Shown piece after piece: positions 1 to 64,000 of a DNA stretch of 64,000 bases. A program made the position numbers and the translations under genes. This stretch comes from Thelocarpon superellum (Eukaryota): assembly GCA_026025795.1 (NCBI GenBank), contig JAPEUG010000033.1:1-64000 (forward strand). The letters are read 5' to 3'. How positions within the stretch are numbered: the first letter of the stretch is position 1; every line of letters begins with the position of its first letter. The notes beneath the pieces are model-generated. The model did not search any database. It worked only from the letters and a program-made list of their open reading frames with translations, and was not told where the DNA came from.

Positions 1-138
1 AGAAGAACAGAGCGAAACATTTACACGAAATATGAGAGTCGCTGTTCGACGGACCGCGAGGACAAGGACGAGAGCAAGCGCAAGAGAAGAGCATTGAAGA
101 ATGGAGAAGAGAAGATTCAGAGCAGGAAAGAGATCTAA
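1..138 (+). other. Possible 3' end of a gene entering from the left (45 open codons, charged C-terminus)
   Basis: Frame 1 is open from base 1 to TAA at 136-138 (RRTERNIYTKYE...SRKEI*). No recognisable motif. Confidence 0.25.
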
Positions 139-646
139 AGCGAGCAGCCAAAGACGCCGTCTTGATTCTTTAAAGGTTAGAGATGGACAGCGACGGAAGG
201 GTCAGAATGCGCCAAAACCCAGACATGAGTGCACACTTGGCCAGTCGGGCTTTCCAACGGCTTGACTTTTGCGGATTCCCACCTCCACCTCCACCTCCGC
301 CCTCACTCTATCTCGTCTCTCCATGGGCTGGCAATGGTCCAATCAAAGCATCAGTCACCAGTCCTCGTACCCAGTAACCGTCTTCTCACTGCAGTTTGCG
401 TTTTCTCCCAGATCAGGTAGATGCGGTCGCATGTCTTGAGGTCCAAAGCACCCTGACCGACTGGGACAAACTTCAAGGACGCGGTGGTATTTTGGATCTC
501 CGGGGAACGGGCTGTTTTTCCCGCTGCATGTCTGGGTTAGCCATGTTTATGGGAAGACCACAACAGACGACAGGAGCCAGAGGAGCCAAAGGAGCAAGAG
601 ATATGGATGAATCAAATTTATCAATCAATCACTCATCGAACCAGCT

Positions 647-1403
647 TCAGGCCGGTGTGGGCCAGGTCGTATTGAATTCATCGAACGCGAACGTTGTATC
701 CGTCTCGTATCTGACGCCATATACCGGTTGAAAGAATGCAGTGTGGGTGGGGTCGGCCTTAATTTCCTCTGCCTGCTGATTTTGTTGTCGCGTTCCGGCT
801 TTGACGTTCGCTGCTTTGGACAGGTGGCTGGACGTAAGGTTGATGGCCAGATCAAAGTCGCCGTACGCCTGCGTGCTGGTAGTGATACTCCCACGGGTAG
901 AGTTGTACGTCATTGTCTGCCCGACTGGCACTTTGTCCACTAGAGCGGACGTGAACGTCGACTCGCCCGGGGCCAATCCCTTCGGATCGGGACATTGCGG
1001 CACGAACGTCACTGATGAGTGCAGAGGTTAGCCATCGATCATTGGTTCTAAGAAACGCTGAGGGAGAGAGAGGGGAAGGGAGAGAGGGGAAGGGAGAGTG
1101 GGGAAGGGAGAGAGAAGGGAGAGAGGGGAAGGGAGAGAGAAGGGAGAGAGGGGAAGGGAGAGAGGGGAAGGGAGAGAGGGAGAGAGGGAGAGAGGGAGAG
1201 AGGGAGAGAGGGAGAGAGGGAGAGAGGGAGAGAGGGAGAGAGGGAGAAAAGGTAGGGCTATCCGCACCGTATGTGGTGTTGAACAACTTTGCTGAAAAGA
1301 TTGTATTCTGCGTCTTGAGTCGGAAGCCGGCGTCTCCTGGATCAGCCGCCTTTGCCAGGCCTGCAAGCATGCCGAGCAAGGCGACTTTGGCGTATCGGAC
1401 CAT
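647..1403 (-). CDS. Small secreted protein (~166 aa), function unknown, two exons
   Basis: Exon 1 (1403-1268) has a signal-peptide-like start, MVRYAKVALLGMLAGLAKA. The intron 1267-1012 has a GTGCGG donor, GCTAAC branch point and CAG acceptor. The phase-1 join continues into ORF 647..1012. Several N-x-S/T sequons. Confidence 0.7.
1060..1252. repeat. Polypurine/polypyrimidine (AGGGAGAGAG-type) tandem tract inside an intron
   Basis: About 190 nt almost entirely A/G on the + strand, built from ~10-nt units. Confidence 0.95.
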
Positions 1404-2650
1404 CGTGCCGGTGAAGTGAGAGAAGACATGCGAGAGCAGGTCTAGAGGAAGGATTGAGATGTATGGGGGGAGGGCTGGCCGAGAGTTTGGGAGCTGGGAC
1501 GAATGGCCTTCCTCTGCGATGGCAATGGACTGGGTCGATGAATAGGAAAACGGTCACCATTTGTTCTCGTATCTTTGCTACAGCATGCCGAGATGGACTG
1601 CACCGGACGGGGCCGGAACTGCGTGGCCTGGCACCACGTTGACCCATGTTTCATTGCTGCTATGATGCTGGGCTCTTTGAACGGCCAGAGCTCATGGACT
1701 GAGGCATTTGGCTGACGATCACACACCAGACGCATGAAGATGTCCTTGTGGGTTGCAATGATGACTGTTGGAGTTGGTGCTCTGCAAGCGTAATGTTGGT
1801 CTGATCTCTCGTCGAGTCCATGCATCCCTGTCATCAGTCTACCGCGAGACCCCGTGGCGTATCCGTGCATACCTCACGCCTGATAGGTCGTGGATCCCTT
1901 TATGCATCGAGTCCACACGGTAGACATGACATGATGGTGGAACATACGACAAGGTGTTCTAGACACCGAGCTATGTCCGTTGCCATGCAAGTGCAGGTCA
2001 AATGCATCTTGCTTTCCATTGAACATCCTCCTGCTTACCAGGGCCGTCTCGGGATGCGGACCTAGTCCAGCACATTTCGGGGCAAGATACCAAGCACACC
2101 GCATACATCAAGCACCGCCCAGTTGTGAGATGCATCGTTGGGTTGGGCGCGTCAGAGGTATGCAGCCTTTATTCTCGGCCTTGAATCGTTTTCCACTGCC
2201 GGCCGGCCTGGGTCTCGGGTCACCGCACGCGTGTCGGACTCTGGCAAGAAGACCTGTCAACCTGTCCATCTCCATCTCCCGTTCTGGGCGATATGCATCT
2301 CATCACGACAAGGTCGACAACGACGCGAGAATCGTTTCAATCGACCCCTGAAGCCTCGTTCTCCGGGGCCCAGCACGCTCGTGTTTGACGCTACGGACCA
2401 GGCCCCGACTGTACACTGTCACGGGCAATCTGGTCATCTTGCCCATCGCTCCAAGCATGCTTGTTGTAGCAGCTCCGATTTCACCAGTAGAGCATCTGTG
2501 AAAGAGAACACTAGTGAACCATAAAAATAGCGACCGTAAACATGGGGAGATGAGGGACAGTATTGCTATGTTGCTATGATGAAAAGGGACGACGGGGTGG
2601 AGGGGCGCGTGGAACGAAGACCGCACTGGTGAGGGCGGATGTCGACCGCG

Positions 2651-2680
2651 GTCAACGTCAACGTCAACGTCAACGTCAAC
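2651..2680. repeat. (GTCAAC)5 microsatellite overlapping the WHI2 stop codon
   Basis: Five perfect hexamer copies. The WHI2 TGA (2678-2676) lies within one terminal unit. Confidence 0.9.
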
Positions 2681-3867
2681 GAAGACCAATCACGCTCTGT
2701 TTCCCGGTCAGCGTCCCTTTCATCGGTCCTCAGACGTCAGGCACATACCATCTCCAAGGTCCACACCCGTCGAATCCACACCTTCAGTTTGCCCTCGACG
2801 CCCTCGACGCGTTCCAGCTCGACCCCCTCCCACCAACATCTCCGCGCCGGCTTCCGCCAAAAGAGCAACAACTTCTGCGCCATCCCCACCGCGTTGCTGT
2901 TGTTTGCGTCCGCGCCTTTCGTCTCCGTCCGGAGACGTGCCAGCGCGAGGCTGCAAATCACAGCCTTGTTCGGTTCCCCCGCCCGATGGCCCCACCGATC
3001 GTCGTTGCTGAACCCTCTATCGGCGATGCAGACGCGTCAGCCTCGCTCATGATGCAGCGCTGGCGAGCAGCCAAAGCTTACCCTGCGGTCAACATCTCAA
3101 TTAGATGTTGCTCCGTCGTCCCCGACTCTTCGCTCCGTCGAAGGCCCGAGAAGATACCGTCCTGTTTGAGCAGTGCCTTTCCCGCAGCACGCTTCACTTC
3201 CATCATCTCCGGCTGCTCGATATCCGGCTTGGGTGGGATGACGTAAAAGTCCAGGTCTTCACGCAACACAATGATGCCGGCTCGATCTTGCAGCATCTCT
3301 CGCGCCGATCCCGCCGCGGAATCGATCGACGCGGCGTTGGCCTCCGCCGCCGTGGGCGACGGCGATCTCGACGGGATCGTCTGCGCCACGTGCCGGAAGA
3401 AGTCGAGCATATACTGCAAGCTTGCCGCGTCGTACTGATTGTCCGTCAGCAGGGGGCCATGCAACCCCTCCGGTTCCCTGATCCACCATCGCACTTACAT
3501 CCACAGGATACACATCCCCGTCGCTGAAGGAGTTCATGTGGCCATCCGGAAGTAGGCCGTTCGGAAAAAGGGACAGGAGAACGAATTCCGGCAACGTCAA
3601 CAATTCATCCCTCGACAAAGTAAATCGGGCTCCGCTATCCACGTCCGAATGTTAGTCGAGGAGTCGTGCAGCCATGCCCTTAGCAGTCATGTCCTACCGA
3701 AGATCGAGATTGATGTTCTCATCCGCTCCAACGTCTGCCGCACGCCATTAGCCATCATGAGCCCTCTGCGAGCACACATCGGACCCACCCGTCAAGGTGT
3801 TGATCGGGGCCACTCCTCCCTGCTGGACCTGAGTGATGATGCTCGATGCTCCGCCCGCGGCAGCCAT
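2676..3867 (-). CDS. WHI2: Whi2-like BTB/POZ-type growth regulator / Psr phosphatase activator (possible non-AUG extension to 4281)
   Basis: Spliced exons give MAAAGGASSIITQVQQ, FTLSRDELLTLPEFVLLSLFPNGL, IIVLREDLDFYVIP, KLLLFWRKPARRCWW, KVWIRRVWTLEMSVIGLR*. Introns are GT-AG. Confidence 0.9.
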
Positions 3868-4840
3868 GAGGTAGGTGAATGAATTGAGCGGGCTCGGGCC
3901 CTCGGTATAGGGTGGAGGCGGTTCGGCGTCCTCGCCGCTTTTCGAGCTTGATTCAGTTTTGATGTCGACAGGGAGCGCGGCCTTGGTTTCCGCTACTGCA
4001 ATGTCGGCTGCCGTGGACGATGACGGGCAATCGCCCAGCGACGGGGCAAGCGCCAAGGCCGTGAGACCAGGTGTATCGGCGGCGGTAACAGCGGCGCCGC
4101 TCGAACCGACGTTGGGGCGGGGAGCGATGTAGAGCGATGCGAAGGCGGGCGGCCGCGGGGAGGAGGGCGGGGAGGAGACGTCAAGGCCCGCCGCGCCGTC
4201 GGTGCCTAAGAGGGGAGGCGATTGGTATGGCAGGGCGCCGAGCGCGGCCGAGCCGTCGCTGGAGACTCGTGGGCCCGACAAAGTGACGGACCGTCGATGC
4301 GCGCTCTAGTGAATGGGCCGTTGCGATGGTCACCCGCGTGAGATCACTTCATCTGCGGCGATTCACGAGGTTGAAGATAGGTCACGTGGGCGGTGCGTCG
4401 TGGGCCGGTGGCACTTGTCAATGGCGGAAAAGGTGGTGAATCATGGCAAGTTGTCCATGAGTGTTCCCGGATCGACGTCGTCAGGAGCCTGGTATGGCGC
4501 TGGTAGGGGGATTCAGCGCTACAGCTGAAGCTCGGTGGACATTGGTGGACTCCGGTTGACGGCCGACCAGCTGCTGCCGCTTGATTGGCTCCCGCTCCAC
4601 TAGCGACCACGGTGGCCGGCGACTTCCATCAACGATCTGTGGCCGACGCCTCGCCAGGTCCACGTCGTGTGCGCCCGGAGAGCTTTCGTTGTCTCACAGG
4701 ATCCACCCGTCGTTGTCATCGTTGCCTGTGTAGCCAGCAACACTATTGCTTGCACTGGCAGTAATGCGACCCGCACTCTCCCTGGCTCAATGGGGGCTAA
4801 AGTACGGTTCGAACGGCAAGCGGAGGCATTCCACGGTCCA

Positions 4841-5824
<984 letters not shown>

Positions 5825-6365
5825 TGTCCGTTGTCGAGGTCCACCAGGGCAGCAGCGACGTCCCGCACCCAAAGTTGGAACGCGTGCGACGCGGCCTGCG
5901 CAAAGTCAGGCGTGGTGTTGGATGTGTTCCTGCTGGGACCAGGTGGTTGACGGCAACAGATGCCGGGTTTAAGACTTCGCTACGCTACGTCACACGCACC
6001 CGGATTGCTTCCACGATCGTATGGTCGAGGGACACCAATCATGCAGCAGCACCACGCCCGTGAGGCGGAAGTCCCACCATTCAAGATCGCGATCAAGGCA
6101 TCGCGCCAGCGCCAAGCGCAGGAATAGTGAGAGGGCGAAGGACATCGCGGTTGAAGCGGGGTAGATACGCGAACCCGGACATGATCGCAGTTGAGACAAG
6201 CTGTCGCGCGCTGCCAAGGTGATCAAACAAGGACAAGGACCCGTACCATCCGACACCGGCCACCCGTGTGGCCACCAGCAGACAGCCGTGTCGATCCAAT
6301 CCCTGACACACGACAAACGCCCGATGCCGACAGCCACAGCCATGGATGCGCCATGTCCCTCCAAG

Positions 6366-7538
6366 TCATCGAAACTCCATGGCGCCAAAACATCCCCGAT
6401 CGTCGACGTGCGTCAGCTCCAGCTGCTGGTACCTGCGACGCCCGCATGTGAGTCCGATGGCCGTGCATCCACGAGCGGAATCACTCACTTCTCACTCTTC
6501 GCGTGGAAGTAGATGCCGCTGACATTGCCCGAGATCTGGTTGAAGCAGATGTAGTAGAACCCTTCGAAACTGGCCCCGGGGATGGTGCGCAGTCGATGGT
6601 CGGGAACGAGGAAGTGCTCCTTCCATCGCATGAAGATATTCTCGCGTTGGGCGAAGTTCTTGTGCGCAAAGTCGGGCTTCTTGGCAGACTTGGCCAGTGG
6701 CCGCCACGCATGAAAGCGCGCCCAGTGCTGCATGTCGACCTTATCGTTCGAGCCCCAGTCGGGATGCTTCGTCTGGAAGGAGTATTTGTCGCCGATGATC
6801 TCGCCTTCGAAGTAGGTGGTGAGCGTTGGGTTGGCTGGGGTCAAGCCTGCCATCGACCGGTGTCAGCCTTGAAAGCGGACGTGGTGACCACTTCAGCCTC
6901 ACCTTGGATACGTAGGTAGCCGCAGAGGAATGATTGATCCATGTCAACGTGCTTCAGCTCGACCTGAACGTCGTAGACCTGCAGGTCGGACTGTTGCGTG
7001 CCGTGGAACTTACTCCCCGCTCGCAAAAAGGACGAGGAGAATGTGGGCTGGAACTGCGCGCCGGGAGGGTCAGTGTACGCACACCTAAGGACGGGGATGG
7101 CGCGCCTACCCGCATGTGCGAGAACTCGAAGCTCCTCGACGGGCCCGGGGAATGTGCCATGGTCGACGACGACCCTCCGCCCCCGCTCGGCCCACTCGAC
7201 CCACTCGACCCAAACCGCGGCTCTGGATCCTTGGCATCCGACATGACGCTGACCGGACTCAGCATCTCTCCTCCACAGACCTCCTCGTCGACCTCGACGG
7301 GATTCGGATAGGAGTCCATCGGCTTCAGCTCTCGCTCGCCTGGCCGCATCGGCGCTCGTGGGTGGGCCGCATCGCCCACCACCACAGACCCAGCAGCTTC
7401 TTCCGCGCGAAGCGTCCGGAAAGGATTCAGTCGCCGCCCCATGGGTGGACACGTCGCGTGTGCGATCCATGGAAGATGCGACTCGACCGGAGAGTGATTG
7501 GACGAGGCGTCGGGCGGAGGGGAGTTGGGTGTCGGCAT
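6366..7538 (-). CDS. GID4: GID complex substrate receptor / vacuolar import and degradation protein
   Basis: Motifs SSFLRAGSKFHGTQQS, LCGYLRIQGLT, TTYFEGEII, IFMRWKEHFLVPD, GASFEGFYYICF and YQQLEL. Three introns. Confidence 0.93.
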
Positions 7539-10366
7539 TGGCGATCACTAGTAGAGACGGGCCATAAAGAGAGACGGCGTTGTGCCCTGCAGCAGGTGTT
7601 GACGTCTCCGGTGAGAAGCGACAGGGACGACGATGGTTACGGCCGTGAGGAGGGATTGAGGGATGAGGGATGAGGGTCGATGAGCGAGGGGAGAGATCGT
7701 AATGACTTAGGTGCAGGTGAGGAATCGAGAGAGATCAAGAGACGATTGCCCTGGGCGCTAGACGGTAGAGACGAACGATTCGGGTTTAGCTGTCGACAAA
7801 TCCAAGTCGTGGCCAGCGTTCGCATGTTCCCATGGCGGGGAAGAGTGGCGTTCCCCGCCAGCGTGACCTCCGACCCTGGCGCCAGGATGGGGCGCGCGAC
7901 CGTGGTTCCAGCTCCGCGGTCACGCCGCGCCCGTCGAATCGCACGTAGACTACGCAAGATTTCTGCAGCGCTCAACCAATTCTCGTTGCTCGGGTGGGGG
8001 AGCAGGTAGCATGCGTCGAAGGCCGACGTACGGAGCAAAATTCACCCAATCCCAGTAGTTACGAGCACCTCCGCCTGTGACCCCGCATTCATCTCATCTC
8101 TGACGGTCGGCGTGATACGAGGCCTGCCAGCTCGGAGTAAGTGCTCCGACGTCCCGACACGTCTTAAATTCCTGGACGACATCTCCCGTTACTAAGAGGA
8201 CTGTTCACCAGCTTTCTTTTACCACCAGCTCCATCGACCTCGATTGGACGGGGCTGACATCATGTTGATGTTCAAGTTGCTCGGTTCTGGCGGTCGAGAG
8301 ACACGGGGTCGGACCTGACGAGTCCGACCGACCTTTTCTTGCAGGTTGCGTATCCGAATCAGCGCCGACTTCGGGGGCCAGCTCACGTGCCCTTGCCCGG
8401 CACCTGGCACCGTCACCTTTCTCACCAAAAATCGGGAGGCGGCGACAGCAATTGCCGGCACCAAACATATATAGACCGGCGACTCCCTCGGCCGCCAGCT
8501 ACATCCGGCTCATATCCTAGACGCTTCAAGAGAACTACTCGAGTGGCTGGTGGAGATGCGACCACGTCGGGGGTGGGCCACGCGTGAACAGGGTTCTACG
8601 GCCCCGACGCCAGAGTTGACGACAAGAGGTTACCAAAAGTTCTGAGCTGGGCGAATTAGGGGAAATCTCGCACTTGGGGGTCCCAGGTACCGAGAGCACC
8701 AAGGCGTTGCGCTCATGACGGCCTACCAGCTCGTTTGCACGACATCCTCTCTGGGTAGGCAAGGGTCCAGGCTTAGAGACCTGGATCAACATGACTCAAG
8801 TTACTGCAGGCCGCACGTCTATCCCTCGTGGCCGGACTGCAGGCGGTCTCGACTCACCTGGTCGAAATTCCCTGCTAGATTCGAGGAGAATGCCCAATGG
8901 CGCAATGTTCAACTCTAAACGCTTAGAACCTCTCGCTACGCACGGCCTTCCGAACCTTGCGTCTCTGACGGGATGAAGACGGCTTGCTTGTGTTTCTGCA
9001 GAGGATGGAAATGACGAGCAATGACCCACGGCGATCCTTCGCAAGGGACGGCGTGGAGCTGTATGAAGGGCACCATGGACCGTCAGCGACAGAACACTTC
9101 CGACACGTGACTATGAGCTCCATGCGAGCGCGGTCGGGATCGAAATGATCCATAAGGCAGAGATCCGGGTCAAGGGACGTGACTGGTCCAACGGCTTTCA
9201 TCTCCTTCCAGACTCTCGTGCCTCCGCTGGGCCGTGGCTTGGCAGGGCTAGCAGTTCACGTGCGTGCTTACGGGCGAGGCGCTTCGACAAGCCCGACGGC
9301 GGAACGTAGACGATCGGGGAGGGTGGAAACGAGGATCCCCAGCCGAGTTTGGACGGCACCACGCCGAGCTGCGGGACATCTTTTGGTGAAGTCTGACCTG
9401 TCCCGCAGCGTTAGCTGCCTCTGAAGGTCAAGATGCCGCCTTCTAGTGCTTTCTCCAGGTCGTACCGCGACCCACTTTCCCACGTCAAGGACCCAAAGAT
9501 GGTGTCCTGGTTTCCACCATCGCGGCGGCGTCGAGTGGGACGAGGTGCGACTGGTGGCGAGAGGTGTTGTTACTCAATGCAAATGCTTGTTCCGTGGGGC
9601 CCACCGCTCGTCCTCGTACGGAGGGGTCTAGTCTGACCGCCGGCTCGGCTTGTCTGCGGAGCTCCCGCGGATCCAGGTACGAGCCCGGACCCTTGTACCA
9701 GCAGATGGCTCCCCGTGAGTCGTCGTACGATGCCTTTGTTGCATCCTCGTCCTTGTCCCTCGTCCTGCTGACCAGTCCGTCGCGCAAGGGGAAGTTCGGG
9801 GCCTGCAGCCCGCAAGCCGGAGGCAGGAGCATCAGTATGATAGGGCTCGCCTGGCGAACATGATCCGTGATCCACCCATGTCACGTAGAAGCCACGGCAC
9901 AGATCGCAGGCTGGCCGCCTGCGCTCTCCCATGCTCGTGTCGCGTAGAGCCAAGCGACGTGGAGGATCGTCCGGAGGACGGGATGGACCCTCACCAGGCA
10001 CGGCCGGCTGCGCCAATCGCAGCCAGGCCGCTGAGACGCTCCCAGCCACGGTCACTGTCATCGACGACCACACTTATGCGCCTCGGATAGAATCCGGCGT
10101 GCGTCTCCGACCCACCCGGGGGCAACATGGAAGTATGTCAGTCGCGTGTGAGCCAGGGCACCGGGAGATATGGTCCGGAGAGGAGACCCGTTCTCGCCAT
10201 CCGACCGCCACTTCTCTCCGCCAATTCGAAAGAGGCGGGGGCTTACGTCTGGGCTCATGTCTTGATCAATGTCGTGCTTCGGGTTTGACTCATGATGCCG
10301 TGATACGCTCTCGGCGTCTCTGCCCTACGCCGTGCCCGACGTCGGTGGACGTCGACGTGACCCGTC

Positions 10367-11889
10367 ATGGCCACGCTCTCAGATGTCCTCTCCTCCCAGC
10401 TCGGACATCTAGATGAGAGCCGCCAACAGTCCATCATCGCCCTCAATGTGGTCATGGTCATCCTGGCCACGGTAGCCGTGGTGCTGCGACTGCTGGCCCG
10501 AAAGCTAGTGAGCGTGCCATGGAAAGCGGACGATTATGCCATCATCATCGCCTTGGTACGACATCCTGCCCACGAACTCCCCGAGCTCCGATTGACCCTC
10601 AGGTAGGTCTCCTCGTACGGCCTCTTCATCACGACCATGTTCTGTAAGTACCCTATCCCCACCCCCTCTGACCGCACCGACGGGAGAAAGCGCGTGGGAG
10701 AAGCTCATGCTGACTCTGGATCTCAGCGGTACGCAATGGGCTTGGAAAACACGTTCTTGCCAATACCCCACAAGGCGTGGTCGCATACACTGAGGTGCGT
10801 GGTGAAGCCCGGATGAGGCGCGAGTGTAAGCCGGCGTCGATTAACCGCCGGCCCAGACGCTGTATGCTTTTCTCCTCATCTACCCAGTCTGCCTGCCCAC
10901 AGTCAAAATTTCCATTGTGCTCTTCTACAAGCGCATTTTTGCCACACCGCGGTTCAGCGTCGCCCTGAATGTGCTCGGCACTGTCATTGTGTTGTGGTCA
11001 ATCTCCGCCTGGCTCGTCGCTCTGTTACAGTGCCGGCCCGTGAGCGCGTTCTGGGACAAGTCGATCGACGGCTACTGCATCAACTCGTACCTCTTCATTT
11101 CGATCGAAGGCGGCATCACTGTCTTAACCGACATCGTGCTCCTGGTGATGCCCATGCCGCTGGTCTGGAAGTTGAAGATTTCACGCCGGCAGAAAATCGC
11201 GCTCTCGGGCGTCTTCTTGATCGGGGGCTTGTGAGTCTTGTCGTGGCCGATGGCCTGCTCCCGTCGCGTGATCTGACGACGAAGCAAGTGTGTGTATCAC
11301 GAGCATCATCCGGCTACCTTACCTTCACGACATCTTCACCCTCGACTCAACATGTAGGTGTTCCATGCATCCCTTCGGTCGTTTCTGCACAATTCCCTAA
11401 CCGGCGCGCCTAGGGACGACGTACGCTCCCTCACAATGGTCTACCGTCGAAGCCTACCTCAGCATCGTCTGTGCCTGTCTGCCCATTATGCGTCCGCTGG
11501 TGCGACGGTCCATTCTTGCCAGCATGAGCCGGTCGCGCGTGAGTCAGCCATCGGGCATTGTCTTCAGTGATGTGCAAGCCTCGTCCTCGCGCAACAAGGA
11601 ATGGTGGCCCGAGGCAACGATGCGTGAGATGGAAAACGACGAGGGTGCGACGAGCTCGTCGCAGCATTTGAATGCTTCCTTGCCACCTCCGTGGCGCCCG
11701 CCCACCCAATCTGGCGGCGAGAGCGAGGACGGGTCGACAGCCGTGAAGACGGGACCGCGCGTGGGGTGGAAGGAGCCCCCAGAAATGTCGCGCAAGATGA
11801 AGGATGTCGAACTCGGCTTGACCCCGGCCCGAGAGGCCGAAGTGGCCGAAGAACGGGCTGATGTGATCTTACCCGTGCATCATCCATGA
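10367..11889 (+). CDS. Pth11-like (fungal rhodopsin-domain) integral membrane protein without CFEM domain
   Basis: Motifs VVLRLLAR, DDYAIIIAL, GLGKH, KISIVLFYKRIF, QCRPVSAFWD, TDIVLLVMPMPLVWKL and IVCACLP. Multiple introns. Confidence 0.9.
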
Positions 11890-12103
11890 AGAACGACGAA
11901 AGCATCATGATCTTGGGCATGGCATTTTGCGCTCACAACGGCGTCGGGCATTATATTCCGTTCATGCATGACACCGTGAGGGATTGTGTAGAACTACAAC
12001 ATGTCGTGGCTTGGCTGCGTGGAGGATGCAGTCATGACGTCTGCGAGGACACGGTTTAGAGCCGTTTCGACAGGCACAAAGCAGATGATATATGTACTCA
12101 TTT

Positions 12104-12954
12104 CTAGATAGGCTTGATCTACCCTCGCATGAGATATGTCAGCCGGTGCCCACAGCCTCATCGCCTGGCGAGTGGGTGGACTCGGGCGGACGAACCTTGA
12201 AATGCAATGCGATCAATGAGAAGACCAGACCTTTCAGGTCTTGGACGAGATAGTAGAAGACACGCAATCCCTCAGGATCGGCCGATTCCGTGACGTCAAC
12301 GAGGGAGCCAATCTTCGCGGTCTGGTGATGGGGGTCTGGTGTCAGCCGCCAAAATCCCACGTCGTCCGGCATTCGGCATCCGGCATCCGGCAACCGGCAA
12401 TCCTACCTCAAAGGAGATGTGCTCATTGCCCAGCCGGATTTCGAGCTCTTGCCGACCGTCCTTGTTCTTCTGTGGCCATTTCGCATCATCTTCTCTGTTC
12501 ACGGTCAGCCTTGAAACCACGGTGCAGAGTCGGGGGCGCGACCAACTTCATGATCTCACTCTCCTTGATGATGCGCTTGATCTCCGCGATCAGCAGAGCG
12601 CTGACACACACTGTGGCTCGGGACATCAGTACTCTCTACAGCTAATCAGTAGCAGATGACGCGCCACGATAACTGACTTTCTTTCCGGATGAGCGAGTCA
12701 TTTCGATAGTTGGAGTTGTTGGCATATCGCGCCGATGCACTCCGTCCGTCGCCTAGTACCCGGAAGTCGAATTCTAGACGACCGTTAGGCTCCTCTCATC
12801 ATCCAATGTCCACAGAACCGACCAAGAAATTCGTGCCCAAATCGACCCGAATGCCCCGAGCTGGTTCGCGCACGCTATTAGCACCTCCGGGAGGTCTTTC
12901 AAGGAGATGCCCTTACTAGTAACGGACGTAGAACGGCTCAACGGAGGCCGCCAT
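12104..12954 (-). CDS. MAGO: Mago nashi, exon-junction complex core protein
   Basis: Seven exons splice to [23 protein letters not shown]...[17 protein letters not shown]...[14 protein letters not shown]...HFKIKPI*. Confidence 0.97.
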
Positions 12955-13526
12955 GACCAAGGATACGTTCTGGCTGGCTCGATGCAAGAGCCTCGTCGAT
13001 AAGAGGCTGCAGGGAACGACAAAGTCTTTCTGCTGCGAGCTCACGGAAGCATTGGGGCGCTGATGTTGCGTGGTTCTTCTTTGAATGTAGCGTTTGGTGG
13101 GGCTCACAGCCTTGCACGTGACCTTCCATCGCCAGCCGAGACGCTGCCACGACGTCTCGAAGTCGGACAGCTGCAAGGAAATTATGGTCGGACGGTCCGA
13201 ATCTCGTGTTCGCCGTGCAGCATCACCGCCGTCCGCAGCTGACATACGTGGGAGGGTGTTTACGGTCACATTGTCCCACTGAGGAGCCCCAACGTTGGTC
13301 GGCCCCTGAAGCAGACCAGGCCCGCGGGTCAAGTGTCTCCCTTGTGGAGCAACCCTAAGATTCCTCGCTGACTTCACAAGGGTCCAGGTCGTCCATTCAT
13401 CACATTGGCAGGACGCCATCGCCATCGGAACCATTGGCCGGTGCTGGGAGCCCTGTCGTGCCTGGACGCTGATCACTGATCGCACGCGGCCGACAGTGCC
13501 TCGGTGGCCTCATCCCACTGCGCAAC

Positions 13527-16500
13527 ATGGCCTCCTTCCTCGAGCACGCGTACAGCTTGGTCCATCTAGACAATGCCGCGGACCAGCCGTCCTTGCAGGA
13601 GCTGAAGACCCAGCTGGAGAAAGGGACGGACGAGACCAAAGTGGACACAATGAAGCGTATCCTGACCGTCATGCTTAATGGCGATCCGATGCCCTCGTTG
13701 CTGATGCACATCATCCGCTTCGTCATGCCCTCCAAGAGCAAGCCCCTCAAAAAGCTGCTCTACTTTTACTACGAGATTTGTCCCAAGCTGGACGCCAGCG
13801 GAAAACTCAAGCAGGAGATGATCCTGGTCTGGTGTGTTCCTGCCCCCTCCCGTTCAGTGTCAATGTGCCCGCCGAAGCCGAATGGGGTGGTTAATGACAA
13901 GGTAGCAACGGGATCCGGAATGACCTCCAGCACGCCAATGAGTACATCCGGGGCAATACGTTACGCTTCCTGTGTAAGCTTCGCGAGCCAGAACTCATTG
14001 AACCCCTGCTCTCGTCGGCGCGCTCCTGCCTCGAACACCGCCACGCCTACGTGCGCAAGAACGCCGTCTTTGCCGTCTCCTCTATCTATACGCATTCGCC
14101 AAGCTTGATTCCCGACGCACCTGATCTGATCGCCACCTTTCTGGAGGCTGAGAGCGATCACACCTGCAAGCGGAACGCATTCGCGGCGTTAGTGAGCATT
14201 AGTCACGACAAGGCATTGGAGTACCTGAGCGGGGTCTTTGACGGCGTCCCCAATGCCGACGAGCTGCTGCAGCTGGTGGAGCTAGAGTTCATCCGCAAAG
14301 ATGCGCTGCAGAACTCGCAGAACAAAGCTCGCTATCTCCGCCTGATCTTCGATCTGCTTGAGGCCGGGGCCAGCACGGTGGTCTACGAGGCTGCGTCGTC
14401 GCTGACGTCGTTGACAAGCAACCCGGTGGCGATCAAAGCCGCGGCGGCCAAGTTTATCGAGCTGAGCATCAAAGAGGCCGACAACAACGTCAAGCTCATC
14501 GTCTTGGACCGAGTGGACCAGCTGCGGCAGCGCAATGAGGGAGTGCTGGACGACCTGACCATGGAGATCCTGCGCGTCCTCTCCAGTCCAGACATCGACG
14601 TGCGACGGAAGGCGTTGGCCATCGCCATGGAGATGGTGTCGAGCAAGAACGTGGAGGAGGTGGTGATGCTGCTGAAGAAGGAGCTCTCGAAGACCGTGGA
14701 CCAGGAGTACGAGAAGAACAACGAGTATCGCCAGCTCCTCATCCATTCCATTCATCAGTGCGCCATCAAGTTCTCCGAGGTGGCGGCCAGTGTGGTGGGA
14801 CTCCTCATGGACTTCATCGCGGACTTCAACAAGACCTCGGCCGTCGACGTGATCTCCTTCGTCAAGGAAGTGGTAGAGAAGTTCCCCCAGCTCCGGCCCA
14901 CCATCGTTGATCGCCTCGTATCCACGTTGAGCGAGGTGCGGGCAGGCAAGGTGTATCGTGGGGCCTTGTGGATCGTGGGCGAATACTCGCTCGAGGCTGG
15001 CGATATCCGCGAAGCCTGGAAACGCATCCGGGCCAGCCTCGGCGAGATCCCCATCCTCGCGTCGGAACAGCGGCTCCTGGACGAGGTGCCGGACGAGCGA
15101 GAGGCGGCCAAAGACCAAGTCAACGGACACACAAAGCCGGCGGCCCCGACGGGGTCGCGCAAGGTGCTGGCTGACGGCACCTATGCCACGGAGAGCGCCT
15201 TGACCAGCCAATCGGCGACGCAGGCCAAGCTAGAGGCCGTCAAGGCGGCGCAGAAGCCGCCGCTACGACAACTCATCCTCGACGGCGACTACTTCCTCGC
15301 GACGGTGCTCTCGTCCACGCTGACCAAGCTGGTGATGCGGCATTCGGAGATCTCGCAGGATACGGCGCGGACCAACGCGCTTCGCGCAGAGGCGATGCTG
15401 ATCATGATCTCCATCATCCGCGTCGGCCAGTCGCAGTTCGTCAAGGCGCCTATTGACGAGGACTCGGTGGACCGGATCATGTCGTGTGTGCGCTCGCTGG
15501 CGGAATTCTCGCAGAAGAAGGATTTGGAGACGGTCTTCCTGGACGACACGCGGAAAGCATTCCGGGCGATGGTACAGGTGGAGGAGAAGAAGCGGGTGGC
15601 CAAGGAGGCGGTGGCCAAGGCCAAGAACGCCGTGCAGGTGGACGATGTGGTGCCGATCCGACAGCTGGCCAACAAGTCGGCGGGCGATCACACGGACGAG
15701 ATCGAGCTCGACCTGGAAAAGGCCACCGGGGGCGACGCCATGGTGGAAGACCTCTCATCGAAGCTGAATCGGGTGGTGCAGCTTACCGGCTTCTCGGACC
15801 CGGTGTACGCGGAGGCGTACGTACAAGTGCACCAGTTCGACATCGTGCTGGACGTGCTCTTGGTCAACCAGACGACGGAGACGCTGCAGAACCTGTCGGT
15901 GGAGTTTGCGACGCTGGGAGACCTCAAGGTAGTGGAGCGACCGACGACGCAGAATCTGGCGCCACACGACTTCCACAACGTACAATCGACGGTCAAGGTG
16001 TCGTCGACGGATACGGGCGTCATCTTCGGCAACGTGGTCTACGATGGGCCGAGCTCGACCGAGTCCAACGTCGTCATCCTCAATGATGTACACGTGGATA
16101 TCATGGATTACATCCAGCCGGCGCACTGCACTGAGACGCAATTCCGATCCATGTGGACGGAGTTTGAGTGGGAGAACAAGGTCAACATCAACTCCAAGGC
16201 CAAGTCATTGCGACAGTTCTTGACGCAACTCATGGCCTGCACCAACATGACCTGTCTCACGCCCGAGGCCTCCTTGAAGGGCGATTGCCAATTCTTGAGC
16301 GCCAATCTCTACGCGCGCAGCGTCTTTGGTGAGTAGCCCACCTGGACGACGGCACCGGCCGCACGTAGATGGGGACGCGATGGCTGACACAGGGTACAGG
16401 AGAGGACGCACTGGCCAACCTGAGCATCGAGAAGGAAGGAGAGGATGGACCGGTGACGGGCTTCGTGCGGATCCGCAGCCGCTCGCAGGGCCTGGCGCTC

Positions 16501-16551
16501 AGCCTGGGCTCGTTGAAGGGGCTGAACAAGGTCGGCGAGGCAGCGGCGTAG
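13527..16551 (+). CDS. SEC26: Coatomer subunit beta (COPI)
   Basis: Motifs [54 protein letters not shown] and [15 protein letters not shown]. Two introns. Confidence 0.98.
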
Positions 16552-17367
16552 TCCTGATGAGGGAGTGATTCCGTGGACCTCCGGAGGCGGTCAAGCTTTC
16601 TCTGGTTCTGAGATGGGCATGCGAACATGGGCTGCACGGGCTGCATGCGCGGTGCAAGTGCAGGTGCATTGCTGCGTTGTCCGCGCTGACTTACGAGGGC
16701 ACGTACGAGGGGACGCCGGAAGGGTGCGGGCAAACGGTTGCTCCGGGGCACCGTGCGCCGGGCCAACAACCTATCATGACCGACGGTGCACGGGAGGGTC
16801 CAGGCGGGACTGATCGTGGTTACGGTCGAGGATGAATGGGCGACTGGGGTGCGGCCGCTTGGCTGACTGGTCGGGGAACGGTCTGTCATGGCTCGAGACT
16901 AGATAGCCTCCGATAAGATCTGATGAGTTGTCCGTTACGCGTGAGAGCGATCACTTTCGAAGTGCAGAGCCTGGCTTCTTGCGTCGGCTCGGGTCGATGC
17001 ATGCTTCCGTCGGCCGATTGGGTAACAGTCGGAGCTCGGAGAGATGGTTGACCCGTGCGGTCCTCGCAGCCCTCGTACACGTATGAATTACTTCACCCTC
17101 ATGTAATCCTATGCGAGTAGTCACTACGATCAACGGCAGTGGAGCGATGAAATTCCCCTACTCGTGCTGTGGGCACCACTAGCCCTACTACTAACGGCGG
17201 TAGCCAGCTCAAGCCCGCCTGCCAGTACTCATCCGGTAGATAGCTGCCATTTGCTACGACCGCCGGGACGAGGGACAAGATCGTCGCGACCATCATCCCT
17301 CCCTCCCGACTGTCCTCCCGCACGAGTTTGTGTGCGCCCTTCCTTTTCCACATCCTCCGTCGGAGCG

Positions 17368-18999
17368 ATGGGGAATCATGACCCACTTGCCGATCCCAGC
17401 ACCGATGACGTGAGCAAAGCTTACGGGCACGATGCGACCCTTACCCTGGGGAAAGACATCTCATTGACCCTGGGCACGGATGCCTTGATCGTGCTAGGTC
17501 AGTTGTCCGCCTCCTCAGCCCCGCCCGCTGCTGATGCGTTCTTCCAGATGAAAGCTACCAGAAGCGCGATCGGGACGATTGCTGTGGTTTTCTCCGCCAG
17601 GGTGGGTCTCGTGATCGTCCTGGTCCGCACTTGCTGATCGCCATACGTAGCAGGAAAGAAGGCCACACGCGCGATTCCCTTCTACAACGTCTTGTGGGTG
17701 GAAGTGTCGGAGCGAGCTCTTTCAATTCAATATGCCAAGCCTACTTCCAAGACCGTCGTCGTGGCGGACACTGTCCAATACGCGATCGATGAGGTCACCC
17801 GGCCACCGGTGACCATTTGGGCTGGCCGACTCCTGGAACGGGCGTATGGCCCATCGCAGAAAGTCAAGCGTCTGAAGGTCTTGGTGAACCCCTTCAGTGG
17901 CACCGGTGGAGCGCAGAAGTGGTACGCTCGGGAGATCGAGCCACTCTTCCGAGCGGCCCAGTGTGCCATCGACGTGGAGCAGACGCAGTTCCAAGGTCAT
18001 GCTGTCGACATCGCAAAGGAGCTCGATATTGACGCCTACGATGTCATCGTGAGCTGTTCCGGCGACGGCCTCCCACATGAGGTCTTCAACGGGCTCGGCC
18101 AGCGACAAGACGCCAAGAAGGCCTTGGCCCAAGTCGCCCTGGCGCAGCTGCCGTGTGGCTCGGGCAACGCCATGAGCTGGAATCTCTACGGCACGGACAG
18201 CCCGAGCCTGGCAGCGCTCGGCGTGATCAAGGGCCTTCGAACGCCGTTGGATCTAGTGTCCATCACCCAGGACCACCGACGAACTCTGTCCTTCTTGTCG
18301 CAGTCGGTCGGCGTCGTTGCCGAGACGGACCTGGGCACCGAGAACCTGCGATGGATGGGCGGCGCTCGCTTCACCTTTGGATTTTTGGTGCGGCTCTTGG
18401 GCAAGACGGTATATCCGTGTGACATTGCCATCCAGGTCGAGGTGCCAGATAAGGTGGCTATCCGTGGAAAATTTCGACAGGAGCTCGGGAATCTCACCCC
18501 GGCGGAGGAGCGTCGTGACGATCCGTCGACTTCATCGACCGCAGACATGGACCAAGAGGGACTCCCTCCACTCCGATACGGAACGGTGACGGATGATCTT
18601 CCATCTGGCTGGGCCATGGTTCCCTACGACAAGCTGGGCAACTTCTACGCCGGCAACATGGCGTACATGGCTGCCGATGCCAACTTCTTCCCTGCTGCCC
18701 TTCCCAACGATGGCTGTCTAGATCTCGTGTGCATCGACGGCGACATCAGCCGCCTGGCAGCGATCCAGGCCCTCACCGCCGTGGGCAAGGGCACCTTCTT
18801 CGACATGGACCAAGTCTCGTACCGCAAGATTCTCGGCTATCGCATCATTCCCAGAGGACGGGACTCAGGATACATCAGCATCGACGGCGAACGCATCCCG
18901 TTTGAGCCTTTTCAGGCCGAGGTGCACCGCGGCCTTGGCACCGTTTTGTCCAAGTCGGGCCATCTGTATGAGGCAGAGGGGGTTGAACCAAAAGCGTAG
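17368..18999 (+). CDS. LCB4: Sphingoid long-chain base kinase (Lcb4/Lcb5 family, DAGK domain)
   Basis: Motifs VLVNPFSGTG, SGDGLPHEVFNGL, PCGSGNAM, RWMGGARF and ISIDGE. Confidence 0.93.
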
Positions 19000-19231
19000 G
19001 GTCTGGCCGGGCTCGGGGTCAATGGTATGGGGGGCGGTGCTCTGGGCGTTTGGGCGCTCCCATTGATCTCGTTCTGGGGACAGGGGGTTTACACCGCGTG
19101 GGGAATTGCCAGGTATACCCCGCTGAGATGCTGAAGACTTTGTTCAGTATGGATTGAGCACACATGAAGATGAGCCTTTGTGCCTGCCATGCTTCTATCA
19201 CTTGCAAAACTCCCATGCACCCAGCCGGATC

Positions 19232-20163
19232 TCACGAGTCCAGTCCGTGCCACTCCGCATCTGCCGCGACATCTCCGGTTGCGACTGGGCTGTCCACGAC
19301 GCTCTCGGCGTCTCCCGAGTCCCGCGGACCATCCCAGCGCTGCAACTTCTCATCATCCAGCGCCTCTTTCGCTCTCGACCTAACACTCTTCGTCGGACTT
19401 TTCGCCGCCAGCTCTCTCAGCGGCCGCAGCAGGATCTCCAAGGGTGCTTTCCCGCTCCGGGGCGTATCTACATGATCGAGCTCCGTCACAAAGATGTCAA
19501 TGACATGGTACCGCAAGCCGTCGGGAGTTTTGACCTCTGTAGGGCTCAGCGGGATGGATGAGAGGAGGGTGGCGTGTGCGCGTGCCACGTCCGCGGCCCA
19601 GTCGGCCGATCTCAGATGTCGAAACGAGGCGGCGAGGTAGGTTCGTACCAGATGTAGAAACTTGTCCATTCTGTGCCGGTCAGACGGGCGAAACGATCGA
19701 GAGAGGCTCAGAGTCTTGCTCTTGAGGAGTAGGTACGCACCGCAACACGTCAATGCCGTTCCACTCCCGGGCCGTAGTCGTCCAAAATGCGTGCAGGAAG
19801 GGAATGACGTTCTGGCCGGGGAGGACATCGACCAGCCCCGCCAAGTCCACCGCGAGTCTCTGCTGCGTCCTCGCTCGATCACTCATCCACATGCCTGGAG
19901 CTCTGTCGTCAGTCTATGGATCGGCGATGGCGGGACGCAAGGGTCGGCGAACAGAAGAATAAGCCCTTCCATAGCTTCAACCATTCGAGCTCGCTGAGCT
20001 GTCGTCGTCCACTGAGGTATGTCCGCAGGCCGGCCACGGCCTTGTCTCGTGTTGGGCGATCTGCCATCTTCTCAGCGCGCGTCTTGACCAATGGGGGATA
20101 CTCAGCTATACCATTTGCCGCCAACTGCTTGACGAACGGGGTTTGCTGAATGTCGGAGGTCAT
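19232..20163 (-). CDS. RRP1: Nucleolar rRNA processing protein Rrp1/Nop52
   Basis: Motifs FVKQLAANDRPTRDKAV, LKLWKGLFFCMWMSDR and REWNGIDVLRMDKF. Three introns. Confidence 0.93.
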
Positions 20164-20758
20164 GATGTTAGGGGATCCTCTGCGTTGTGCATCACGAGGA
20201 TGATGTACAAGACGGTGTTCGGGAACCCTTCTTAGGTACGTAATGGAAAGGAACGGGAGGGCCTCTTGAATAGTCAAGTAGGTCGTCGTGATTAGATTGG
20301 GGAGAGTTTCTTCGTCTTAGGCCGATCGCGCGTGTATCCTCAGGAGCGCCTCTTGACTCTCAGCACGTTGTTGAGCTATTCTTGCGAGAGGCCCCATGAA
20401 TATTCTGTTAATCTAGTTGAGACACACTTGGCGATCCCCAGATTATTCTACGTGCATAGGGAAGTCTCTAGGAGAGCCTACGATCGAAAATGACGTCGAT
20501 AGACCCTGCCAAATAGGGTTGAAACCCCCCTATTCACGCCTGGACAACTCTCGACTTTTGACCGAGCTAGGATCACGTGCTGGTAGTCTCAAGCGAGACT
20601 GTCGGCTATAGATTCCTATTTGGCCACCGCTGATAGTTTCCGGAGAAACCTTGTTCCTCTCATTCCCCGCAATCACCAGATACCACGTGATGCGGCTGTA
20701 GTTGCACCTTCTCGGATAATCCTTCCTCCGCCAATCGCAGGCGGATCTCACCACCACG

Positions 20759-22215
20759 ATGGCCGGCGTGAAGCAAGGTACCAGAAAGGTAACAACAGCT
20801 AAGCGAGGAGCCCGCCAGACCAACAAGGCTGCTCCCGACAGCCCAGCAGCTCCTACTTCCTCTCAATCCTCACCAAAGCCCAAGCGCCCCCGCGAGGCTG
20901 GCAAGAGAAAGGCTGAGGTGAGGTACTCGAGCGAAGACTCGGGGTCGGGGCCGGTTCTGCTCCGACGATCGGCCCGCATCCGGGACAAGAGGTGGGATAC
21001 CGCCGCAAAGGTGGAGGCCGACGACGAGGTCAGTGAGTCGAGATCTCTCCCGTCTAGCCTTCTAATTGCGTCACAGGCCCAAGCCCAAAGACACGCGCGG
21101 GAGCCGCCTCAACATGAGGCCTCAGAGCGTGTTTATCGGGCGACCGCGATGAGCGATAGCTCATCTGAATCTTCCGGTATGGTCTCGTCGGATCTCAACG
21201 TTACAATGGTTCTGACGCGTAGATCTTAGAGGAGTGGGGAGACGATAAGCGCCCAGCTATCACGACCGCCTCACGTACCGTGACCATGCCGACGATCCCA
21301 GTTTCTTCTGGGCCCGTGGAGCCACTCCCGAGCCAGCTTACTAGGCTGGGTGGACCCGCCGTGCGGGTGGTACCGCGGACAGACTCGGCAGAGCGATTCC
21401 CGCCGGCCACCTTCCGAGTGATCGCCGAATGCGTCTTGGGCCAAGGGGTGGAGAGAGTGTCGGCCGAGGTCATGGAGGGCTGCACCTGCAAGGTGGAGAA
21501 CGGACGAAGCGTGGGATGCGAGTACCTCCTATGCTCGTGTCTGTCACAAGCGGCGAAGAAGCGATTTCCCTACACGGCCACGGGTCCGAACAAAGGGACG
21601 CTCCGGACTTGCCATCTCCGGACGCGGGACGCGATCTTCGAGTGCAATCCGCTCTGCAACTGCAGGGACAACTGCAAGAACAAACTGGTGCAGTGGGGCC
21701 GCCAGGTGCCGCTGGAGATCTTCCATACGGGCAACCGGGGATGGGGACTCCGGTGCCCCGTGGATCTCCGACAAGGCGACTTCGTCGATACATACCGCGG
21801 CGAGATCATCACGGAGGAAGAGTGCCATCAGCGAGATCAAACTAGACAGGTTAGAGACGTCTATACCTTCAGCCTGGACAAGTTCCAGGACGACAACGAG
21901 AACAACGAGTGGGCCATGACGCACAAATACGTCATCGACGGCGAGTATGTGGGCGGACCGACGCGCTACATCAATCATTCGTGCAACCCGAACCTCAAGC
22001 AGTTTACGGTGTCCTACAACCATTCGGATCCATGCATCTACGACCTGGCCTTCTTCACCAAGCGCTTCGTCCCGGCGTTTACGGAGCTCACGTTTGACTA
22101 CATGGGACGTGATGACGAGGAGGTAGATGACGAAGACGAGGGGCATGAGGGAGATGAGGGACGAATCCGTTGTCTCTGCGGCGAGCCCAACTGTCGAAAG
22201 TTTCTCTGGGGATGA
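20759..22215 (+). CDS. dim-5: DIM-5/Clr4-type histone H3K9 methyltransferase (pre-SET, SET, post-SET)
   Basis: Nine-Cys pre-SET region, NRGWGLR, RYINHSCNPN, ELTFDY and post-SET CLCGEPNCRKFLW. The basic N-terminal exons are less certain. Confidence 0.88.
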
Positions 22216-23506
22216 CCAGACGAGTCCTTGAGACGATCAACCGAGCGTAAGCACGACCACGAAAGATGAGATATGACAGATGGAAGGAAACGACACGATT
22301 TCAGCGGTGCGAGCGGATGAAGCGACCGAACCTGACTACCACGACACCCTCTGGATCCTCAATCATCCTCGTCTTTCCGCAGGTGCTGCATTACATTCTA
22401 CTGTTCGTCATTGCATGCTCTTGCATGCTCGTGCCTCATCGTTCTCGCTATTCTCACCATTCTCGTCATCGTCGCCTCTTTCAAGCCTTGGTATCATAGC
22501 CAGTAGGCACCGGCAGAAGCATCGGCAAAGCAGGACGATCAGCAGCAGGCCCAGGACCAGAAGCAAGCGAGAGGGAGAGAGGAGTGCATGGTCCAACCCG
22601 CGATCAAAAGGACTGATTTGAGACAAGAGGAGAAGCAGAGGGGGAGGGAGGAGACATGTACTCCAGCGAGCGTTTTGCCATACCCCTCTTTACATTCATT
22701 TCATCTCGGATCCCCGGTGTCATTGCTTGTCTTCTCTTGCTTTCTGCTGCCCTGCCAGCGAGCGAGCGGAGAGATCAGATCCGCACTAGAGAAGGGAAGA
22801 GAAGATTGATTACCCTGGCTCGCACGAAGAACCCTCGAGCTCAAGTCGAGTGACTACGTCAAGTAATCAACTGCTCCAAGTGAGACGATGATAAGAGGGA
22901 AGTAAGATGAAACATGGTAAGATTGAATGATTTCTTCTCACCCAAGGTGGCTAACCTATCCTCATTGTCCCCCACTGGCCTTGTGACAGCTCAAACCAAC
23001 GCTTGAGTCAGGTCAATCAATTTATACTCAAAAACGACAACGCTACCAATTCGTCCGCTTCGTCCGTCTAACGCCCGCCAAATAGAGTATCGCGCACATC
23101 TCGCCTGGGGAATGGGGAATCAAAAAGCGACCCAGTGTCTCGCTCAAAGGTATCGAAGAAGTCCATCTTCCTGTCCTACATGAAGAGGAAGGGTAGAAGG
23201 AGTGGAAGAAGTGAAATGAAGTGAAGTGAAGTGGATCAGGTGAAGCCAGGTGGAGCCGGGTGAAGCGAAGTAATAAGAGAGACAAGTCGCTGGGCACTCC
23301 TCCTCCTCCTCCTCTCCTCTCTCTTCCTTGTTGTTGTTGCATCGCTATTGATATCACTTCGTGTCTTGATCCACGTAACGAATGGTAAGTGGATCATGGG
23401 TTGGTGTGGACTGTAAGTCGTCCTCGTCGTGTTAGAGGAGGTGACTGGGGAAGAGCGAGTGGTTTCGACTTGGTCGTCGCCGTCGTCATCGGAGAAGAGT
23501 GCGGAA

Positions 23507-23902
23507 TCATCTCAGCCGTGCGTCGAGACCACCAAAGAGATCAAATGGTCGAGGCTCCAGGACGTCAAGGCCGGCACCAAATATCTTGCGTTCCTTCTCC
23601 TGTTCGAGCACCGGGTCGAGGAGGAGCAGGCTGTTGATGGACGACGTCGCGGACGAGCCCTGACCCATCATGAGCAAGCCGGACATCTCGCTGCTGTGGC
23701 TTGGTGGAAGAATGGCCTGATACGAGCAGCGCGAGGAAGCGGTGCGGGTGGTTGAAGTCGGCGAGGAGCATCGCATGACGGGCGACGAGGAAGCGGACGT
23801 GGTAGAGGAAGAGGTTGATTTACTCGTGTTCGATCGGAACAGACCGCGCAGAGAGGCTCGGGAGAAGGTCGAGCGTAGGCCGGGGAATCGCGAGGAGTGC
23901 AT
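23507..23902 (-). CDS. Small Ser-rich uncharacterised protein (131 aa)
   Basis: Single-exon ATG ORF. The C-terminal E..RKIFG..L.VLEPRP..FGGL motif resembles small conserved fungal hypothetical proteins (recollection, unverified). Confidence 0.6.
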   Translation of the reverse strand: MHSSRFPGLRSTFSRASLRGLFRSNTSKSTSSSTTSASSSPVMRCSSPTSTTRTASSRCSYQAILPPSHSSEMSGLLMMGQGSSATSSINSLLLLDPVLEQEKERKIFGAGLDVLEPRPFDLFGGLDARLR

Positions 23903-24346
23903 CGTCTATACGTCGAAATCGAGACTGAGGTCAAAGGTCGATGTCACCGCTGTCACGGTAACTGGGCTGGTCGACTCGTGCTTGGTCGGTAGGGATGGTG
24001 GTAGTAGGGATCGTGTGGTCGGGGTGGTGACGTTGGTTGTCTCGGTAAACGGTGTGGAATTCGTGGTGATATGGTGAAGATAATCCAGCTTCAATGAAGG
24101 GTATCCGCGCTACCAGAGGACACCTTATGTAGACTCCGCTCGCATCCGTTGCATGGTCCAGCCGAATAGCACAGGGTGGTGGAGATGCGTAATGCGACGA
24201 CGTCAATTCCCCTGGAAGGAATCAAGCAGGGTAGTCCTAGCGAACTGGGGATGGAGGGGGTTGGCTGCGTAAGGGCCGTCCGTGCGTCTGTATGGTCGCA
24301 ATGTTTTGCTTGGATACGGGGGGGTGGAGGCGAATGGCGAATTAAT

Positions 24347-24380
24347 GCGAAAGGCGAAATGCGAAATGCGAAATGCGAGA
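24347..24380. repeat. (GCGAAAT)n heptamer repeat in a long intergenic region
   Basis: About five copies: gcgaaag gcgaaat gcgaaat gcgaaat gcgaga. Confidence 0.8.
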
Positions 24381-26265
24381 TCCTGCTCCTACCAAGCCAA
24401 TGCGTATGGCGGTGGGTGGGCCTAACGAAGTACAGGAAGGGGGAAAAAAGAAGGGCAGGCGAAGCACTGGCACGAAGGAGCTAGCCTTCCGTGGTCGTCG
24501 TGGAATGTGCTTTATGCCCTGACAGCGACTGTGGAGCACCGGGCTCTCGTCATCAGTAAGGAGAGGGGGGAAAGGGAGGAAGAAGACGGCGGATGGGCCA
24601 CGGCGGCGGGACCGCCACGTTAAGTAATGTAATCAATCATCTCGTCATCGGCATGGCGTCCGTGTGCATGGCCGTATCCGCCTCGCCATCGGCAATCCCC
24701 GCCTCCGCAGTAAGGAGTGCTGGCCTCACCATCATCTCCCCTGCCGTGGATGGGACGTTGGAAGGGGTGGGGGAGGTTGGACGTTGCGTGCCAAATCTGC
24801 GCATCTGCACATCTGCACCTCGGCGAATGACCCAGCGGACGACAGAGTACCCGCGGTGCGGGTAACTCGCAGGGGGGTACGGTGACTGTCACCTCCAGCG
24901 ATCGTCCAGTCCTCACCGCCGGACGACACCGACCCATCCCCGCTCTACTTGTCCGCCAGGTAGTTCGATGCGGCGGGGTGTTATTGGAGGCGAGTCGAGT
25001 AATTTGGGAAGTGTCACAGATTCGTGTGTTGGGCCAGCGGTAGCGGGGTGGCCCCCGGCCTGTGGCCACGCCGAAGATAGATGAGCGACATCATCCGACG
25101 CAGGGGCGAGTATGAGACCGCGGCGCCACCTCGACACCCCATTGGCGGCCCACGGGAGCCTCGCGAAATGCTCCACCCAACGCCGGCCACGCGTGCGTGA
25201 GGCGAGGCATCGGCCGAAAGTATCGACGCCCCTCTCGTCGACTTCGAACGATGGATGTTGGGTCCAGAGTCGACGCGAGACAGCACCCGTCCTTGCCGAG
25301 CATGAACAAAGTCACGCTACGAGGATCGAGACGACTTGGCCTTTTGCCGACCGTGACTCCGTGCGCATCGTCCCTCCGACTCGTACTACGAGTATGTTAC
25401 CATTCTGTCGTAGCATGGCAACAGGAGGATGCGAGGAGTAGCCTGTAGCATTAGCTGCAGCGGCCATCCACGCTCGTCCAGGTCGTCGATCTCGTCTCGG
25501 TCCCGGCAGAAAACATCAGGGTCCGGTTGAGGGGGAATAAGATTATGAAGATTCCTTCAGCGACGTGTCAGGACCGGAGCTTGCCGACCGTCGCCGCTCC
25601 CATCCGTGCCCATTGGGCCCATTGGTGCCACGCCTGGCCTCATCCCCTCACTGCTTAGCTCTCGTCCGCGTTCAAACCGTCGATTGCCCTCGGCTCCGAT
25701 CATCGCGTCTTGAGGGCTCGCGATCGACAGTCGCCACCGCGGCAACCAATGCTCGGGGCGATGAGATGGAAGATTTCCCACCCCCAGTGGAAGCACGATT
25801 CCGCAGACGCATGCTTTGTGATAGGGTCGGCGACCAGGCTGGATTGGGTCTTGGTCGGGTGGACTATCTAAGTAACGTTGCTTTGCACCAATCCTCTGAC
25901 CAGAGTCGCTATCGTATCCGTCTCGTGATTCCTCCCGACGCCTTCATGCCCCCCCCCGAACTGGAACAGACCGCCACCATGCCAGAAATCACCACCGTCT
26001 AGTTGGCCTGGTCCGGCCCCGGCAGAACAGCGCCGGTCATGGCGCAGCCGGTACTAAAATTACACCCACTTGATGCACCGGCGACGACCCCAGCAGCGCC
26101 CCGTTGAAACGGGCCGTTGAAACAACTGCGCCTGAGTCGGAGTCCCGAGCCCAGCCCATCATGCCCTCGCACGCCTTATTCATGCGATCCTGCTCGTGAA
26201 ACCTCCCTCATCGTCCAGCATCATGCGGCGCTCCTCGACGAGAGGCGCCCGCGACCTGAGCGCCC

Positions 26266-29200
26266 CTATCGGTCGGGCCGGCGCAACGTGAAGCTGCGTC
26301 GCAGGGACTCGCCCCACGCCGAGTTGTCCAGCACTTCCATGACGTCTTGCGCGCTCACCGAGCTGTTCTGTCGCGTGTGAGCCCCCTCGCCACCCTCACC
26401 CGGGCTCGACGCGGGGCTCAGGCTGGCGGGCGCCCAATCGAACCCGTCCGCGTATCCGGGCCGATGCGGCGACAGTCCCAACGACCGCTCGCCGTCCAGG
26501 GCCGAGTGCCCGGGCGACGGCGGACGCGACTCAGTGCGATGACGTAGAGTGCGATGCGACGGAGAGCGCATGTCAATGCTGCTGCTGGCCTGGTGCACCC
26601 ACGGTGAGTGCGACGCCATCAGATCCGCCGGCTCGCCCCGTCGCGCCGCGAGCGGATTGTCGTCGTCGTCCACGTAGATCTCGGGGACGCCAAAGCTGGG
26701 GATCGACTGCATCCGGGCCGAGTCGCGATGGTCAATCATCCGATGGCGCCAGCGAGACCAGAACCTGTGCCGCGTCAGCGCGTGCTCCATCTCCCACATC
26801 GCCCATTCACCACCTACATGGTATCGAAGAAGCCAATCACGATGTTTCTCCGTACCGCCTCCTCCACGCGTTGCAGGCGCGCGCGGCGACGAAGGAATTC
26901 CTCAAGCCTGCGACAGATCAGCGGAAGACCACGTCGTGCTTCCGAACGACACCTACTTGAGACTCTTCGTGTCCTTGATGACGTTGTAGTGCGCCAGGAT
27001 CATGAGGACCGAGGTAAAGGAGATGCCGCGGTCCGGGTCGGCCGACACCATGACCTCCTCGTAGAAGACGTTGAGCTTGCGTCGCCGTCGACGCACCTCC
27101 GCCACAGGGATCTGGGCAATGCGTGCCCGCAGCTTGTTGAGATCCACGCCATCCACCATGGTGCGCGAGTGGGGCGGCACCGCGCGGCCCATGCCGGCGT
27201 CCTGCCGGCAGTCCTCGAGGATGCTGCCGACCGTGTAGTCGCCATCGTAGATGCGCATCTCGAAGATGCCCGAGAGCTCGCCAAGCAGGCGCGGAAAGAC
27301 CTCCTTGGGGATGAAGCCCGTGCCCTCCGGGTCGAACGTGGCCCAGGCCTGCTTGAAGCGCCGCGTCTCCTCGCGCGACACCACCGACAGTCCATTCGAC
27401 CGCTGGTACACGTAGCTGAAGCTCTCGAAGATGAGCGAGACGAACAGACTGACGAAGATGTACATGCTCAGGATGTTCCACGAGATGAAGAGCACACGCG
27501 CCCACGCGGCGCTGCCGCAGTCGCTGTCGAAGAAGTTGCCGTCGCTGACGCAGTAGGGCTCCGAAATGTGCGCGTAGTCCTCCATGATCTGGTTCCAGCC
27601 CTCGCCGCTGCTCATGCGGAAGAGCAGGATCAGCGCCTTGGGCACGTCGCGAAAGTTCAAATTCACGGTCTCATTCGGCCCGAAGCGCGTGAGGCCAAAG
27701 GTCTGCGTGAGCGCGATGGCGAACGTCAAGAAGAGGACGAACCACGTGGCCAGCAGGTTGCCCAGCGCCGCCAGACTGGCGGCTGCCGTCTTGAAGAGCT
27801 GGTCCAGCTGGTTGTTCCGCGGGATCAGCAGGAGCGCGATGGAGACCAGGAAGAGCTTGTGCATCTGCGTGTAGAGGTGCGAGTTGAAGTCCGACAGCAG
27901 CAGCACGGTGCTGATGAGCGCCCCGACCACGGCGAAGACCGAATACAGGTCCCACGAGCTCTTGCGAAAGCGTGCCCAGCTCAGGCCGACCACGCGGATG
28001 ACGATGTTGGCCAGGTAGAAGATGTTGAAGACCAGGAAGACGTAGGTGCGCACCACCTCCCACCACGCCTCTTCGGGGTAGAACTCCAGCACGAGCAGGA
28101 TGAGATGCAGCACCAGCACCATCGTCACCAGGCGCTGCCATTTGCCGTGCTTCTTAACCGCGTGCCGGTAGCACCAGTTGCGCCACTTCTGGTGCGGCTT
28201 GTTCGACGGCCGCTTCGAGGGCGAGATCTGCCAGAGCAGCTTGCGCAGCTCGAGCCACGACCGCTGGTCTGCCGTGAGGAAGGCGACGCCCGTCTGCTCC
28301 GTGTAGTTGCGCATGAAGACGGAGATGAAGAGGGTCAGCACGAAGACGGCGCCGAGCAAGTTGAAGATGATGAAGAAGATGGCGTTGCCCGGCGACGCGT
28401 TGAGCTGCGGCTGCAGACCCAGACCCGTCATCATCTGCGCCTGCCACGACACGTCCGTCCAGCCCTCCTGCGACACAATCTGGAAGAGGATGAAGAGCGA
28501 GCTGCGGAAGTCGTCGAAGCTGAAGTAGTTGATGTTGGTATTCGACCGCGGCTGCAGCACCGCCCAGCCGTCATTGGCCGGCTGGTTGTAATACTCGCCC
28601 ACGCAGTCGGCCGTCAGGTTGGTGATGCTGTTCTGGAAAGGCGCGTTGTCGTTGCACTGCTGAAACTGCCCGTTGAACAGGTTCAGGCCGTAGATGGCAA
28701 AGGGCACGAGCAGCGAGAGCGACACGAACACGGCCGAGACGATCTTCAGCACGCCGAGCACGATGACGGACTGAAAGGTGTCCCGCGCGCTGTCGCTAAA
28801 GTTAAGCAAGCGCAGGGCACGCAGGGCCTTGAAGGCGCCCACGGCACGAGACACGGCCCCCTCTTGGTAGAGCGAGGTGCCGACGTTGACCCACAGCGTG
28901 ACCAACACGAGACCGTCGATGGCGCCCCACGCGCCGCGGAAGTAGGCGTTGGGCGTGAAGAAGAAGCCGTCGGCGACGACCTTGATGACGGCCTCGACGG
29001 TGAAGAGGATGGCGAAGCCCATGTCGGAGAAGACGAACCAGTTGCGCACGCTGAACCTGTGCTCCTGGAAATACTGGCGCTGGTACAGGGGCGTGGTGAC
29101 GCAGGCCAGGAGCACCATGGCGATGATGGCGGCGTAGACGAAGGCGGAGAAGCTGAACCACACGATCTTGATCGGCTCGACCCCCTGAATGCGCGCTCCG

Positions 29201-32200
29201 CCACGACCGGGGCCGACGATGCGCTGGCAGAAGCGCCGGATCGGATTGTTCGGCTTGAACAGGTAGAGCGAGTCGTTATATGTCGGATGCTTGACCAGAT
29301 ACTCGCGCTGCGCTCGCTTTCGCTGTTCCGTGGCCGACACCACGGCCTGCGCCATGGCGCGCGGATCGAGTTCCTCTTGCTCGTGCGAGAACTGGAGACT
29401 CGAGTAGAAGGGGTTGGCCTCGCGTCGACGGTAGAAGGACGTGAGTCGGTTGAAGACTCCCGACCACGTGCCCGGCTTTGGCCCCAGCGGAATCGTCGAG
29501 GCTCGGTTGGTCTCCTGTCCGGGCTTGGGATTCAGCGGCTCGGCTTGCTCGTCGAGAAACTCTTGCACCACCGCATCCTTCAAGAGCATCTCGATCGAGG
29601 CGGGCCCATAGTCCAAGGGATCTTTCTGACGCCGGCCCCGGCCCAGGTGGAAGATGCTCGAGAGGGAGAGATTCGAGTGCATCGAGGTCGCGAGATCCTT
29701 CCGCTGCACGAAGGCGCGCACCTGGTAGATCCGCTTGGCATCCTCGGACACGTCGAAGTTCTCCTGGATGACCGCTATGAACATGTTCAGGACGATGAAG
29801 TTGGCGAGGATGAACCAGAGGATGTTAAAGGCCGCCCCAATCCAGGAGGAGCCGTAGGGCTTCCCAAAGGACGTGACGTTGTACAGGATGAGCGTCCAGT
29901 TCTCGCTGGAAAGGATCTGATACATGCCGAGGAAGGCATTGTAGATGTTGTAAAAGTTGATGCGGATGTAGTTGCCGTTGATGTCCAGCACCGGGATCTG
30001 GCCGCGGAATAGCTGTACGGCAAAGATGGCGACGAGGAAGGTCAAGAGGAAGACGAAGATGATGAGGTTCAGGATACCGCTCACGTTGCCCAGAACGGTC
30101 ATGATCAGATTCCGGATGACCGGGACGGCCAGGACGATACGGTAGATCCGCAGGATCTGGAAGATGGTCAACCAGGCATAGGGCTGGCCCGAGTTGTGAA
30201 TGAAGGGGATCTGCATCACCGTCGTGATAATGGCCAGGCCGAGGTCGACCCAATTGCGCCGGCTGCGGTGGAAGTGGCGCCAGTCGGCGGCGAAGCGCAG
30301 GACGATCTCCACAAGCAAGATCAGAGTCACGACGGTCTCGGAATTGTCGATGAAGCTCCGACGCTGATGGCTCATGCCTGCGCTCCGAAAGGCCTGTACG
30401 ACCAGGCCATAGACGATGACCAGGTCCCAGATCCAGGCGGTCTGATCGTAGCGACGCTTGAGCGAGCCGATGCGCCGCGGTGGTGCCGGCTCTTCGTCAG
30501 CCTCCATCAGGATCTCATCGCCGGTCGCGGTGAAGGCGCTCGCCTTGCTCTCCTCACGGATGACCTGGAAGGAGGAGACGATGACCGCGACGAGCAAATT
30601 GATCAGCCACAGGGAGAGGATCACCATGCCGGCGGCGAAGAAGAGCGCGGCGGAGAGGTAGTCGCTCTGGGTGGTGTAGTACATCAAGTCGGTGTAGGTG
30701 TTGGAGCTCATGATGACAAAGACGACCTCGAGCGATTGCAGAATGTTATCGAAACTCACGGTGCCATTGTATTGGCTCTCCTGCTCGACGCACAGTGAAT
30801 TGCGCGGGCAGATGTAGCCCTTGGCTGACCCGGGTTCTTGAGGCCCGCCCAGACCGTGAAACCACGACTCGGCTTCGCCGGTGACATTGTTGAGCTGGCC
30901 GCCGCAGAACTGATACTGTTGCGTGTAGGTGGGCAGGACGCCGTTTGGATCGGGATCTACGAAGACACAGGTGCGGCGAAAGCTCGACTTGAAGTTCTGC
31001 AGGCCGACTATGGCAAAGAGCAGCCAGAAGAAGCCGATGAGGAAGGCGACGTTGGCGAGGAGCGGCGCCGCCTTCTTTAAGCTGCGCAGGATGACGGAGG
31101 TCCCGCTGGTCAGTCCCAAGAGCCGCAGGATGCGCAGACAGCTGAGCATGCGAAAGACGTAGATCTGGTGCGTCGATTCGAGGCCCAGGATGGCCAAGAT
31201 GAAGGAGATCCAGAAGGACACGACGGCCAGGAAGTCGAGGCGGTTGAAGGAATGGCGCAAGAAGGCACGGCGAGCGAGACGCATGCGCTGCTGCTGGCGC
31301 GTGTTTCCGGGCTGGTCGGCGAGGGAGGGCCGTCCGGTGAAGGAGCGCAGGATGGAGGGCTGTGCGGGGTCGGAGACCGCGGGCATGGCCTTGTTGCGAG
31401 AGAGCTGGCGCTGCGGGGACAGGAAGTCCTGCGTCTTCTTCACGATGGCCAAACGCAGGCCCTGGCGGCGGTCGAGGCTACTGTGCTCCTCAGGGTTGAG
31501 GACGAAGCCCGAGACGATGATGCGCGCGACCAGCTCGACGGTGTAGATGATGAAGAGGCCAAAGAGAGCAATATCGATCCACGACGAGGGCCAATGGTTT
31601 GGGCGCGGCGATTCGAAGACGTTGGGGGCGGATTGGATGGCGAGTAGGATGGTCTGAATGACGATGAGGACGAGGATGAAGGGCTCGGTGACGGGGTGCA
31701 CCAAGAGGTCGCACAAGCGGCGGCGGATGAGGTTCTCGGCGGGGAAAATGCCGAGAGTCTTGCCGCGGAGAGGATTCTCCTGCACAGGCCATGGGACGGG
31801 CGCGACAAAAGGCGCGGCGGCACCGCCGGGGCCCTTGGAATCCGGAGTGACGGTGGGCGATTTCTCAATGGGGGTGGGCGGATCGGCCCGTCCGTTGTCG
31901 TGGGCGTAGTCGAGCATGGCGGGAAAGGAGGGCGGCTCCGTCATACGGGCTTGGGATGGCTTCCGACGGATGCTTTGCTCGACCGGGTCGGGTTCATTGC
32001 TCAGGTTGACGACGCGCTGCGACATCTTGCGTACCATGGAGCTGGCGGCGGAGAGGGGCGACAGAGAGGCCGACGGGGACAGCGAACGGCCCGAACGGGT
32101 GGCGGAGGTCTCGGAGCGTCCCCGCCGGCCGGCGTTGCCCGCCTCGGCCGAGGGGAGATCATCGCCTAGGCGGGCCCCACGCGAGGCCGAGGTGCTAATG

Positions 32201-32829
32201 CGCACATTGTGAAAGTCGGCGGTGGACCCTAGGGCGGGATTCTGCGCGGCGCCGCTGATGGGTTGGAGGGCGCGGGGATCGGTCAAGGGGGTGGTGTCGC
32301 CGTCGGCATCGCCGGGCGGATAATAGTACTGGCTGTCTTCGCTCGTGCGGCGGCCGGGACGCGCGTAGGAGCGCAGGGCGGGATGTTGCTCGCTCTGGTC
32401 CACCGCCAGGGTAGGTCGGGGCGGCTTCGTCGATGATGACGGCGGCGTCGGCGGCGGCGGAGACGGTGCTCCACCTTGGAAGCTCAAGCCGGTGAAACCT
32501 AAGGCTGATTGGAAGGCACTTAGATCCTCAATGGGTGAGCCCGCGTTCGAATCCTCCGCATGAGTGTAGGCACCCTCGGCTCGGACGGAGGTGTTGACGT
32601 CGGGATGGAGCCGTGGCGGCTGTCGGCGCGGACGAAGGGGCGAGTCATCGAACCCTGGTGGAGTCGGCCCATTGCTGGCATTTCTTCCCCCCAACAGATC
32701 GCGCTGTCGGCCACCACCCCGTGCCCCTCGGTCGGTGATATCCCGGGAGTCGGGGGGTGGAGGGAGTTCGCGGAGCTGGATGGATTGGGGTGTGGAAGGT
32801 TCTTGGGCGGGGCGATTGTTGGAGGCCAT
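26266..32829 (-). CDS. CCH1: High-affinity plasma-membrane calcium channel Cch1 (four-repeat Cav/NALCN-like)
   Basis: 1958-aa first exon with four 6-TM repeats. Pore loops MSSNTY / LSSENW / VSQEGW / SSGEGW give an N-E-E-E filter. EF-hand-like TFDPEGTGFI. Two 3' introns lead to RLEEFLRRRARL and the stop at 26266. Confidence 0.97.
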
Positions 32830-33829
32830 GGTGGGACCGGCGGAGCCCGAGCAACCCGAGGCGGGACCTCACATCAATACCGGACCGCCATGACCACGTT
32901 GACGTCGACGCATCTGCCACGTTCTTGTCACGAGCGACACAATGGCACGCCGGCGGGTGCGAATAGGGGATGGAGGGGCGCGATCCTGCCCGGATGAAAC
33001 GTTGTCGCTGATGCGGCGTAGAAAGGAATCGCGAGACCGAGCTCGAGCGAGGTTCGTGAATCAAGCCAGTCGTGGGGTGTCGTGAAAGTCTTGGCGGGTC
33101 GCGACCCAGGTTGATGGCTGGAGTGGCAGTCGCAGTGGGGGGCCTTCGGTGACGGATTGCGGCTCGTCCGTGGTAGATGGTGAGCGCAGTTGAAGGCGCG
33201 CACCCTTCAAGTGGATAACGATGCAAGCACGGGTACGTCGTCGTCCGTCCGGCCGAAAGGACCATGCACTGATTGCTGGTGTCGCAGGCCGCACTGCCGA
33301 CACGTCGTCGAATTCACTAGCTTTTCCCCGTTAGGGTGTTCGAGGATGGATGGCCCTGAAGAGGTCCGCCACCGGGTGGGGGGCGTTGGAGCGTGCAGGG
33401 GGCTTTCCAGATTTAGAGGCCGGGGATTCGCTACCGCCCGTGCCATTCGGCGCAGGGAGGATTTGTTACGGAGTCAGCCCGACGACCAGCCACGACTCCA
33501 GTCAGGTAAGTTAGTGTCTACTCGAACCTGTTGGTGCACTGAGACCACTAAGAATAGATGATGATGTCTGTCGATATGCATCTCGATGAGAATGATATTT
33601 CTATCCTGTACGCATTCATCAATCCACCCGTCTGGCCTCTCGGGAATATGTCGGCCCAAGGCGAAGGAAACGATGAGCTGCTGATGAAACAGGCAGACAA
33701 TAGGGTCTACACTGCGTGACCACGCTCACGCTAACATGCCAGCGGTACACGCGTGGCCAACTGCAGTACGATTGTCTCGTGACCTCGACAAGTCCCACAG
33801 GTAATTGTCACTGAGGGGGCTTAGACGCT

Positions 33830-34240
33830 GCAATGTTGAGGATATTGCGAGTCGCTTGCTACGAGACTGCGCACTTATCAGGTCCAACTTGCACCAACGC
33901 CACACAATATTGCCATCGTCATTGCCATTGTCATTGCCATCGTCATTGCCATCGTCATTGCCATCGCCGTCGCCATTCCACCCGCCACCAGAGCTTATCC
34001 TCATGGTCTGCGTCTCTGATACTCACTCCACCACATCGGCACTGCCGCCCGGTGATGTTCTAACCCACGCCGGAGGTCTCACAAACAAGGGCTTCTTTGC
34101 TGAGCTGCAGCGCCAGTCTTACTGGCTTGAAACGCAGATCCACAACAAGATTGTTATTGCCAGCAATCATGATCTGCAGCTGGGCCCGACCTTTGTCAAG
34201 CGTTTTCCCGAGCGCATCTTTGAAGCTCTGGGTCGATTTC
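33830..34240 (+). pseudogene. Degenerate, truncated calcineurin-like metallophosphoesterase (MPPED-like)
   Basis: VCVSDTH is intact, but HAGDLT has become HAGGLT and VIAGNHD has become VIASNHD. Similarity is lost after FPERIFE, and the two C-terminal His motifs are not found. Confidence 0.75.
33910..33977. repeat. 12-nt tandem repeat (TTGCCATCGTCA) x~5.5
   Basis: Directly visible. Encodes (LPSS)n in the pseudogene frame. Confidence 0.9.
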
Positions 34241-35468
34241 ACATATGGGTATCAACGGCTGCGGTCGCTTTTGTGAACGGCCATCTACATCGCGCTGCGT
34301 CAAAAGCTTTCTGCCCAGCCTTCACGAGAACGAGCCTCGTAAGCACCGCCGTGTTGCGCGGATTGAATACCGAAGCAGTGAGAGGATCAATCACCTTATT
34401 GCTTTAGTGCTAGGCACAGCAACCCTCCCTCTGCCTCCTGACGAAGACGAGCCTGAGGCCGCACGAATCCCCTGCGCTTGTATAATGCGCAGGTGAGGTA
34501 GCCGATGTAGAATACTCTTCCCCTTCAGCTGCGGCGATGGTCGCCCGTCCTCGCTTGCATCTGTACTCGTGCTGTCCTCGTGTGTTGGGACGTTCAATGC
34601 TACTAATAAAACCATTTCCGGAGCCATTCCGTCGCTTCTAGGTTTCGATTCTAGGTGGAAAGGTGCCGGCCCGGAATGGCTCCAATCCCCAGAGGCTTCG
34701 GTTGACGTGAACGGGAATCTCCAATATATCTGTGTGCACGGGGAGTTCCTCGTACGCATCACGGCTTCTGAAGAGACCGATGCACAGCGCTTGCTGCTGA
34801 TCAAGCTGACGACAACTCTATACTTAGATGAACTGTCACAGACTCGGTAGCAGCACCCCTCCATCCTTGCACAGATGTCCCAGTACCCGGCTTTATCTCA
34901 TCCGAGCCCTGATGCGTAAGAGCAGGATGTACCCTTCCCGTAGGCCGTGCGAATTCCCACCCGACCGGCGCTTGTCCCTCGTACCGATGCTTGACGTCCG
35001 CGTGGTCTGGCGGTCTGATGGAAGAGTTCTCGCTAGGGGATTTCCCGTCAGACCAACCAATTCCTCGGGCCGCCCGGGCGCGCCTTGGCAGTCTGGGGTC
35101 TTCCATCGTAGATTGGAGTGTCGATCAGTGCGAGTGGGACGAAATCGGTGAAGTCACCACTAGAGGTGGAGTAGTTCGTGGGTACGAGTGCCGGACGACC
35201 AGTACTGCCTCGCCCCACCACAAGGACCAGGGCCGTTTGTCAAATCGACTCGGCGGACGGTGATGCCGCACCTTGCCCTGCATCATTGTTGAGGTCCTGC
35301 GATCTGGTGGTCCCTGCTCCTACAGCATCGCGTGACCCCCTACGCCCGTCGTGGTCTCCTCCGCTCCTGGCTGCCGTCTCTTATCGTCGAGGCTGGGCGG
35401 CGAATGAAGGCCAGTGGCAAGTCACCCTCGTCGCCGCGCTCTTGAGCCGGGCTCGACCACCATGAGCC

Positions 35469-36547
35469 ATGGTATGATTGCCCCCATCTGGCGCGAGCTG
35501 CGCACCCGGTCGCCGCGCTTGTGCTGACATGATTCTCCTCCGGCCTAGGGCTGCTGTCTGTCCTCGTCCAGGCATCGAGATGCCGACCCGGCAGGTCCCT
35601 ATACCTCAAGCACCGGCCATGGGCCAAGCGGGGACCTCTCGACCCGGGCCATCGCCGACGACCCATCGAACGTGTCTCGCGGCAGCGACGCTGAAGCACG
35701 GACGCCGTCGACGACGACGCAGGTGCGACGGCGACGGAGCGAGACGCTCAACGAGCAGTTCAACAAGCCGCTGAAGCGTCACGTCTGGTCCTCCACCAAG
35801 CAATGGACTCGGGAGATGTTGGATCGCGAGCGGGAGGAGTACTTTGATACTCGCGTGACGGGGCGGCCCGAGACATGGCACGCATTGCGCATGGCCATTG
35901 AAACCATGGATGACGATCTCAGCACGGCACAAACCATCATCGACGCTGCGGGCATCACCATACCCACAGGTTCGCTCCACTCCGAATGCCCCCCTCCCCC
36001 CCAGGAAAGACCTCTCACTGACCCCCTCTCAGGCGATCTAATCAACGGGGTCTACGACGAGATCGGCAATTACTATCAGATCCCCGAACCGTGCATCTCG
36101 GATCCGCTCAACCTAGTGGCAGCCAGCGAGGCCGACGAAGCCACTAAGGATGAAATTGGCACCGAAATCGAAGACGAAACGGAGGCACAACGCCGCCGCG
36201 AGGAGAAGGGCAAGGCCGTCATTCCAGCCACGGAGATGCACGCCGTCACGGCCCGACTGAGCGACCGGGGCGGTCCCGATGTCCACGTCGGCCTGGGCCG
36301 AGAACAACCGGTGCGTGTACTCGTGCGGAGAATACAGGAAGAATCGGGGGTACGTTATGCCATGCCCATTATCGTCATCGGGCCTTCCCGTCCCCTTCTG
36401 AGTCGCTCGAAACTAACAGCGAGCTAGATCACCGGCCGCAACAAGATCCGAATCGCATACATGGGCCGGATCCTCAAAGACGGCGAAACCCTAGCATCTC
36501 AGGGATGGCACGAGGGACATGTCGTCAACGCGCTGGTTTTCCCCTAA
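35469..36547 (+). CDS. Ubiquitin-domain protein (UBTD1/2, DC-UbP family), predicted N-myristoylated/palmitoylated
   Basis: ATG|GTATGA intron, then GCCLSS. Motifs WTREMLDREREEYFDTRVTGRPETW and GDLINGVYDEIGNYYQIP. C-terminal ubiquitin-like segment RIAYMGRILKDGETL. Confidence 0.88.
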
Positions 36548-37849
36548 CAACAATCTTTCCGCTCTTTCCGCGCTTTCCGCATTTCGGAGTCATCCTTATC
36601 GGCATCTTGGACTGCGCTGGACTGGATTGGATTGAATTTGGATTGCAATGTGTCCTTGGGATCACCCATGGCCCTACTCACCACATCTCCACGAGATGAA
36701 GCTACGAAAAGGCAAATACATACGGGAGACGGAAAAGGAAGAAGGGAAGGAGGGAGAGCATGCAAATCATGGAGGAGGAGGAAGAACCAATAATGGATAG
36801 CGACAGCACGCGTGAGCTTGGGCGTGGACTTGGGCGCAGGCGTAGGCATAGGCGTGTCGATCATATCTCGCCGTCTCTCTCTTATGCATCATCTTGGTGC
36901 TAAATCGTCTCGCGTCGCGTTGGTATTTGCTGGGCATGCAGCGAGAGAGCACGGGAAAGGAGAGACGGAGAGGGAAAAGGAAGGGAAAGGAAAGGGGGGA
37001 GGACGAAGGGGGACATGTCAAGAATCAAGCAGAATCAAATTGATATCACGTCGCTTCACATCACTTCCAGCATGAGTCGATATTCTCCCCGTCCACTTCT
37101 ACGCACGACAGCAACAAATGCTAGCATAATGTAATATATCCTAAGTACAACCCTTCACTGAAAATTAATTAGCTATTAAGTGCGCGGGACGACGCCGGTG
37201 CTACATATCGCCGACAGACTATTATCTGTCACCTTGCCTCTTCCTTCACCCCTCTCTTCATGCGTCTTCCTCCCTCCTTTCCGATCCTTGCCTTTGATGC
37301 CCTCGCTTGCGCTGGGTGAGAGAAGAACCAGGGAGAGGAGGGCCGAGATGGGAGGGACGGATTCGCTCGGTGACAAGTCACGCCGCCCCGGTGGGCGCCA
37401 AGGAAATACACAGTGCAGCAGCGCGAGCATACAAACGAACGAACGGGTCAGAGTCACTTGCACTCACGCACTCACGCACTCCCTCACTCAATCACAATCA
37501 CGCACATCATGAAGGGAGTTGCGAAAATGGCAGCTGGGTATCGACAAGCACGAACAGGACACAAAACAACAAAACGAGTGGTGGACTGTACTGTGGGTAT
37601 CTGGGTATCTGCTTTCCATCCATGCATAGGTGAGAGGGGAGAGGAGGGCCGGGGGGCGGGAGGACAAGGTCCGCAAGATCCCGAGAAACACAGACGAATC
37701 GACTCTTCATACTTCACGGCACACTTTTAAAGACGGTTTTGGGGTGGGCTCGCACAAACGCCGGACGGTAATCCTCTATTGGCATCGTGAGACTTGACTG
37801 AGGGGGCCCGTCATGACGTCGTCATCGGAGTTCGAGTGGGTCGTATCTC

Positions 37850-39366
37850 TTACGCGGTGGCTTCCACTTGGGCCGGAGCCTGACCGACCGTGACCGCGTC
37901 CGGGACAACATCGCCGATGGCACCGTTGGCGTGCTCAGCAGCGGGCTCCTCGGCCTTGGGGGCCGCCTCTTCCGTCGTCGCGGCTTCCGGAGCAGCGGTG
38001 GGCTCGCTCTCGGTGGCAGCGGCGGTGCTCGACTCCGTGGCCGGGGCCGAGTCCTTCTTGCTATCACCAGACTTCACGGCGCGGCTGGGCTTGCGGAAGA
38101 TGCTGTTGAGCTTGGGCAGCGGGGAGATCTGGCCCGACTTCTTGGGCTCCTCGGCGGTCTCAGAGTCCGAGGTCACGGCAGACTTGACCTTGCGCGCGCT
38201 CAGTCCGCTGAAAAATGAAGAGCGGCGCTTCTCCTTGGCGGCCGGCTCCGCAGCGGGAGTGACGGGCGCAGCGGCCTCAGTCTCCGTGGCGGCGGGCTCG
38301 GCGGCCGGGGTTGCCTCGGTGGCCTCGGCAGCGGGCTCAGTGGCTGTGGCAGCCTCGGTGACGGCAGGCACCTCGGGCTCAGTGGCCGCGGGCGTCTCCT
38401 CGGTAGCCACCTTGGTGGCAGCGGCATCTACAGACTCGGAGATGCTGGGGCCAGCCGGGGTGATGTCTTTGTCCTTGGGCGGCACGCTAGGCGCCACGCT
38501 CTTTTCCGTCTTCTCAATCGTCGGGCTGGTCGACTCCTTCTTCTGGAACAGCGAGCCGAAGAAGCTGTTACGCTTGCTGTGCTTAGGGCTTTCCGTCGCG
38601 GCAGCGGTCGCAGTCGTTGTCGTTGAGGGCACGGCGGGCTCGACGGCAGCCGGGGCGGCGGCGGCTTCGGCGTCCTTGTCAGGCACGGACGGTGCGTCGG
38701 TCGTCGTATCCGCGACGGGCACAATGGGCTCGGCTACAAGAGACGTTAGGCACCTGTGTATGCAGCAGGAGAAGTATCGACGCAAGACTTACCCACAGCA
38801 GGCGTTTCGGTGGCGGCGCTGGCCTCGGTGGCCGGGGTCTCAGCGGAGGCCTTGGGCTCCTCCTTGGCGGCCTTCTCTTCGGCCTTCTCCTCCTTCTTCA
38901 GCTCCTTCTTGGCCTCGTATTCATCCTTCTTGTTGAGGATGGTGCCGAGGATGCCGGTGCGCTTGCGGGAAGCGGAGCGGTCCTTGTTCTTGTCCTTCTT
39001 GGTGCCGAGGCTGCTAAAGATGGACGAGCGACCCTTGCGTTCGGTCGAGGCAGGGGCCACAGGCGTCGTGGGCGCAGCGTCAGTAGCAGGAGCGGCAGCG
39101 TCGGCGGCGGGCTCCGCGGGCGTCTCCGCCACGGGCTCCGTCGGCTTAGGGGCCTCCTCAGCAGCCGGGATCTCCGCCGCGGGCTCTACCGGCGCCTCGG
39201 TAGGCTTCTCTGAGCTCGAGGCGGCGGGAGCCTCTGCGGGCGTGGCCTCGGCGGCCTTCTCAGGCTCGGCAGGAGTGGAGGCGGAGGCGGCGGGAGCAGT
39301 GCTCGACTCGGCCACGACGGGCTTCTCCGCCACAAGCTCCTCAATGGGCTTCTGCACTTCAGTCAT
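37850..39366 (-). CDS. Ala/Glu/Pro/Thr-rich low-complexity protein with basic (K/R)R-x-S-(F/I)F motifs
   Basis: ATG at 39366, one intron (~38792-38738), strong GC3 bias. Repeated motifs RKRTGILG, KRNSFFG and KRRSSFFS. Confidence 0.85.
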
Positions 39367-40690
39367 GGTGACGGTAGATGAGAGCGGCTGGAGCGTATGT
39401 AGGTGGACTACGTGGGTATAAAGGTGCGTCGACAGCACGATAGGTGAGGGAGGTGGCGGGTGATGGGTATGGTAGCACAAGTTGCGAGAAATAGACGATC
39501 AAAGATACCAGCTCGGTGGTGCACGAGACAAACGGTGGAAGATAACGGTCAAAGGGTGCACGAGCTTGGGCACGGGCACACACGCAGGTGGAGAAGTGGA
39601 AGCTGAGGGAGGGGTGCACAAGACAGGTGCAAGGCAGTAACAAGGCCGGAAGGTCGGACGGATGTTTCGGTGTCAGGAGGATGGGCGAAGTGCGGGAGAG
39701 AATGGGGGTGTGTGGTGAGTGGTGCGAGAGGATGTGAAATAGGGGAGGCAGAAGGCCAGACGGCGAGAAAAGCTCCCTTCGCTCGTGCTCTGCACCCTAC
39801 ACCCTGCACCTGCACCCTGCACCCTATACCCTGCGCCCTACGCCCTTCGCTCGCTCGCTCGCTCGTTCGCTCGCTGGCGCATGCAAAAAGCACAAGTCGA
39901 TTTCCCGGGCGGCGCTCAAATGAGTCGGCAAGTAGCGAGCGCCCAGGACTCGAGCTAGAGAAGCAGCCAGGGTTTCGCTTTTACCCTGAGCGAGCCGAGC
40001 TAGCACGCGATTGGACTACCCCCCGTCGACAAATTGCTGTTGGTTGGTCGCGCGCATCCACGACCTTCTCCGTCCTCTCGACCCCTACACTACGGGTACG
40101 CCTGGGGACGGGGCCCGTCCTGGAACGGGTCCGGGCGATGCGTAGCGAGTCGGTGTCAGTCGGCGACCCTGCAGCGGCCGTTGCCCTGTCGGCACAGTAC
40201 GACCAGAGGCAGGTACCTTCCAGTGCTTGGGCCAGGCTACTCGTGCGGTAGTTTCCGAGTCATCATTGTCACGGTCGTTCGTTCGTCTCCGTGGCTAGGC
40301 GGCCACCTATGGCTAGGTAGCCGTAGTAACGGCTAGGCAATAGTCTCCACAGCCCACCGTCTGCCCAGGTGCAGCTGACCTCGTGATGCGACCAAACCCA
40401 CCATCGTCTCTTATCGCCCGACCGATGCAACCCAGGGTCTGGGAAATATTCTGGATACGGAGCAGACGACTACCTTCCTCGAGTGGCATATGTCTTGCAC
40501 CGGGGCGCATCCTCGCACACTCTCGCACACCGCATCTCCCTCACACCCACACCCAGCCGTTCATTGATCATTTATCCTCTATCCTCTCATCGTGATTCGA
40601 CCCGGGCGCCGGCCCACCTACATAAACGTGCGGTGAGACCGAGCCAGCCCCCGGTCCCCTCCCCCTCCTCTGCACGCGATCGCTGTCGCC

Positions 40691-41547
40691 ATGGCCGCCA
40701 CTACGGCAAGCGATCATCAAGGCCAAGCGCCGCCATCACGTTCGTCCTTCGCTGCCCCTCCCTGCTGTCTCGTGCTCCGCACCCCTCCTCCTTGCACCCT
40801 CCCATTGGAGGGACGCTGACCAGTGGCAGTCGACCTCGCCACGTTGTCGACGCAGCAGCTTAGCGCGGTCAAGAAGCAGCTTGACGACGAACTCGAGCAT
40901 CTGACCACATCCTTTACGAAGCTTCGCGCTGCACAGGCCAAATTCCGCGAGTGCTCCAAATCCATCGGCGCGGGCATCTCGTCACAGGTAGCGGGTACGA
41001 TCGGAGCGAGACCCGATCCGCCCACGAAAATTGCTCGCAGCTGACCGAGCCCCACTCTTCTATCTTTAGGGAAGCCGATCCTGGTGCCACTGACCACGTC
41101 CTTGTACGTCCCTGGCACTATCGCCGATACTGAGCACGTCATCGTCGATGTGGGTACGGGATTTTATGTGGAAAAGGTATGCAAGCTGTGACGCATCTGG
41201 CTCCCGACGCATCCATCGCCCGGTGGAGATCCCCGATTGACGCGGCAGGCCCCAGCGAGCCGACGACGCCGTCCTGTTCTACCATGAAAAGGTGGACGAG
41301 CTAGGCAAAAACCTTAAAGATTTGGAGACGATTGTGCAAGGTAAATCAGCAAATTTGAGAATGGTCGAAGAGGGTATGTGGGCACGTGATCTCTCTTCTA
41401 CTCATCCCCACTCCTCCGCTTCACTGCTGCACTACCACCTCCCCTGTCCGACCCCAGCTGATATACGCCACAACGTCACCAGTCTTACGCCACAAAGTAA
41501 TGGAGGACAGTGCCGCGGGTGAAACGGCGGCCACGGCGGCTGCTTGA
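40691..41547 (+). CDS. GIM5: Prefoldin subunit 5 (alpha type)
   Basis: Motifs [13 protein letters not shown] and [13 protein letters not shown]. Four introns spliced in frame to TGA at 41545-41547. Confidence 0.96.
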
Positions 41548-41656
41548 CCAGCCCGGATTGTGCTTCGGAGTGCCCGATGTCGGAAACGCGTCTCATCTCT
41601 GCTCTGCGTCCCGCTCTCCAAGTCCTTCGTCCCGCAATGTCACGCCCCCGCCGAGC

Positions 41657-44348
41657 TCACGCGTTCCGGCTCCCGAGCAGTCGAGCAACCAGCCCAATTG
41701 TCTGGAGAAAATCGTGGAAACCATCGGCTGTCGGAGGTCCGTTGGGTTGCGTCGTCGCTGGGAAGAGCAGCGGAAGGCTGACCGATCGCGGGCCCTTCTC
41801 TCCAATCCGCAACGTCGACTGGTCGAGAAAGATGTTGTCCCACTCCCGGTGGTACATGGTCGCTTCCCAGGTCGTCTGTGGTGGCGACTCCGCGGGTAAG
41901 GGTTCGCCAGGGCGTGGGTCCCCGCGGGTGATGTACCGGCGTCGCGTGATCTCCAGCAGAAAGGGGCTCCCATGGATCGAGTAGCGATAGTGTTTCATCT
42001 CCGTTCGAGTCGACACGCGCAGGCCGGGGTTGATGAAGGTAACGAAGGGCTCCCGGTGACGACCCGCCGGGGTGTCGCTCCCTAGGTGCGTTCGCAGCAC
42101 CACCTTAGAGTCAAATTCCTTCATCGCGGTCGTAATGTGGACCTCGTCCACGCGATTGCTCGTTGTGACCGCGAACTGCCACGACGTCGTGCTAATCCCG
42201 TAAGCAACTGCACCATCCACATGAAGTCTCGGACGGCCGGTCGCACCTCTCCAGGTCGAGCATCGTAGCCGTCAGAGGCTGACGGCCGCCGCGCCACTGC
42301 CCTGTCACGGACTCGCGTGCGATCGCGGCATCCTCCACCACCTCCCATAGCCGGCGCGTCACATCGAAGCCCCCCTGGAGGTTAGGCTCGAACTCCAGAT
42401 GCAGCTGGGAATTTGCCGCGCCGTTCCCGGGGTTCACCTCAAAGGAAGCCGAGTACTTCGGCTCCTCATACTCGAGCGACGTGCCGTGGACGGGCCCAAT
42501 CAGCGACGTCGCCCCACGGCAGCAGGCCAGCAGACCCGCACCGTCTCCAAACTGCCTCAGACTGCATGGGAACAAGGGCAAACGTCAGTCATCCACGTCG
42601 TCTGACGTACGGAGAGGGGCGCGACGTACTCTCGGTCGAGATCTCCCGATACCTCCGAAGCATTTAGCTGCCTAAGGAACTCCGCCAGGGAGAGATCTTT
42701 GGTAAGAGTCCCCGCCACCCCCGTCAGGTAGTAGAACCCGAAGAGCACCCGGAGCCGGATATGGCCTCGATAGTAGCAGAGGCTCTTCATTTGGGCAACG
42801 ATGCTGTTTGCGAGGCGCTTCTCGTTCGCCATGGCGTGCCCCGGCTGGAAGTTGTTCCAGGAGGATAGCTCCCCGGGGTGATCAAAACCTCCGCATAATA
42901 TGGGAAGCACGCGACGCCGAGGGCGAGGCGGTCCCGTTCGTCCCGGGGTCTGCACCGTCTCTGTCCAGGCGAAGAATCCCACGTGGCTCCGCCCGACCCC
43001 CACGGCGAGCGGCGCGAGGAGAGTCAAGCGAACGGGCGGGGCGCCACGCGCCAGGAGCTCCAAAAAGGTAACGCGGAGACGTTGGATGGCGGCGTAGATG
43101 GTGCTTGACTTCGTCGCAGCGACGGTGATTATGCTCGTTTTCGGGTCCCACAAAAGGTAGCACCCCAACTCTGTACGAATGGGATCAAGCGCCTCAAAGC
43201 GCTCTCCGAGGACCGGGCCCGGTTGAATCTCATTGACGGGCCAGAGGAAGAAGCCCTATCCCTTGGTGTTAGCCGAAGTGGTTCACGGGATTCACAGCTC
43301 ACAGCAGACACTAAGGATATCGCACCAGGCCCGCAGCTCTCGAGCTCGAACCGGAAGTTTTGCAAATGCGATGCCACTTACCTTTTGCAGGGCATCGATT
43401 TTGGAACCAGGATCTCGTCGAAATGCCTCAGACAACACCGTCTGCTCCAGCGTCGCGTTCAGTTCTCTGATTCGCTGCTCCGACGGCCCGCTGCGAGTCT
43501 TTTCCCACTTTGTGGCTGCTTTGTTCCGGAAGTGGAGCAGCGTCGCGTGGAGCTGCTGGCATGCAAGCTTGATCTTGAGAGTGGGACCCCAGATGCGGAG
43601 CACCTATGACGATGCGATTGGTCAGTGGCCCGACCCGAACAACAGCCTTAGTGGCAAGCACCTTTTCCGATGAGTTCTCGGGTGGAGCAATGAACGTCAG
43701 GGTCTGGACCCCAATGGTATCCAGGATGTGTTGCAGAGGATTTGCGGAGTGTCCATCAGCTCGAGTGGGATGGAAGAGACTGAGTGCATTTAGCAAGATT
43801 CACCAAACGGATCTTCAGGCCAGGTATGCTACTTTTCATAAATCTCATCGGAGTCGTCTGGCATCGTGTATGTGCCTGCACCTCACGCTGAGTCACTAAT
43901 CGATCCAGCTGGGATGAAGACTGACCTGCGTGCGGTTTTCCCGCTCGCCATGCACTGCGGCCCTGATTGTCGACATGGAAGGGAAACTTGTCTGGGTTTG
44001 CCCGGGCTCGAGACTTGGCCGTAGTTCGAGTCTGGCGGTCAGGGGATTTGTTGGACTTGCCTTCGGACTTCTTCGATGCTGCTTTGTTCGTCTTCTTCAA
44101 GGCTTTTTGGGGGACCGGCTCACGATCGACGATCAACGTCATGGTTTTGAGACGCGTCGATTCGGTCGCTTTCGCCGCTGGATGCTGTGATTTTACCTCT
44201 TCCCATTCTATCGTGGCATGTTTAGCAGTAGAAAGGCATGATGATGTGATGACCTCAGTTACCATTTGCGTTCTCGCTCTCGAAACTGCCAACATCTCCG
44301 TCAGTACTACCACGCTTGATGAAGGATCCAACTTGCGACGAACTCCAT
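41657..44348 (-). CDS. Uncharacterised multi-exon fungal protein
   Basis: Chain of minus-strand ORFs separated by GT..AG introns (LRIWG, FLWP..LGERFEALDPIR, YYRGHIRLRVLFG, PFLLEITR, WEATMYHREWD). The start at 44348 is inferred through two short exons and is uncertain. Confidence 0.75.
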
Positions 44349-45152
44349 GTTTAGGACCTCTCGGGATGGATCAAGGGACAAAGGGGCGTGATGGGATTTG
44401 GGTCGATTGGAGAGGAGTCATGGTCTTGAAGAAGATTCTTGGAGGATGTCGAGTTGTGTGGGATGAGATTCCTCAGCTCTGGGTCTTGACCTGAACAGTG
44501 ATTTCATAGACCCGGATGCCGAGCGAATTCACCGTTGACGGAGACGTCGTGGTTCACGTGAGCAATTCTTGAGTCCAAGGCACATGTCATGATCTGACAA
44601 TGCTTAAGTGATGCGGTGGAAATGAAAGCTGAACAGAAGAAGTCGCTCCAGTCCGTGATGTGGTCTGTCCGGTGGCAATAGGTGGGAAGGGTCTCGCTTT
44701 TTCGAGACCGCCGGGGAGCTGCAGTCATCCCCTTGCCCCCTTGCAGAGTGATTGACAACATCTCGATATCACCAGTCGACCTTCCAAAGTCATCGAAGTG
44801 AAAACGGATATCATTCTAGTGCATCATGTACCCGAATGGGGCATTTTGGGGGACACATGGGCGAAGATATGCTGCGTCCGTTCAAACGGCCAAGAGCGGA
44901 GGAAGCATCGTAAATACCAAGCTGATCTGTCATGCATGTGTTTCAGTACTCTAATCAAGGTGCTTGTCCTTTTTCAACCGCTTTACACAGCATTCCGAGC
45001 GTCCTTGAAGCACCACTGGATAATCTTTCGCCATCCCTAAGGCGCCTTTAGATACTACGGTTCACGTTCGGGCGAGCGACTGGGCAAGAGTTGAGATCGG
45101 TCACGTGACTAGCACGAAATCAATTACGCTAAATTTAGCCGACGGGATCATG

Positions 45153-45183
45153 TCGCGTAAGTGTGACAGCAAATCGGACGCGT
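45153..45183. promoter_or_regulatory. MCB-like elements upstream of ORC1
   Basis: ACGCGT at 45178-45183 and ACGCGA (minus strand) at 45158-45153, about 120-150 nt before the ATG. Fits MBF-type G1/S control, but these are short motifs in GC-rich DNA. Confidence 0.35.
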
Positions 45184-45301
45184 CTCCGCGGACCTGGGAG
45201 CGTCTAGAGGGGTCGAGCACTCTCATTCCTTCACGAAGTTCATGCCAAATCCCGTCAACAACGAAGGGGTGCTGCCCACTTGTATCATCTCACAGCACGG
45301 C

Positions 45302-48019
45302 ATGATGGCCCATTCTGCCGTATCCGAAGAACGACGGATCAAGAGGACCAAAGCCGAGAGAGCCAGACAGTATCTCGTGGGCGGTGGAGTGACCCGAGAG
45401 GACTCGGACGACGAGCTGGGGCTAGACGACCATCCGTGGGAATGGATCTACGACAGGCCATTGAGAGAGATTGACGGCAATCGGCGCAGCGATGACACGA
45501 CCATGCTCGAGGCAGACGGGGCTGCCCCTGGATCACCCACCGACGAGACCCGCAAGCCTCGCAAGAGGAAAGCGAGCGAGGCTGAGGACCAGACGGAGTC
45601 GGTCATCATCGGGGCTCGTATGGGTGATTTCCGCTGCCGGGTCGGCGACACAGTACTCTTGAAATCCGAGGCCAATGGTGAAGCATGGATTGGCATCATT
45701 TGCGAGTTCGTGCAGGAGGAAGATGGTCAAAAGGCGGCCAATTTCATGTGGTTCTCCTCGGAGAGGGAGATCCGGAACAAGCAGAAGAAGAGGACGGACG
45801 CTCTCCAGGTTGCTTCCACGAGGCCATTTACCACGGATGTATCCGCTGACACGACCTAGAATGAACTGTACCTCACGCCGTCATGGGACGTCAATCCCCT
45901 GACCTCCATCAACGGCCGGGCATCGATTGTGTCCGCGGCGACGTACTTGTCCAAGTACCCCAACGGCAGAGTCCCACGGGGCTCGAAGGACTATGGCAAA
46001 ATCTTCATCTGCCGACGAGGCTGCAACACGCGCACGGCCACGTACACGGAGGAATTCAACTGGGAGGAGATATACCACGGAACGGACGAAGACATCTACA
46101 ACTTGATTGAGCGGGTGAAGACGGAGACCAAAGCGACGAGACAGCGGCGTTCTGACAGTAGAGCTGCAACGAAGCCGGAGAACGACGTAGGTCTCCCGTT
46201 GACAGTGCAAGGCTCGACTGACATGATAAACGCCAGTACGTGGCAGACGAGACCGTCGACGTCCCCGAGACACCACGGAAAAGACGCAAGATAGAATCCA
46301 CATCGACGCCAAGGTCGGAGCGGTCCGTGCGAACACCTCAGAAGCCAACGACACCGTCCCAGAAGCGGTAAGCATCCCACATCTTCCACCATTGATGGAC
46401 ATGACCTCATCCGCGCCTCTTACAACAGCGTCATCGTGAAGAAGCCGCTCGAATTCACACCACTTGGGACACGCATCCTCTCACCCAGCCACACCAGCGC
46501 GTCCCCCTTCCAACTCGCACGATCCAAGCTCCACGTCGCCTCCGTACCCAACACGCTTCCCTGCCGCGAGGCCGAGTTCGCCACGGTCTACTCCCACCTG
46601 GAAGCGGCCATCTCCGACGGCTCGGGCTCATGCATCTACATTTCCGGAACACCCGGGACGGGTAAGACGGCGACGGTGCGAGAGGTAGTCTCCCAGCTCA
46701 ACGGCGCGGTGCAAAACGAAGAGCTGGACGACTTCATCTTCGTCGAGATCAACGGGATGAAAGTGACGGACCCGCACCAGTCCTACTCGCTGCTCTGGGA
46801 AGCGCTGCGCGGCGAGCGCGTCAGCCCGTCGCACGCGCTGGACCTGCTCGAGCGCGAATTCAGCAACCCTAGTCCCCGCCGCGTGCCCTGCGTCGTGCTC
46901 ATGGACGAGCTCGACCAGCTCGTCACGAAGAATCAGAGCGTCATGTACAATTTTTTCAATTGGCCTGGGCTCCGCCATAGTCGCCTCATCGTTCTCGCCG
47001 TCGCTAACACCATGGACTTGCCTGAGCGCACACTCAGTAATAAGATCAGCAGTCGATTGGGTGCGTTCGTCTTCATCATGTTCTTTGCTGCTGCTCCTTC
47101 TACCTGGTCTCATTGCTTTGGCTGTTGATATGGATCAGGACCAGTCCCGCTAATGACACATCACATGACAGGCCTAACGAGAATCACCTTTCCCGGATAC
47201 ACGCACGATCAGCTGATGAAGATCATCGAGTCGCGGCTCGAGGGCGTCGCGGGCGACATTGTCGATCCCGACGCCGTGCAGTTCGCCAGCCGCAAGGTGG
47301 CGGCCGTGAGCGGCGACGCTCGGCGCGCGCTGGACATCTGTCGACGGGCGGTAGAACTCGCGGAGGAAGAAGAAGGAGAAGAAGAAGAAGACGACGGCGG
47401 CGGCAGCGGCAGCGGCAGCGGCAGGTTGAGGAACGAGCCGTCGACGCCGAGTAAAGACCCGTCTAAGCGCGCCCTGCTGCCCCCACCGCCGCCGACACCG
47501 TCGAAACGAAAGGGAGGTGGAAAGGAAAAGGGAAAGGGGAAGGGAAAAGTGACCATCGCAACCATCAAATACGCCATCAATGAAGCAACTACCAGCCCGC
47601 TGCAGCAGTACCTACGCGGCATGCCCACGGCGAGCAAGCTGTTCCTCGCGGCGGTGCTGGCGCGGCTTCGGCGCACGGGCATCAGCGAGGCCGTGCTCGG
47701 CGACGTCATTGACGAGGCGCTGCGCATGGCGCAGATGATCGACGTGCACCTCAGTCCGTATATTCGCGATTTCCTACTTCTAGGGGACGCGCCGGGAGCC
47801 GGGGCCGGACCGGGAGCGGGAAACGGCTTGCCGATCTCTTCGTTCTCCAGAGTACGTGGCATGAGCCAGGCAGCCGTGGAGCTGATGGAAGCCGGGGTCG
47901 TGGCGCTGGAGGCGCGCAAGGGCGAGCGAACGGGAAAGGTGCGCTTGAATGTCGGCGAGGAGGAGATCAAGTTGGCGTTGCGCGAAGACGTGGATGCGCG
48001 GACCCTGGGCTTTGTCTGA
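45302..48019 (+). CDS. ORC1: Origin recognition complex subunit 1 (BAH + AAA+ + winged helix)
   Basis: BAH region (VGDTVLL, NFMWFS), LPCREAEF, Walker A GTPGTGKT, Walker B VLMDELD, NTMDLPER and SGDARRALDICRRA. Confidence 0.97.
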
Positions 48020-48101
48020 TCGTTCGAACGTATGGATGTATGTAGGTGGGGACGGACTCGTGTTCGGCCTTCGACCATAAGGAGTGCTGACGTCTTTCGG
48101 A

Positions 48102-49817
48102 CTAGTACTTTTGTCGTCCTAGCGTCGGCTTCCATTCGAGTGGATGCGACTCGGGCGTTGCATCTGAGTCTTCTTTCCATATTTTGACTGGAACGAAATG
48201 ATGTTAGTAATGTCTCGCAGGTTTGTATCATAGAAGGGGATGGGTGTGGGAAGGAAATTCAAGGAGAGAAGGAACGAGTCAACGTACTCGTCTTGTCCGC
48301 CTCGCCACAGATGAGACGTAAGCCGGTGCGATCAAAGGTCGAGCTCATCAAGCCGGCCTCGGCGTCCAACGAGCCAGGCTGCGCCGTCGTGTCCAGCGAT
48401 TGGAATCGGTGGCCTGACTTCCAGTCCCAGAAGCTGATGGATCCGTTGTCCCCTGTGAAAAGAGGTCAATACAAGCTCTGGATGCACTTGAGGGAGAGAT
48501 GAAACGGATGCGTACCGCCTGAAAAGAGAATGTTGTCTTCATTGACGCTGAGAGTGTTGACGATGGCGTTTTGACCCTCAAAGTTCTGCATGAACGCCCC
48601 CTCCGGACACTTCCACTGCTTGATCGTCCCCGTACTGCCGCTGGCAAAAGTGAATTCCTTGGGATGCACGGCGAGCGTGCGCACGCCCTTTTTGTGGTGC
48701 GTCAACACGCCCATGGTCTTGCCCGCCGCCAGGTCCCAGAGGCGGATGGTCGAGTCGAGCGACGCGCTGATGACCTGTGGATCCGCTTCTTGACACTTGA
48801 CGTCCGCCACTGTGCCCTTGTGCCCGCTCAGCACGTGGATGTTGCTGCGTGTCCGCATGTCCCAGACCCGCGCCACCCCGTCTCGGCCGCCGGTGACGAG
48901 GACGTCGAGCGTGGGGTGCAGGGACAACGTGTAGACGCCGCTGAGATGGCCGTGGTAGTGTCGGATCACCTTGTTCGTCTCCAGGTCCCAGCACTTGACC
49001 ATCTTGTCTTCTCCGCACGAGAACAGGTAAGGGTGTCGCGGCGAGACCGCCAGTCCGCGTACGGTCGAGATGTGACCGGTGAGCGTCAGCCGGAGCGATC
49101 CAGACGCCAGATCCCAGATCTTGATCGTTCGGTCCCCAGCACCACTGGCAAACCACTCATTCCCGGGCTCGACCGCCAACGCTCTGACCCATCCCAGGTG
49201 GCCCGAGATGACCCTCATCAGCTTCCACGGCGCATGCCATTCGGGTTTGACTTGTTGCATGTTCTGCCGTCGGACCAAGCTCCCGGACGATTGCTGGTTC
49301 TGGAGCGTAGGACCGTTCGCGTTGGGGGGCACCTCCGCGCCCTTGGCGCGCACCGTCAATGCAGATGATGATCCCCCGGCTCCTCCATCAGCCCTTGATG
49401 GGATACCCTCGATCATCTTGGCCGTCTTGGGGTCTGACGGCGCGTCGTCGCCGTTAGACGCTTTCGCCCTCTTCCTCCGAGCTGCCGCAAGCGACACGGC
49501 ATTGGCTTGTTTGGCTGCTAGAGCCGGAGGGAGTTCGCGGACGTCGTCGTACTCATTCCGTATTCGTGAGGCAAGGTTGGCGCGGTCTGCTAGGTCGGAA
49601 GGTGAGATTAAGGGCGGTTCTGCAGGGGAGGTGGTGCTTGTGGGAATGGATGCCAATGTCGAAGCATGGCCAAAGTCAGCACCAAAAAGCTCTCGTGCTC
49701 TCTTGGTGGATTGTCGAATAACGTCCTGGGCCTCGCAGGTCAATATCTTCGATTGCTTGCGGACGTAGCCCCACTCACTTCAGCCCGTGGAAGGCCATGC
49801 GTTGGAGGTGCCGCCAT
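48102..49817 (-). CDS. PRP46: Pre-mRNA splicing factor Prp46/PLRG1 (WD40)
   Basis: Motif [23 protein letters not shown] repeats, and [11 protein letters not shown]...EADKTIKIWKED. Confidence 0.97.
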
Positions 49818-50299
49818 TGCGCCAGCCATCGATCACAGGATCCGCAGAAGCTACAGCACCAATGCTGAGAGAAGGCAGCGATCGAACCCAGAATGCTTCG
49901 GAGTGGTGGATAATATTTTGAGCTCGACATATCCATCGGCTCTTCTTCCTCAGTTGATTACATAATCCATTTTGATCCCTGGCGCCGCTGCTTGCCCGAG
50001 CTCTCGCCACAACACTGTCCTTGACGACTGCCAGTCATTTCCTACGACGAAGATCAAGGTAGGTCTAGGTCAAGGCGTTTCCTATCAGCTGCTGCTTCAA
50101 TTTCAAGTTGGACGGGGGACGATGGCATTTGGTGCGCCCCTCGTCATAAATCGACTGCATTTTCAATGATTACTTGCTCCCGGACGAGGTTAACAACGGA
50201 TTTCAACCGTCTACATGTTCTTTTCTCGATATTAACTGCTCAAAGCTGATAAATGGCTGCATAGCACATAAGCCCGAATTGATTTCAAAGTGCTGCAAG

Positions 50300-51441
50300 A
50301 TGACTACGGAAGAGCCTCCAAAGTTTGCGATACATGAGGCAGCAAGAGAAGGGAGAAGTACGAGCACCGAATAACTCTCAATCGTCAAGAGTCATCTGAC
50401 TGTGTCTTTTCCAGCTGCTGCAGTGGAGTCTTTGCTGAGCGTGAGCGTTCATCGCTGGAAGCGGCATCCAAGACTATATACCTAACATCCTTAAGGCCAA
50501 CCCACGCCTGGCCACAAGGCGAGACGACGACGACCGCCTACCGGTTCACTGGGCCGTATCATACAACCATCTACCTGTCGTTCAAATTCTCGTGCAGCGA
50601 AAGGACTTTGACCCGGACGTCAAGGTCAGCTCTGTAAATCCCGTCGTTGCGGCAGAACTGACAGGTTCCAGGATGGGTCGGGATGGACACCGCTCATGAT
50701 CGCAGCGAGTCTCAAGGAGGGCGACGAGCTCGTGGACCTCCTTCTCAGAAAAGAGGCGGAAGTCAACGCTCAGAGTGAGCTGTCCCTCCCTGTTTCCCGC
50801 AGAGTATGAGGGCCAAGGGCTGACGCCGGAGAGCTAGACTCCAGCGGCCAAGTACGGCCCCCTGGAGCTCGGCGGGAAAGATGAGATTCAAGGGCTGACT
50901 TACGCGACAGACCGCACTTCATTTCTCCGCCTCGAAGAACAATCTTGAGACCGCGCGCAAGCTGATTGCGCATGGGGCATCGGCGCGGCTTCGCGACAAG
51001 CGCGGACAGCTCGCGCTTCACAGAGCGGCGGCGATCGGGTCGGTTCCGATGGCGAAGCTGCTGATCGAGAACAAAAGCCCGCTCAACACGACCGATATCG
51101 CTGGTCATACAGCCTTGCATCACTGTGAGTGCCCGTGCCCGCGGTGTATGCTGTTCGCCCATCGAAGCTCACGGACCGTGCTTGCCCTAGCCATTTCTGA
51201 AGGACATGGAGACACGGCGGTGCTGCTGATCAAGGAAGGGGCGGAAACGGACAAGACAGACGTGGACGGCAATCTGGCCATCGACCTGGCTCCAGACGCC
51301 AAGGTCAGCATCCTCCACTCTACCCTACCTCCGCCAGGCACAGGCAGCGTGCGGTTCGCTGACGCCAGGGTGTGCATCTTCTAGGTCCGCAAATTCATCT
51401 TACAGAGTCTGGAGCGCGAGGGACTGGGGTTGGGGTTATGA
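50300..51441 (+). CDS. NAS6: 26S proteasome assembly chaperone Nas6/gankyrin (ankyrin repeats)
   Basis: Ankyrin motifs IHEAAREG, DDDDRLPVHWAVS, SGWTPLMIAAS, GQTALHFSASK, LHRAAAIG and GHTALHHAISEGH. Seven introns. Confidence 0.9.
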
Positions 51442-51681
51442 TGTGATGTTGTACATAGGGGCCAAGGGCAAGGGCAATGGCAATGGCAATGGCAGTGGCA
51501 ATGCAAGTCATGGGCGTACGTGAGCCATCCTCCAAAATCCTCCGTGGCGCCAGATCGATCTCTGCATGACGGGTGAAGCGGCGGTAGCCTAGCAGACAGA
51601 AACAGCGGGAGGATGACGCCCGCGCCTGAAGCGGCGTGATGTGGAGCAGAAGAAAAGCAGAAGAACGGAGCCGTCGACGCC

Positions 51682-54444
51682 TCATTTTAGTGTGCTATCG
51701 ACCAGCTCCCGATAGATCTTCTTGACGTCCGCAACATCGGCCCTCAGCTCGTCCACCAGCTCGCTCTTCTCGCCCAGCATCTCGAGCGTCGTCTGGTAGC
51801 GCTCATTCAGCTGCGCCACCTCTGCTTCGAGCGTGCTGATCTTCTCGTCCGCCGAGCGCTTTTCCTCTACTTCTCGCATCAGCGACACGACCTCGGCCCG
51901 GGCCTCGTCGCGCTGGGTCGAGAGTCGGCTCAGCTCGTCTTTGGAGGCGGCCTTTTCGCTCTCGAGACGGCGGACCGCAGCACTCATCCGTTCCACGAGC
52001 TGCACCGACGGTCCGGCCCCCGTCGCGGAGCCGGAGATCATGTCGTTAATCGTGCGGTGTGGCGAGGAGCGGGTGTCAAACATGTCATCTTGATCGACGG
52101 TGTGTATCGATGGCGTCTCGGGAATGGCAAGCCCCATGGACAGTTGCGGCATGTACGAGGAGGAATTCTGCCGCCGTGGCAGGTCCTCCTCGGGCGTGCG
52201 TGTCGGCTGGGGGGGGTTCCGCCGGCTCGTCGGCCGCTCGGACGATCCGCCCGGCGTATCCGTCTGAAGGGGCGGACGGCGAGCCTGAGAGACGGAGAGG
52301 TCGGGGTTGGGGCTCCGGCGTATGGATGTCGACGGAGATTCGGTCCGAATCGACTTGGCCTCCTCTCGCCATCGCGCTCGCTCTTGATCGATGCGCTGCG
52401 AAAGGCTGTACTCCCACCCTTGCCGTTCTCGAGCAAAGTCGGCCCGCGTGTCCTTCAGCGTCGTCTCCGCCTGGTCAATGCGTCGTTGCACCTTGGCCAG
52501 TTGTTCTTGACATTCTGACAAGTCTCGCTCGAGAGACTGGACCTGATGATTTGATGTTTCGAGCTCATCCTCCAGCCGCTTCGACTTCACGTTCTGTCCC
52601 ATGACTTAGGATTGATGGAGATACAGTCGAGTCACGAAGCTGGACTCACCACTTCACGCGCTTTACGTCGCGTCTCGCTCTCTTTTCTCGTGAGCTCGTC
52701 CTTGTCCTTTTCCAAGTTCGTGACCCGGGTGAGCAAAGAGGCTTCGATGCCCTGCCAGTTCTCACTCGCCACGGCGTACTGTGTCTGCAAGGTCTCGATC
52801 TGTCGGAGGAGTTTGGCTTGCGCGTCGCCCGTCGCGCCCATCGAAACCTCTTCCGCTCGTGCTCGGAGAACCTCCATCTTGCTTTCCAACATCTACCAGC
52901 TCGTTAGCATCCATCTGATCGAGGATAGTGCGGTCGCGCATACCGCTTGCTCGCCCCGTAATTCAATCTCCGTCGCCCGGGCTTGCTCCTTCTCTCGCTC
53001 GGCCTTCTCCTTGAATGCTCGTAACTCGGCCCGGACTCGCTCCTCGGCCAGCTCTTTTTCAATCTTGGCGTTGGAGAGATCGTCTCGAAGGTCCTGCACC
53101 AACCTCCGCTCCGCCTCGAGCGCACCGGTCTGGGCGCGCGTGGCGGCCTCAGCGGCCTCGGCTTTGCTTTCGGCGAGCTGTGACTGTAAGGTGGAGACAG
53201 TTGACAGCGTGGAATCCCGGTCCGCCTTGACCCCCTCAAGCTCCTTGTCCACCTTGAGCAGCAACTTCAGCCGCTCATTCAGCCGCTTTTCGGCCTGTTC
53301 AGATAATCGCAATCGATGTCGGAGGTCCGCCGTTTCTTTTTCACTCATTTGTGATGATCGCTGCGCCTCCTGCCGCTTCTTTTCCTCCTCTTTCGCTGCG
53401 GATCGTAGTTTCTTGATCGTGGTCGTGTACTTCAGCTCGGACTTGGACAGCTTTTGTCCTTCCTCCATGAGCAAGGCAATCTGCTCGTCTTTTTCCGCCA
53501 CCTTCTTCTCCAGACTTCCGGGCGGCGCCACCGCGGCCGCCGTCCGGGCCGAATCAACCGCCTCTCGCGAGAGATATTGCAGTTTGGCTTGAAGGGCGTC
53601 GATCCGCTCGATGTACTCGTGCATCTCCTGCTGGCGTCGTAACTCGGCCGCCTCATGATCCGCACCCAGCTGCGCGAGCAAGGCCTCGTACTCCTCGGTT
53701 GAATGGGCCGCGGGGATTGTGCCGTTGGTCAAAGGGCCCATCTCCCGAGCGGATTCCGATGACGGTCGTGACGGGTCGGAGAGGTGTGAATCGGTCGACG
53801 GCCGGCTGGACAGTGCCGGATCAAGGGTGTTCGCAAGCGCCGAGACACCAAGGTTCACCGACTGGGCGTGATCGTCGGCGGTCATGTCCATGGACGCGTT
53901 GACCTCTGAAGTAACCTTGAGGTCTGGGGTGGAGACAGCCCGAGTCCCTTGGGCCGTCGCGTCCGTCGCCTCATCGAAAGAGTCGGACCGCAGAAGATCG
54001 ACGCTCGGGCGAGAGCTCTGGTTGTCCCTTGCCGGGCTCCCGGCACCCGATGAGAGCGCTGGAGAGGAGGGAGGATCATGATTCTCACGCCGGGCATTGT
54101 CCTTCTTCACGAGCGTTCGGGCGAGCCGTTCCTGTAGTCGATCGTGTGTTCGCGAGGCAGACGAGGTTCGAGATAGACCTACTGACTTGTTAGCTAAAAG
54201 AAGTGGCATCAGGGCTCCCCATGCCTGCCGTACCTCCTCCTCCCCGGGAAGCTTGGGTCGTCGGGGTCCCTGCCTTGGGGCTCAACTGCTCGGCCTTCGT
54301 ATCGTTTGACGCAGGGGCCTTGGTTGACGCCTCATCCCCGTCCGCTAGGATGGTATCGAGTCGGGACTCGACGCCAGCGACAGCCTGCTGCAGAAATGAA
54401 CCCCATCGTGACGACTGTCGCGATGGCTGTGCTGGGCTGGCCAT
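51682..54444 (-). CDS. SGM1: TATA element modulatory factor / golgin Sgm1 (coiled coil)
   Basis: Motifs DEQIALLMEEGQKLSK, LLRQIETLQTQY..ASENWQGIE and GPSVQLVERMSAAVRRLE...LEMLGEKSE. Confidence 0.92.
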
Positions 54445-55333
54445 GTGCCAATCGCGATCGAAGCACCGCTATCCAAGGTCGATCACAGTCACTGGTCGCG
54501 GAAACGGGATGGAGCATGGGATAGCTTCATCGTCTCATCCAGGCGTGGCTCGGAAAGACGAGCACCACTTCAACGAGGGTCCCTCGACACGTTTCCGAGA
54601 GCCGGGTGGGGTTCCACAAAGCATCCAGATCGCTGGAACAAGGGCGAGAACGCCAAGGTGAACGATCCACCGTGCGTGACCACGGGTCGCCCTCGCATCC
54701 AGGGATCGAGGAGATCTAATGACCTTTGGACGGCACGGCTGTATACGAGAACCGGAACTCGCCCAGGGCCCAAAGCTTTTTGTTCTTTATCGACGACCAG
54801 TACGTTGCACCTAAAATGCCGCCCCTCTCATGCGTCTGACAGCTCCTCTTAAAGAAATACTTGGTCCTTGCTACGTGTACTTCGTACTCTTGCTCGGCTC
54901 CATGTAACATAGTACAAGTGCGCGTTGGCATACGTAACGCACCCGGCAATTTGGCGAGTCTTGGCGAGTCTTGGCGTCTCAGCCGACCGGCAGCTGAGCT
55001 CGGCTGCTCACGGCTGGCCGCTCCCTCTTCTGATTCTGCCACCGTGGTGCGCGAGAGAGGCTATCCATGCTTGTGCGAGTACGGCGCCAGGCATCAGAGA
55101 GTAATCAATTCGCCCCGGGGCACCTCCTTCCCGTAACTGATCTATCAATACGTGGAACTATCGGGATACGGTGACATCTTCTATGAGTTGCAGAATCCCT
55201 TTCCAGTCCTAATCCACACGAAATGATGTCTTCAGTCTAAAGAAACGCCGACCGCGGGTATGACTTAATGACGCCGGCGTAGTGCATGACTTGTTCCGAC
55301 GCAGGGCGGAAGGAAAGAATCGCATGACCAGGC

Positions 55334-56532
55334 CTATCGATGTTTCTTGGTGGTGCCGTTCTGGCCGATGCCGTCAATGTGCTGGCGGTCGGAGTCGGGA
55401 TTCTTGACGATTTCGGGAAGATGAAGCCAGCTCCTCCAAACGAGAGCATATTCGTCTTGTTTCCCATTGAGACAATGTCGGAGCCAGATGCCCCAGACAA
55501 GATAAAAGTATGCCCCCGTACCAGTCATGAGGTGCCTAATGGAGGTGGAGCGTCAGCCACGACGACTTTGCGACACAAGACATGGGAACTCACCACCATC
55601 CATGACCTTCGAGCAGAATACCCCAGGGTAGGCCAATCTGGCGCCGCCAGCGCCGTATGTTGGAGCAGTAAGTATTGTCCAATGCCCAGATTCCAAAGCC
55701 CCCCAGGAAAACGGAGAGGCCACAGGCGACCAGCAGCCACATAAGCTTCAGCCGGTGCTCATCCAATCGATCACGAGACGACCGCCTCGACTTCTCTGCC
55801 CCATCAACGACCGTGCCATTGGCCAGATCAGTGCGGTCCTGCGCGTCTTGACGCCACGACGGACGGAGGCATGTCTCCATGATATACATGCTTCGGAAGA
55901 CCACCGTCGCCGTCAGTAGGGCATAGGCATTCTGGTGAAAGGCCGGATCTTGGAGATAGTGATAGTAGAGCGTGATGAAGATCGCAAGACCGACCAAGGA
56001 GATGGCCAGCACCACGCGAAAAGGGTGGGATTTCCGAAACGAAAAGGTGGCATAGCACATCAGACACGTGGTGTAGATCATGGAGAGCTCGTCGACCAAC
56101 TGCATCGGATCTAGGCGCGCCATCGAGCGCATCAGCACGTCGTACTTGGTATGGTGGGAGGATCACGACACGAGGGAAGGACGGGCGGAACCAACACTTG
56201 AGGGTGGTGTGGAAAAAGAAGCTGCCGAGCCCCACCAAGAAGTACCCCACGAACGCGACGGAGAAGATGGTGTCATGCTGATGGACGTAGCAATTCCTCA
56301 ATCCTTTAAAGGAAAGAAACATGAACAACAAATTGGTCAGGGTATTGACAATCTCCGCGGAATAGATAGTGGCATAGTAGTCCTGTCGCGCCGCTAGGGG
56401 TCAGTCTTTGAACGCTAGACCATCGGTGGGAATCGTGGGCACCTCTTCGCACCAATTCAGCGTCGAGGTGACAGGCTCCCAGAATCCCGGTTGGGACGGC
56501 GGATAAGGGAAGGACAGGTACGAAATGGCCAT
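55334..56532 (-). CDS. Alkaline ceramidase (Ypc1/Ydc1 family)
   Basis: Motifs TSTLNWCEEDY, AEIVNTLTN, GSFFFHTTL, MQLVDELSMIY and LLEGHGWWHLMTG. Confidence 0.95.
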
Positions 56533-56645
56533 GGTGAATGCTCGTCCTCCGGCGATGGGCGAGGTAAGCTAGACCGACGCAGCGGGGTCAATCGGGGAGT
56601 AAAGGCGAGCCGGGTCGTGGGAAACGAACGACGCAATTAATACGG

Positions 56646-56771
56646 CTTGAAAGCTCAACCGTTGTCAGCCGTGTCCATGGATGATCGGAAGAGCTGACGA
56701 AGATGAAATGGAGATAGCGATGTGGACGTAGATGGCGGGGAATCATCCATGGTGAGAACCGGACAGCTTAC
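56646..56771 (-). other. Putative 5'-UTR intron of the ceramidase gene with an internal 11-bp stem
   Basis: GTAAGC donor (56771), GCTGAC branch point (56669-56664), AAG acceptor (56646). Perfect inverted repeat at 56675-56685 / 56742-56752. Confidence 0.55.
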
Positions 56772-56934
56772 GAGTTTCGGGTGGGTGTGCCGTAGGCACA
56801 GAGGATGAATCAGGTGTCAGAGCTCGCTGCCCGTACGCTAGTGGGAGCTACGAGCTCTCCTGCGACGGACAAGGAACAGCGGTGGCGATAGCGAGTTACG
56901 GAGCCCTTCGTGAGAGTACGAGGCGTACCCTCGT

Positions 56935-57305
56935 AATTGTGGGACTACCACGCCTGCACGACGACCAACTAGGTCTATTGCAGCGCGTGATCTTTATCGT
57001 TTCACGGCACCGTCGCAGGTTCTCCCTGGCGGAATTTTGGGATCTCCCAGGGCGTAGGGACGGCGCACGGGTCAGTGTGATTACACAAGCGTCCAACTAG
57101 GTGGACGGTAATGCTGCTGTCTCTTTCTCGCGGAGCCTGATCAGACCGGTGCAGACCACACCTCTTCGGCCCTTTGCTCGAGACACCCAAGTCTACCTGC
57201 TTTACCATGCAGGAAATGGCAATGTGTCCAGGCAAGTCTGGCTCGGCCAAAGGAACGTAGCATCTGATGCTGAGCATGGTCGCTCTGCCCAAGGCTGACG
57301 AGGTG
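56935..57305 (-). ncRNA. Candidate structured ncRNA, box H/ACA snoRNA-like (~370 nt)
   Basis: Two branched hairpin domains folded by hand, with G-U pairs favouring the minus strand. ANANNA (ACAGCA, 57120-57115) lies between them and ACA+3 nt at 56940-56935. Two CCUAGUUGG side hairpins and a flanking long-range duplex. Confidence 0.6.
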
Positions 57306-57488
57306 TCTAGACATCTCCGCCGTAGTGACCTGACGCGATACGCGGCGAGCTGCGCATTTGCTATCGCCACCGTATCGTTCGGAGTACTCGTCCCCGCCTA
57401 CAATAGGCGGGAGCTATTTCAGTGCTGCCAGCGCTAACTCTTACCGCGCGCTCAATCCAACCGCTCGGCATCCAGGTCTAAGACAAGC

Positions 57489-57960
57489 ATGTCGATCCCA
57501 AACGAGGCCCTGCAAAAGGTGCGGATGTCTCTATCCAGGCTATAGCTACGGTCGCTAACGGACGAGGTGCAGCTAGTGCAGGAGATTGAGTCCCGGGCGG
57601 CTCAGGCCCAGCAGCAGATTAACATCGTCAAGACGCAAATCGCGGCGAAGCAACGAGATGCGCGTTTGTTGCAGCTCACGTCGAGCGAAGTGCGTGGTCT
57701 GCCCGCATCAACCAATGTCTACGAAGGGGTAGGCAAGATGTAAGTCCCACGCTGCCATGATCTGGGCGGATTCTCATCGTTTTGGCATCAGGTTTGTGCT
57801 CCGGCCGACGGGCGAGGTGGAGAAGAGGCTGGTCGGCGAAACGAGCGAGCTCACGTCCGACGTCTCGAGTCTGGAGAAGAAGCTGCACTATCTGGAGACG
57901 ACGCATAAGAACAGTCGGGAACACATCGACCAGATCTTTCGGTCAGGGGCGAGAGGATAA
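57489..57960 (+). CDS. PFD1: Prefoldin subunit 1 (beta type)
   Basis: MSIPNEALQKLVQEIE...VYEGVGKMFV...LEKKLHYLETT. Two introns. Confidence 0.95.
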
Positions 57961-59384
57961 AGGGGAGATGATGGTGGGAAGCGGCAGACATTACCCCAGC
58001 CTTGATCTTGAAGCACACATGTATCGCTCGCCTGCGTGGCTGGACACGCGGTCACGCGACGGGGCACGCTGGAAGTGCACACCCCCAGAGACCAGGCCCG
58101 CTGATAGCTACCACCGAGCGCCATCTGGTCACGATTCTCGTAGCCGCGGTCGGATGTCATCTACTTGGAGACGCCGTAGCCACAACCGGGCGTCAGGCGG
58201 ACCAATCATGCCCTGTCATCCGACGTCCGTTGTCATGCGAGCCGCCATAGAGTGGGGAATACCCGTGGCTGGATCGATCGAGACATGCACCGTTGGGTGA
58301 CACGAGGAGAAGCGTGGATGGTGTATGTATGAACGACTGCGCCTGATCATCGAAGCTTCATCGAACGGTCGCACATTGACTGCCTCTCAAGCGCGGACGT
58401 TGATGAGTCATTTTGCACGTCCACGATCCTGTCAGGCTGAGAGCCCGGGCCAAGGACATAAGTAGTAGCAGCAGCAGCATAAGCAGCAGTAGCAGCAGCC
58501 TGGCGAATGCCCATTGGCACGTGGGCATGTCCGCGGGCGAGCATGACAATGCCTGGCGCCACGGCCGAGCGGGTGGATACACCGCTCAGCCCTGGGAGAA
58601 TGCCACGGGCGCGCTCCAGCTGACCGAGAGATTTCCTCGGCTCAGAGTGGGGGAGGGGCTGGGTCGGAGTCGAGCTTTACGGGGCGCCTGATGGCTTGGA
58701 CCACTACCAGCGCACCGCCGCCACAAGCACCTCTGATCCGACGCTGCCTGGCTCATGCTGGATGTAAGCTGCAGGCAGTCTCGGCCCCAATGGGCGCTCC
58801 TCTGGTCGATGCCAGGTGTGCTGTCGCTGCGTCGTGGACCCCAACGACCGCTCCCATGCCATCTCGCACTTACCCCACCCCGCCGTGCCTCAGCTGCGGT
58901 GATGGTGGAAGGGCGGCGCAGGCGCAGTCACACATTGCGTATATGCCGTAATCCCTACGGGAGCAAAGGGGCTTGCCCCGGTCGGCCATGGATGACTTAC
59001 GTCGCCCCGTCGCTACTGGGAGTGATCTCGGGGGAAAGTTAGCGTCGACTGGCCATGAAGCGTGGCCATTATCGTCACGGTACAGTGCAAAGCCCGACGC
59101 AGACCACCGGACCGACTAGGCGGACGACGCATGTTGCGTGCAGCAGCGTTGGACACCGCTCATGATTCCTCGGGTCGTGATCGTCTGCACAACTAGCAAC
59201 GACCGACCAGGGTTGGGCGGAGTTATGTTATGGTGCCGCTGCCGGTAAGAATCGATTTCCCACGCGCGCTGCCAACCATACCGGAGGGACCTTGAAGAGG
59301 GATGGGGACCCCACACCTACGTCTTACTCGTTCTCGCTCTCGTGTTCTGCTCGCCCGCCGCCAGCCAGCCCAGTCACACCTTGA

Positions 59385-59411
59385 CCACCACCACCACCAC
59401 TACCACCACCA
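59385..59411. repeat. (CAC)n microsatellite
   Basis: Directly visible, about nine units with one interruption. Confidence 0.85.
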
Positions 59412-59654
59412 CCTCATTTCCCACACCAGTCTCCCCCCAGGATCTCGCCAACCACCCCATCCTCGTCTCGTATGACTCTCGATGCACTAGCACAGTCACC
59501 ACTGCGGATCCTGTCCATCTCGTGGATTTCCTAGGATTACGTCGTCCCGATCGTACGGACTTCTTCTGGCATCTCTGTCGGATCGTCGAATCGTCCGACC
59601 CCACCGCACGCGTCGTGCCATTAGCGGGCCCGGGTCCGCTCATCTTCCTCCACG

Positions 59655-60758
59655 ATGGGCACGCCATGGGATTACATGGAGCATCCGCAGTTTCTCCGTC
59701 CTGACGAACCCGTCGTCCTCCCTGGCGCCCGTCCGCCTCGCTTCCGTCACCGCATGTTCAGCGATGACTACGCACGTCCTCCAGCCTTCTACCCCGGCGA
59801 ACACGGGGGGATGTTTGTGCCAGAGCACGGGGCGGGGATGCACCGGACACGGTCGACAGGTCCTCGCCACGGGATGCCGGCCGCACCGCCGGTGGTCTTC
59901 AACAACTTCATCCACGAGGACGACTTGCGCGGCCGGCCATTGAGCGTCGGCGACGAGTGGGCCATGCGCGAGCACAGCCCCTTCCGCGAACACTCGCGAC
60001 ATGGCGCGCGCTTCTCACCACGCGCGCCATCGCCCTTCTACAAGTGGCAGTCGGAGGCGGAGAACGAGCATTTGCGCAAGCAGCTTGACGAGCTCAAGCG
60101 CGAGAAGGACAAGGCGGCCGAGGAGGAGCGGCTCAAGCAAGAGATGATACTGAAGCTGGCGCTCAAGGAGAAGAAGGAACGCGAGGACGCGGAGAAGCGC
60201 AAGGAGATTGAGAAACAAGCCATCATCGACTTCAAGCGCAAGGAGGTGGAGGAGAAGGAGAAGAAGAAGAAGGAGGAGGCGAAGCGGGAGGAGGAATATC
60301 GAGCGCGACTACAGAAGGACCTGGGTCTAACGGAGACCCAGGTGGCACGCATCGTCAAGAGCGAGGGCCAGAACGCTGTGGACCTGCGACGCACCACCTA
60401 CACCAAGATCGCGCGACGGCACGTGTCGATCGAGACGCTGCGCGAATACAATCTCCCCTTTAAGTTCGATGACGTGAGTCTTGCTATCCCCACTGTGCCC
60501 GCCCAACGCCGTTGTGTCCGCGCTGACGGATCGGCCTAGCATGACCCCGATCACTATGTGCTGATCAAACGCTGGGTGCCGGAATACGAGCAAGAACTCT
60601 TGTGGGACCACACCAAACGGATTCGCGAAGAGCGTACCGTGCGGGTTCGCCGTCTCGAGCTGACACGGGTGGCGGACGAGCGCAGGGCCAAGTTGCTGGT
60701 GGCCAAGAAACGGCCCAAATCGCCGGGCATGTTCGATTTCATCGCTGGGCGGAGATAG
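59655..60758 (+). CDS. Uncharacterised fungal protein with a charged coiled coil and a conserved-looking C-terminal domain
   Basis: 294-codon first exon and one intron (~60474-60539). C-terminal TYTKIARRHVSIETLREY..PF..D / YVLIKRWVPEYEQELLWDHT. Confidence 0.85.
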
Positions 60759-61046
60759 ACCGGGCGATGAGCCCTGAGACCACGAAGAAACGCCCCGACC
60801 ACGTCTGCACGTCTGCACGCTTTACGATGACACGCACGGCACGCTTGTCGAAGCACGTCGACGCACGTCGCTGCCGACCGCTCCATACCACTTTACGCCT
60901 TTGTCGATGTCGCAAGTGATCTTCTGATCGTCGACAACACTGTCTTCTGTCGATTTGTTCGTTGTGCGTGTCCTCTACCTTTCTGATCTACTCTTCTCCT
61001 GTCCTGTGGGTCTTTTCGCCCTTATCACCTCGTCTGGTCTTTGATA

Positions 61047-61082
<36 letters not shown>

Positions 61083-61083
61083 T
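61047..61083. repeat. (CAA/CAT)n microsatellite between convergent genes
   Basis: Directly visible. Confidence 0.85.
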
Positions 61084-61205
61084 GTCCAAAACACCTCGCA
61101 TGCTACCGGAACCTTGACCCTCGCGCCGTCGAGATTGTGCAGTGCCAAACAGGACATGTAAGAGATGAGCAGGGTATCTACGCCAGACTCGACGAGGTCA
61201 CGAAC

Positions 61206-62230
61206 TCATGGCATCACTTCCGTCGCTGGGTCCTTCCACCGTCCTTCTGCTCGGCGAATCAGCTCTTCGTAGAGCGTCCAGGCCAGCGCCGAACTCAGCG
61301 CTTTACGTGCCATGCGGAGGCCCAGCCCGTCAAACAGCGAGCGGACGCCGTCTTCCTGGACCATGATCCGTGCCGCCTTGGCCATGTTCTGGTAGCGTTG
61401 GGGCATTAGCTGCAGGCGGGTCTTGATGGCGTCAAACGGGTTGGTCATGGCCGTTGCAATGCCCGCGGCAACGGCGCCGGAAAGAAAATTGATGCCGGCC
61501 GAGGTCATTCCACTCATGTTGGACTCGATGGCCGCGGACACGGGTGTCGTCTGTGACAAAATGCTCAATCGCTTCTTGCTCTCTTCGTAACACAGCACGT
61601 ATAGCCCAGCATATGGCGCGTCTCGGGCCGCCGTGGCCCCAAAGCCAGAGAAGAAGCCTCGCAGGCCTTCGTGCCGCAGGATGTCGGATCCAGCCCCCCA
61701 AAGGGAGCGATAGGCGTAATAGCTAGACTCATAGCGGACCTTGATGACAGTGATGGGCATCATCATGAATCCCACCAACGCTCTCGCCATCGCTCCCGTC
61801 GTCAGGTTTGCCAACTTGGACAACTTTGGCAGCGATGACGAGCTATGTGGGGTGCCCAGGTCCATACCATCGGCCGCGACGAGGCCGGATCGGGCCACAT
61901 ATTGCCGTAGCGAATTCAAGCCGGAGAAATAGAAGGCGGAGCCAATCCCCGTGCGCAGAGCCGATGGCAGAGTCCCCCGCCACAGCTGCCGTAGCGGGCT
62001 CGGTCCATGGGCAATGACGCGGATCGTCTGGAGCAAGGAGTCGGAGCGCGATTGCTGGACCCGCGTCTTGAGGAGATCCGCGGGCTGGAGCAGGACGGCG
62101 GACAAGACGCCCGAGCTCAGCCCTGCGGCAAAATGGAAGGCTAGAGGTAGCGTCAGTCAGGTTGTCAATCTTTCATAGCATGGCCTTCCCTACTCGATGG
62201 CGCATTTCGACGTGGGGCATCGCTTGGCAT
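61206..62230 (-). CDS. HEM25: Mitochondrial glycine carrier (SLC25A38/Hem25)
   Basis: Three carrier signatures ([30 protein letters not shown]), plus RDAPYAGLY and [18 protein letters not shown]. One intron. Confidence 0.93.
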
Positions 62231-62878
62231 CGCGGCAGTCCCTACCCAGCTTCCGGCGGTTAGCTTGGCGGTGGGGAATGCATAAGTGAGGAGAGAGGTG
62301 GTGTTGTATTCTCAGCCAACTGTGGATCTACCGTCTATCGACCAGGAATCCTCCATGGCCATCGATGGAGTCATTGGAGGTATCTACTGCCTGGACGGAT
62401 TCTCTCCGCTCGCCTGGTTGTTCATTGCGATGCATCTTCACGTCATGGGATACGGTGAGGTATAAACACCATTTGGATCACACGAGGCGTAGCCAGCGAT
62501 ACTCGTCACGCAGCTCAGCTAACTCGGGTGGTCCGGTGGCGGAGCGAATGGCACGCGCCGCTCACCGCCATCGAGCGGAACAAGCCGTCAGTCGCTTGAA
62601 GGCGGCAGGATACGGTCGACCGCACGGACCAAGGGTGCTTAGATCCAGGCCTGATTCCAGCCACGACTGAATGACCAGAGCTTCGTCTCTGCGACGTGAT
62701 CTTTGACTGAATAATGCGCTCGACTGAGCTCGGAGCGGCAGTCCCGCGAAGAATCTCTGCCCGGAAGCACGGCCCTATCCCCACGTCGCTCGTCCTGCGT
62801 CCTACCGGGTCAGTCGCTTAACGCCGTTCCCCTCGTCCCACGTTATCACCGACAGGACGCTGGATACCCTCCTCCATC

Positions 62879-64000
62879 ATGACCGCCCAGGCCATCATGA
62901 TCGGCGAGACCATCGCCAACATGAAGAGAGCCATCTTCCGCAATGCTGATGGTATGAGATCTGATGTGGGATTCGCGTGTCATGCTGACGACGTCGTGTA
63001 GCCTCGGACTCGGAGGATTCAATCCATCAGCCCACGAATCGGGGAAACAAGCTCAAACGCAAATCAAAATTCGTACGAGAAGGCCAGCTCGATCTTCCCA
63101 ATGGGCCCCGCGTCTATCGACGGGTGAGGATCTGCAACTCTCCATGCCTTGTGAAGGCTGGCACTGACCTCGGTCGCAGAAGATCGAACACGCCGGATAC
63201 AAACGTTACATCATCAGCCGGAATCCTCGGCGCTTCGATCGATACGGCGATGAATTGGAGGATGACGAGATTGATGAGGAGGCCGACTCGATGGCGGCCG
63301 AAGAAAATCCGTATGCCGACATACATCTCGAGCGTGAGTAATACCCATCTACATACTTTGAACGCGGCTGACGGGACTTCTCCAGATATCCTTGCACCGC
63401 TCACATCCGCGGCCGAGCTACCGGAGCACCCGACGTTGTCGATCCCGTACCTGTCAACCGCATTGACGGATATGACGCGACAGGCGGGAGAGCTAGTGCA
63501 CAAGGAGCGGGCGACGCTGTGGCGGACCAAACAGCTTTTCACCAGATTTCGGGACGAGACGTGGATTCCTTGCGGCGCACTAGAGACCGAGGACGATCTC
63601 GCTCTGTTTGGCAACCCGTATGAGTCTGCTCCGCCAGCTCAATTTGTGTCAGTGGGTGGGGGAGAGCCGGCCGCATTGAGCAATGGGGCGGCAGCGACTG
63701 TCCAGGACGCACCAAATGGTGAGGTCAAGATGACTGACGCTGTCGAGCCGAGACCGACGACGGAGCTCCCGGTGACGACGGGGGAGATTGGAGACGAGTC
63801 AAAAGAGCTTGAGGAGCCCCAAGACGCTCAGATGGATGGCGTCGAGAGCGAGAAGGAGGATCAGGCGGATGCAGTGGAAAGTCAGACGTCCGACGCAGCG
63901 CCTACACGACACGTGCACGATGAGGACGGAGACCGAGCCGAAAATAATGCCATGGATGCCATGGAGGTCACCCAATCCCGTGAGCAGCCGCCTACGGCAA
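62879..64000 (+). CDS. RXT2: Rpd3L complex subunit Rxt2 (5' part; runs off the window)
   Basis: Motifs TNRGNKLKRKSKFV, ENPYADIHLEHILAPL...LPEHP and DETWIPCG. Three introns, with the frame open to the window end. Confidence 0.88.

Follow-up and report, generated by a model that had tools for sequence, protein, structure and literature searches.

The WHI2 gene of the lichen-related fungus Thelocarpon superellum, and of Pezizomycotina generally, encodes a stress and nutrient regulator and is likely to give two proteins from one mRNA, a long form started at a UUG codon and a short form started at the AUG. Very probably the long form also occurs in most filamentous ascomycetes, where annotations miss or mangle it. 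Both statements are drawn from sequence comparison. Within the window, the whole 64-kb stretch of DNA analysed here, the gene lies on the minus strand. The first ATG, at 3865–3867, opens the annotated-type short form, and the proposed TTG start at 4281–4279 opens exon 1 of the long form (3789–4281), of which the short form uses 3867–3789. Exon 2 (3698–3734), exon 3 (3499–3634) and exon 4 (3082–3434) were, like exon 1, fitted to the deposited NCBI model P0001 with GT-AG introns; exon 5 (2749–3016) was read from the sequence and checked by joining the CDS, and exon 6 (2676–2696) carries the stop codon TGA at 2678–2676. Joined from the ATG, the CDS has 894 nt and ends in ...WTLEMSVIGLR and the stop, so that the predicted products measure 435 aa and 297 aa. 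The named matches are called 'general stress response protein Whi2' and 'WHI2-like protein P4H10.16c' in their sources, and the 297 aa from the ATG equal the length of Neurospora crassa WHI-2, which is treated as a 297-aa protein in the literature (PMC6987382).

An earlier sequence-only reading had described a WHI2 frame open for more than 140 codons upstream of AUG 3867 up to an in-frame TAG near 4308, a minus strand free of AUG in any frame from 3868 to 4349, a UUG at 4281 with A at −3, and a PPPY motif in the extension. Each of these features could be reproduced. The frame upstream of the ATG is open for 146 codons, from 4305 to 3868, and is closed by TAG 4308–4306, eight codons upstream of the UUG. 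ATG is absent from all frames between 3868 and 4351. The TTG reads gtc ACT TTG tcg in its local sequence (gtCActTTGtcg), with C at −4 (4285) and A at −3 (4284) of the start region 4279–4285. It is the first in-frame near-cognate codon past the TAG, the second being CTG 4233, and its distance to ATG 3867 is exactly 138 codons. The 137 codons past the proposed start (3868–4278) encode a Ser/Pro/Ala-rich segment without Met, in which LSGPRVSSDG (4281–4252, counted from the start codon), PRPPAFASLY (4158–4129) and AETKAALP (3993–3970) are conserved motifs. Inside EPPPPYTEG (3924–3898) lies the PPPY (3918–3907), which precedes the Met of the AUG by 14 residues. On the upstream side, the ATG nearest to the UUG stands at 4352, at a distance of 71 nt, and opens a mini-uORF ATG AAG TGA (Met-Lys-stop, 4344–4352) with a putative role.

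ATG-free segments of 484 nt are rare in the 64-kb window, with 86 of 63,516 on the minus strand and 0 of 63,516 on the plus strand; the remaining long stretches without ATG come from a low-complexity gene that is poor in Met. The run at WHI2 is unlikely to be a chance event. The length of the open frame is not decisive, since open frames are cheap at 59% G+C; it is the comparison with other fungi that carries the case. Other frames of this region are open for 65–75 codons, which would fit an untranslated 5' leader that is kept for RNA-level regulation and whose open frame is a by-product of G+C richness. The G+C content by codon position in the extension of the window is likewise only weakly periodic, with 0.64/0.65/0.74.

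The comparison points in the opposite direction. Homologues were collected at E ≤ 0.001 (204, of which 120 were listed and 104 aligned), and on the DNA side 209 fungal metagenome loci were confirmed, of which the best 80 were used. The extension is conserved as protein in all 120 listed homologues, and the aligned extensions contain Met at 18 of 12,725 residues. For the coding-type conservation that the sequence-only reading had suggested looking for in WHI2 5' regions, the clearest indication is the entropy in 45 sequences over 22 codons before and 20 codons from the ATG, which amounts to 0.34, 0.14 and 1.42 bits at codon positions 1, 2 and 3; the third-position variation is equally strong on both sides of the ATG. 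Amino acid motifs are kept while synonymous codons turn over. Stops or frameshifts in the relatives were named in the same reading as an argument against translation. All 57 complete distinct sequences, despite length changes, have an open frame that extends 135–257 codons upstream of the ATG to a closing stop. RNAalifold on 37 distinct segments (−6 to +66 of the UUG) found neither a consensus structure nor a conserved downstream hairpin. A purely regulatory leader is in our view extremely improbable. As judged by these comparative measures, the extension is protein-coding and lacks an AUG start. An in-frame ATG upstream is absent in 54 of the 57 sequences; the three exceptions (L029, L040 and L059) form one lineage in which an in-frame ATG precedes the TTG by 101 codons, which speaks against the UUG start.

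The unbiased first alignment showed TTG at the start position in 35 of 42 aligned distinct sequences. CTT, CTC, TTA and CCT, which stood there in 7 of the 42, were traced by codon-level inspection to misalignments of two lineages whose start motif is shifted or changed. TTG in a C(−4)/purine(−3) context at a [T/K/A]-L-[S/D] motif was then counted in 46 distinct sequences (the window, 44 metagenome sequences and L010), a tally that is partly circular because TTG in context was searched for, so that 35 of 42 is the figure to be used. At the head of the conserved block, the alternatives are ACG-NNN-TTG/CTG in seven sequences, GTG in four and CTG in one; L067 misses a clear equivalent, which counts against the UUG start. 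The TTG-bearing sequences form 20 clusters at 70% identity. TTG makes up 26 of 336 of the other Leu codons of these extensions, and at three conserved Leu columns 2 of 115. Of the tabulated sequences, 35 of 35 have C at −4 and 83% have A at −3, and conservation is gone upstream of about −12. The residue preceding the start codon is T, K, R, N or S, each of which has codons able to begin with A. In-frame stops reach down to 2–9 codons upstream of the TTG, for example TAA CCC GAC TTG in L062. Three further points speak against UUG: the +4 base is U in 33 of 42 sequences, the preferred base being G; in Neurospora extracts UUG is not known to rank with the best near-cognate codons; and, as stated above, the segments following the UUG share no hairpin. 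Taken from the alignments, the conserved part of the extension begins at a conserved near-cognate codon, a feature that the sequence-only reading had proposed to look for, and UUG would be the codon actually used. As a separate observation, a stem including the TTG was seen in one group of loci (L015, L027, L031, L036, L042, L050, L053, L061 and L078), taken as lichen fungi of Lecanoromycete type from their similarity to named matches.

The deposited annotation describes the locus differently. P0001 is a protein of 632 aa that combines a TRM8-like methyltransferase (PF02390) with WHI2 and is identical to the window over the extension. If this model were correct, both parts would form one fused protein. 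To reach it, the model joins ...NRGTKY to SAHRRSVTL... with the TAG at 4306–4308 as 3' splice site (junction 4885-to-4306), which requires an intron of about 580 nt and loses the last residues of the methyltransferase frame, but this frame has its own stop at 4843–4841. Different neighbours are fused to WHI2 in other species, among them DPP3, G-patch, ABC ATPase, alcohol dehydrogenase and fatty-acid hydroxylase, and Pfam domains from at least 10 unrelated neighbour families turn up in 37 of the 120 listed WHI2 models, which fits a predictor artefact. We give next to no credence to a genuine fusion. A Pfam search on the extension, P0002 and P0001 returned the methyltransferase domain of the neighbour as sole match and no family for P0002 or for the WHI2 part of P0001. 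Since Whi2 is without a Pfam match, predictors find no ATG and borrow one. The UUG start would explain a systematic annotation error, in which WHI2 is fused to the gene that happens to precede it and plain Whi2 proteins then inherit names like 'dipeptidyl-peptidase III'.

The same TAG could serve a more modest spliced model, in which a small upstream exon supplies a conventional AUG for the extension and non-AUG initiation is absent. TAG 4308–4306 could act as a 3' splice site, as it does in the NCBI model; a CAG stands about 8 nt before the TTG in roughly half of the related loci, and in several annotated homologues the first Met lies 6–25 residues upstream of the motif, which from the protein alone may reflect an ATG or a predicted mini-exon. 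Other observations speak against such an exon. The ATGs of the window at 4352, 4444, 4458 and 4542 open ORFs of 2–8 codons with no in-frame GT donor into the WHI2 frame, the ATG that the NCBI model reaches through its intron belongs to another gene, and the upstream parts borrowed across species represent 10 unrelated gene families. Conservation collapses upstream of −12, and in L062 the gap between stop and TTG is 6 nt without an AG. An invariant TTG that is swapped only for GTG, CTG or ACG would be unexpected at a splice junction. We consider an upstream AUG exon very unlikely.

The distribution of ATG codons bears on the second start. Between TTG and ATG, where the sequence-only reading had pointed to AUG depletion, the sequences contain 9 ATGs where 196 would be expected, and 37 of the 45 are free of them. 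The density is 13.3 per kb in the 400 nt upstream of the TTG, 0.45 per kb from TTG to ATG and 22.2 per kb in the 400 nt downstream, a depletion of about 30-fold that is confined to the interval between the two starts. Such a profile is the pattern expected for leaky scanning. Further upstream, the nearest ATG before the TTG opens a uORF of 2–3 codons in 26 of 41 distinct sequences, compared with 10.8% of 1,724 background ATGs. The core of the earlier proposal, a UUG-started extension with AUG 3867 as second start reached by leaky scanning, is strongly supported by this comparative evidence.

One may ask whether AUG 3867 is a meaningful start at all. Its Met is invariant in 104 of 104 aligned homologues, with zero nucleotide entropy in 45 sequences, and sits within a motif, SPLxSFTY[LV]-M-AAAGGAxSIITQVQQ, that is continuous and nearly invariant on both sides. 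Given this continuous and highly conserved motif, the Met could be kept as a residue and not as a start; only the UUG-started protein would then be functional, and the ATG-free interval would merely spare the mRNA unproductive initiation in other frames and the decay that follows. The frequent C at −3 of the AUG fits this as well. However, a weak UUG must pass most ribosomes on to the next AUG, which is in frame and invariant, and the purging of ATGs ends exactly at this codon. Moreover, the 297-aa N. crassa ORF under a foreign promoter (Pccg-1::whi-2-gfp) is reported to complement the deletion (PMC6987382). We regard an exclusively long protein as unlikely. The treatment of N. crassa WHI-2 as 297 aa and its complementing construct make the short form plausible, and both forms would be made.

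For the two-protein reading we propose the following sequence of events. Scanning ribosomes would reach UUG 4281 first, in its C(−4)A(−3) context, and a minority would initiate there with Met-tRNAi to give the 435-aa form, whose extra 138 residues are probably a disordered tail with short conserved motifs and an invariant PPxY. The majority would scan past 411 nt that selection keeps AUG-free in all three frames and initiate at AUG 3867, giving the 297-aa form, the WHI-2 of the literature. The abundance of the isoforms would be set by start-codon stringency, and their ratio might possibly also follow the supply of ternary complex after the upstream uORF of 2–3 codons.

All 120 listed homologues have PPPY or PPAY at the same position (115 recognised by pattern, five by eye), and so do 63 of 63 distinct DNA-derived sequences. 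Lying 14 residues upstream of the AUG-encoded Met, the motif is part of the long form only. Its invariance suggests that it may recruit the Nedd4-type ligase Rsp5/HulA to the long form alone, either for turnover or because the long form acts as an adaptor at the cell periphery. The literature search yielded no report of binding, ubiquitination or a genetic interaction that would connect Whi2 with Rsp5; the top co-mentioning papers name Rsp5 in passing. An AlphaFold2 model from a 30-sequence alignment is poor overall (mean pLDDT 45.7), to a degree that makes it unsuitable for fold comparison; its residues 1–190 show block pLDDT values of 25–52 and no secondary structure, compatible with disorder. 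A PDB sequence search with a 30-homologue profile gave 0 matches and, like the Pfam search, brought out no recognisable BTB/POZ domain.

A more far-reaching version, which we hold to be doubtful, makes the long form a translationally gated Rsp5 adaptor and the isoform ratio a direct translational read-out of amino acid supply. Ribosomes would reinitiate after the mini-uORF ATG AAG TGA (4352–4344); with plentiful ternary complex they would be competent by the time they reach the UUG and produce the PPxY-bearing long form, which would bring Rsp5/HulA to the Whi2-Psr1/CSP-6 complex at the cell periphery. Under amino acid starvation, with eIF2alpha phosphorylated, the UUG would be skipped and only the short form made. 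If this were true, the isoform ratio would feed into TORC1 control and endocytosis in filamentous fungi. Several of the components are described in earlier work: BTB domains were assigned to N. crassa WHI-2 by InterProScan and the protein affects endocytosis (PMC6987382), and a complex with the phosphatase Psr1/CSP-6 is known for the Whi2 homologues of N. crassa and M. oryzae (PMC5800702, PMC8295519). The mass spectrometry table of the CSP-6 paper gives NCU10518 a length of '298 aa' and 79 peptides in total, 26 of them unique, without positions.

Work on Whi2 in Neurospora (cell fusion, clock output) and, with regard to TOR signalling and infection, in the rice blast fungus and Colletotrichum has invariably dealt with the short protein. 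If the long form exists, constructs, interaction screens and proteomic databases have lacked about one third of the protein together with the linear motif that is conserved best, and constructs with foreign promoters make only one of the two forms. It would also offer a simple, testable link from a nutrient regulator to the Rsp5 ubiquitin system. A prior description of a near-cognate Whi2 start was not found in the literature outside subscription journals. Within the same scope, Whi2 combined with non-AUG initiation led to work on KCTD11 only, and Whi2 combined with N-terminal extension led to papers that look unrelated by their titles. A general search for near-cognate extensions in filamentous fungi returned work on cpc-1.

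Dual-isoform genes with near-cognate starts are familiar from yeast, with GRS1 (UUG), ALA1 (ACG-ACG) and HFA1 (AUU). As proposed here for WHI2, one mRNA carries a weak upstream near-cognate start and a leaky-scanned AUG, and the products differ in their N-termini. Their extension is a mitochondrial presequence that changes location, whereas the WHI2 extension is Ser/Pro-rich with a PPxY and has no presequence character. With respect to function, the long form may be compared with the PY-motif adaptors and substrates of Rsp5/Nedd4, such as Bsd2, Bul1/2, Ear1/Ssh4 and the arrestin-related proteins. The long form would share with them an invariant PPxY, a probably disordered segment and a peripheral location of a protein reported to affect endocytosis; its membership in this group is putative.

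Human KCTD11 is a BTB protein described as sharing the BTB domain with yeast Whi2, and its long form starts from an upstream AUU (PMC6566181). There, as in WHI2, the annotated AUG is too far downstream and the missing N-terminal part lies in frame upstream behind a non-AUG start. The 39 extra residues of KCTD11 complete the BTB fold, whereas the 138 of WHI2 lie outside the presumed BTB core, look disordered, carry the PPxY and would start from UUG instead of AUU; the two extensions are not known to be homologous.

A close parallel is N. crassa cpc-1, the GCN4 homologue, for which conserved near-cognate-initiated N-terminal extensions in Pezizomycotina are reported by Ivanov et al. 2017 (PMC5487733), a paper that makes no mention of whi2. 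Both genes belong to the same subphylum and have an AUG-less in-frame extension, conserved over more than 100 species in cpc-1, near-cognate codons in a good context (A at −3), a leader with short uORFs and a start that annotations leave unresolved. In cpc-1 there are several near-cognate candidates, and the extension bypasses a long inhibitory uORF2. In WHI2 the choice is essentially limited to a single codon (UUG, sometimes GUG, CUG or ACG) exactly where conservation begins, and from there to the main AUG the sequence is free of AUG. Initiation in cpc-1 was demonstrated in vitro and by ribosome profiling (PMC5487733), and that of WHI2 is deduced from comparison of sequences. If the long form exists, WHI2 would provide, beside cpc-1, a clean second case of a deeply conserved near-cognate start in filamentous ascomycetes.

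In Thelocarpon superellum, classified in Pezizomycotina (Thelocarpales), WHI2 consists of six minus-strand exons (exon 1, 4281 or 3867 to 3789; exon 2, 3734-3698; exon 3, 3634-3499; exon 4, 3434-3082; exon 5, 3016-2749; exon 6, 2696-2676, with the stop TGA at 2678-2676). It lies downstream of a TRM8-like methyltransferase frame on the same strand, whose stop is at 4843-4841. The features on which the sequence-only reading had based a UUG-initiated extension could be confirmed: on the minus strand the WHI2 frame is open upstream of ATG 3867 and closed at TAG 4308-4306, all three frames are free of ATG from 3868 to 4351, TTG 4281 stands in the context gtc ACT TTG tcg with A at -3 and C at -4, and the extension comprises 138 codons with PPPY at 3918-3907. 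This TTG is the earliest in-frame near-cognate codon past the TAG. An ATG-free run of such length is rare within the window, as 86 of 63,516 scanned 484-nt windows on the minus strand and 0 of 63,516 on the plus strand lack ATG. At 59% G+C an open frame by itself proves little, and relatives were therefore sought.

The remaining long ATG gaps fall at about 37.9-39.5 kb (minus strand), in a gene poor in Met and rich in Ala, Glu, Pro and Thr. The region 37850-39498 holds three of the four longest minus-strand ATG-free stretches (497-516 nt), in overlapping open frames, and the composition of a low-complexity protein, not start-codon logic, explains them. Five exact tandem copies of CGTTGA at 2652-2681 (minus) include the WHI2 stop itself, so that four further in-frame TGA follow, one per two codons. 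Downstream of WHI2, an open frame at 852-1553 (minus) contains a tandem SPSLPLSL-type Ser/Pro/Leu repeat.

Comparison of translated exon 1 with longer proteins gave 204 matches at E <= 0.001, and the best 120 of these were used. According to their source names they represent many orders of the Pezizomycotina; one bears the name of a tree, Carpinus, probably through contamination. The anchor pattern fitted 104 of the 120, the 16 with variant anchors being excluded from the alignment. All 104 possess the Met of ATG 3867 and share the nearly invariant stretch EPPP[P/A]Y[T/S]EGxSPLxxFxY[L/V]-M-AAAGGAxSIITQVQQ; budding-yeast Whi2 presumably starts near the IITQV motif. RPPPFSSLY and AETKAALPxDxK also recur in the extension, and its far N-terminal end carries [T/K]-L-S-x-x-R-D-S-S-D-G. 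PPxY occurs 14 residues ahead of the Met in each of the 120 homologues (115 by pattern, with 61 PPPY and 54 PPAY, plus five Aureobasidium sequences by eye). Met makes up only 18 of 12,725 extension residues, mostly as annotated starts or in doubtful model parts; in some annotated models the first residue is a Met shortly ahead of the N-terminal motif.

In 49 of 115 homologues the invariant PPxY is preceded, at a distance of about 80-100 residues, by a second PY motif, SPPP[Q/R]YP. Carriers of this second motif include P0013, P0042, P0058 and P0100, Leotiomycete or Sordariomycete as read from source names. At this site (~4230-4215) the window shows a degenerate LPYQSPP only.

Coding potential without an ATG leads gene predictors to attach the neighbouring gene by splicing. 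P0001, the top database match, is named as a hypothetical protein from a metagenome-assembled genome of Thelocarpon superellum; it shows 100% identity along the query and joins the TRM8-like methyltransferase to WHI2 via an intron of ~580 nt (4306-4885, minus) ending at TAG 4308. In total, 37 of the 120 listed WHI2 models bear Pfam domains of 10 unrelated families (methyltransferase, protein kinase, amidohydrolase, G-patch, alcohol dehydrogenase, ABC ATPase, fatty-acid hydroxylase, DPP3, adenosylhomocysteinase and one more), and no Pfam family was found on Whi2 itself. Among the listed homologues several unfused Whi2 proteins are named 'dipeptidyl-peptidase III', presumably copied from fusion models and propagated as misannotation. 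This behaviour of the annotation is itself evidence for the extension.

For the underlying DNA, metagenome contigs were scanned with the two most conserved peptides. This yielded 326 stretches, 209 of them confirmed, and the best 80 of the 209 were kept. Including the window, 64 distinct extension sequences resulted (63 by pattern, L010 by inspection); six are cut at a contig end and 57 are complete. In all 57 the frame runs open upstream from the ATG over 135-257 codons (median 165) before a stop closes it. An in-frame upstream ATG is present in only three of the 57, from a single lineage (L029/L032, L040, L059), where 101 codons separate it from the TTG downstream and out-of-frame ATGs come after it. 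Over 22 codons before and 20 from the ATG, nucleotide entropy is 1.42 bits at third positions versus 0.34 and 0.14 at the other two, the pattern being alike on both sides of the ATG. Variation concentrated in this way is coding-type and excludes conservation at the RNA level alone.

The Leu column of the window TTG in an unbiased protein alignment (45 distinct sequences) contains TTG in 35, CTT in four, CTC, TTA and CCT in one each, and a gap in three. All 35 of these TTGs have C at -4 and 83% have A at -3; nothing is conserved upstream of about -12, and downstream codons are kept at positions 1 and 2. A point against the UUG is the +4 base, which in most sequences is U. The preceding residue is T, K, R, N or S, which share codons able to begin with A, a pattern that a Kozak-type rather than a protein constraint would predict. 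As controls, TTG accounts for 26 of the 336 other Leu codons in these extensions and for 2 of 115 in three conserved Leu columns, which use CTC, CTT, CTA and TTA. The TTG-bearing sequences form 20 clusters at 70% and 11 at 60% amino-acid identity.

A codon-by-codon tally of all loci, partly circular because TTG in context was the search target, found TTG at a [T/K/A]-L-[S/D] motif in 46 distinct sequences. Seven sequences of one lineage, which we read as Chaetothyriales-like by similarity to named Fonsecaea and Exophiala matches, carry ACC ACG GCG TTG TCA or near variants, and a single one of the seven has CTG. Four sequences have GTG at the start position, preceded by A at -3 (L019, L034 and L047 with ACG or ATC GTG GAT TCA GAC GGC, thus G at +4; L069 with ACC GTG TCG), and L030 has CTG there; L067 is ambiguous and five sequences are truncated. 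By the exchange of GTG, CTG and TTG the residue changes between Leu and Val while the codon stays one step from AUG. In many loci an in-frame stop lies merely 2-9 codons upstream of the TTG, and in L062 (TAA CCC GAC TTG) this spacing leaves no space for another start or a splice acceptor. No enhancing hairpin downstream of the TTG and no consensus structure across all lineages was found. In one group of nine loci (L015, L027, L031, L036, L042, L050, L053, L061, L078), taken to be lichen fungi of Lecanoromycete type by similarity to named matches, the TTG is predicted to be base-paired within a stem, TTGTCGG...CCGACAA around GACACG...CGTGTC (TTG to ~+45).

Between TTG and ATG, 45 sequences contain nine ATGs in all frames versus 196 expected from base composition, and 37 of the 45 contain none. 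With the flanks of the same loci as controls, ATG density is 0.45 per kb in this interval, compared to 13.3 over the 400 nt that precede the TTG and 22.2 over the 400 nt that follow the ATG. Selection thus removes AUGs precisely where ribosomes bypassing the UUG would have to cross to reach the AUG. This depletion and the invariance of the Met codon argue for use of both starts. The proposal of two isoforms by leaky scanning hence gains strong comparative support, from which we infer the actual use of the starts. The Neurospora crassa WHI-2 described in PMC6987382 is the short protein of 297 aa, the same length as the short form here. The short form appears functional by itself, because a Pccg-1::whi-2-gfp construct is reported there to complement the whi-2 deletion. 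Overall, we regard the non-AUG extension with its two-start design as strongly supported by the comparative evidence and highly probable.

A mini-uORF, ATG AAG TGA (4352-4344, minus), begins at the ATG that most closely precedes the UUG. Among L001-L078, 41 distinct sequences have an ATG upstream of the TTG, and in 26 of them the closest one starts a uORF of 2-3 codons, a count inflated by related sequences, versus a background of 10.8% of 1,724 upstream ATGs; these uORFs comprise 11 different sequences, 34-217 nt upstream of the TTG. They are possibly reinitiation-permissive, which we consider a lead. If the mRNA starts upstream of the uORF, reinitiation could couple UUG use to ternary-complex supply, resembling GCN4 and cpc-1.

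No Pfam family was detected in the extension. AlphaFold2 on the homologue P0002 with 30 sequences returned a poor model (mean pLDDT 45.7), in which the extension shows no secondary structure (block pLDDT 25-52); this is compatible with disorder, not proof of it. Group I WW domains classically bind PPxY, and the Nedd4-type ligase Rsp5/HulA is the main fungal protein with such domains. As the motif lies upstream of the AUG, the long form alone would bind Rsp5/HulA. WHI-2 localizes with the phosphatase CSP-6 to the cell periphery and affects endocytosis (PMC6987382), which fits an Rsp5-linked function. In the portions of the literature searched no paper connecting Whi2 with Rsp5 was found, and the two papers richest in Whi2 mentions, among those naming both proteins, refer to Rsp5 just in passing. 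The Rsp5 link is a plausible reading of the motif, to which we give somewhat less than even chances.

Within the limited coverage of the literature searched, neither an extension nor a non-AUG start of Whi2 was found described, and the fungal Whi2 work consulted deals with the short protein. The findings have practical consequences for annotation and for Whi2 work in filamentous fungi. Near-cognate extensions are a kind already known: N-terminal ones of cpc-1 are conserved across Pezizomycotina (PMC5487733), in a study from which whi2 is absent. Within the family, the human BTB protein KCTD11, which is grouped with Whi2, provides a precedent for a non-AUG start, as translation from an upstream AUU adds 39 residues according to a review (PMC6566181). 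From its comparative pattern, WHI2 would be a well-supported addition to these cases.
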